DNA of 64,000 nt from Mytilus californianus (GCF_021869535.1 NW_026262734.1:1798001-1862000), one strand, 5' to 3'; numbered from the stretch's first letter, positions 1 to 64,000 are shown. Numbers and translations: made by a program. The notes: generated by a model from the letters alone, not told the origin.

Positions 1-40
1 TCAGGTATTTAAGTAAGATTGAACAAGAAGTTTGACTTAC

Positions 41-3000
41 TGATTTTCCTGTTTTTTGTTGTAGATCTTCTAACAATTTACATACAGTCTGAATCTGTGT
101 CTTAAAATAATCTGCTGCTTCCTGTAAATTCAAGAAAAAAATGATAATACAAATGTACAGGTTGTAATTATTTTGTACACATATAACAGTTTATAAGCCT
201 GATTTACTAAGGGGCTAACTCATTATGATACAATATTCTTTCAATAGTATTCAAGATAAACAAAAAGATAGTCTTTTAGTTATATTGTACTGTACGGTTG
301 TTATCTGATAGGCATATACATGTACTATCTGTTGATTCTATTGCATAAACACTTAACAAACAATTAAAATCAAATGAACCATAAAACTGTACAGGTAAAG
401 CATTTAGATATAGAGTGAAGACACTTTAACTGTAAAACTGCATTTACCCAGGAAATTGTTATTCATAATATGTAAATCCTTATCCTATAACATTTTCAGA
501 GGTTGAGTTATACATTCTCTTTGGTTCTGTGTTTAATCAAATTTTACTTGTTTAATTTCCCTACCTATGTTGCCATGATGCAGTTTTTTTATATCTTAAA
601 TAAAACCAATAAAAATAAGGGCAAGCTATCTAAGCAACTATACCTACAAAATCCTTTAGAAATACAGCACAATGAGACAAACCTTTTGGACTTGCTGAAT
701 AGCAGCTGCCTCTTTGACAATAGATCCATATTCTTTCTTGATGTCTTGAATTTTCTGTAACATTTTAGCTGGGTTCACCTGTAAACATAGTAAAAAGGTA
801 TAACTATAAACCTTTCATACAAATGTTGAAGATGTTTAATAGAGTCAAGAAAGTCTTGTTGGCACATGCTGCACAATTACTGGTAGTTACTATAAAACTC
901 TCAGTGGATCTTGAAAATTTTTATATGCATAAACAACATGGCTGTCATCCATACAACTTCTATAGTATGAAGCATGAAAAGAACAAAGTTTTAAAATATT
1001 ATATGTGTTTCTACATTGCTTGTACCCAAAAATGAAAAATAATGACACGTCATTCACTCATTGGTTGAAAATCCCCTTATTATACAACAACAACATTTTG
1101 GTGTATGTCTTTAAAATTAATACCCAGAAATCAGTACATTTCTTACCTTATTTTCTTCATTATCTTTATCAAATTCAAACTCAATTTTCCTGGACAAATA
1201 ATTCAGATCAGATTCTGCTTGCTGGAACTGAAATCAAATAAATAAACATCAAAATTACATTAAAACATGTCAAACCCAATCTTCCTTGAAAACTATCCTC
1301 TTAAATCAGATTCTGCTTGCTGGAACTGAAATCAATTGAATAATTTTCACGTATATATACATGTACCTGTTCATTCCAAGAATCAACATGTCCAACTTAT
1401 TTTTTCTGACCAGAAACATTTTTGTTGGGCACATAATCAAAATTTAATCTAAGAAATTGATGTGAAATTCTGAATGCCATATTTTATTGTTGTCAACTTT
1501 CTGGTAATGATTTACATGCTGTAAATAGACAAAGTATAATGCATAGATAACAGTTAAACTTCAAATTTCTTTCTGAAATGATACTGGCTGCTAAAAGCGA
1601 ATTATTATTTCACTATTTCACTTTCCTTAATGATTAAACAAAACAAAATCATACTTTGTACATATCTCGTAGCTAGTGCCCTTTAAATTTTATATATATG
1701 GTAGTTACTCTACGTTTTTAGAATCTCACTTTATCATGAAACAATAATAAAACTTATTTCTAGCAATACACTAACTATTACACTATTAAACAATTATTCA
1801 ACACAAAACCAACAAGTGAAACTGCGAGCTACCATGGCTACAGTTCCCCGATGATACCCCCACAACTGGATAATTTTAATAGTGTAAAAATATGTAAGTG
1901 TTCGGTAAACAGGAAGTTGTTGAGTGATGAATCTGAAAACGCATCACACGGTAAGGCTGACTTATATAAACCCTGAAACCAAATTTTAGAAATCCTTATG
2001 ATGTAGTTCCTGAGAAAGCTGCCACGAAAAATAGTCATGGGACGGATGGACAGACAGACAGAGGTAAAACAGTTTACCCCCACTTTCTTAAAGCTGGGGT
2101 ATAATAAAACTAAAACAGGTTGGGCTCAAGTCAGGAAAAGTGGGGTATTCCCAGTTTTCAGGGACCGTCCCAGTTTTCTGGTGTTAAAAAACCCCAGTTT
2201 ATAGGGACTTCCTTTTCTATTTCAATTCATGGCATGAAATTTACAAAAGCGCATGTTTTAACTGTATCAGTAGTATTTGTAAATACTTTAAGTATCTCAG
2301 GAACAACAAAACATGAATAAGTGAAGCCTTGTTTTTTCTAGAACTCAAAAACATACAAATCTTTTGTTTAGGAATCAGTTGATCAAGCTGCATGCTCCAG
2401 GTGTAACTGATCATAACTGAATTATGTTCACTTCTATTGAAATTTTCTATTCATTGAATTTAAATGCCTAAGTGATTAACTTATCTTTTTGTCTTCTCAT
2501 AATTGATGATCAAGGTATGAATTGGTGAACAAAGGAATTGTTTTGTTGTGAGTTGAGCATCAAATAAGACTTGAAATTAGCTTGATTTTTGAACTTATAA
2601 AAACACTTGCTATCATATAACATTGTTATCACATGTAGAAGGTGCGCTTTTGTAGATTTCATACCATAAATTGACAAGGAAAAAAGAAGTCCCTGTTCAC
2701 TGGGGTTTTTTAACACCAGAAAACTGGGGTGTTCCCTGAAAACAGGGAATACCCCAGTTTTCCTGACTTGAGCCCAACCTGTAAAAGGTTGCGAACGTGA
2801 AAGGGGTGAAACATGAATTGGAGGGAAAGTGATTTTGGGCGAACAGACCCGGATTCTATTAACCATGGGTGCTGAATTAACCAGGTCCCAATCTGACTAG
2901 GTGCCGAATTGGCTATACCGGGTGCCAATTTGACCAGGTGCCGAAGTGACTAGAAAGTTAGATTAGATTAGTTGGTAGGATTTTTTTTTTTTGGTGTGGG

Positions 3001-3147
3001 AATTGATTTGACAGCCCGGGTGTGATGAGTTAAAGATTTGGCTTTCCATTTTCAATTTAGCTTGAAAGCGATACAAATCAAACACAAATGATCAAGAAAT
3101 TAATCAATTTTTACCATTGACTCCAAAATCTCAACATTTTTCTCCAT
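41..3147 (-). CDS. SKA2: Spindle and kinetochore-associated protein 2 (SKA2), 3'-partial. Exons 3147-3115, 1227-1147, 778-683, 121-41; last exon lies outside the window
   Basis: Four phase-0 exons with canonical splice sites translate to MEKNVEILESM|FQQAESDLNYLSRKIEFEFDKDNEENK|VNPAKMLQKIQDIKKEYGSIVKEAAAIQQVQK|EAADYFKTQIQTVCKLLEDLQQKTGKS. This matches recalled human SKA2 ([29 protein letters not shown]...KNPVTLLKELSVIKSRY...EQK). Confidence 0.9.
1812..2104 (-). mobile_element. HINE/pearl-like non-autonomous element
   Basis: acaag start, gacggatggacagacagaca microsatellite, and a terminal cccc...ggggtataa hairpin. Confidence 0.55.
2116..2781. mobile_element. MITE with long imperfect TIRs in SKA2 intron 1
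   Basis: caggttgggctcaagtcagg ... cctgacttgagcccaacctg, with inverted similarity extending ~140 bp. TAAAA direct repeats at 2111-2115 and 2782-2786. Confidence 0.8.
2860..2955. repeat. Short degenerate tandem of ~19-20-bp ggtgccgaattgaccag-like units
   Basis: ggtgctgaattaacca, ggtcccaatctgacta, ggtgccgaattggcta, ggtgccaatttgacca, ggtgccgaagtgacta. Confidence 0.5.
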
Positions 3148-3305
3148 TTTCTTTATTTACTTCCGGTAATTGTTAACTGTTCTGTGATTGGACATCGAGT
3201 TGTTAAACGAGAGTTGATTGGATGTCAAATAAAGGGCGGTCATTACAATCATTAAAAAAAGATGAACATGTCTATGAAGAACATTCGTGCATTTAATCAT
3301 GTCAA
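3148..3305. promoter_or_regulatory. Putative bidirectional SKA2/PRR11 promoter
   Basis: ACTTCCGG ETS-like site at ~3159-3166, ATTGG (inverted CCAAT) at 3187-3191 and 3217-3221, GGGCGG at 3234-3239, all immediately upstream of the SKA2 ATG. A candidate PRR11 non-coding exon-1 donor lies at 3306. Confidence 0.6.
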
Positions 3306-3537
3306 GTATATACTAACTTGACAACCAATTATATATACAAGTAGTTAATAGTATGTTAACTGTGCAGGTCATCTGATAATTTTTTAAACATATCTTGATA
3401 TTAACATGCATGTACAAGTGTCAAGTGAACTTTTTCTGCTATCATTTAATGACTGTATGAAGCTGCCTTTTTTTCTTTCTGGTGTAGACCTGATTTTTCG
3501 GTGTAATATGTGTTTATATATAGACCAATGTTGAGTT

Positions 3538-4070
3538 GTTTTTATGCCCGCCGTTAGGCAAAAGGGGCATTAAGTGTTACCCCTGAACGTTTGTCTTTCC
3601 ATGCGTCCCATTTTTGTTGCCTCATGCAAATATTATGAAACTCATACACAATGCTCAGAACCAAAACTCGCTGACAGTGTTCAAATTTGGGCATTAAGTC
3701 ACTTATCGTTTTAGAGTTATGCCCCTTTCATAACTTGGAAAATTGCAAACTTTTCATTTCCACATGCTCATTTAAGTTTGCCTCATGCAAATTTTATAAA
3801 ACTCATTCACAATGCTGAGAACCAAAACTGCAGACAGAGTTCAAATTTATGCACTGAGTAATTACCTTTCTAGAGTTCTGCCCCTTTATAACTAGTTTCT
3901 GCTCTCTTAAGTTTGCCTCATCCAAATTTTATGAAACTCGTACACATGCCCCTTTTCCATTGTATTTTATAAGCCCCCTCATAATTTAAGATCGGTTCCG
4001 AGATTCATTCTTTAGCTAGAGCATTTCGAGTTATTTCCCTTTAAACACAATCAAAATTTTAATGGCAGAC
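3538..4070 (+). mobile_element. HINE-like element with three internal repeats
   Basis: tttttatgccc...ggggcattaagtgttaccc start, then three copies of ctcatgcaaat..atgaaactcatacacaatgc-like sequence. Confidence 0.55.
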
Positions 4071-4859
4071 ATTCATGACATTGATTGATTTTTGTAATTA
4101 TTTTTGAACATTTTTGAAGCCATCGAGTACAAATACGATTCATGATTGAATCTAATAAGGACATCATCTACTTCATACCTCTACGAATTTAAAATGTAGA
4201 AAATTTAAAAGGAACCAGGCGATTGATTGAGTTATAAATTTACGATGCATGGGATGAACAGCGTAAACAATCCGCTGTTTGTTTATATTTTCATTTTAGA
4301 TTTGACCACTTTAACTATTTGACCAGTCGAGACGACAGAGTGGGTGTGAATTTACAACTGCTTTCTTACTGTTGTTTCAATAGACAAAAAACTATACAGA
4401 ATTAAATAGATAAAAAGATGAATAGCCTTATAAATTTTGTACAGTTATGATTGAAGATAATTCTGGGACATAATATATTGTATGGTAGTCCCATGGTAAT
4501 TTTAGCTTTGATTGGTATAGACATGTCAGGTCCAAAAGGTATTTGGTACGAATCTTTTGTGCAGCTTAAAAGCAATGCATATGCTCCTTGCCATGCAAGT
4601 CTTGACACTTTCACAACACATCCATAGCTATATATAGACAATCAGCCTCAGTGATTGAGTATTAAAATGTAAAACTAGAGTTAATGATGAGGCAGTTGCA
4701 CCATCAAGATTCTATTAGCTGAGTCTAGAAGTGATAATTTTATTACAAAAAGGAATTAAATTGAAAACCTAATATACATATCTTTATTTTTTACCAGTAA
4801 ATATAAAACAATGGTATATTTGATTAAATCCCTATCCATAACAGTGCCTTTATATCTAT

Positions 4860-4975
4860 GTAAAGGGTGCCCTTAACATGTAGTCCTCCATGTAAAGGAT
4901 ACGTTTAAAGTGTAGTCCTCCACTCAAAGGGTGCCCTTAAAGTGTAGTCCACCACGCAAGGTGCCCTCAAAGCAT
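4860..4975. repeat. ~28-bp tandem repeat, ~4 copies
   Basis: Recurring aagggtgcccttaaagtgtagtcctcca. Confidence 0.7.
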
Positions 4976-5910
4976 AGCCAATTGTCCTACGAGTGGCCTC
5001 TATCATCTATGCAAATTTTTATGCCATCAGTTACAATCACACAAGTTCCTGCAAAATATTGCATCACAGTTTGAAAAATTTGACGTTGTAATTAAAAGCT
5101 ATTCTAGTATTGTTGTGTGACGTCAAGAGGTTATTAGGAGACACAGATCTAGGGTCTTTTGGAGACAAAATTCAGCTAAATACCAAAAGTGTAAATATTT
5201 TATTGGTTCTTTCTGCAATGTCATAACAGAAGCATTATGACATAAGTAAGTAAATTTTATTTAAAGCCAAGACGACTTTTTATTTTGTGTATATATAAGC
5301 CATATGTACACAATAAAAAAGAAATCATGAGCTCTGATAAACTCTTTTTAAAAGACTTTCATATAAAAATCATGCAGTTTCATGCATACACGTATTATAC
5401 TAATAAGTAAAAAGGCATGCAAATATATTATATTTATAGACATAGGAAATGAACAGGAAAATGCAAGAATTTGAAAGTCGTCTATTTGGTTTTGTGAATA
5501 CTTGATTTGTGCTTTATGAGTGAAGGACTGAGGTGAAAGACATCAGATCCACTGCTGTCTGTAAAGACATAATCACTGGAATTTCTATTAAAAAATGATT
5601 GGAAAAAAAAAGTATTTACATAAATTTGTATGTTATTACTTGTTCATCATGTTCATAGGCACATTACTTTAGACAAGTTTAATCAGAAATCCATTTTTGG
5701 TCCTAGTAATGTCCTTGTTGTCATGGTTGTAGAATGTGCTTTATTTAGCAACTTTCAGATAAACAGTAAATAAACATTATTATATATTCTGGACATGTAC
5801 TTCATTTTAACTTTGATAGATAGTTGTCTCATTGGCAATCACACCACATCTCTTTATTTTTATATGTACATTTACAGATGAGGAGAATAAAAGAGTAGAG
5901 AAATTTGAAT

Positions 5911-8900
5911 ATGGATTTAAAGAAAAATGAAAAAGATGAAAATAGGTAAGATGAAAAAATACTGATTTTTCAGTAAAATTTAAACTTTTTTCATAAAATA
6001 GGTCCTCCAGCATTTATTACATGAATGAAGTTAGATTAATGATAATTATCAATGAGATAAGAAAAAAATTATGTAATTAAACAAGAAAGGACAGGTTATT
6101 TGAAAACTTCCTTGCTATACACTAAAAATATGGACTTGGAATTGATCAGTCTGTTTAAAAGTAAGGACAAAAAATATACATGTATAAATAGTATTATACA
6201 AAGATTTGGTATAGAAGTTGTACATGTTCCTGTAGAAATCGTACTACGAAGGAGATATCACATCCCAATTTATAATACTATATATAAATTAATTCAGTAA
6301 ACATGGTAAAACCTTTTAGTCATTTAGTAATTTGTGGTAATAAAGTTCCTGACTTTATAATTTACCAGTTATAATTACATACAATTACATTAGAATTTGT
6401 GGTAATAAAGTTCCTGACTTTATAATTTACCAGTTATATTTACATACAATTACATTAGAATTTGTGGTAATAAAGTTCCTGACTTTATAATTTACCAGTT
6501 ATAATTTCATACAATTACATTAGAATTTGTGGTAATAAAGTTCCTGACTTTATAATTTACCAGTTATAATTACATACAATTACATTAGAATTTGTGGTAA
6601 TAAAGTTCCTGACTTTATAATTTACCAGTTACAATTACATACAATTACATTAGAATTTGTGGTAATAAAGTTCCTGACTTTATAATTTACCAGTTATAAA
6701 TACATACAATTACATTAGAATTTGTGGTAATAAAGTTCCTGACTTTATAATTTACCAGTTATAAATACATACAATTACATTCATTGAAATCTATAATGTC
6801 ACTACAGACATGGAAATAGCAATGAAAAAATAAATAAATAAACTTTTTTTTCAGATTTCCTTGCATTCTGTTGCTGAGTGACTGTTTTGGTAGGGAAGGA
6901 GTAGATGTTTCAGGATGGATAAGCATGCTCAAGATATTTCTCCATATAACTGGAGTATTTAACTGGGTTCAACAGTGGATTTTCAGGGTATTTTATGGAT
7001 TAATTTATTGATGTTTATTAAAATTATATAAAAACTGGGCATTTTATGCAGAAATTTTAACATTTTCGAAACTTATTTGTACAGTTTTACATTAATGTTC
7101 AATGAATTCTTCAGTCACATAACTCGTCCTGAACATGTATGAAATATTTGCCACTGGACGTTAAGAAACCAACAATCATCCATCACAACATCAGTCACAT
7201 AAGCTTAATGATGAATAATAACATGCTTATTGAGGTATATTTTTTTATTTCTTAGGATTTTCAGGGAATGAAAAATATTTTGTCAATAGTCTAGCCATTC
7301 TTATCGATGGATACTTTTTTAGCCAGGTAATTGGTTACTGGCTCCTTTTAACTTCATGTTATAATTATATTTCAGAGGAGTAGTAAAAACCCAGAGTTAT
7401 TAGAAACACAGAGAAGACTAAAAAACCTTGAAGAACAGGTCAGGCAGTTAATGCTGGAACAAAAAGTAAGAATAAACTAGATACATTCCTTAGGAAAACA
7501 TAAAATGCTGAAAAAAGTTACAAATTTAAGCATGATTATTATGTTAATTATACCAATGAACAATTTTTTTTCATGAAGTTTATTGTTGAACAAAATATAT
7601 TTTGTCAAAGATCTATTGTTCTTTTAATTAAATATGGGGCTAAATAGTTTAAATACTGTATGGCTAGCATGTCAACACTGAGGTTGTGAGTTTATGCCCC
7701 ACATTTGGCAGGTGTGTTTCAACTCCAAACTGAATAGACTAGGATTTTAAGTTTTCTGCCAAAGGTTGTGGTTTTTTCTCTGGCTTCCTCCACCAATAAA
7801 TACTGATCCCCACGATATAGTCAATTAGCAATAGTGCTGAAAGTGATGTTTAAACACTAACAATCAAACAATCAATTTAACAAAAAAGACTTGCCAATGA
7901 AACTGATGGTAAGTTATACTGTTATGTTCATGACTTACACATGTTACATGTACATTTACTTGTCATTTTTTTTGTGGAAATCTATTTATTCACTAGTCTA
8001 TAATTGTTTTTCTATGCCAGCTAGGGATAAGACCTTGAACAAGGAAATTTTATTTACTGATACATATGCAGGTAACTTAGTTTTGAAAAAGAGTTAACTC
8101 CCATAGTTATCCAGATTCTTTAATTGAGAAACTTGCAGTGTTCCAGCTAGGATTTCAAAAGGGCAGGGAGCCAATCATGAAAAGGGCACTTTAGCATGAT
8201 GATTGATATTTCAAAAAGGGCATGTCAAAAATTGTCTTGTGTTAACTGCAGGGGTTTCAGCTAGGAGTTTTGAGGGGGTTTAGTCACTTTTACGCTAGAT
8301 GAAAATCAACCTTATTTTGGGTAACAGTATTAAAGGGACCATGCAAGGACGTATATTACTAGCTCAGTCTTCCCTAGAACATTTTTGATGCATGGTAGGT
8401 CTAAGGTTAAGTTGCAATGCAGAGCGCAGTGGTGTTTTGTAGAATTATTTTTATTTCATTAGTGAAATGAATTGTGCATGTCAGTTAAAATACTACACTA
8501 GATCTGCAATACAGTCAGGAACAATACCTTACATTTTCTTCAGGGGCCAACCTGGATCCCAAAACTTTTTTCTAAGGGCCCAGTAGAAATACATCAAACG
8601 CAAATTGTCATCTTTTGAGAAATATTGAAATTGAAATGCTGACTGACCGAATTTAATGAGAAAAATTATTACAATGGTCAATTATGAAGTTTAATTAACG
8701 GATTAATGACCCATCCAATGTCGATAAGCGGATTATCTGTAATCACAACTTATTACACCTGTAAATGTTAATTAGCTGAGGGTCATAAACTTGTCATAAA
8801 TATGAAGACAGGTAGAATAATTGTATTTTCATCAAAATATTATGGCAATAAAGGCATAGACTTACGAAAAAAGGCACAGGGTGGTACTCAGTAAAGGGCG

Positions 8901-11900
8901 GGCGGACCGCGCTGTGAAAACGACCTAGCTGGAACACTGACTTATATTTTATTCTCTTCTTGGTTTTCTCTTACCTTTATTGCCCTTATAGAGTTTTATT
9001 GACTGTCTTTAATAGTTGTCCTCATTATTCATAAAAGTACAATTTCATGGACCTTGAAAATCTCATTTGTCTTACATGTGTTTTCAAAATACTGCTTAAT
9101 TGGAAGCCTCCAAGAATATTTTTCACCACTTACTTTCATCTGTGCATAGAAAAGTTCTTGTTAAAAAAGTTTTAACTCTAATTAAGAAAGGAGTAGGACC
9201 GGTAAGGGCCGATTTTGGCCTCAAATTTCAGGTTCATCTGATGACAGATTTTGGACACTTTTTAAACACAAGTGTCTACTTCAGTCGATTCAATAAGTTT
9301 ATGTGAAAGATTTGAACTGGTTTAGTCATTAAAGACACTCAAATTCAAGCTTCAATATGAAAAATCAATCAAATATGAAATAATATGTCACTTTTCAGCT
9401 GGCTTTATGTCAAAAATGAAAGTGGCAGCATGCGTGTTCACTCTCAACCTTTATGTTATGTATTTTCATCAAATACAACTAACATTTAAATATTAAGAAT
9501 GAACACAAATGCGGCCACTTTCATTTAAGACGGAAACTGTCTAAAATTTAACTCAAATGCTAAAATTGTGAAGATTTCAGTAATTTAGCTTGACTTAATG
9601 ATGCTAGTACCCGATATATGTGCATTGTATTGTCAAAAACAGCCCATATTTATGTAACAAAGGTATTCTACTTCCAATAAATAGGTTAAAGTTTACATGT
9701 TAACAATTTTGTAAAACTGCTATATTTTGGGGCCAAAAAGGGGTCTTACTGGACCTACTCCTTTCATGCAACCCCCATACTCAGGAAGGTTAATATGAGT
9801 ATAGAACAATAATAATTAACAATCATTTTCTGTTTCAGAAACTAGCTACAAATTCTGGTAGAAATAATTGTTCAGTATGTACCTGTCCAATGCATGGAAA
9901 TGTGGGAGTGGTCAGTAGTGGAGGGTGTGTCCCACAAGCACCACCTCCCCCACTGCCTCCCCCACCGCCACCACCACCCCTTCCACCAGTGATGTCGTTA
10001 TCAAAGAGAGTATTGGCTGAAAAGAACAACAATACAGTAAAATCAACAGATAAGTCAGTAAGTTACACAGTACAATCAACAGATAAGTCAGTAAGTTACA
10101 CAGTAAAATCAATAGATAAGTCAGTAAGTTACACAGTACAATCAACAGATAAGTCAGTAAGTTACACAGTAAAATCAATAGATAAGTCAGTAAGTTACAC
10201 AGTAAAATCAACAGATAAGTCAGTAAGTTACACAGAACTTACAATCAACAGATAAGTCAGTAAGTTATACAGTAAAATCAATAGATAAGTCAGTAAGTTA
10301 CACAGTAAAATCAACAGATAAGTCAGTAAGTTACACAGAACTTACAATCAACAGATAAGTCAGTAAGTTACACAGTACAATCAACAGATAAGTTACACAG
10401 TAAAATCAGCAGATAAGTCAGTAAGTTGCACAATAAAATCAGCAGATAAGTCAGTAAGTTACACACTAAAATCAGCAGATAGGTCAGTAAGTTACACAGT
10501 ACAATCAACAGATAAGTTACACAGTGAAATCAACAGATAAGTCAGTAAGTTACACAGTGAAATACTATAATTTACAATGCATTTATTCTTGCAAAATTTG
10601 CAATGGGATATATATCTGTATGACAAAAATAAAGACTGGCATCTTAAAACCATTATTTGTATGTAATATTTACCTTAATTACAATCATTATTCTTGTATA
10701 TTTCAAACATCGCAATAATAAATGAATAGAAAAATTTCTGAATTTACAGGTGTTTTTGTTTAAAGTTCATTATACCTCCTAAACCTTACCTTGTAATGTT
10801 TCTCTTCATAAAAATTATAGGTTATTTGATCATTTATTTTAAGGCCAAATAAAAACATGTGTGGTTCCAGTTACATCCTGAAAAAAAATAGGGTTGGTAG
10901 GTTGTCATTTTATTTTATCTTTATTTCTTTTTTTTTTGGATTGTCAAAATCCGGAAAAATATCGTGTGTTTACCGAGTCCAATTCTAGTATTATACATGC
11001 CCCTACTGGAAGTTCACCATTTTCTATATGTTTGGTTGTAAAATAAACAGACATGTTATGTTTTTATTTAATTTTGTTGCATTCTGTTAAGAACTTGTTG
11101 CATTTTTAGCCGTAGTGGATACTTTTAATGGAAATTCATATGACAGAAGTCTGTGATTTTAATTATTGAAATTCACATTCCACAAAATGGGACCGTTCTA
11201 AATATATTTTTCAGAAATGGAAAAAAAGTTCTAGGGTCAGTTGGGTAACTGGAACCACACATATATTTTTATTTGGCCTAATAACAATAACATACACATG
11301 ATAAAGCCATAAAATTTGTCAAAATGAAAAACACATGACCCATTCTAGGTTAGTTTATTGGTATAATATAAAAATGAAAAGATGTGGTATGATTGACAAT
11401 GAGACAACTTTACACTAGAGTTCGAATGACATAGAATTTAGCAACTATAAATTTGCTAAAAGTCCAAGCTTAGCTGTCACATTTTGTAATACATATAATA
11501 ACACTTTTGTATTGATGACGTTTGCTGTCATGCCATGGTTGATGGTTGGACTTATTGGAAACAACATATGCAATTGCAGTTGACATTTTTTGGATATTTC
11601 AAATGATGTAATTTGAACATTAAATGAGTATTGCAGTAGAGTAGTTATAACAGTACTGTATTTGGAGAGCGAATTTGAAGGTCGCAAATATCTAATTTAC
11701 TGGCCTTGCTCCCGATCACCAGTAAAACTACGTTTGTGACAGTCAAATTCACAATTGACCGTTGCAACTCTTCAAAACAGTGCTGTTTTCATGAAGTATA
11801 AGAGCCTGCATAATATTTGAACTTAAGACTTATTATCAAACTTGATTTTTTTGGGGTAATAACCTAAAGAATCAATAAAAATTTCTTTCAGTTTGAAAGA

Positions 11901-14900
11901 TGATAAAATGTGGGTTAATGTAATTTCGTTTAAAATTTGATGTGTTCATATAAGACTAATTTCACCTTCATTTTCTGTAATTCTGTCACACAGTTATAAT
12001 TTTTACTCTTATTGAAGCTGTAGTTAGTGTTGTGATTTCTACGTTATATAATTTAAATGACAAAATTTGTTTCAGAAGAAGAGTCCTTTGAAGTCCTTAG
12101 TGTTAACACCAGCCGACCTTCAGCAGATAAAACTCACCACTCCTAAAGAAAGACATCCTTCAGAAAATGTAAGATATCTTATGAATAACCAGGCTTCCCA
12201 CATAAAACAAATGTTATCTGACTGAACTTTAATACAGCACCCTTTATTTCAATACATGGCAATCACATTCATAACAAAGGTATGATAAATCTGTCTTATA
12301 GCAAGAAGAAATTATAGATAAGCAACTCAGGTGACAAGTGTTTGCCACAATGTTAGTTTTCTTTTACTAAGAAGAGGGCGCCCTTACTTCTTTTCAAAAT
12401 TTTGAATCAATTGTCTGATATTTTATTAAAAGTTCAAGCATTTACTGATAACATGGATAAATTTGCCTCAGTAAAGATTTCATCATTCTTCTTGTATCAA
12501 TTTAAAATTACTTTGAATCTGCTTAACAATGTATAATGGTATTATTCATTTAAATTTAATGTTTCTGACTGCTGCTGCTGCTGTATTCTTTCAGCTATAA
12601 GTCCTTTGAATTTTGCAGTGTTTAATAAATTTAACAGTATTTTTTATTATTTGGGTGATTTGTATAAAAATAAGAAGATGTGGTATGATTGCCAATGAGA
12701 AAACTCTCTACCAGAGACCAAAATGACATAAAAGTTAACAACTATAGGTCACTATACAGCCTTCAATAATGAGCAAAACCCATACCACATGGTAAGCTGT
12801 AAAAGGCTCAGGAATGACAAATGTAAAACAATTCAAACTTGAAAACTAATGGCTTGATTTAAGTTCATAACAATAAAAGAAAACAAATATGATATACAGC
12901 AACAAACGACAACCACTGAATTACAGGCTCCTGACTTAAGACAGGCACATACAGAAAGATTTGGATTACTTTAACACTCTCAAAGTGTTCTAAAATTAAT
13001 TATTATAACTTTTAATATTATTTATGACAAATTTTTCAGAGGAAATTCCTCAAAACACAATTTACGACAAGTGACGAAAAAGTCTTTTTGCTGTTATCAT
13101 GTGACAAAAACAATTATACAGTAATACAGAAAGTACACAACTTGTTATGGTACTAACTGCCAAAACAAACAAAGCACCTACCATAATTTAGATTATAATA
13201 AAAATTACTGATATTTGTCCATGTCTATCTAGACAATGTAACTAACAATATGTAATTACTTTTCAGGGAAAGAGAAATGCCAATGGTTGTATGCAGCCAC
13301 TGATTACAGAAGATGATCTGAGGAATAAATGTCTAAACAAAGTTATACTGACTACGCCAAACAAAGAAAATGTCAAACACAGGTTTATCTCTATCTTTTT
13401 CATGAATTTGCACATAATATAGAAAAAATACAGTTATTTCTAACTTCGAACGTTCACATTTTGGTTTCCATGGAGATTATTTGACTCCAACCTTCACTCA
13501 TGTCATGGTCTATTTACAGTTTAGACAAAATTCCTCAAGAAACACAAAAATGTTTGGGAGCCTGTTTATATTGCAACATTTAAAAAACATTAACGTAAAT
13601 TCAAAATTATTGCGTGCATTTATTATAGCAAATTTTGAAGAAAAGTAAAAAATGCGAGATTTATTATAGCAATTTCATGAAAATCTGCGTACATATATAC
13701 ATGTATCAGAGATCAGAATGCGAGTTCTTATTATTGCGATTATGACCCAGACGCATTATTCACAATAATAAAAACCTCACAATAATATCTGAATTTACAG
13801 TATTCTGAACACTATAAATTCAGAAATTGTCATAACAAATATGTGAGATAAATTATTGCCATTTCAGGAAATGCTGCAAACAAATAATGCTATCAAATGC
13901 AAGTTTATCCTGTCACAATTTTCACGATAATAAAAACATCACAAAAATTTCAGAACTTGTGGTATTAAAGTCATAGAGTAGCTTTTTATAGATAGTTTAA
14001 ATGAGTTCTATTTTATTCAAATAATACTTTTGAAGATGAACAAAAGACATTTGTACCAGAACTTACAAACAAGTTAATACAGATTTGTATATTTATAAAG
14101 TTTAGATAAATTAATTTAAACAAGAGCTAACCAAGAGTTGATTCACACCACATTGATGTTTTTTTATGGACTATGTTAAAATAGAAATAATTTGCTTTTT
14201 ACAACTTCAATTTTTTTAGGTTAGCACAAGAAGTATTGAGTTTTAGGTTAAAGAAAACTGAAATGAAGAGGTAAGACAATTGATATTAATTTGTGCACAA
14301 ACAGCAGAAAACACAGAAATCAAACTATGACAATAGATTCCTTGGTAATGGGAATAGAAATTACAGTACAGAAAAAGATTGTACTGATTTATAATTCATT
14401 TTATTTACACCATAGATGTGTGCCTCTGTTCCTTTATATATGAAATACATATGGCAAGTCCATTGCTGTTAACAGGGGTTCATCCTCAGTGAGTCCATCT
14501 GTTTTTAATCACAATTTTGATTGGATGACATCATAAATTTTATTGGGGTTGAATACATGGTTTACTGATCTGTAAATAAAGAAAGCTACCATTTTGAATT
14601 CCGTAATTTATTGGTTTATGATAATAAACAAACTATCAAGTCTCATCTGAAATCTCCTTTCTGTCAAAGCTTATTTAATTCTTAAGTGTTCATAAAGCTT
14701 AAAAAAAGGACCCAAAATTCAGAAAGGTTTTGTGAAATACAACTAAGTTCTTCTATTCCTTGGGTAGAAAATCCTTAATATTTTGAAAAATTCAAAGTTT
14801 TGTAAACAGTTAATTTATAATTATGACATATCAATGATAATTCATGTCAACATAGAAGTGCTAACTACTTGACTTGTGATACACTCTGGAGACCTCCTCC

Positions 14901-17283
14901 AGCAGCGGCATCGACCCAGGGATTTTAAATAAACTAATTATAGATACCAGGATTTAAATTTTGTTAGCTGGATGCGCGTTTCGTCTACAAAAGACTCATC
15001 AGTGATGCTTGAATCAAAAAAGTTAAAACGGCCAAATATAGTGGGAAGTTGAAGAGCATGGACGTTTATCTATGAAACTGTTAAGGTTCCAAAAGCAAGA
15101 TCATTATTTGGGGGAATTTTCGATTCATGAGAATTTAAGACCAAAATGATGTCTTAAGGTGGATGGGCGGTCTTAATTAAAATCCATAGAATTTTTTAGT
15201 AATTTGTCAAAATGTAGTTTTTATCATGCTTTTTTTCCAAAATATAATTAAAAGTATGGGTAACCAGACTTTTTTTCACACTACAGGTTGTGCAATATTG
15301 TCAGATTTTGTATAGATTATGCATGGAAAATCAATTTTGTGTGATAAAATGAAAACTACACCATAGAATTTTAAGATAAAATGTTAGAAGATATCTCTTG
15401 TAACATGCTTTCAGATAAGAAAAAGAAAAAATGGGATCACCGGACTTGTTTTCTTGCTACATATTAAAATAGGTTAATTCACAACACTTTCTATTATAAA
15501 AACTGCTTTATCTGAGTTATCTCCCTTACTATATGAGTTATCTCCCCATATGTGGCAAAGTTGAAAAAAAATGAATCAAACAAAAATATTGTGTTTTATA
15601 GAAAATACACCCGTAAATATGACAAAACACATAATTTTCTATATTAACATGAAAAGTCTAACACATGAATTACATATTACTCAAAAAATTTGCACATTTC
15701 ATTAAAGATCTAGACCAATTGTAATCTGCTACTTAAAATCCAAGATTTTTATTTTGTATTAGAATGAAGATATCTGTATTTGTGTTTTGAGCTTGTCTTC
15801 ATAAAACTGTCACAAATATCTGTTTACCTAGCTCTGCTACACATTGCTAGATAAACTTAATTTGTGATAATATAATTTCCTGTTTACATAATATCCTAAA
15901 TGTAACACTAAGCTAGGGAATATTCAAAATTCTATATATATATAAGAAAATCATACCATTTATGCAGGTCATGCGTCCATTTCTCTGAACTAGTAAACAT
16001 TATTGTTTAGGTGCCAGCTTAAGCCAACCTCCTGGTACGGCATATTCTCACTGCGTTGAAGACCCATTGGTGGTCTTGGGCTGTTTTATGCTCTTTGGTC
16101 GGGTTGTTGTCTCTTTGACACATTCTCTGTCTCCATTTTCAATTCTAATATAACTTGACAACTTCATTGGAATTATTTTTTTGTTTTTATCATTTTAAAA
16201 GTTTTGCTTAACTATGAAAGGCAAATATCAGTGAATATTATCCCTTGTAGAATATTGATTTCACTTGATTGCTCTTGCACTGTAATACCCTATTTAGGAT
16301 AATGTTCACTAATATTAATGCAATATCATATATTATTGATTAAATGCATTTTATCCTGTAAAATGCCACTTGACATTAAGCAAGCAATAATCAAACAAAA
16401 GGATCAGAACATTAAAAAAAACATAGTTAAGAACTAAATCTACATGTGACTATCAGCAGTGCAGTTTTTCTATACATTATGAATTGCTGTATCTAATCAA
16501 AGGAAAGAATATATAAGTCAAATATATGTTTTACAGAAGTCCAGGAGGAACCCCACTGGTAAACAGAAAGAGAAAGTTGAGAAGAGGGAGTGGTTTAGCG
16601 CCAGTCATGGCAACAGCACTAAGAAAAAAATTCATAGTAAGAATTATTCTATTAAATATGATATAAAATGTAAGGTGAATTATGATTGGATGACGTTGTT
16701 GTCAATTCCATTGTTGAAGGTCAGAGTAATTTGAAACATCAATGTGTAATCATAGGACAAAAAAAAAATCAGTGCTGATCAATTATTTTTTTAGGAGTTG
16801 TGTCTCTTAGAGATGTAAGTACTATAGAAAATTTAATGTAAGGCCTTTCACATGTACAGTTCTTGCCATATATTTATATCAACGGTTATATCAGCAATGT
16901 CTCAGACTTGTTAAAAAATCAGTGCCGTTCAAATATTTTTAAAGTAGTAATGCACTTTGGAAATCTTTAAAATTATATAAAAAATTGCATTGTAAGTGCT
17001 TTCAAGCCTACTTTTCTCTACAAAAATTTATAAAAGATTTAAAGGTTAAAAAAAACAAGTTTTTTTAGTTATTGCCCATGGACAGATAAAATATGCAAAG
17101 CAAGGAACATTGGAACTCTGTTCTATTATATTAATTATTAAATTCTGAAATTGAACAGTATAACTTGACAAATAAGCGAATAATTTTATGTTTCATCTCT
17201 TTCAGACAGTACACAGCAGTCCAAACACATCTGACAGTTCTGTAAATAGTCCTTTGTCAACAGATACAAGTCCTTTTGTTTGA
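5911..17283 (+). CDS. PRR11: Proline-rich protein 11 (PRR11). Exons 5911-5945, 6855-6987 (or -6889), 7256-7326, 7376-7465, 9839-10057, 12076-12168, 13267-13382, 14220-14270, 16537-16636, 17206-17283; 5' exons uncertain
   Basis: Spliced translation gives a coiled-coil (ELLETQRRLKNLEEQVRQLMLEQK), CSVCTCP, a poly-Pro tract, LTPADLQQIKL, PLITEDDLRNKCL and the PRR11 hallmark RSPGGTPL...GSGLAPVMATALRKKF, ending at TGA 17281-17283. Phases are consistent from 7376 onward. Confidence 0.85.
6323..6781. repeat. 65-bp tandem repeat, 7 copies, PRR11 intron
   Basis: gttcctgac recurs at 6345, 6410, 6475, 6540, 6605, 6670 and 6735. Confidence 0.95.
7672..7878 (+). mobile_element. 5'-truncated tRNA-derived SINE
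   Basis: gtcaacactgaggttgtgag...ggcttcctccaccaataaa...aaagtg...aaacac, the same family as 61536-61799. Confidence 0.7.
8136..8939. mobile_element. hAT-like MITE
   Basis: Perfect 16-bp TIR cagtgttccagctagg / cctagctggaacactg; no exact TSD seen. Confidence 0.75.
9186..9765. mobile_element. MITE (possibly Kolobok-type)
   Basis: TIR gaaaggagtaggaccggtaag / cttactggacctactcctttc, with TTAA on the left flank. Confidence 0.7.
10034..10560 (+). repeat. 33-bp tandem repeat spanning a PRR11 exon end and 5' splice site (14 GTAAGT donors)
   Basis: Unit acagtaaaatcaacagataagtca|gtaagttac. Donors at 10058, 10091, 10124, 10157, 10190, 10223, 10260, 10293, 10326, 10363, 10421, 10454, 10487, 10545. Confidence 0.95.
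10843..11278. mobile_element. Kolobok-like MITE
   Basis: ttaa|ggccaaataaaaacatgtgtggttccagttac ... gtaactggaaccacacatatatttttatttggcc|taat. A related element lies at ~43445-43697. Confidence 0.7.
12662..12955 (-). repeat. High-copy interspersed repeat (gttgtctcattggcaatcataccacatct family)
   Basis: Further copies or fragments at ~5820, 11375, 33580, 48180-48620, 52125, 53790, 60050, 61840, 62830-63050. Confidence 0.75.
14690..15060 (+). repeat. High-copy interspersed repeat (gactcatcagtgatgcttgaatcaaaaaagtt family)
   Basis: Inverted copy at ~43845-43985 and a fragment at ~59840-59960. Confidence 0.65.
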
Positions 17284-20149
17284 ATTAGCTATTCTCCATA
17301 TCTAGTCTTTATATTTTCTTAATTTGACAGCTACATGTACATTGGATTTATCTTATATCTGAATACCCCGGAACTTTAAAGAGTTATCTACCTTTGATAC
17401 AATTTAATAGAGGTGCATATGGGAGATGATTTTTGATTAGAATAAATCATATAATAAATAGTCTCCCTCTAAGACAAAAGGGAAGTAATAAATTTAACTT
17501 TGTTGAATGGGGAATTACTATATCTCATTTAAAGGAGAAGAGGAAATAATTCCTAGAATTTCTAAAGTTTGCATAAAGAGATATAACCAATTGGAAGAGT
17601 CCAGCAAATATGCATACATATGACCAGTTTCAGTAGTCAGCCATACGTTGCTAAGACTGGTGTTGAAGCTTGTGATAATTTAGGGTTTATTGTATTGCTT
17701 GATAGCAAAGCTGTAGTGACACATGAGATCACTTTTGTTGTTGGCCGCTTCAAACTTATCACGCCCACAACTCCTTGAAAAGACTTTACCCAATTCAACC
17801 AAACTAGCATATTTTCTTCTTCAGGACATGGAGATGTGCACCTGCTATTTTGATTTTTAATCTGAATGATTGTTGGGATTTCCCATAACAAAAACATGTT
17901 CGTAACAGTTCCTTCTTATTGTCCCCTGCCTGTTACCTTTTTTTTGTATGTGATATACAATGCATAGATATTAATTATTAATGAACATATTGAATAATTA
18001 AATGTTCAACTGCTGAAGTAATACTACTGTCTTTAAATCTTTTAATCTTGACATATAATGGATGTTTTCCATTTCATAGTCTTCAATTTGAATCAAGAAA
18101 TTGGTATCAGTTATTTAATTTTCTTGAGTCAACCAATATTTGATCCGTAATGACTTGTGTATCTAGAATAAACATGTTTTCAAGTGTGAGAGAGTTAGGG
18201 CATCAGTAGCCTTTATATTAACTGGCTGTAATCTTCAGTTTGTCTTTGAATATAAGGGGTTATTTATATGATATTACCAAATCAGTCTCTTTAATTTATA
18301 AAATTGAGAACTGCTTATATTTCTAAAGTTTGGGTGTTATTAATGAGAAATTGTACAAAAAAAGGACGATATTTTAATAGTTATTTGAAGAGTTGTATTA
18401 CATGATTATTGTTACTCATTATAATATTAACTAGATTAGAAATTTATCAAAAGAAATGTAATTGTACTTGAAAAAAGTAGATGTGGAAAACAATTATATT
18501 ATTTTTAATTTTCTTTCCTGCAGATTCCTTTAATTTTAGGGGCTACCAATTGTCATAAATATATTTTTGTAGATACTAGATTTCTTTGTTTTGAAATTCT
18601 TCACTCAATTCTATTTACAAATTTGTATTTTTTGTTGTCACATATACTTAAAACTTTAAGCCAATGTTCATTATGAAGAGAACTGTTTAAGATACATATA
18701 ACAAATTAGATTTCATGGTTCACTGATTTTAAAGTATTGGTTTACGGTCAAGTTACAGTAAATTGGTTGGGTCTGATTCAACTATAGTCTTTATAATACC
18801 ACATGAATACTAAATCCACAGTATTATGTAATTTTTTTCCCCAGATAAAAGCTTATTATTTATACATTTATAATTATTTATATTATATATGATATTTCAT
18901 GAAAACTATTGATGCTATGATTTGTATATTGCTTATGTCTTTCAAATATAAAGTCTTTCAGAATTCGTTGATTACTTTCTGTTATTGTGCAGTGCATTCA
19001 TTAATACCCGGTACCCGGTACTTTTACCCACCTACGAAAGCCTCTGGTACCGGCAGAAAAAATAAAAATACAAAAAAAAAATGTGTAAAGTTCTTTTGAA
19101 GATCGTTCAAATCTAATTTCTTTCATTCCTTGACAATCTCCGTTCTACGCCGTTCATGTGTATGTTTATAGGTGTCTTCGTCGAGGTCCGCGTTAAAGTA
19201 TAGATCTATCTTCTGCCAATTTAGGCACACCTCCAAAGTAGGAGAAGTGATAATTACAAACCATGTGTCTGTATCTGTATCGTAAGAGCGCTTTAAAATG
19301 CGACGATTTAGCAGTATATTTTCAAGCGGCAAATTGTTGATGAATTTAAACAACAACAGCAATATTATGTCTAATAAAAGGAAAGCAGCTTGTATCACAG
19401 ATTATTTTATGAATAAAAGGTTTAATAAAGGTGAACATTCTATGAAATTCAGAAAAATCGTTAATCGTATCAAATCAGTTCGTTTCCCGTTGGACATTGT
19501 CACTGATCTCCATTTTCACGATATGTGTTCTATGTTGTGATTGAATTTTTTAATGTAAGACATCGTGAAACATTTTACAATCTGAACTAACATAACTGTT
19601 ATGTTTACAAAATATAACATCTGACGAGATTTAAGACTTCTAAAATTAAAAAAAAAGACAGCTAAGAAGAAGTGAAAAATTTTTTTTTTTTACTTACTAT
19701 AGTCAAGAATCCTATGATTAATTTGCCCCCCCCCCCCCCCCCCCCCCCCCCCATTTCACAATCACCCCTTTTTATGAATATTAAAGTTAAGTGAAAGTTG
19801 AATACATGTTGTTTTTTTCGGACATGAACAACCATCACAACACTTAGCATATATCAAAAACGTTTGTTTGTTGTTTTGCATGAGAGCATGTTTATTGTTT
19901 ATTTTGTTTAATTGTTTGCATGACACTGTTAAATTACTTACACAAACAATTGACACAGTTATGATTATAACAAAGCAATAAAAAAAAAGTTACAACAAGT
20001 TTTATTATCAATTTTTTTTAATAATATACTATGTAACTTATGAAATTTCATTCACAAAATTGAACAAATGCAAAACATTTAATAAAAGTATAAAAACGAA
20101 CAAAACATTTAAACAACATTTCACATGAAACCCCTGCGTTATAGGTCAT

Positions 20150-20190
20150 ACCATGGAAGTATTATATTGACAATATAATACTTCCATGGT
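20150..20190. repeat. Perfect 41-bp palindrome (20-bp arms, 1-nt loop)
   Basis: accatggaagtattatattg-a-caatataatacttccatggt. Confidence 0.9.
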
Positions 20191-21586
20191 CATACATATT
20201 TTATAACTGATTACAAAATAATTATAAGCAATGTATTTTCAGATGATTACTCTAGCATGTCTAGAAAAAAAACAATTCAATGTTAACTTACCCAAAATTG
20301 AAGCAAATATTACAGACTTTACCCTATTTTTTTAAGCAAAAAATTAAGGCTGAAATCCCTAAAATCCATGAGCTTCCGGGGGGCTTTGCCCCCCTGGTCC
20401 CCCTACCAGGGCTAGCCCTGGACCCACTGGGGGCCTTAAGCGGCCCCCAGACCCCTTGCCGTTTAAGTTTGGTTCCCCCTATAATCTCAAAGGTACCTCC
20501 AGTCTAAAAAAATAATGAAACCCCTGATTGTGTACGACAATTCTAACCAGTTGTTAAGAATAAAATCATATGACATTGTCCTGATTCTATTTTATGATAA
20601 ATTATAGGTTAGATTTACCATAAAAAACATTGATATCTATTGAGAATTGACATTATACTCCAAAAAAGAATAACGCACTGTACACTTAGAAATCATTAGT
20701 TAAAATTGGTAAGTTGCAGGGCAGAGGTCACTGGTAAAACAGGAACTGACCCTTCTAGAGCATCTGATTTCACACCCATGTTTTGGTATATTTTGTATTG
20801 CTCATTCTTTAGTTCATTGTTTTATGGACAGTTGTGTATTTTCATAAATTTTACTAGTCTGTCAGAAAGACTTTGGGTAGAAAATATTCATGAAAGATTT
20901 CTTGGATTCTATGAAACGAAATAATTTTATATTTGGTCTGCAGCTTGAAAAAGTTGAGTTGTAATATGAAAGCAATTGATACATCTCCTCTGCAACCAAT
21001 TTCTGTTTGCCTATGGTTTTTAATTTTACGACACTCATTGTACAGGGAAAGATTTTGTCAAAGTTTTCATTGCTTTAAAAAGATCTTCTCCCCTTTAACT
21101 ACTAAACCAATTTCAGCCAAACCTGGGGTGAATGGTCCCTAGGGTATGTAGTATAAAGTGTTTTTTTTTCCTCCAGTTAATCAAACCTGGACGCCATGGC
21201 TAAAATAAAAAGATAGAACATAAGGGTAAAATAAATTGATTGTCTTATATCTCAAAAACTATAAAAGTTAGAAAAAATCTGATTTTTACATTTTTTTTGA
21301 GTTTTTTGCAGAACCTATGATAGGGAGAAACTTTACATGGCAAAAATGTTCATCAAATAAGTCAAACATGACCAAAATCATCAATTAAACCCTTATAGGA
21401 GTTATCACCATTGAAAGACAATTTCTTTAGTCTTTTGCAGGAACTATGATAGAGAGAACTTGATGGAATTAAACATGGTTTTATAGCTAGCTAAACCTCA
21501 CTTGTGTGACAGTCTACAAAGAGACCAACATGACTGAAATTAATCGTGCATTACTGCAGGAGAAGTTGTGCTTAAATGATGATATT

Positions 21587-22315
21587 TTTAGCTCACCTGG
21601 CCCAATGGGCCAAGTGAGCTTTTCTCATAACTTGGCGTCAGTCATCGTCCGTCTTCCATTAACTTTTACAAAAATCTTCTCCTTTGAAACTACTGGGCCA
21701 AATTTAACCAAACTTGGCCACAATCAGCATTAGGGTATCTAGTTTTAAAAATATGTCTGATGACCCCGCTTGCCAACCAACATGGCCGCCATTGCTAAAA
21801 ATAGAACAATGGGGTAAAATGCAGTTTTTGGCTTATATCTCTGAAACTAAAGCATTTAGAGCAAATTTGACAACGGGTAAAAATGTTTATCAGGTTTAGA
21901 TCTATCTGCTCTGAAAACCCTGTGTTGGGTTGCTGCCCCTGAACTGGTAAATTTAATGAAATTTTGCAGTTTTTGGTTATTATCTTAAATATTATTATAG
22001 ATAGAGATAAACTGTAAATAGCAATAATATTCAGCAAAGTAAAATCTACAAATAAGTCAACAAACCAAAATTGTCAATTGACTCCTTAAGGAGTTATTGC
22101 CCTTTAAAGTCCATTTTTCGTAAATTTTTGTAATCTTTTACAAAAATCTTCTCCACTTAATCTACTGGGCCAAATAGAATTAAACTTAGCCACAATTTTC
22201 AATAGGGTATCTTGATGGAAAAATGTATCCGATGACCCTGTCATTCAACCAACATGGCTGCCATGGCTGAGAATAGAACATAGGGGTTTACACAGACTTT
22301 TGGGAGCCTCTAGTT
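21587..22315 (+). mobile_element. HINE-like element
   Basis: tttttagctcacctggcccaatgggccaagtgagct terminal hairpin, cgtccgtc microsatellite, internal repeats, and a gagcctctagtt end. Related internal repeats at 21075-21470. Confidence 0.7.
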
Positions 22316-22319
22316 CTCC

Positions 22320-23845
22320 TCTGCAACAAAAGTCGCAGAATGCAGGATATAAGGTTACAATCTGACGAATGCGCTAACTATTTGTATAAAGCTTTATATT
22401 TCAAAAAGGTAGAAGACCTGAATGCTTCATACCTTGTATACAAATACGTTATGTTACAAAGTTTCTGTCTGTCAAATGTCCATTGTAATTGACCTCATTT
22501 TTATAATTCAGCGACTGCTTGAAAACATTTGTATTTTCGTCATGTGAATTTCTTACTTATTATCAGTGATAAAATAAGTATTTAGTATATGGGTTCCTTG
22601 CAAGGTCTACCAGTTCATATCAGTCAGACCGTGTTCACCTGATGCGACCTCATATCATGGTTCAGTGATCAAGGTTAAATTTTGATGGGTCAAGTCTCTA
22701 TCTTAAATACATTAATCATGAGTAATAGTTCAACTAAAATAGTATGGACTGATTGTAAGGCATATATGTCTAACTGGCAGGTTTCATCTGACCTTGACCT
22801 CAATTTCATGGTTCATTGAACAATGTTTAGTTCCTGTTGTTTGGTCTATTTCTCATACTATAAGCAATGTGTACATATCTACCTGGCAGGTTTCATATGA
22901 CCTTGACCTTATTTTCATGATTCAATGGTCAATGTTAAGTTTTCATGGTTTTGTCAGTTAATCAGATGCTATAAGCAATAGGTAAACTATATTTGGTGTA
23001 TGGAATGATTGTAAGGTGTAAATGTCTATCTGGCAGGGTTCATATGACCTAAAAAATTGACCATGACCTTATTTTCATGATTCATTGGTCAATGTTAAGT
23101 TTTCATGGTTTTGTCAGTTTATCAGATACTATAAACAATAGGTAAATTATATTTGATGTATGGAATGATTGTAATGTGTACATGTCTGTCTTCTTCTAGT
23201 AACGGGTCACCTTCAGCTGGTTGGCCATCCTGCTACACTTTTGGAATGGGCATGAAATTTATTTTTAAATTCAATTAACAAAAACAATTACTGGGTGCAA
23301 GTAAAAACTTGTCATATGAGTTTAATGATGGAACTGAGCCTTGGAAGATTCAGGACTGGGGGCAGAGACAGTACAGTAAGGCAAGGTGTTTCAGCTCCCT
23401 TATATTTTTAGGATGTCTTGACAGGGTTCATATGACCTTGACCTCGTTTCAATTGGTCATTGGTCAGTGTTAAATTTTTGTGTTTTCATCAGTTTATCAG
23501 ATACTTAAAGCAATAGGTCAAATATATTTGTAGGTGATTGTTAGGTTTACTTGTCTGTCTGGCAGGGTTCATATAACCTTAATTTTCATGGTTCATTGGT
23601 CAGTGTTAAGTTTTTGTGGTTTGGTGTGTTTCTGAGGTACTATAAGCAATAAGGCCACTATATTTGGTGTATGAAATGATTTTAAGGTGTACATGTCTGT
23701 CTGGCATGGTTCATCTGACCTTCACCTCATTTTCATGGATCATTAATAATGTTAAGTGTATTGAAACCTTCGTATTACAGACTTTCAAAATAAATTCAAT
23801 CATGATAGGCAAAGCAAGCAAGATATTTTAGCGTGTGCACTCTGG
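22320..23845 (+). mobile_element. HINE-like element with a degenerate tandem core (gaccttgacctcattttcatggttcattg)
   Basis: Repeated core units ending gcgtgtgcactctggtt. The same family occurs at ~44620-45765. Confidence 0.6.
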
Positions 23846-24152
23846 TTAGTGTTTTTACCTTCTATCTTGAAATTTATAATAGATATAAATAGAAACTTTA
23901 TGCAGCTAAATGATCAGTAATTCATGACCTACAAAAATGCCAATATTTCTGAAACCATTGATCAACTCACAGGCACTAGTCTGAAAAAAAATTAAGGTAT
24001 ATTAGTATTTTTGTAGAGACAAATGCCTGTGGTTAATGCCCTTAAATAGCTTCATATTTGACAAATTTTAGCATTTTTACCTATTATCTTGAAACCTATA
24101 ATAGATAATCTGTAACTGTAAAAAGCAAAAATAGTCAGCAATACAAGTTCTA

Positions 24153-24359
24153 CTGTAAATTCAGAAATTATTGTATGCATTTATTATTGCGATTTTTATG
24201 GAATGGACAAAAATGCAAGATTAATTATTGCAATTTCATGAAAATCTTCATACATATATATGTATCAGATATCAGAATGCGAGTTCTTATTATTGCGATA
24301 ATCACCAAGTCGCATTATTTGCATTAATAAAAACCTCGCATTAATTTATGAATTTACAG
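24153..24359. mobile_element. Tc1/mariner-type MITE, TA target duplication
   Basis: ta|ctgtaaattcagaaatta...taatttatgaatttacag|ta. A partial copy lies at ~13597-13800. Confidence 0.75.
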
Positions 24360-24815
24360 TAGGCCTAACTAATTATAAATCGTGGATGACTGAAACCATT
24401 TATAACCATGTATCCAATTTAACAAATTGTAACATTTTTGCCTTTTATATTGAAAAGTATTATAAAAAGAGAGATCTAAAATAGCCAAAATGATTACCAA
24501 TACAATTTCTGAAAAAAATAAATGAGAAAATTTGGTAAATTTTTATTTTGTCTTGTTAATATCACTGAATAGTGCATATCTCAAGAGCCTTTAGTTAATC
24601 CATTGCATGCTTTCACTTTGAGCTAATACTGCCTTATATTGCATGTCAGAATATCAAACTATTTTATTTTTCATCATTTAAAAAAATCTTGTGTTTAAAA
24701 ATTAAGAAGGACGTTGTGTACATTTTGGTATTTAGATAGACCGGACACTTGTTGCTCTTCAAAAATAGAGAAGCAAAAGGTATATTTAATCATAACATTA
24801 CAGACGGACTCACAA

Positions 24816-33848
<9,033 letters not shown>

Positions 33849-35209
33849 TCACTGATGCATGAACAATAATTGGTCGTTTGGATGCTACACATACAGGGTG
33901 TTTGGTTTTGTACTTACTGCCTTTTTAAATGTATTTATTATTTATCATGAAAATTTGTGATCTTACAGGGCATTTATATCTTTAACATGTCCTATTATTT
34001 ATTAAGAATTACAAGCTTGTTAGACGTTAATCATGTATGTGCAAACAAAATACAACCAACAAATTAATAGGGAATAGTCTTTAGGAATACAGAGATCATA
34101 GTACCTCAGCATTGCAGCAAAACAGCGGACATCGGGACCAGACTAAAGAAAAAAGAATGAAGAGACAAACAACAATAACAAAACATAACCATTGATTACA
34201 CAGAAAACAAAGATTTATTAACAGGATCTCCACCAATAATCAAGGAGAACTGGGTTCCTCCAGGAGGGTAATCAGTTCCTGTTTGCACCAGTATCACCCA
34301 TCATGTTCTTCATGGGGTTCCATCTGGAAAAGGGGGGTTCAAATTTTAGGTTTTCATCAGTTCGTACCTGATTTACTGTAAATTCAGAAATTCAATGCGA
34401 AAATTGCAACTCCTTGAGTATTGCAATAATAAGAACTCGCATTCTGATATAATTTACATATATATGTAAGAAGCTTTTTATACGACCACAAAAAAATTTT
34501 TGTGGTCGTATATTGGTATGACGTTGGCGTCATCGTCGTCGTCGTCGTCCGAAGACACATTGGTTTTCGCACTCTAACTTTAGTTTAAGTGAATGGATCT
34601 CTATGAAATTTTACCACAAGGTTCAATACCACAAAAGGAAGGTTGGGATTGATTTTGGGGGTTATGGTACCAACAGTAAAGGAATTAGGGGCCAAAAATA
34701 AGCATTTTTGTAACTTCCAGACATAACTTGTGTGTTAGTGTATGGACCTCTCTGACATTGTACCACAAGGTTCCATATCACAAAAGGAATGCTGGGATTG
34801 ATTTTGGGGGTAATTGCCTCAAAATTTTAGGAATTAGGGGCCAAAAAAGGGGCAAAAAACAAGCATTTTTCTAGTTTCATGACAATAACTTGTGTGTAAG
34901 TGTATGGATCTTTCTGAAATTGTACTACAAGGTTCCATATCACAAAGGGAAAGCTGGAATTGAGTTTGGGGGTAATTGCCTCAATATTTTAGGAATTAGG
35001 GGCCCAAAAGGGGCAAAAAACAAGCATTTTTCTAGTTTCAGGACAATAACTTGTGTGTAAGTGTATGGATCTTTCTGAAATTGTACTTCAAGGTTCCATA
35101 TCACAAAGGGAAAGCTGGGTTTGAGTTTGGGGGTAATTGCCCTAAACGTTTAGGAATTTGGGGCCAAAAAGGGGCCAAAAAACACATTTTTCTAGTTTCC
35201 AGACAATAA

Positions 35210-38200
35210 TTATTATTATTATACAGTATTTATAACAGCGCATTATATAATATCAAAAATTACCCTAAGCGCTTTACAACATATTCACACACATATATAA
35301 GCATTAACAATAAAATATGAAAGCCCATGTTATGAGATCCTAAAACAAACATATTTAAAATAAATGGCATATAAAACTATACTATTAAATTTACTGATCA
35401 ACAATAAAATTTATATAAATGGGCATGGTAATATAAAGGAGACATTGAACCCGTACAAAATAAAAATAAATAAAAAATATTTGCCTAAAAATTCAAAAAT
35501 TACAGCGATATAAAATATTTTAAGAACTATGAAAAAGCATGTCTGAATAAATGAGTTTTCAGGTGTTTCTTAAAAGCGTTCACAGAATGGATGTTCCGTA
35601 TATCACTTGGTAAATCATTCCATAGAACGGCTGCTGCTTTGTCGAATCTCCTTTCCCCATATGTTTTAGTTCTCACACGTGGTGTTGTTAAAATCATGGC
35701 ATTTTCAGATCTGAGAGTTCGCATTGGTTTATATATATTAACGAGTTCTTGTAGGTAGACCGGTGCCTCCTCATGCAAAGCCTTGAACACATAGACGAGG
35801 AGTTTATATTGGCATCGATATGTTACGGGGAGCCAATGTAGAGACTTTAGGATTGGCGTTATGTGGTCGTATTTCCTTCTCCTTGTAATGACCCTGGCTG
35901 CTGTGTTTTGAACTCGCTGTAATCTTTGAATAGTAGTTGATGGGAGTCCATACAGCAATGCGTTCCCATAATCCAAACGAGAGGTTACAAGGGAGCATAC
36001 TAATGTTTTGCATGCTTCTTCGGTAATAAATGGACGAATTCGTCCAATGTTTCTTATCTGATGAAAACATGATTTTGAAACAGCGCTAATTTGTTTGTCC
36101 ATTGCCAAAGTTTTCTCAAAATAAATGCCTAGGTTTTTTACGCACTCAGTATCACTGACAATGTTTCCACCAAACTTGAGATGCAAGTCTGAGAGGTTCT
36201 TCACTCGGTTTTTTGGAGCAAACACTAAAAGCTCAGTTTTGTCCTCGTTTAATTTAAGCAGATTCGAGCACATCCACTTGCTGATGTCAGCTACGCAAGC
36301 CTCAAGTCGCTTTGATATATTTGTCCAATTATCAAGTGGTTTTAATACGAGATAAACTTGTGTGTCGTCTGCATAACAGTGATAACACATATTATGTCGT
36401 TTACATATTTCACCAATTGGTCTTGCGAAAATGCAATAAAGTTTTGGTCCCAAGACCGATCCTTGAGGAACACCAAATAGAAGACGAATCTCATCAGAAA
36501 GAACAGAACCAATAGCGATTCGCTGAGTCCTCATCTCGAGATATGACTTCAACCAACTAAGTGCTGTACTGGTTATCCCACAAGAGTATTCCATCCGCTT
36601 TATTAGAATAGGATGATCGATAACATCGAAAGCAGCCGATAGGTCTAGCATGAGTAAAACGGCACAACAGTCGTTATCAAGTGCAACAGTGATGTCATGA
36701 TGCACACGAAGTAATGCTGTCTCGGTCGAATGACACGCACGATAGGCTGATTGTACATTGTCGTGAAGAGAGTTTGACGTATGATGGTTTTCAAGGCGAG
36801 TCTCGACGACTTTTTCGACCACTTTGGATACGAACGGAAGATTAGAGACTGGTCGATAATTTTTCAATATCTCTTTGTCTAGATTAACCTTTTTCAAGAG
36901 TGGTCGGACAACTGCCTCCTTGAAAGATGATGGTACACAACACTGTTCCAGTGACAAGTTCACTATCTTGGTGATGACGGTAGCTAAACTGTTTAGACAC
37001 GGTTTTAATATATTTGTCGGAAGAGGATCTAATTCGCATGATTTGGTTGGAGCTTTCAAAATAATTTTACGTACTTCCTCTACAGATGCTGGTGTAAAGA
37101 AGGTGAGTGGTTGGCCTTTGAATTTTAAATCGTATTTGAATTCTTCATTATCATAGGCAGACGATTCATTCACTAAACATAGATTGTTCCTTATTGTTTC
37201 GATTTTTCCAAGGAAAAAATTGCCGAATCTATTTGATAGTTCAATTTCACTGTGGTGTGATGGCAAAATCACCTGGTTTGTGTTTCCCATTAGGCCATTT
37301 GTGAGCTTTAGCAGTTTCTTTTGATCGTGTCCAACTTCAGAAATTTTATTTGAATAATAGTCCGTCTTGCATTTGAAGAGCAGTTTACTTGTTCTGGAAC
37401 AATGTTCTTTATAAATCTGTTTATGAACTTCAAGCTTTGTTTTTCGCATTTGTCGCTCAGCTTTGCGGCGTTCTCGCTTTGCAACACGCAACTCATCAGT
37501 GTACCACTCTGTGTTTGGTCGCTGAGTGATCACTTTTGATTGTTCTGGAGCATGCCTGTCGAGGAGAGTTCGAAGCACTGAGTCGTACGAAGCAACACAA
37601 TGTTCAACCGAAGGATTTTGCTCATTTAGGAGAAGAGAATTGTTTATATCCTTCTCGAAATTTTCAATGTTTATTTCTTTGAACTTCCGAAAACTCACAG
37701 ACTTTCTTTGTTTTGGTGGTTTCGTGATATTAAGTTCACAAAGCACTGCGAAATGATCTAGCGAGGAAATTCCTTTGTCATCACAGATATGCAGATCCTC
37801 AATTGACGGTACTCTAGCAAGAATGGAACTATTCTCCCTACATAGGATAACGTCGAGTGTGTGTCCACGGATATGCGTAGCGCCAACAACGTGTTGTACG
37901 AGACCATGGTCGCTAATTGTTTCTTCAAATTTACGGGTGTCACAATTATTCTTATCATCGAGATGGAAATTTAAGTCTCCTGTCAGAATGATTTCTTCGG
38001 GAATTTTGACAGTGTAGTCAAGGAAATCTGACCACTCCTCAAAAAATGTCGAATTCTTTAGTTGATTTTTCCGAGACGGAGGAGGACGATAGATCACGTA
38101 TAGGCGAAATTGATGATTTTGTGCATTTACACTGCATTCAAGAAGTTCAAAGTGTGTGAATTTCTTCTTTGTTTGCGGAATACGTTTAATAATTAAGTTT

Positions 38201-39048
38201 GATTTATGTACGATGGCAACACCTCCGCCTTTTCGATCCGATCTTGCAGCATGCTGTACATCGTATCCGTTTGGTAGAAGCTCAGACAGAACACATTTGT
38301 CAACGGCAGAACCAAGCCATGTTTCAGTGAGCGCAAGCATGTCAGTATTACTCGAAGTCAGATAATCACTGATAGAAAGCGATTTGTTCTTTATCGATCT
38401 AACATTTAACGTTGTTAGCGACAATTGTTTGCACATGGTAGACACAGATGATCTCTGAATTCGGGACAAATTGCATTGGTTTTGAACATTAACCGTCTTC
38501 GATAACGGTCGTGGACGTAATGTAACAGTTGAAATAGTGTTCACTTGATGGTCATTTATTGCTGATATGTTACAGTCAGCCGATATATCGATCAAATTGC
38601 TTCTGTTTATGACTCGATTATTACCATGTATGATGTCTCTATTAGGGGTTAAGATTGTGTTTATTAATCGAAACACTTTTTTGCCAGCTTTAGTTCCGCG
38701 TCTTGTTCGTTTGGAAGCATTCACGGCGAACGTACTGTATTGTAAACTACCTGTATGTGGTTTAAATTTAGTCAAGGATATAAATAGCCTTCTGAGTTGT
38801 GAATTCATGGTTGATTTAACTCGATAGAAAAGTAAACACAAATTTTGTGCACATCTGTTTTGATTAAAATGTCGAATAAAATGCAACTCCTTTAGCTCTT
38901 ATGGATAAAGCCATGTGTTAGAAATGTCCTCCTCAAGTATGAAGTCTAACAGTATCCTAAAAGTCATTAAACAAGCAAAATATTCACCTACTCAGTGGGA
39001 GCTGCCTCTCAGCGCTAACCAGCTGTCAATGCATCATGCTAATCTATA
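35210..39048 (-). mobile_element. 5'-truncated L2/CR1-type LINE with intact ORF2 and (TAA)n 3' tail
   Basis: (TAT)n tail on + from 35210 and a ~320-bp 3'UTR. The host repeat unit agacaataa^cttgtg is split at 35209 and resumes at 39049, with no clear TSD. Confidence 0.9.
35527..38886 (-). CDS. LINE ORF2 (APE endonuclease + reverse transcriptase), L2/CR1 group
   Basis: 1119-aa open frame. APE motifs: [46 protein letters not shown] motifs: [39 protein letters not shown]. Confidence 0.97.
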
Positions 39049-39339
39049 CTTGTGTTCAAGTGTATGGATCTCTCTGAAATTGTACTGCAAGGTACCATAC
39101 CACAAAGGGAAGGCTGGGATTGAGTTTGGGGGTGATGAATCATAAGGGGGTTCAAAAAATTTGGGGGGGGGGATTTTTTTTTTTTTCCTTTTTTTTCTTT
39201 TTTTCCTTTTTTTTTTCTTTAAAAGTTTTCCATTTTAAGTTGGTTATTTCTGATTTATATTTAAAAGCAAATAATAATGATATGGTAGGAGATACACACC
39301 AAACAGGATGTGTAAATTATTATATAATAAGTATTGTGC

Positions 39340-39545
39340 AATAGCAAGAAATTTTCAATTGCACAGTATTGCACAATAGCAAGAAATCTTCAATTGCACA
39401 GTATTGCGCAATAGCAAGAAATCTTCAATTGCACAGTATTGCGCAATAGCAAGAAATATCCAATAGCACAATATTGTGCAATAGCAAGAAATTGTCAATT
39501 GTACAGTATTGCGCAATAGCAAGAAATATTTAATTGCACAGTATT
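39340..39545. repeat. ~38-bp tandem repeat inside the HINE
   Basis: gtattgcgcaatagcaagaaatcttcaattgcaca, ~5-6 copies. Confidence 0.85.
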
Positions 39546-40627
39546 GTACAAAAGAAGATACTTCGTATAAATTGCTTATTTCTTGACCAATTTCAATGGG
39601 GTTTTATTCTTGAATTCTTGGGGTTCTTTAATATGATGAATCTAACCGTGTATTTAGTTTTTGGATTTTGGGCCCCATTTTTAAATTGGTCCACATTGAG
39701 GTCCAAAGGGTCCAAAATTAAACTTTGTTTGATTTCATCAAAAATTGAATTATTGGGGTTCTTTGATATGCCGAATCTAACCGTGTATTTAGATTCTTAA
39801 TTTTTGGTTCCATTTTCAAATTGGTCTACATTAAGGTCCAAAGGGTCCAAAATTAAACTTAGTTTGATTTTAACAAAAATTGAATTCTTAGGGTTCTTTG
39901 ATATGCTGAATCTAAACATGTATTTATATTTTTGATTATGGGCCCAGTTTTCAAGTTGGTCCAAATCGGGGTCCAAAATTAAGCTTTGTTTGATTTCAAC
40001 AAAAATTGAATATATGGGGTTCTTTGATATGCTGAATCTAACCATGTATTTAGATTTTGGATATTGGACCATAATAGGTGAATGTCCAATTTAAAATTTT
40101 TAAGTTCTTAGACCACATTCATTCTGTGTCAGAAACCTATGCTGTGTCAAATATTTAATCACAATCCAAATTCAGAGCTGTATCAAGCTTGAATGTTGTG
40201 TCCATACTTGCCCCAACTGTTCAGGGTTCGACCTCTGCGGTCGTATCAAGCTGCGCCTTGGGAGCATTTTATTCTTAGATTGTAATAATTAAAATTGCAT
40301 TTTTTTTAATTCTTCAAAAATCGAAATAATAAATGCACGCAATAATTTCGGAATTTACAGAATACAAAAATTCATAGTAACGGGGGAATTTATGCCAAGA
40401 CTTGCAAATGTTAAGGTATTTATTTTCATTTATTGCATCTTTGTATATGAGAAGACCAGTACTACAAATGTATGTACATAGTCTTGATAAAAGAATGAAA
40501 ATGTACACAGCTTGAACTTCTTTGTTTGTCTGTCTGTGCAGCATTCTTGAACCAATCTATTTTCATAATAAAGAACATTAGCTGCAATTTTCAGAAATTT
40601 GTCTCCCCTCTTGATATTAATAAATAT

Positions 40628-41441
40628 TAGGGATGTCAAATTGGTGAAGAATTACTAATAGAGAACTCATTGGTTTTATGAGTGATACTCGAGTACTTTG
40701 TGCACCTTTTACATTTTGTGGGTTGTTTTTGGACGTTAAGCACTCTACATTATTATCTGGGACTAGATAATAGTCTAGGCAATTATATAGGATAATTAAT
40801 AGCTCATTAACTAAATGTACTTAATAAGTCAACAATAAGCTAATCAATTATTTAATAAACACATATTCAATATAAATGATTACAAAGCCAAACCAGATCA
40901 AATAACAGTTACATTTTTTTATCGTAAAGAAAACACATTTTACAAAGTTGTGATGATAGAAGTTTAACCATTCAATGAGAGTCACCACAGGATGAGACGA
41001 ATTTATTCTTATTAAGAAATACTATCTTGTCAAATATTCCAGGGGAGATTCGGTTTTGTAACTTTGTATCTAATAGTCCTTTTGACCTCAAAATTACTCT
41101 AACAGTATCATTGTGGCAGACATGGTAAGAAACATTTATCGAAAAAGTGTAGGCCTAGGAAAGCTATTCTCATGTGATACACACTATACTTTAAAAGATA
41201 TATCAGAGGACTTCATTAGTATTTCCAAATGGAAGATTTCAGAGACATTTTAAATAACAATTTAGCACAAACATTTGAAACATATTGGAACTATGATTAA
41301 TTTAATACTCTGAGGGGCTTTCACAAGAAAATCATTTTATGAAAATAGGAGACAATGGCCTTACAGGAAAGATTATTTGAGTATCAATACTCAGCATTAC
41401 TGAGCTTTACTTGAGTATTTGAGTACTTGTTGACATCCCTA
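40628..41441. mobile_element. hAT-like MITE
   Basis: TIR tagggatgtcaa / ttgacatcccta with subterminal gagtact-like repeats; no exact 8-bp TSD. Confidence 0.65.
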
Positions 41442-41697
41442 ATGTAAATGCAAGAGTTTTCACACTTTTAGATATTTACAACAAGCATGTGATAGGAAAT
41501 GAAGGTGGATTTTAAAATATCTAACATTATTATTAAATTTTTGTCTTCATGAAAGATTACCATATAATCTCATAGTTTTTCAAGTATAAATTGTTAGTTT
41601 TTTTACAAGTTTTATTTATAGTTACAAACATTATTATTTATTTAGTCTTATTGGAGTTATTTGTAGTCCTATTGATGTATTGACTTTGTCATTGTAG

Positions 41698-41753
41698 AGA
41701 TGTACAATAAATTAGCCTTTTTAGAATCTGAAGGATTATGGGTAATTTATTGA
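41698..41753 (+). CDS. Candidate alternative terminal coding exon of RNF215-like gene (EMYNKLAFLESEGLWVIY*)
   Basis: The acceptor ctttgtcattgtag is compatible with the phase-1 donor at 33398. It is followed by a long AT-rich UTR-like tract with AATAAA near 43750. Confidence 0.4.
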
Positions 41754-44700
41754 ATTGATCATACACTAATAACAAATGAAAATAAAGTTACACCATTGGT
41801 CGAACCTCAATAATTTAGGATGTTTTGAACCCATTAAAATGTTTAACTGTACTCTTTTGAAAATATTAACCAAGAATGAAATGGTGAATTTAGAGCTAAT
41901 TTCCTAATGCTTGTAGAGTGAGACTTATGTTGGCTTGTTTGCTTCGTTTGTATCAATGTTTGCTCAAGCATTGTAATTTGGATTGACATCTTCAAACAAT
42001 ATAAATAGGAGGAGTTAAAACTAAATATAAATGTATACAAGTTTAACTCTGCCTATGTATATTGTTTGAAGATGCCAGTCTTTTTTACAATTTATACAAA
42101 TAAAGCAAGCAAGCCAACCAAAGATTTACTCTACAAGCATAAGGAAAATAGCTCTAAGTATTTTTGTTATGTAGTTTGTCTTAACTAACCAGATTGAAAG
42201 TGAAACCTAGGCTATAGAATTGACTGTTAACACATACAGTGTTATATATGTGTAGTAAATAACCTAAAAGATGTTGCAAATGAAAGAGGTCATACGAATG
42301 AAATACCAAAATAAAGAACTGGTTGATGATAAAACCATCACAAGCAAAAACAACAACAAAAAATAAAAACACAACACAATTAAATGTAAAAGTCTTTTCT
42401 ATCATAGCTTTTATTGTTTAAAGTTTTGGTGGTTTTAACTTTTTAAGATATGGTTATACTTTTGGCAGATACTTTATTTCTGTATTGCATACTATTTATC
42501 TTATTATAGTGCATTTGACTGTTAATGTCTTGTTAAATTTGTTTATTTAGCTATTTATATTAAAATATGATAAATGAAGACATACTATCAAATGTACACA
42601 TATATTTTAGCTAATAGCAGAAGCTGATTTAGGGAGGGCCTAGGGTTCCCCCCTTTTATGGAGCTACAGTTATGGTAAATCCATACTTTTTACCTGTTCC
42701 ACTTCAAACTTTGCCCCCCCCCCCTTTTTCAAAATCCTGGATCCACATCTGAATAGAAAAGTACAATTCTGTTTCTTTGGGATGGATTAGATATTTTTGA
42801 AATAATTTGAAATGAAAACATTTTAAATATTTGATATTTAATAAAATTGTTACAAGAGCATTTGGCAGAAATAATGTTTTGAATTTTAGGGAATGTTTGC
42901 TTTTTAGTGCTACGTGTGTGCTATATTTTACTTTGATTTAAATGAATTGCTACATTATTTTTCATATAATATTTATAGATTCAAATTAAAGTCATTAATT
43001 AATTTTTCAGTGTCTGATAACTTATTTTATAACAACTTTATAACAACACAAACTTAGTTTATTTATTCCACACTACAGGTATGATTCTCCAGTTATTTTG
43101 TCCAGTTTTGTTTATTTTACTAAAATTTAGTACAGAAAAATAAAATTACACAAAATTTTTTGTCTATTCAACACTGCTTATATGAATCGTCAGTTATTTT
43201 GTCCAGTTTTAGTCCATTTTTCTAAACTTTAGTATATTAAAAACGGTTTATAACACAATATTTCTTCAATTTATTTCAAAACACTGCATAATATACAAAA
43301 GGAAATGCAGAGAAATATCACAAAATTGAGTAACAATTGTTTTTGAGATACTTTAATGCAATAATTCTTTTTTGAATAATAATAGATAGTTGACAATGTG
43401 ATTTGTGTAATCATATATTCATGTTTATGTGATAAAATTATGTCTAGGCCAAAAATAAAATTTAAATTGTTTGATGTTGTCTACCTATCCACCTAAAATG
43501 CAGCCTGCCCAAAAAGTTTTATGACACAAATCGTTTCAAATTTATTTTTAAAGGTTTTTTTCATGTTCTAATATCTTTTTCTTGTCTAAAACATGTAACT
43601 TGTTGTTGGCCAAACAAAAAAATCCCTACCTACCTACCCAACCCTATGAGGCATGGTTAGGCAACATCGTACAAATCATTTTTTAAGGGTGGCCCTATGT
43701 TTCGTCCATGTATATGTTTATCATTGTTATTTGTTATCAATATACATAAATAAAAAGCATTTAACATTGTCTTATTTGATTTATATATGTATAACAAAGG
43801 ATTTTAGTCCCAATTATTAGCTCACTTGGCCATGTGAATATTGGTCCTCAATGCTCTTCAACTTTGTACTTTATTTGGCCTTTTTTAACTTTTTTTGATT
43901 CGAGCATCACTAATGAGTCTTTTGTAGACGAAACGCACGTCTGGTGCAAATGCAAAATTTCAATTCTGGTATCTATGATGAGTTTATAGGCACTCTTAAC
44001 TCTTCACAATTTGATTGTCTTATAGCCACGAAACAGAATTAAACTAAACTTGACAGAGGAGAGTCTTACTAGGTTATTTCCATGTGTTGTTACTTTGGAG
44101 GGGTTTGGCTAATGCAAGGACAACATGGTTTTTTCTAATTTTTCAACTGTCTGAAAGTTTACATTGAAATCCTATGGGAAATCCCTTTTTGCTTTTCATT
44201 TGAAGAATAAAGTAAAAAAAAAACTAACCAATCAATGCAGTTCCTGTTACTCTGGTCCTGATGAAGTCCAATATAGCTTCAAAGGGAAACTAGGGTCAAA
44301 TTTGTCAGATTTTTAAAGATCTTCTTAAGAATGGCTGAACCAATTGAAACCAACCTTGACATAAATTTTATAATATATCCTTTGATGACAATCATGAAGG
44401 TCACCAGCTGAGGTCAAATTTTACATTGAAACCCTAAAGGGAAATACACTTTGCATCTCTATTCAAAAACAAGTAAAGTAAAATGAAAACAAACCATACT
44501 TTTATATTCTTATTTAAAATTTCTTTTGTTCTTAGCACATGTCTGATGAGTCAAGATACCTTTCAACCTGAGACTACTATAACACAAGTGTTATAGTAGT
44601 CTCAGTTTCAACTGATTTTTGTCTTGCCCCAGACCAGTCACAGAATTTGAGATATAGGGATTATAATCTGGTGGCAGTGACAGCATAAACTATTTGTATA

Positions 44701-44989
44701 AAGCTTTATATTTCAGAAGGCAGAAGACTTAGATGCTTCATACCTTGTATGCAGATACCTTATGATATAAAGTATCCGTCTGTAATCTGTCCATTGTCCT
44801 TGACCTAATTTTCATGGTTTAGTGACTGCTTGAAAAAAAATTATAGTTTTTCTGTCATGTGAAATACTCACTTATTATGAGTAATAGGATAGCTATATTT
44901 GGTATATTGCTTCCTTGGAGGGTCTACATGTCTGTCAGACAGGTTCACCTGACCTCGACCTCATTTTATTAATCAGTGTTCGAGGTTAA

Positions 44990-45572
44990 GGTTCATGTTG
45001 ACCATTTGGCTAAAATGGCTGCGTTTTCACCTCAAAATTTACTCTGAGTACAGACAAACCTGTGCATCTGAAAAAGTTTTAAAGCATAGCATGCCCTAGA
45101 TAAATAAAATTCAAATGCATTGTATGTTTTAGAAAATTTAAAACTTAACTGGATTTTGCAACTTGCACTTTTTTTATTCACTGCAGAAGGTGATAAAATT
45201 AACAAACAGTTGAGTTTCACTTGATATGGTCCACTCAGGTACAGGTTTAAATCACCAATTATTGTCAGGTATCTATTGTCCATCTATTGTCCATATCAAT
45301 CAATACAGTTCACTTCAATTATTACCTGTAGGGAAGTTCTCAAACGTCTTTCGCAACTTAGTTTGTTTTGGCATCTTCTGGATAAATGATAAAAAAGTGC
45401 ACTGCAAAATCCTGTTAAGTTTTTAATTTTCTAAATCATAAAATATATTTGAATTTTATTTATGTAGGACATGCTATGCCTTAAAACTTTTCCAGATACA
45501 CAGGTTTGTCTGTACTCAAGTACATTTTGAGGTGAAAATGCAGCCATTTTAGCCAAAGGGTCCACCTGAACC
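44990..45572. mobile_element. Kolobok-type MITE with long TIRs, nested in a HINE
   Basis: TTAA at 44986-44989 and 45573-45576, GG...CC termini, and ~185 bp of imperfect inverted repeat. Confidence 0.8.
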
Positions 45573-47042
45573 TTAAGTTTATGTGGTCAAGTCCATATCT
45601 CAGATTCTATAATCAAAGTTCAACTATACATGTATTTGGTGTATGGAATGATTGTAAGTTGAACATGTCCAACTATACTTTCAGTAAAACTGTTATTCTA
45701 CAGCCATTCAGCATAAATTCAATCATGAGTAAGATGGCGAAACATTTCAGTCTCTGCACTCTTCTTAGCTAGTTTCAAAATTGAGACGTTAGACAAAAAC
45801 TGTCCCAGGTTAGAGGGAGGTTCGAACCATCCCACAATCTAATATTAATATATTTTTTTTTCATCGCGATGACCGTGAGGGCATTCCGATATATTGTTGC
45901 CGACGAGATTTCTACTTCCGTAACTTTCGTGTTTGATAGCCTGGGGTCATGGCTAATCTTGTCAGTATACGTGCAGCTAGATCGGGCCGGGATGCCAGGC
46001 TATCGTGTTTGACTGGTAATCGATCTATAAATACGCGGACATTATCGAGTGCAAAATAACATTTCTTATCACTTGTTATAAATTCATTTTTTAAATGAAT
46101 ACTCATAAAATAATTTTGTTTAGAACATAAATTAATAATTTGAAAATGTTTTGTCGTTAGAAATATATATATAAGTAAAAAATCATTGATAATATCTATG
46201 CACACGTAAAGAAAAATTGTGTTAACGCATGCGGAAGAATATATCAAGAACGTTTTGCGGGAAAATATGAATGCTTGCTCAAATCCAATCTATTAGAAAA
46301 ATCATATTATTACAGAAGAGTGTCCACCATGCACTTACACTGCACTATTATTAGAATAGTAAAACAGAATGATATACAAATGGATGAAAATTATATTTTA
46401 TACATGTAACTGTTATATACAAACATAAATATAATATATAACAACAAACCAGAGTATACTGATTTGTATCACTACAATATAATAGTTATTACGGTGACGT
46501 TGAATTCCCTGTCATTTATTCATTATCCACGCACGAACTTGTCTCAGAAAAAAAAATATATCTCTGTACAATAACCTCACATTCAGGTATACAGATGTGA
46601 TTTTTTTTTCTGAGACAAGTGCTTGTGACCATCCACAAGAACTTGCGGTCATCCGATGTTCAGTACTTCAGTACTTTGATTCCATTTGCTAGACGTTAGA
46701 TTTATTTGCCGCTCATGTACCCTGCCACATTCTTAATGTACCTGTCCCGTGTCAGAAGGTCCGTGTCAGAAGCATTTGGTCCAGTGTTGTTGCATCTGAT
46801 TAAAATGCAGATCTATCGTAACTCGCTAACGTCGAAGGATAACGAAATGAAGAGATTTATATCTTAATTGTAATGTTGCTGTTGTTTACTATCGGCTGCA
46901 ATAAGTGTTTTCCGTTTAGTGTTATGTCATTTTAATAATCAATCAATTCTACTGAGGTGAAACAACTTGCTTCAGGTGACTTCACCTTATATTTACCTAC
47001 TATCTAATTGAAACATGTAAAGTTAGTTTCGATACCTGATAT

Positions 47043-47545
47043 TTTGTAAAACGGTTCTATATAACATATAAAAATAAAACAGAATTTAACCATCGCGAGA
47101 AAAATATTAAACTCTTAGGCAAATTTGATGACTGTCGTTATTAAAACTATTTCATGCCATATGATGCACCAGCTTAGGACTAAATAACCTAAATTATTTA
47201 GTAACAATACAAAAAGAAAACTGAAACAAGAGTTATCGTTTCCTTACATGGGCGGGAAGATACAATTGATTGGAAGTCAATTTTAGCTTGCTATAAGCTT
47301 TACATGTAATCGTTTCGATACATGCTGTTTTGTAAAACCGCTCTTCATAAAACATAAACAGATTGAAATATAATTTAACAATCACGGGAAAAATACTAAA
47401 CTCTTGTAAAAATTTGGTCGAAGTCGTTATTCTCAATATTTTATACCATATAATGCACCAATTTGAAGTCAGAGAAGACTCGCAGGCCTCAGTTATTAAG
47501 TAACAATGCAAAAAGGAAATTTGAAACAAGTGTTCTCTTTTCTTT
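47043..47545. repeat. Degenerate ~286-bp direct duplication
   Basis: ttttgtaaaac...aatttaac.atc.cg.gaaaaata.taaactctt...gtcgttatt...ccatat.atgcacc occurs twice. Confidence 0.6.
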
Positions 47546-48319
47546 ACATAAGCGAGTAGAAACCATGCTTTGAGAGTCAAATAAAGTTTGCTATACCCTT
47601 AAATCGTAAGGTAATTAAAGTAACAAAAACAAGCAAAATTGTCTGTATAATAAAACGGAATGCATCACAAATACAATGAATGCTAAAACATAGTTTGAAG
47701 CTAATATGCTTTGAACATTCTCTAATAAAAAAGCATGGTTTGTAGGAAGATTTCATCTACAATTTTGAAATAAAATGTGATAATAACAGTATGTAGTGAG
47801 AGTCAATATTATTCCATTCTGTTAGTTAGAGGGAGTCGTGACTTTACTGTCGATCGACTCGGAGTTGCTATTTTGGAGTTATTTTTAAAGTGTTTGGTAG
47901 TGAAAGCATACCGTGAAACTCTAAACGTTGTATTGCTGGGTAAATCTTTTATTTTCATTCCTTCAAATCAAGGTGCTCTTTTTATTTCGGAAAGTTTTAC
48001 CCATTGACCGAACAGGTATACCTGCGTTCACTATTTTCTCCGTCTTTTAATAACACCCTTTCAACGCAAATGTTCACCACTTTTTCCAAGGTCTGGGCAG
48101 GGTTGAGCGGTCACACACATGTCTAACTCCTCCTCATTCTTTAAGTGCCTTCATGTCTCGTGTCTGGAGCCTTTAATTCAGTCGTTGTCGGTGATTGCTG
48201 TCTGTTATATTTGTTTTTCGTTTATTGCATGTCTTATCATAAGTCAAGTCGTTGATTTTGCCGTTTGAATTGTTCACATTTTGTCATGCCAAGGCCTGTC
48301 AGACATAGCCGACTATACG

Positions 48320-48514
48320 CAGGGGCGGATTCAGGCGGGGGCGTGGCGGGCGTGCCCCCCAAAAAAAAAAATTTGCAAAGCATGGGTTGTCCTCAGCTAA
48401 ATAAAGAATATTTCGATAATTTTACCTCAAAAATTTTTTTCGCCTCGCTCCGCTCGCAAAAATTTAAGTTTGCGCCCCCCCCCCCCCTAACCTAAAATCC
48501 TGGATTCGCCCCTG
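48320..48514. mobile_element. GC-rich MITE inserted in the high-copy repeat
   Basis: caggggcggattcagg / cctggattcgcccctg, with ATACG duplicated at 48315-48319 and 48515-48519. A related element lies at ~42625-42750. Confidence 0.8.
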
Positions 48515-49720
48515 ATACGGTATGGGTTTTGCTTATTGTTGAAGTTCGTTCGGTTACCTTTAGTTTAATCCACTACATTAAGACTCTGGTGGATAGCTAT
48601 TTCAATAGTCATCATACCATCATCTCCTTATATTTATATCATGCAATACATATTCTCCTATGTATTGAAAATATATTTTGCTACGAAAAAGATCTTGTAA
48701 AGCTTTGATAACCCAGTATCAGTTTTTTATTTGACCATCAAATATATTTAAATGAATAAAGTAGTCATTAGAAGTAGTGTATTTAACAAGAAATCCTATT
48801 GCCCTCAGCAGTGTATGTAATAAACATATCAATACATCAATATGGTACACTTGATTCTTCCCTAACCTTACATTTCCTTCCGACAAACTTTTAACGTAAA
48901 CATCATGTGTTATTCTTCGAAACAAAAATACGACCTGTATCGTTGATCTGCGAAATTTACACAAAATAAACATGCATAGTTTAATTTATATGATGTCAGA
49001 TCCAAGACATTGTTGATTGGTGTATGCGAACCGATGGAATGGTTGAATACTGTATGCTAATATTGAATGAATGTGTGTGTCGTTTGTCTTCCTGTGGACA
49101 GCCTTTCGTAGTACTAGCACCTCAACTAAGATCCTGCAACTACTGTAGGCTAGCAATAAGCAGTCAAGATACATTCTTTGGTTATTCTATTTTTTAATTG
49201 TATCTTTCTGTCTTTATTTTGTGCACACATAACAAATTTTACGCAATTCTTTAGGTATAATTGGTTATTACATCTAATTTGGCTTCTAAATTCGAAAGTG
49301 CATTAGGCACACCAAATTTCAATAAGTGTTTGCCTTCTTGCTGTAGCTGCAGCAATCTCATCAACTTTTAGCAACTAAAGCTAGTCACTTTTGGCATAAC
49401 ATAATTCTACATTCTTCCCTTGGCGTCTGGTGTACTGCAACAACTTCGCAGTCATTCTTTGTTACCAGTTTACTTTTTCTCCTGTTCCAGCTTTTGGTGG
49501 CACCCCAGTTTGTTTTCAATACTGTTGTCTTTGGATTTATGTTCGGTAAATCAATCATATACTTTTCTTTGTTAGCTCGTCAAAAAATATTTATTTCATC
49601 TTTTGTTTTAGAAATTCAATATTTTTTTTCTTTCTCCAATTTAAGCATTTTATTCATTATATTCTATTTCATCAACATATTTTTACATTTCTTTTTTTCT
49701 TAAATTAAATGGAATACATT

Positions 49721-50110
49721 AAGATTCAAGATTCAAGATTCAAGATTCAAAGTTTTATTTAGAGTCGATATTCCATAAACTACATAAACACAAGCTCTAG
49801 TGAGCTTTTCAAATCGACTTAATAACAAAATACAATACACACATACAAAAAGGTAAAAGTAAATTATATTAAATGACCAAAACGGCTTAATATAAGCCAG
49901 GACCGAATACGAGACCCCCATAGGTAATCAAGGCAAACCGTGAGAAAATCTCATGGGTAATCAAGGCCGATAAGCGTCCCCGTAATAGTAGAATGGTTAA
50001 CTTATGTATGTGAACCGATTGACTGGTAAGTAATATTCTCAACCATGTTAGCATGGTTAACGAACTGGTAAAACGGCGCATTTGTGGTTTACAAGCAAAC
50101 GAGGCCTGGT
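49721..50110 (-). mobile_element. Probable LINE 3'-end fragment
   Basis: On the - strand, AATAAAACT is followed by a (GAATCTT)x4 tail, typical of LINE 3' termini. No intact ORF. Confidence 0.45.
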
Positions 50111-50173
50111 TTTAGATTTATTTATTAGAACTAAAGCTATATAGTACTTTGAACACGATTTCAGTACATACGA

Positions 50174-50435
50174 TTGATTGATTGGTGTTCAACGCCACTT
50201 GCAGCACTATTGTGGTAATTCTGGGCGGTCAGTTTTTATTGGTGGAGGAAGCCGAAGTGCCCGGAGAGAACCACCGACACCGACCTTCGGTAGGAAAACT
50301 GACAATCCTAGTCAATTAAGATTGGAGAGTCAAGCGCACCTGCCTAGTGCGGGATTCGAACCCACAACCTCAGTATTGACAGGCTAGTGATACAGTAGTT
50401 CGACTACTTAGACCAATCGGCCACCGAGTCCCCCC
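50174..50435 (-). mobile_element. tRNA-derived SINE, full length
   Basis: Reverse complement of 61536-61799, with A/B boxes and a (CAAT)n-like tail. Confidence 0.85.
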
Positions 50436-51326
50436 CCCCAGTAGTAAATACGACTACACTTTGGTATAATGCTGCTGAGTACTGCATTTTCATGTACTTA
50501 TATTTCTTACTTAAACGATATATTTGTGAATTTACAGGTTTTATATGTATTTTCATACGCAAACTATTTTCTTATTCTTCGACTTATCAGGATTGATTAT
50601 TGAAAGACTTGCCACATGTTCTGCCAACATCACGTGATATTGTCCGTGCCTCCAGTGTTTATAGTATTAACTGACAACTTATTTACACGAAGGCTATTTA
50701 GTACACGCAATTGAATTGGATTGCAATGTATTACAATAGTCTTGGCAGAGAATTTCGAGTTATCGTTTTTGTGAAATTGTGTTATGAGTTGTTGTTTTTA
50801 AGTTTACCCTCGCATTCCTGATCCTGTAGGCATCTATGTCATAAACTATTTAGTTCTTGATTTCTTGATATGAATTATTCATATATAAAAAATTCCTAAA
50901 CGTAAAACCGCCAATAACTATTTACCAAACTGGTATTCGATATCTTTTCATTAGACGCTTTGCATAAATTTACCATTTACGTGATGAGTATGAATCTCCT
51001 CATTGAGGTCCAAAAATTTTTAAGACAAATAATTTTTATTTTATTTTATTTATCTTTTTTGTAATTCTTTTAGGTTTTGACCCCCCAAAATAAAACCCAA
51101 CCCTAACAGTCAAACTTAACAAAGAACATCCTCCCCTCCCCAAAAAAACAGCATATACATATATGTTTGCTGCTGGAAAGTCGCAGAATGCAAGAAATGG
51201 CATCGGACGGTTTTTCCATCAGGCAAATTTGGCCTGCAATTTCATTTTAGCTGCCAATGTATTTTTGTACCTTTGCTTTTTAGCAATAAGCGATTCCAAT
51301 GAAATTAAATCCAGAAAAGTGCTTAA

Positions 51327-51719
51327 GGATGTACTAAGGTGAGGTTTTGGAATTTTTGTCAGATGTTCGGACTCCTTGTTTTTTTTCCTATGATACAGGC
51401 CGGTAACATATTTTGCCCCATAACACCCATTTTTCTTTTCATATAAGACTTCAATAGCTCATAAAAGGTCATTTACCAAAATTTAAGTAGATTCTAGATT
51501 TATTTTCTTTCGATTTGAGACCCAAAGAATACCAATGCAAATATACGGTAAAAGTCCGAGTCAGCCTTTTCCCGCCATTTAAAAAAAAATAAATATCTCG
51601 AAAAGGAGCTCCATGACCTATCAATATTTTTAGCTTATTTTGTTCCTTAACTAATGCTCTTCTGACTAATACTATCAGTTTTAAATTCTAGATTTTTTTA
51701 ATTTCACCTAAGTACATCC
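51327..51719. mobile_element. Kolobok-type MITE
   Basis: ttaa|ggatgtactaaggtga ... tcacctaagtacatcc|ttaa. Confidence 0.85.
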
Positions 51720-52025
51720 TTAAAACGCAGAAAAAAAATTCACCGTGTTTAATTAACATGTTTAATTTTCATCCATGCATATATAGAAATGATGAACCAT
51801 GTACATATCTATATATCTATATATCTGTGTATAAATATAATTGTTAAATAAGACATTATGAAGGAACAAGTTCGATGTGTCATATTCCACTTTCGTGACT
51901 ACAAAGTTTGCTGCTAGCATTTACCATCTTCCTCGTAGAATCGAGGTACCAGAGGAATACACGTAATCATAAATCAACCAACCATATTGTAGGCCTGGGT
52001 GATGGATGGTGATAGGTACTCAGGG

Positions 52026-52088
52026 TATATAAGACGAGCACCTGCCGCCGACAGAAGCGCAAACAGTTGATTTCGGTACAGCTAACAG
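52026..52088 (+). promoter_or_regulatory. TATA box and short non-coding first exon of the Met-rich secreted protein gene
   Basis: TATATAAG at 52026-52033, and a donor CAG|GTGAAT at 52088/52089, upstream of the signal-peptide exon. Confidence 0.55.
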
Positions 52089-52572
52089 GTGAATATTAAA
52101 GATTTTGTTTCTTTATAAAATAAGGAGATGAAGTATAATTGCCAATGAGACAACTATTCAACAGAGTCCAATTGAAGCGGATTTAAGCAACTATAGGTCA
52201 CTTTGTTTAGTTTATACTGTTCGGGATGTTAAATTCTCTAGATAAAGGTAAAACTTTTGAAATATATTTACTATGTATAGCAACTAAAATTAATATAGAT
52301 TTTATAAATTATATACTGAATATTTCTTTAGTATAACTCACCCAGCATTGTAGCATAACCCAATTTAATTAATAATTGATAAATGTGTAAAAAGAAAATA
52401 TATCAGGACCAATTTCGTCCTTTTTTGTTTCAAAAAGAAATATTGATTTATATACCAGTAGTTCGGATAGTGTGTTCCAAACAAGCGTATAGATATACTT
52501 ACGAAAGAATATGAATAAATGAAGATGTGGAATTTACGTCAGTAAACAGCAACCCGGCGAAAAAATAATGTA

Positions 52573-52749
52573 CAGTGATAACTGTCTAAACCGAACCTCT
52601 TTGGGACTTAAGATTTTGTTCGGTTTTGGCAGATGTTCGGTTTAATCAGGTTCACAACGCATAAAAACTTGATTTGACTGGACTTCAGACATGTTTGCTT
52701 TAGACAGGTTCTTGGATTATGCAATATTCGTTTTAGACAGGTTTCACTG
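52573..52749. mobile_element. Tc1/mariner-type MITE
   Basis: ta|cagtgataactgtctaaa ... ttagacaggtttcactg|ta. Confidence 0.75.
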
Positions 52750-53079
52750 TAATAACTTTTAGAGGTCAGTAAACGATCTTCTATACAATATTTCAAGCAC
52801 CGGACCGCCCCGAGTCTTGACAATCTGGTTTCCTGACAATGAAAAGTGTACCTAAATAGAAATTTGACAATTAATTGTCATTTTATTTCTATCGGTTGAT
52901 AAATAAAGTATTTTGATGATTTTGCGAATGATTTTGAATTATATTTTATTGCCATATCTGAGTCGGATACAGATGATATCTCTCATTTTGACTTTGCATG
53001 GCAACACACCCCGGTTTTGAGGTTAAGATATTTCATTATACCGCTTGTATACACGTTTATTATTTGTCTGTTACAGAAT

Positions 53080-56000
53080 ATGATGAAAATTGTTATCCTC
53101 GGTCTTTTGGCCGCATTGGCATATGCAGGTAAGCAAAAATAAAGTATATGGTATATTAATCCATGATAAAAAAAAAATCACTACACGCACTTAAGGTAGT
53201 TCAGGGGTATAGAAAAAAAAATGACAGAATTTTCTTATACTTTGCCAAAATGAAGATTTTACTATGCTTTTTTAAAAAAAATGATAAAAAGTATGGGTCA
53301 CCGCGCTATTTTTCAAGGTACGAGTCGTTCAAAATTGCCGAAATTTGCTTAGATTGTTCATGAAAAAACACATTTTTGTGCATAAAAAGAAATCTATGAG
53401 ACAGAATTTTGAAATAAAATATGAGAAGATAGGTTTTATAATCTTAAATAAAAAGAAAAAATGGTGTCTAAAAGCACAAACATTTGGTATTTGTTAAAAC
53501 ATTTTCGATAATGCAATGAATAACTAAGTTTTCTTTATATAAATAAACAGTGTAACCAATAAATTGCAAATCTGTCTCCAAATTTGCAGATTTGAGCAAA
53601 GAACTAGACCGATTATTTACTGTGATTGTACAATTCAAGATGGCGGTATACCCCTGAACTACCTTAACATAACAAAAAGCGTACATTGCATATTTTTCAC
53701 TGTAGACGGTAATAGTGTTTCACTTATGTCTTCACTATTTGAATGTATGTAGGTGTACAATGTGTACAAAACAAGAAGACGGGTATGTAAGTAACTATAG
53801 GTCACCGGACGGCCTAAAAGAATGAGCAAACTCATACTGCATAGTCTGTTATGGACGGCATTCTGATGTATGCACGCATTAATAAGACCAATAAAACCAA
53901 TAATGTCATACACAGGTCCGTCATATGGGAACCCGGCTCAGTACAAGAACTACCGTTATATAATGTGTATAGACGATAAGGGCTCACCCAAATTATACGA
54001 TAGGTAATTTTTTTTTAATATAATTTTATTCATATAAATAACTTGTAAAGAAAATCCAATATTGTGTGTTGATAATTTGATTGCATTACGTTTTATAAAG
54101 TATAAATAATTAAATTGATTATGTTGTAGCTCCCCCTATGCGCGGTATGGGTATGGGTATGGGGATGCCACCTATGATGATGCCACCCATGATGATGGGT
54201 GGTATGCTACCACGTAAGTTGTCTTTCCTTAATTGTTAAAGTTTAATTTAAGTGTAAACTATCATATTTACTTAAATTAAGACCGGCCAAGAAATAGGCA
54301 TAACTTCTTTTGTAAGCCTGTTTCCTAAGCAGAATTAGTCTTATTTCTCTTGTTTCTGTCAATACCTTATTAGAAAAATAGCTGAGCAATTGCATGCACG
54401 ATAGATATTTAAACTGTAGGTTTAGAATCTCACACGAATGTTACACTTGAATACAATCGGACTTATAACATTTCACAGTTATGTGATGTTGCTAGATAAA
54501 ATAATTGAACTAGAAAGGTTTTGATCAGTGTTTAAAATACCACACCAAACTGTATGACATGTTTCATACGCTTGTGCTTTAAGTTTTTCTTCCTGTCTAG
54601 CTGGTAGCTAGAAAATTTGACGAGACGCAAAACAAATGAAAAGAATTATACACACATCTGATATCGATACATTGGTTATCTATTTACAGCTGAAGCTCTG
54701 GACATGCTTAAGGACCTTAAACCAAATGATATCAAAGAAGCCATCAAAAACATGCCACCACAAATGAAGAGCATGATGCAGGGGATGGGTACGTTATAAC
54801 TTCCTCTTTTTTATTCTCATTTAATGCATTTTAACACTCCCCTTTCTTTTTCCCATAAATAGATAGCGAACACGTTGCAATTGGACTCATTTTGCTAGGT
54901 CTGTTTGATTTCGTATTAAAGGTTAAAAAATATATTAATCATCGTTTTTACCTGTATAAGAATGAGTTTTTGTGGATCGAATCAGTCAACCAAATAGTTT
55001 ACCCTTGTTTCACTTTCAATGTTGACATTTCTTTCCTTTTAATAGCTGAACACGCCTTGTTTATGATGATGATGATGGATTGCTGCATAACGTCCAGCGG
55101 CAAATTAATATGCATATTCAGGACGAGAAGATGTTAATGTAAAATGAATATTAACCCTGCTTTGTACTAGGCCGTAGCACATGTTTAGCTAAGGGGTTAA
55201 ATTGAAGGTCACATGAATACGTATTCAATAAGGTCGAATTATTCACTTGCAAGTGAATAATTCATCAGCGATGTTTCTTAGCTTATTTTGACAAATTGAA
55301 CCAAACTGGCTGCTAAAAGCGAATTGTTATTTCACTATTTCACTATCATTAATGATTAAAGTAAAAAGATCATATCTTATTATTTTTTTTATATCTCGTA
55401 GCTAATGCCCGTTCAAATTGTAAAAAGGTTCAAAAGTACAAAAAATAAATTTATTTCATTTAATAAAAATCTTGTAGAAATATAAATTGTTGGGTCGAAT
55501 GCACCAACTTTTTAAGCAAGGATGATCCATCTTGACAATGACAAGAAGTCTGGAATGTACTATAAATAAATACAGACATAGTGATTCAATGTACTAGTAT
55601 TTGAGTTTTTTTTTTATTTCAGGAATCTCTGAAGATCAAATAAATGAAGCCGTCAAGAGCCTTCCAGAAGATTTAACTCCTCTTGTAGAACAAATGAAAG
55701 AAAAACTAGGTAATAACTTCTAAAGAAAAGTGTAGAGAAGCGTCGTTCGTATCACACGTAATATCAAAACCATATTACAAAATAAATATAACTAACAGGT
55801 AAACCAAGAAACAACACAAAGAAAAACAAAACAAAACAAACATACAAACACAATAGCAAGTAAGTAAATGAATCAACAAATAAAAAACAAAAAAACAAAC
55901 ACAAACATAAACATCAAAACAAAACAAAACAAAAAACAAACCAACAAAGAGTGAAAACGTTTTAGGTTTGAAATTGAGAACAATTGCATTACACATGTAT

Positions 56001-59000
56001 CATGTGAAATTTTAAACAGAACTTTAAAAAGTTGGCATACTACATTCTGTCTTGAAAATGAAAGTGCATGTTTTTTTTTCATATTTTGTGATATCTTTTA
56101 AATATGTAACAGATTTTTAAAAATTTAAAACTTTCACAATGACGTTTATTTTATTTCAGAAAATCATCCAGAGGAAGTGGAAAAGGTCATGGCAAAAGTT
56201 GAACGTACGTATCTCATCAAGAGGAAGTGGTATAAGTGATAAGTCACTAGCCGCCTGACTTGTTCCAATCATAATAAAACTGTTATATTTGTAATGTTCA
56301 TGTTATTATTTCCACAATACAATATTATTTTGTCGACACTTAAGTCCAAACTCAGTTTGTTGAATAGAAAAATTCGCTCTTCAGACCACACAAATATGTG
56401 TCCACACTTGTGGAATAAGAAAAAAAATAAAGAAATATAAATGATGAACTTGTATGAATAAAATGAGACGTGGGTACGTGACACAGCAACGATACATAGT
56501 CGGTTAGAGAGGTCACCAGAGCTCATTTTTTTTATTGTTATTGTGCACAAATATGTCGACTTTAAATAAAATCTACTAACTTACGTATTGCAACGTAATA
56601 AAACAAATGAAGTTTAGTCTAACAATACATCTCTTATCAACTGGTCTCTGCATGGTAACATGTGACAAGTAAGATCTCTATTAACCAACGACAGGTGAGA
56701 TGAGATCTCTTACGTCACATGCTATGTTGACAGGTTGTATTAGGAATAATATGCTTTTTCATACTATCTTTTATCACCTATCTCGAGACCAAAATAAAGG
56801 CTTGCAATTATGAAACTGATGCGTTCTACGTTAGATTTCCACTGAACTTTAAGAAAAAAAATACACTCGTTTTCTGTATAGGCATAATTAATAAACAATC
56901 TCATGAAAACATATATTGCAGTTCCAGAAGAAATGCAAGCAAATATGAAAGAGTCAGCACTCGGTATTCTAAAGGGAAGAATGCAAGAAATGGGCATGGA
57001 CATAAAAGGTTAATATACATTATAAATACTTCGTTAACAAATATTTTAAGTACTTGGTTAATATACATTATAAATACTTCGTTAACATATATTATAAGTA
57101 CTTGGTTAATATACATTATAAATACTTGTGTGGTTAAAATACTTGACGAGAAAATATTATGTACAAGGTATTGCATTATAAAGGTCTGACGAATTAGCTG
57201 GTGATTTAATGCATTCCAGGGGCGTTCAGTTCTTGCATATAAACATTACCAAAAATCTAGAATCCGAGGCTGCATTCATCTGACATCACTTCCGGTTTTG
57301 TCAGTCGTACCTGTCCATCTTCATGAATGTTAATATATTTTATAATTTGAGAGATTCTATCGATCATAGTCTTAGTTATACGTATTCATGTTTTTTTTTC
57401 TTTCTTTTTTTTAACCCTATTCTTGTCAATTATTCCGGTGTTTGCTTCCTTTGATTAATCTTATAAGTAAAACTATTGGAAATCTTTATCTTTACAACGT
57501 TGGCAACACTCATATATGATCATATATATTAACCCCCTCTTGGAAAGATGACCTTAGATGGATTTGAATATTATTGTTAGGTCCCCTTTGGTCATATAGT
57601 TCTTTATGTGTTTCGGTACTTATACATCATTGGCTTTCAATATTTGGCTTTGATCGTTCCTGGTGAAGCTAAATCCAGAAAAGCTTCGGACGAATAGAAT
57701 TTATAAAGTGTATTTTTTATTTATGATGTAGGAACTATAATTCACTATGTCATAAAGCACAAAAATAGCTAAGAATGGTACACCTCAGTACAATATAATG
57801 AATTTGTACATATAATGTCATTTGTATTAAATAGAGGATGAAGACATGTCATCAGTAATGGAGAAAGCCAAGTCTGCCATCGCAAACCAACTGAAAGAGG
57901 ATGGATTTGATTTAAGTAAGTAATAGAGAAAAGTCTGCAATCCCAAAACAATTGAAGGATGACCAGATTGATTTGGGTAAGTACTGTAGAAAGTCAAGAC
58001 CGCCACCACAAAACAATTGAAGGATGACCAGATTGATTTAGGTAAGTACTGTAGAAAGTCAAGACCGCCACTACAAAACAATTGAAGGATGACCAGATTG
58101 ATTTAGGTAAGTACTGTAGAAAGTCAAGACCGCCACTACAAAACAATTGAAGGATGACCAGATTGATTTAGGAAAGTACTGTAGAAAGTCAAGACCGCCA
58201 CCACAAAACAATTGAAGGATGACCAGATAGATTTAGGAAAGAAATTGATAAAGCCAAGACCGCCATCTCTTTATAACTGAAGGGTGACAGGATTGATCTA
58301 GGAAAAAATTGAGAAAGCTAAGACCCCCATTACAAAACAACTGAATGGTGAAGGGATTGATTTAGGAAAGAAATGGAAAAAGCCAGGACCGCCATCACAA
58401 AACAACTGAAGGATGACGGGATTGATTCATGAAAGAAATAGAGAAAGCCAAGACCGCCATCACAAGATTGGTTTATGTAAGAAATAGAGAAAGCCAAGAC
58501 TGCCACCACAAAAAAACTGACTGAAATCACAGGCCACCCGACGGAAAATGATTTGATCTATGTAAATAATGAAGAAAGCTAGGACTTAAATTACAAGCCA
58601 CCCGATGGCAGAACGTCGTCTCTGTTGGATATTGTGGGATTTGAGAGTCATGTTAAGGTTAAGACGACATATGGGGGTCATGTAGAAAATATTGAACAAT
58701 GTTGAGCAAATGTTTAATATTCAATTCTTTGCTTCAGGAAAATCTTTTCAGTTATTTATCTCCTTATTGAGAATAAAAAATCAAGTTTGAGACAATTTAA
58801 ATCTATTTTAGATCTATATGAATTCGTATAGGTGCGCAGTCTCACAGTCTGTGCACGTGTTTCCTCAACCAAGTCTGAAACGACAAACATAAATTTTGTC
58901 CCGTTTCTTATTTTGTTCATTGATCATTTTGTTATTTTTTTTCTTTTCAGACGACCCAGAAGGTATGCAAGCCAAGATGATGGCTGAGATGAGAAAAATC

Positions 59001-62000
59001 ACCAACGCATCACGTTAGTTTCCTATTTTTTTAAATTAACCTCGTCCTGAATAAGCATGAAATATTTGCTAGTGGATGTTTAAAAAAACAACATAAATTA
59101 TGTTTTGCCACTCAAAAAAAAAAAAAAAAAAGGATTATTTCATTGACTGTTATTTCGTAATCATTTTGTCAAATTAAATTTTTATTCCAATTTCTAGGTT
59201 TTTGCCTATTCAAGTACTAAGGTACTGTCATGAAAATAATACTCTACAATTGCATTGTTTTCTGTGTAAACACGGGTGGGTATTAGACGGTAATTAACCT
59301 AACTCTTTTCTTTATATCGATAGCTGATGAGAGTGACGAAGAAGTTAAGATCAAAGTCGCTAAGGATCTGCTCGAGCAAATGAAAGAAAATGGCCATGAT
59401 GTCGACCCAGGTATAGTTATTGTTTTCTTGTGTAATTATTGTTTACTAATTGATGTTTACTTAATGTTGTTGGAATGCTGTCTATTTGACGTTTAGGACA
59501 TGTCACCTTGTATATTTGTGTTTTACTTAATAAGATATAGACAGCAGACATTTTGAGATTAAAATAATTTAGAGGAAACTTGAAAGTCCGTCTAGATGTA
59601 AAATATTAAAAATTTCACAATCCATCTTGTAATAGTATCGTAGATAAAGACCTTTTATAATCCATTCAGAAAAACCACAAGAGGCAATGGAGAAATTGAA
59701 AACAGAATTGAAAAGCCAACTGAAATCCATGGACATTGAAATTGACGAGGGTGAGTTATATATCTATAAAAAAAAACAATATTGGTTGCAATATAAGACA
59801 ATAAATAACAAAGACATGGAGACCTGAGGATTATTATAATTTGATACTTGAGATGCTCGTTTTGTCAATACAAGACTCAACAGTGGCGCTTAAATCAAAA
59901 CAAGTAAAAGGCCAAATTAAATACGCTGTTGCATAGAATAAAAAAACGAACATTTCCAAAAGTTGTGCAAACGACGCAGGCAATCAATCAATGCATATGT
60001 TATTGATAATACCAAATGTAATAAGCAGTAAAAATTACAGAAACTGAAGAGACCGTACTGTGACCTATAGCTGTTAACTTCTATGTCATTTGGTCTCTAG
60101 TGGAGAGTTGTCTCATTGGCAATTATACCACATCTTATTTTGATATATCCATTATATAAATACCTAGTTGGAGATATTAGTTCAATCTAAAAAAACATAT
60201 GTAACAAACGAACTTCACTTAAATAACTCCACAAAAGATATAAAAAATCCTTGTATAAACTGGAAATCAAATCAAATAAAAGGATGGTGGGAAGGGAACG
60301 AAACATCGGCACTTGTCGACAATACACGAACGAGAACGAGACTGAGTGTATGGATGTTAACGAACAGCAAACATAGCAAAACTTAAGCTACACTGGAACA
60401 GTTTCTGCCACAGATTAATTTTGGTGTCTTCTTCGCGGTAATATAGTCAAGGAAATAGCGATTTATTAAACCCGAATAATTCAGTCGGTATATCCACCGG
60501 TCTACGATGGTTACATTTTGCACGAAGCAGAGATCGATTACTTATTTAGCAGGATAACAAAAATGCCTACAATGTCGGAAATACTTTTTTTTCAACTCGG
60601 TACAAAAAATAAACATATTAAACCTCGTAAATCCTACATTTTACGTATACTGTATATACAACGCACCAATTTAAAGTTTTAAGTTATAAATTCCTTCATT
60701 GATATAAATAAATTTTAGAATAGAGAACATTAAGATATTGTTAAAAAAAAACTATCCTGCAAGTTAAGCTAATTACTTGTTCATTCCGTCTGTTTATATG
60801 TTACATTTGACTTTCAGAAGAAGTTAAGCTAGTTACTTATTCATTCCGTCTGTTAATATGTTACATTTGACTTTCAGAAGAAGTTAAGCTAGTTACTTAT
60901 TTATTCTGTCTGTTAATATGTTACATTTGACTTTCAGAAGACCTTAACGCCAATGATTTCAAAGCAGTTTTACAGAAAATTATCGCCACTGGCAAACTGG
61001 GTAAGCTGCAAATTATGGAATAAGCTGTAAATTATGGAATAAGCTGTTTCATGTAGATATCTCTCATTCAATAAATAACAAAAATTAACGGAAACAGATT
61101 TTTTTCTCTCAAATTTTCAATAAATAGATTGATAAATTTGTAAAACCTATTTACCACACATTATATCAATTATATTTCAATGCTTAGATTGTTTGGCAGA
61201 AGCTTAAGCTTTATCTTTCAGTAACTGCGAGTACTCTTAGATCAATGCTAATATGTCTTGTGTTTTATGTTAGTTGATTTTTGTAATTCATACCAATCTA
61301 TCGAGTTTAGCTATTTTAAACTGATTTTTATAGTTTGTTCTTATAAAGTTGTACTTTTACATCAATGTCCCAGGTTAGGGAGGGTTGGGGGCCCGCATAT
61401 ACATTTAACTTCGCCACATTTTGAATTTGCCTCCCCGAGTCTGCAATTCTGTGGTTGTCGTTGGTTCATATCTGTCATATTTGTTTTTCATTCATTGTTT
61501 TGTTATAAATCAGACTGTTGCCTTCCTCGTTTGAAGGGGCCTCAGTGGCCGAGTGGTCTAAGTAGTTACTACTGTAATCACTAGCCAGTCAACACTGAGG
61601 TTGTGAGTTCGAACCCCGCTCGTGCGGGTGCACTCGACTTCAATCTTTATTGACTAGGATTGTCAGTTTTCCTACCGAAAGTCGGTGGTTTTCTCCGGGC
61701 ACTCCGGCTTCCCCCACCAATAAAATCTGGCCGCCACGAAATAGCCCAAAAGCGGTGCTTAAAAGTGGCGTTAAAACACAAAAAATCAAAATCAAATCCT
61801 CGTTTGAATTGTTTCAAAATTTGTCATGGCAGGGCTTTTATAGTAGGCTGTACGATATGGTATTTGCTAATTGTTGAAGGACGTACTGTGACATGTAGTC
61901 ACTAGCATCCACGTCATTTAGATTATGAGGGATAGTTCTCTCATGAGAAATCATACAACCTCTTCTTATTTCTATATATAGACTTCAGTTGTTTTCTTTT

Positions 62001-63564
62001 AAAGGAAATCCAATGCATTTGATGATGTCTGCCATGGCTACTTTCAGCAGTAAGTATCATTACATCAGTCAAGGCTACTTTCAGCAGTAAGTATCATTAC
62101 ATCAGTCAAGGCTACTTTCAGCAGTAAGTATCATCACATCAGTCATGGCTACTTTTTGCAGTAAGTATCATTACATCACTCATGGCTTCTTTCAGCAATT
62201 AGTATTTTTACATCAGTCAAGGCTTCTTTCAGAAGCAAGTATCATTACATCAGTCATGGCTTTCAGCAGTAAGTATCATTACATCAGCCATGGCTACTTT
62301 CAGCAGTAAGTATCATTACATCAGTCATGGCTACTTTCAGCAGTAAGTATCATTACATCAGTCAAGGCTACTTTCAGCAGTAAGTATCATCACACCAGTC
62401 ATGGCTACTTTCAGCAGTAAGTATCATTACATCAGTCAAGGCTACTTTCAGCAGTAAGAATCATCACATCAGTCATGGCTACTTTCAGCAGTAAGTATCA
62501 TTACATCAGTCATGGCTTTCAGCAGTAAGTATCATTACATCAGTCATCGCTTTCAGCAGTAAGTATCATTACATCAGTCATGGCTTTCATCAGTAAGTAT
62601 CATTACGTCAGTCAAGGCTACTTTCAGCAGTTAGTATCATTACATCAGTCAAGGTTACTTTCAGCGGTAAGTATCATTACATCAGTCATGGCTACTTTCA
62701 GCAGTTAGTATCATTACATCAGTCATGGCTTTCAGCAGTAAGTATCAGTACATCAGGTATGGCGTCTTTCAGCATGAAGTATCATTACGTCAGTCATGGC
62801 TACTTTCAGCAGTAAGTATCATTATATTAGGGATTGTCGTTAGTTTGTGTCTGTTATATTTGTTTTTCGTAAATTGTTTTGTTTTAAAATAGGTAATTTG
62901 TTTTCTTGTTTGAATTGTTTCACATTTTTATAGCCGACTATACTGTATAGGTTTTTCTCATTGTTTAAGGCCGTACGATTGCCTATAATTAATTACGTCA
63001 ACTTCGTTTGATAGTTGTCTCATTTACAATCATACCACATCCCCTCATTTTTATATTACTAAATCAATTTCACCTAAATTGGTGTAGCGAGTATACTAGT
63101 AGCTGGTTTGGGGGCTAATGCTTTATTTAATAGTTATAATTGGCCAAAACTATATCTTTCAGTTACTGTTTCATTTACACATCTTTTTAGGTGGAGAAAT
63201 TCCCCATGGAGGTCCAATGCCACCACCAATGATGATGCCACAAGAAATGCCACATCCACAAGGAGGTAGTTAGTAGTTTATTCATATCAAAACAATTATG
63301 TCCCTGTAAATATTCTAGACCTGTATTATAATAGATATATACTTTCTATTATTTAGTTCTGCTGTACCGTATAGGGCAATGCTTCTAAAACTTATATTGT
63401 CAAATTATACAAGTTACAAGTTACAAAGTTTACAATAGAAAGAAATGACATAACATGAGCTGTATGAGCCATTGAAACAGCTTCACATTTTCTGCTGCAG
63501 TTATTGATATGTTAATTCTATTTTACAGGATACAGAATGCAGCCACTAAACTCATACGTTGAAG
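53080..63564 (+). CDS. Uncharacterised secreted Met/Pro-rich acidic helical protein, 3'-partial (~327 aa in window). Exons 53080-53128, 54130-54213, 54690-54788, 55623-55709, 56160-56204, 56922-57008, 57835-57915, 58951-59013, 59324-59410, 59670-59750, 60938-61000, 62005-62049, 63191-63265, 63529-63564
   Basis: Fourteen AG/GT-bounded exons splice into one open frame: MMKIVILGLLAALAYA-APPMRGMGMGMGMPPMMMPPMMMGGMLPPEALDMLKDLKPNDIKEAIKNMPPQMKSMMQGMGISEDQINEAVKSLPEDLTPLVEQMKEKL...GGPMPPPMMMPQEMPHPQGGYRMQPLNSYVE. It has a clear signal peptide and no Cys or Trp. Confidence 0.85.
53195..53663. mobile_element. Kolobok-type MITE in the intron after the signal-peptide exon
   Basis: ttaa|ggtagttcaggggtata ... 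tatacccctgaactacc|ttaa. Confidence 0.88.
57008..57127 (+). repeat. ~48-bp tandem (2.5 copies) starting at a splice donor
   Basis: ggttaatatacattataaatactt at 57008, ~57056 and ~57104. Confidence 0.85.
57860..58515 (+). repeat. ~65-bp tandem (~9 copies) derived from an exon 3' half plus donor
   Basis: GTAAGT at 57916, 57977, 58042 and 58107, then gaaag variants. Units resemble the exon sequence gagaaagccaagtctgccatcgcaaaccaactgaaagaggatg. Confidence 0.9.
60765..60941 (+). repeat. 60-bp tandem, 3 copies, each ending in the exon-12 acceptor
   Basis: ttacatttgactttcag|aaga with the AG ending at 60817, 60877 and 60937. Confidence 0.92.
61536..61799 (+). mobile_element. tRNA-derived SINE (V/Meta-type central domain), full length
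   Basis: A-box tggccgagtgg, B-box gttcgaaccc, central ggtggttttctccgggcactccggcttcc, 3' gtggcgttaaaacac, and a caaaat tail. Confidence 0.85.
62033..62826 (+). repeat. 37/34-bp tandem, ~22 copies, containing an exon end plus donor
   Basis: catggctactttcagca|gtaagtatcattacatcagt repeated from the true donor at 62050 to 62812. Confidence 0.95.
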
Positions 63565-63912
63565 GTAATATTAAATAATTAATATTAAATACCAAGTTTT
63601 CTAATTATGTCTTACAAATATTAGAAAGCCGTTCGAAAAAGTCGAAAAGTGACAAAATACATATTTATTTTGTTAACATAAAATGTATTAACTGTTAGAC
63701 CGGTTTAAATATATGTTCAAGTCTGCTGAAATTTTACACCTTTGACTTTCCAGTCTTTAGTTCTGAATATTCACTGGGCATTAAAACGTAGGTTGGTCTA
63801 GAGAAGCGCTTTGAACGAAAGAATTAGTATGTTGAACCTGGATTTATAATGAAAAACCGAAATAAATTTCCATTACTATGTGTAAAAGCTTGCAATCAGA
63901 GACCTCGTTTAA

Positions 63913-64000
63913 GGTGGTACCCAACACCTTGACTAATATTAATTTGGCTCGTTTAATTTTCATAAAATTTTGACAAAATGTTTACTTTGACCCTTTGACA
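63913..64000. mobile_element. Start of a probable Kolobok-type MITE (truncated by window)
   Basis: ttaa|ggtggtacccaacacc; only one end is visible. Confidence 0.4.

Follow-up and report, generated by a model that had tools for sequence, protein, structure and literature searches.

Within a window of 64,000 nucleotides of Mytilus californianus DNA, the orthologs of SKA2, on the minus strand, and of PRR11, on the plus strand, lie next to each other in divergent orientation, a pairing that, by parsimony, probably predates the divergence of molluscs and vertebrates. We consider it quite likely that this is an ancient orthologous pair held together by a shared CCAAT core from which both genes would be fired. 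PRR11 has been studied almost entirely in human tumors, and its pairing with SKA2 has been regarded as peculiar to human or to mammals. The sequence-only reading of this DNA knew of no report of the pair outside vertebrates; a literature search likewise recovered no paper on the linkage, but the lophotrochozoan proteins from Lingula, Argopecten and Mytilus are already named PRR11 or PRR11-like by NCBI.

The window is molluscan and, specifically, mytilid, being colinear with Mytilus edulis chromosome OY782961.1 at 70-90% nucleotide identity, so the mollusc conjectured in the earlier reading is confirmed. Both genes were found where that reading had placed them. Of the limits it gave, 41 corresponds to the border of SKA2 exon 4 and 17283 to the PRR11 stop codon, but SKA2 does not end at 41. 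Searches with the window's own exons were run with single exons taken one by one and were complemented with database proteins of related species. An Rfam scan of the whole window found nothing.

The minus-strand gene is the SKA2 ortholog. Its first coding exon (3147-3115, with the ATG at 3147) encodes 11 aa, is followed by a GTAAAA donor, and is identical in M. edulis. Exon 2 (1227-1145; FQQAESDL…), which is kept in all relatives, matches positions 10-36 of the Pfam SKA2 model (E 5.6e-4, 20.1 bits), and exon 3 (776-682) matches positions 38-69 (E 0.022, 15.0 bits) and was detected in the relatives by tblastn with E values of 1e-9 to 1e-16. Exon 4 (120-40) is followed by a GTAAGT donor, and the gene runs on past the window start for another ~10 kb, to about C154:1787958, with four more exons and a DUF3161 tail. 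In the exon-by-exon scan, the SKA2 (PF16740) matches on exons 2 and 3 are colinear; each alone falls below the 30.1-bit whole-protein cut-off, and their rough sum is 35 bits. In a genome-wide six-frame scan with the same model, the true exon ranked only sixth, amid chance-level matches, so that exon-level profile scoring is too weak to identify the gene by itself. A single RNA contig of 1,672 nt (run X2, record 17) joins exons 2, 3 and 4 exactly at the predicted borders, and stranded RNA reads (X21) in the SKA2 region cover these exons only, on the expected strand. Exons 1-4 show 97-100% identity to their M. edulis counterparts, and the protein encoded by the M. edulis gene is recorded with PF16740. 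The 11-aa exon 1 and the phase-0 border before FQKAxSDL are identical in five lophotrochozoans and the swan (the relatives compared being M. edulis, Argopecten, Patella, Lingula and the swan), and the DUF3161 tail is common to the SKA2 proteins of this mussel and the swan, a vertebrate-like architecture.

The plus-strand gene is the PRR11 ortholog. Mapping of the M. edulis protein annotated as 'proline-rich protein 11-like' delineated nine coding exons, from the ATG at 5911 to the stop codon at 17281-17283, with AG/GT at all borders. Exon 1 (5911-5945) corresponds to the beginning of the M. edulis CDS; exon 2 (6855-6987) is supported by splice sites and a 98% tblastn match to P0004; and exon 4 (9839-10057), which encodes the Cys cluster and the poly-proline tract, uses as its donor the first GTAAGT of a 33-bp tandem array. 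Exon 3 (7376-7465), containing the coiled-coil segment, exons 5 (12076-12168), 6 (13267-13382) and 7 (14220-14270), and the last coding exon, 9 (17206-17283), were placed by protein mapping and splice sites. Exon 8 (16537-16636) encodes the SPGGTP…LRKKF motif, and its borders are the same from mussel to bird. In all seven species compared (M. californianus, M. edulis, Argopecten, Patella, Lingula, Umbra and Cygnus), the acceptor is found 1 nt ahead of the Ser codon and the donor 3 nt past the codon for Phe.

When exon 8 was compared with 1.84 billion representatives, the named matches were all of the PRR11 type (Mytilus, Argopecten, Lingula and Sphenodon), and the nearest clusters in the protein atlas are PRR11. 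The domain tags PF28521 (PRR11_1st) and PF28520 (PRR11_2nd) are on record for vertebrate members only; a Pfam scan of the PRR11 exons, with a model set that did not contain these two families, returned only low-complexity matches, and swan PRR11 itself matched no model of this set. A word-indexed homolog search with the invertebrate PRR11 profile yielded few matches and no new invertebrate phyla, and missed two of its own members, a poor performance explained by the dominance of poly-proline words.

The sequence-only reading described the two genes as diverging from a short shared interval. This description is only partly right: a distance of 2,763 bp, with repeats inserted, separates the start codons, and only the ~300 bp beside SKA2 are conserved. 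Over the candidate promoter core (3148..3400), the two Mytilus species show 90% identity. On the SKA2 strand, the core contains two CCAAT boxes, both reading CCAATCA (ATTGG at 3187-3191 and 3217-3221), that are conserved in M. edulis and have counterparts in Lingula, Patella, Argopecten and the swan. In Mytilus, Patella and Lingula alike, a pair of same-strand CCAAT boxes is present within ~110 nt of the ATG of SKA2, for which the background expectation is ~1% per locus; in Mytilus and Lingula the two boxes are exactly 30 bp apart. In the mussel core, a GC box (3234-3239) comes next and then, on the PRR11 side, a conserved stretch of ~150 bp, which may represent a non-coding first exon of PRR11. 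A conserved short ORF at 3262-3320 was rejected as a coding exon because all differences between the two Mytilus species within it are non-synonymous. The rest of the interval (3401..5877) consists largely of high-copy repeats (3560-3960, 4600-5200 and 5819-5865), with a depth (X18) of 10^3-10^5 compared to a baseline of ~36; the last of these, 47 bp long, abuts the PRR11 ATG exon. Conservation between the Mytilus species upstream of the PRR11 ATG begins only 48 bp before it, at the sequence tttacag (5871-5877), with a possible acceptor at 5876-5877.

The arrangement of these elements suggests that one shared core of the NF-Y type, located beside SKA2 exon 1, would fire both genes and thereby provide for coordinated G2/M expression, as for the human pair; the two genes would have been kept together because both depend on this core. 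Insertion of repeats would have pushed the mussel PRR11 start codon 2.8 kb away, and the likeliest layout would then be a short non-coding PRR11 first exon that lies within the conserved core and is joined by splicing to the acceptor at 5877. Control of the invertebrate pair by NF-Y is predicted from the motifs.

As the sequence-only reading had stated, the human PRR11-SKA2 pair is a bidirectional transcription unit driven by NF-Y through CCAAT boxes, and it is repressed by p53 (PMC5372550, PMC7833434). The mussel locus has the same two orthologs in the same divergent orientation, with CCAAT boxes between them, and the order of features in the mussel PRR11 is that of the human protein: coiled coil, Cys cluster, poly-proline, and the C-terminal SPGGTP…RRKF exon. 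Unlike the human pair, the mussel genes have transposon insertions between start codons 2.8 kb apart, so that the locus is at most a candidate for a classic pair of <1 kb, and there is no CpG island. Whereas human SKA2 is a protein of 121 aa, the mussel SKA2 is a long form with the DUF3161 tail; the mussel PRR11 lacks the basic, NLS-like N-terminus of its human counterpart. In the CCAAT-box promoters of G2/M genes, such as cyclin B and CDC25C, NF-Y acts with CHR/DREAM-MMB (PMC4176359). The mussel core resembles these promoters in having two same-strand CCAAT boxes ~30 bp apart near the start site and in being TATA-less, and in Argopecten the boxes are followed by a CHR-like TTTGAA. In contrast to the cyclin B and CDC25C promoters, the Mytilus core has no canonical CHR. 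No canonical E2F element was found in it either.

Divergent SKA2 and PRR11 genes are annotated in five genomes, those of M. edulis, Argopecten irradians, Patella caerulea, Lingula anatina and, as a bird control, Cygnus olor. The sample comprises bivalves of two orders, one gastropod, one brachiopod and one bird. The four lophotrochozoan loci have the same exon structure, orientation and SKA2+DUF3161 architecture as that in the window, although the Lingula PRR11 model, unlike the window gene, is truncated at the N-terminus. The gap between the start codons or CDS starts ranges from 142 bp in Argopecten through ~1.4 kb in Patella and 1.7 kb in M. edulis to the 2,763 bp of the window, and the genes flanking the pair differ among the lineages examined (RING, BTB, FYVE/SARA, DnaJ and SMG8 genes). 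In the teleost control (Umbra), no SKA2 was detected within 10 kb upstream of PRR11. Exon-level PRR11 matches were obtained on seven ENA/JGI contigs, of which L020-L024 are uninformative for synteny; the two others, eukaryotic contigs L016 and L017, carry other genes upstream of the PRR11-like gene, so the pairing is not universal. The presence of the same divergent pair in molluscs, a brachiopod, a bird and human places the linkage, by parsimony, at or before the protostome-deuterostome ancestor, which agrees with the bilaterian age proposed in the sequence-only reading.

It is extremely improbable that the plus-strand gene is not PRR11 but belongs to the mitochondrial fission regulator (MTFR) family, such that the likeness to the human pair would be superficial. 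The C-terminal RSPGGTP…ALKKKF motif is common to MTFR2, and the Mito_fiss_reg model (PF05308) gave a match of only 15 bits to the window gene, in the poly-proline tract, and none to P0004. Pairwise BLASTP produced a near-tie, 35 bits with swan PRR11 against 33 bits with alligator MTFR2; it cannot separate the two families, so that profile-profile comparison and exon structure are needed. In hhalign comparisons, the lophotrochozoan PRR11-like profile aligned with vertebrate PRR11 over nearly its full length (224 columns, probability 99.9%, E 1.3e-34), but with MTFR2 over 56 C-terminal columns only (E 2e-14); a search with an invertebrate-only profile retrieved fish PRR11 with an E value of 3.7e-29 (81% coverage, 120 bits) and MTFR2 with 1.6e-8 or weaker (<=52 bits). 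Moreover, the exon-8 donor occupies the position found in PRR11 and not that in the MTFR-like gene of this mussel, a separate locus with a Mito_fiss_reg N-terminal region that was identified by an above-cut-off match on contig C1 in a genome-wide PF05308 scan. Synteny with SKA2 also favors PRR11. Domain, profile and exon-border evidence thus upholds both orthologies assumed in the sequence-only reading. An independent origin of the juxtaposition in lophotrochozoans and vertebrates appears very unlikely as well: although one teleost and two eukaryotic contigs (L016 and L017) did not show the pair, and intermediate phyla lie outside the sample, the same genes, the same orientation and same-strand CCAAT boxes recur in six lineages, and all three features would have to converge.

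Much of the ancestral linkage survives in lophotrochozoan and vertebrate genomes, and the pair might have been preserved by slow, neutral genome rearrangement rather than because selection acts on a shared regulatory core. We consider this improbable, given that the flanking genes change in every lineage examined, whereas the pair, its orientation and the CCAAT boxes persist. Somewhat unlikely is the possibility that the two genes are true orthologous neighbors whose promoter is no longer shared in Mytilus; the CCAAT core would then serve SKA2 only, and PRR11 would start just upstream of its ATG exon, near 5.9 kb. The repeat-containing 2,763 bp between the start codons and the 1.7 kb between the CDS starts in M. 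edulis are compatible with such a separation, as are the position of the PRR11 ATG exon beside a repeat and the lack of RNA reads at 3201-3400 in the portion of run X21 that was searched (6% of the run, at low depth). However, the onset of conservation 48 bp before the PRR11 ATG coincides with a good acceptor, which suggests an internal exon there; conservation of 90% extends for ~150 bp past the CCAAT and GC boxes in the direction of PRR11; and the start codons in Argopecten are separated by only 142 bp. A shared core that fires both genes is the reading we favor.

That molluscs, a brachiopod and a bird all have the pair, with same-strand CCAAT boxes, points to a link kept for more than half a billion years amid reshuffled surroundings, a persistence that argues for a regulatory or functional dependency of PRR11 with the kinetochore Ska complex. 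More tentatively, and with slightly less than even confidence, SKA2-PRR11 can be viewed as a co-regulated mitotic unit of bilaterian age, selectively kept around a double-CCAAT core. If so, PRR11, which is known almost exclusively from human cancer, would have an ancestral function linked with the Ska complex or with mitosis. The locus adds to the well-documented examples of bidirectional-promoter microsynteny of ancient origin and does not constitute a new type of system, and mussel, scallop and oyster embryos would provide tractable invertebrate systems for the PRR11-Ska dependency. The view of an ancient mitotic unit further implies a common ancestor of PRR11 and MTFR with a poly-Pro and RSPGGTP…KKF module. 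Although the window gene lacks the Mito_fiss_reg N-terminal region of MTFR1 and MTFR2 (PF05308) and differs from them in the donor after the motif, in all of these genes a poly-proline tract is followed by the RSPGGTP…ALK(K/R)KF motif, and the acceptor of the motif exon is at the same position and in the same phase.

The window (C154:1798001-1862000) is colinear with chromosome OY782961.1 of Mytilus edulis, both across the individual exons and through several non-coding blocks, at 70-91% nucleotide identity, which places its source in a mytilid mussel other than M. edulis; the assembly it comes from comprises 1.65 Gb in 175 contigs, with a G+C content of about 32% and no Ns. On the minus strand, four coding exons of SKA2 were delineated, each scanned individually against Pfam. 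Reading along the strand, exon 1 (3147-3115) encodes the 11 residues MEKNVEILESM and is followed by GTAAAA; exon 2 (1227-1145) matches Pfam SKA2 positions 10-36 (E 5.6e-4, 20.1 bits); exon 3 (776-682), colinear with exon 2, matches positions 38-69 (E 0.022, 15.0 bits); and exon 4 (120-40) is directly followed by GTAAGT. An RNA contig of 1,672 nt (run X2) joins 1228-1145, 776-682 and 120-40 and continues for 1.4 kb beyond the window. Stranded RNA reads (run X21) at SKA2 are confined to these exons and to 3001-3200, with first mates mapping to the plus strand, the pattern that a minus-strand RNA should give. Further exons, homologous to the C-terminal exons of the scallop Argopecten irradians, were found before the window start, at 9171-9043, 7350-7231 and 5827-5783 of the local stretch L010, and at 4032-3958 of L019 (about 1787958 on contig C154), the latter coinciding with a weak DUF3161 match; altogether, they occupy C154:1787958-1797171. 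The gene thus extends over about 13 kb, and position 41, where the sequence-only reading had placed its limit, is a genuine exon border but not the end of SKA2. Intron 1 contains an inverted SINE-like pair (2007-2201, plus strand; 2513-2896, minus strand) and a decoy acceptor: a local duplication of about 100 bp (1307-1333 compared with 1207-1235) repeats the exon 2 acceptor and the first eight codons, FQQAESDL, followed by a stop.

Over exons 1-4, identity to the M. edulis gene amounts to 97-100%, and the product of that gene is recorded as carrying PF16740 and PF11362. Argopecten, the limpet Patella caerulea, the brachiopod Lingula anatina and the swan Cygnus olor share the 11-residue exon 1 (ME…LE.M, then gt) and, ahead of FQKA(E/D)SDL, the phase-0 border. 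The colinear Pfam matches and the gene structure in common with the bird uphold the original assignment of this gene as SKA2. The long form of SKA2 is annotated in the scallop, limpet, brachiopod and swan, so that the short mammalian SKA2 may be derived. The swan product (277 aa) also carries DUF3161, albeit as a weak match; accordingly, by sequence comparison, SKA2 with the DUF3161 tail seems to be the ancestral form. In sequence, the C-terminal DUF3161 domain of the mussel protein is similar to the beginning of the microtubule-binding domain of SKA1, and Patella SKA2 yields a weak SKA1 match; Ska1, Ska2 and Ska3 have been argued to be homologous along their lengths (PMC5439489).

On the plus strand, where searches used single exons or database proteins of relatives as queries, tblastn with the M. 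edulis PRR11-like protein (P0004) delineated nine coding exons of PRR11: 5911-5945, 6855-6987, 7376-7465, 9839-10057, 12076-12168, 13267-13382, 14220-14270, 16537-16636 and 17206-17283. These sum to 915 nt, with AG/GT at every border and consistent phases. A 33-bp tandem array of 16 copies (10034-10563), with GTAAGT in every unit, begins at the exon 4 donor; judging from the M. edulis protein, splicing uses the first donor of the array, so that the exon ends at 10057. The intron after the first coding exon holds a 65-bp tandem repeat (6324-6781; seven copies, 97% identity).

The exon 8 region, a stop-free stretch of 49 residues, had 23 matches among 1.84 billion representative sequences; those with names are the proline-rich protein 11-like entries from M. 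edulis (P0004) and A. irradians (P0013), proline-rich protein 11 from L. anatina (P0012) and Sphenodon PRR11. A second mussel locus has the same C-terminal motif, RSPGGTP…ALKKKF, as this gene: C1:122764026 (5016-5198 of stretch L009), which is assigned to an MTFR-like gene because a Mito_fiss_reg match above the cut-off lies 4.6 kb upstream (C1:122759329-122759496). Membership of the window gene in the MTFR family was weighed against PRR11. Pairwise BLASTP did not separate the two: the scores were near-equal, at 35 bits (266 residues) for swan PRR11 and 33 bits (101 residues) for alligator MTFR2. In profile-profile comparison, four lophotrochozoan proteins aligned with seven vertebrate PRR11 proteins over 224 columns (probability 99.9%, E 1.3e-34); this span starts at the N-terminal Trp-Cys helix, takes in the coiled coil, the poly-proline and the D-L repeats, and ends at the C-terminus. 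The alignment with MTFR2, by contrast, covered only the last 56 columns (E 2e-14), the same pattern as between vertebrate PRR11 and MTFR2. With an invertebrate-only profile, a fish PRR11 came up at 3.7e-29 (81% coverage), with MTFR2 behind at 1.6e-8. The exon 8 borders, an acceptor 1 nt before a Ser codon and a donor 3 nt after a Phe codon, are identical in the window, M. edulis, Argopecten, Patella, Lingula, the teleost Umbra pygmaea and Cygnus; the MTFR-like exon has only the acceptor in common with them. Judged by the profile comparisons and the exon 8 borders, the plus-strand gene is the PRR11 orthologue, as initially proposed. The presence of the motif in the MTFR-like gene, preceded there by an intron of the same phase, suggests an old C-terminal module common to PRR11 and MTFR.

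To survey the pair, proteins of relatives were located in their own genomes. Divergent SKA2 (-) and PRR11 (+) neighbours, noted earlier in the window, were also found in M. edulis (1.7 kb between coding starts), Argopecten (142 bp), Patella (1.4 kb), Lingula and Cygnus, in the last followed by SMG8 and a GDPD gene. The annotated Lingula PRR11 (XP_013412163.1, 228 aa) is short at the N-terminus; an exon that corresponds to the coiled-coil region of the scallop protein is located at L014 9380-9487, 0.5 kb ahead of the annotated start. The outer neighbours vary by lineage (RING finger genes, BTB, FYVE/SARA, DnaJ, SMG8), and the pair alone is conserved. Downstream of PRR11, the two Mytilus species and Argopecten carry a RING-finger gene, previously read as RNF215 (about 24.7-33.4 kb in the window, L011 20848-26335 and L012 26120-26616), which is absent from this position in Patella, Lingula and the bird. 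SKA2 was not found within 10 kb upstream of PRR11 in Umbra, with exon queries that do recover swan SKA2. It is also absent beside the PRR11-like gene in two eukaryotic contigs, L016 and L017, where the upstream neighbours are an RPL23A-like ribosomal-protein gene and an acyl-CoA dehydrogenase gene; in L017, MED13 is nearby. Exon-level PRR11 matches on five more contigs (L020-L024) added nothing on synteny.

The shared interval, first described as short, is so in Argopecten but not in the window, where 2,763 bp separate the two start codons. Much of that distance is taken up by high-copy repeats, located around 3560-3960, 4600-5200 and 5819-5865 (X18 contig depth 10^3-10^5 compared with about 36). 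A 300-bp core, from SKA2 exon 1 to about 3400, is 90% identical to M. edulis, equal to the coding exons; alignable non-coding sequence outside the core is 69-78% identical. The core contains a GC box at 3234 and, on the SKA2 strand, two CCAAT boxes (ATTGG at 3187 and 3217) that both read CCAATCA and lie 30 bp apart. The pair recurs in Lingula with identical 30-bp spacing, at 30 and 60 nt from the SKA2 ATG of that species; in Patella, two boxes stand 53 and 106 nt from the ATG; Argopecten has one box and a one-mismatch copy, then TTTGAA; and the swan has four. Two same-strand CCAAT boxes within 110 nt occur at about 1% of positions in these loci, and chance appearance of the double box in three independent lineages would be very unlikely. 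Beyond the boxes, towards PRR11, conservation extends for about 150 bp, including GTATGT near 3354, and similarity between the two mussels upstream of the PRR11 ATG starts at 5863, by a good acceptor, tttacag (5871-5877); we infer a putative non-coding first exon of PRR11 within the core.

In human, PRR11 and SKA2 form a classic bidirectional unit of the NF-Y/CCAAT type (PMC5372550). The mussel pair resembles it in gene content, orientation and CCAAT boxes, but differs in interval length, transposon load and the long form of SKA2, and mussel PRR11, unlike the human protein, has no basic N-terminus. NF-Y control and G2/M co-expression of the pair might likewise operate in invertebrates. No paper addressing PRR11 microsynteny, the SKA2-PRR11 linkage in non-vertebrates, DUF3161 or homology between PRR11 and MTFR came up in a full-text literature search. 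The linkage thus appears as unreported as was presumed, although the invertebrate proteins are already labelled PRR11 or PRR11-like by NCBI. Elsewhere in the window, an intact 1,123-aa ORF (35530-38898, minus strand) has the appearance of a LINE-type endonuclease/reverse transcriptase.
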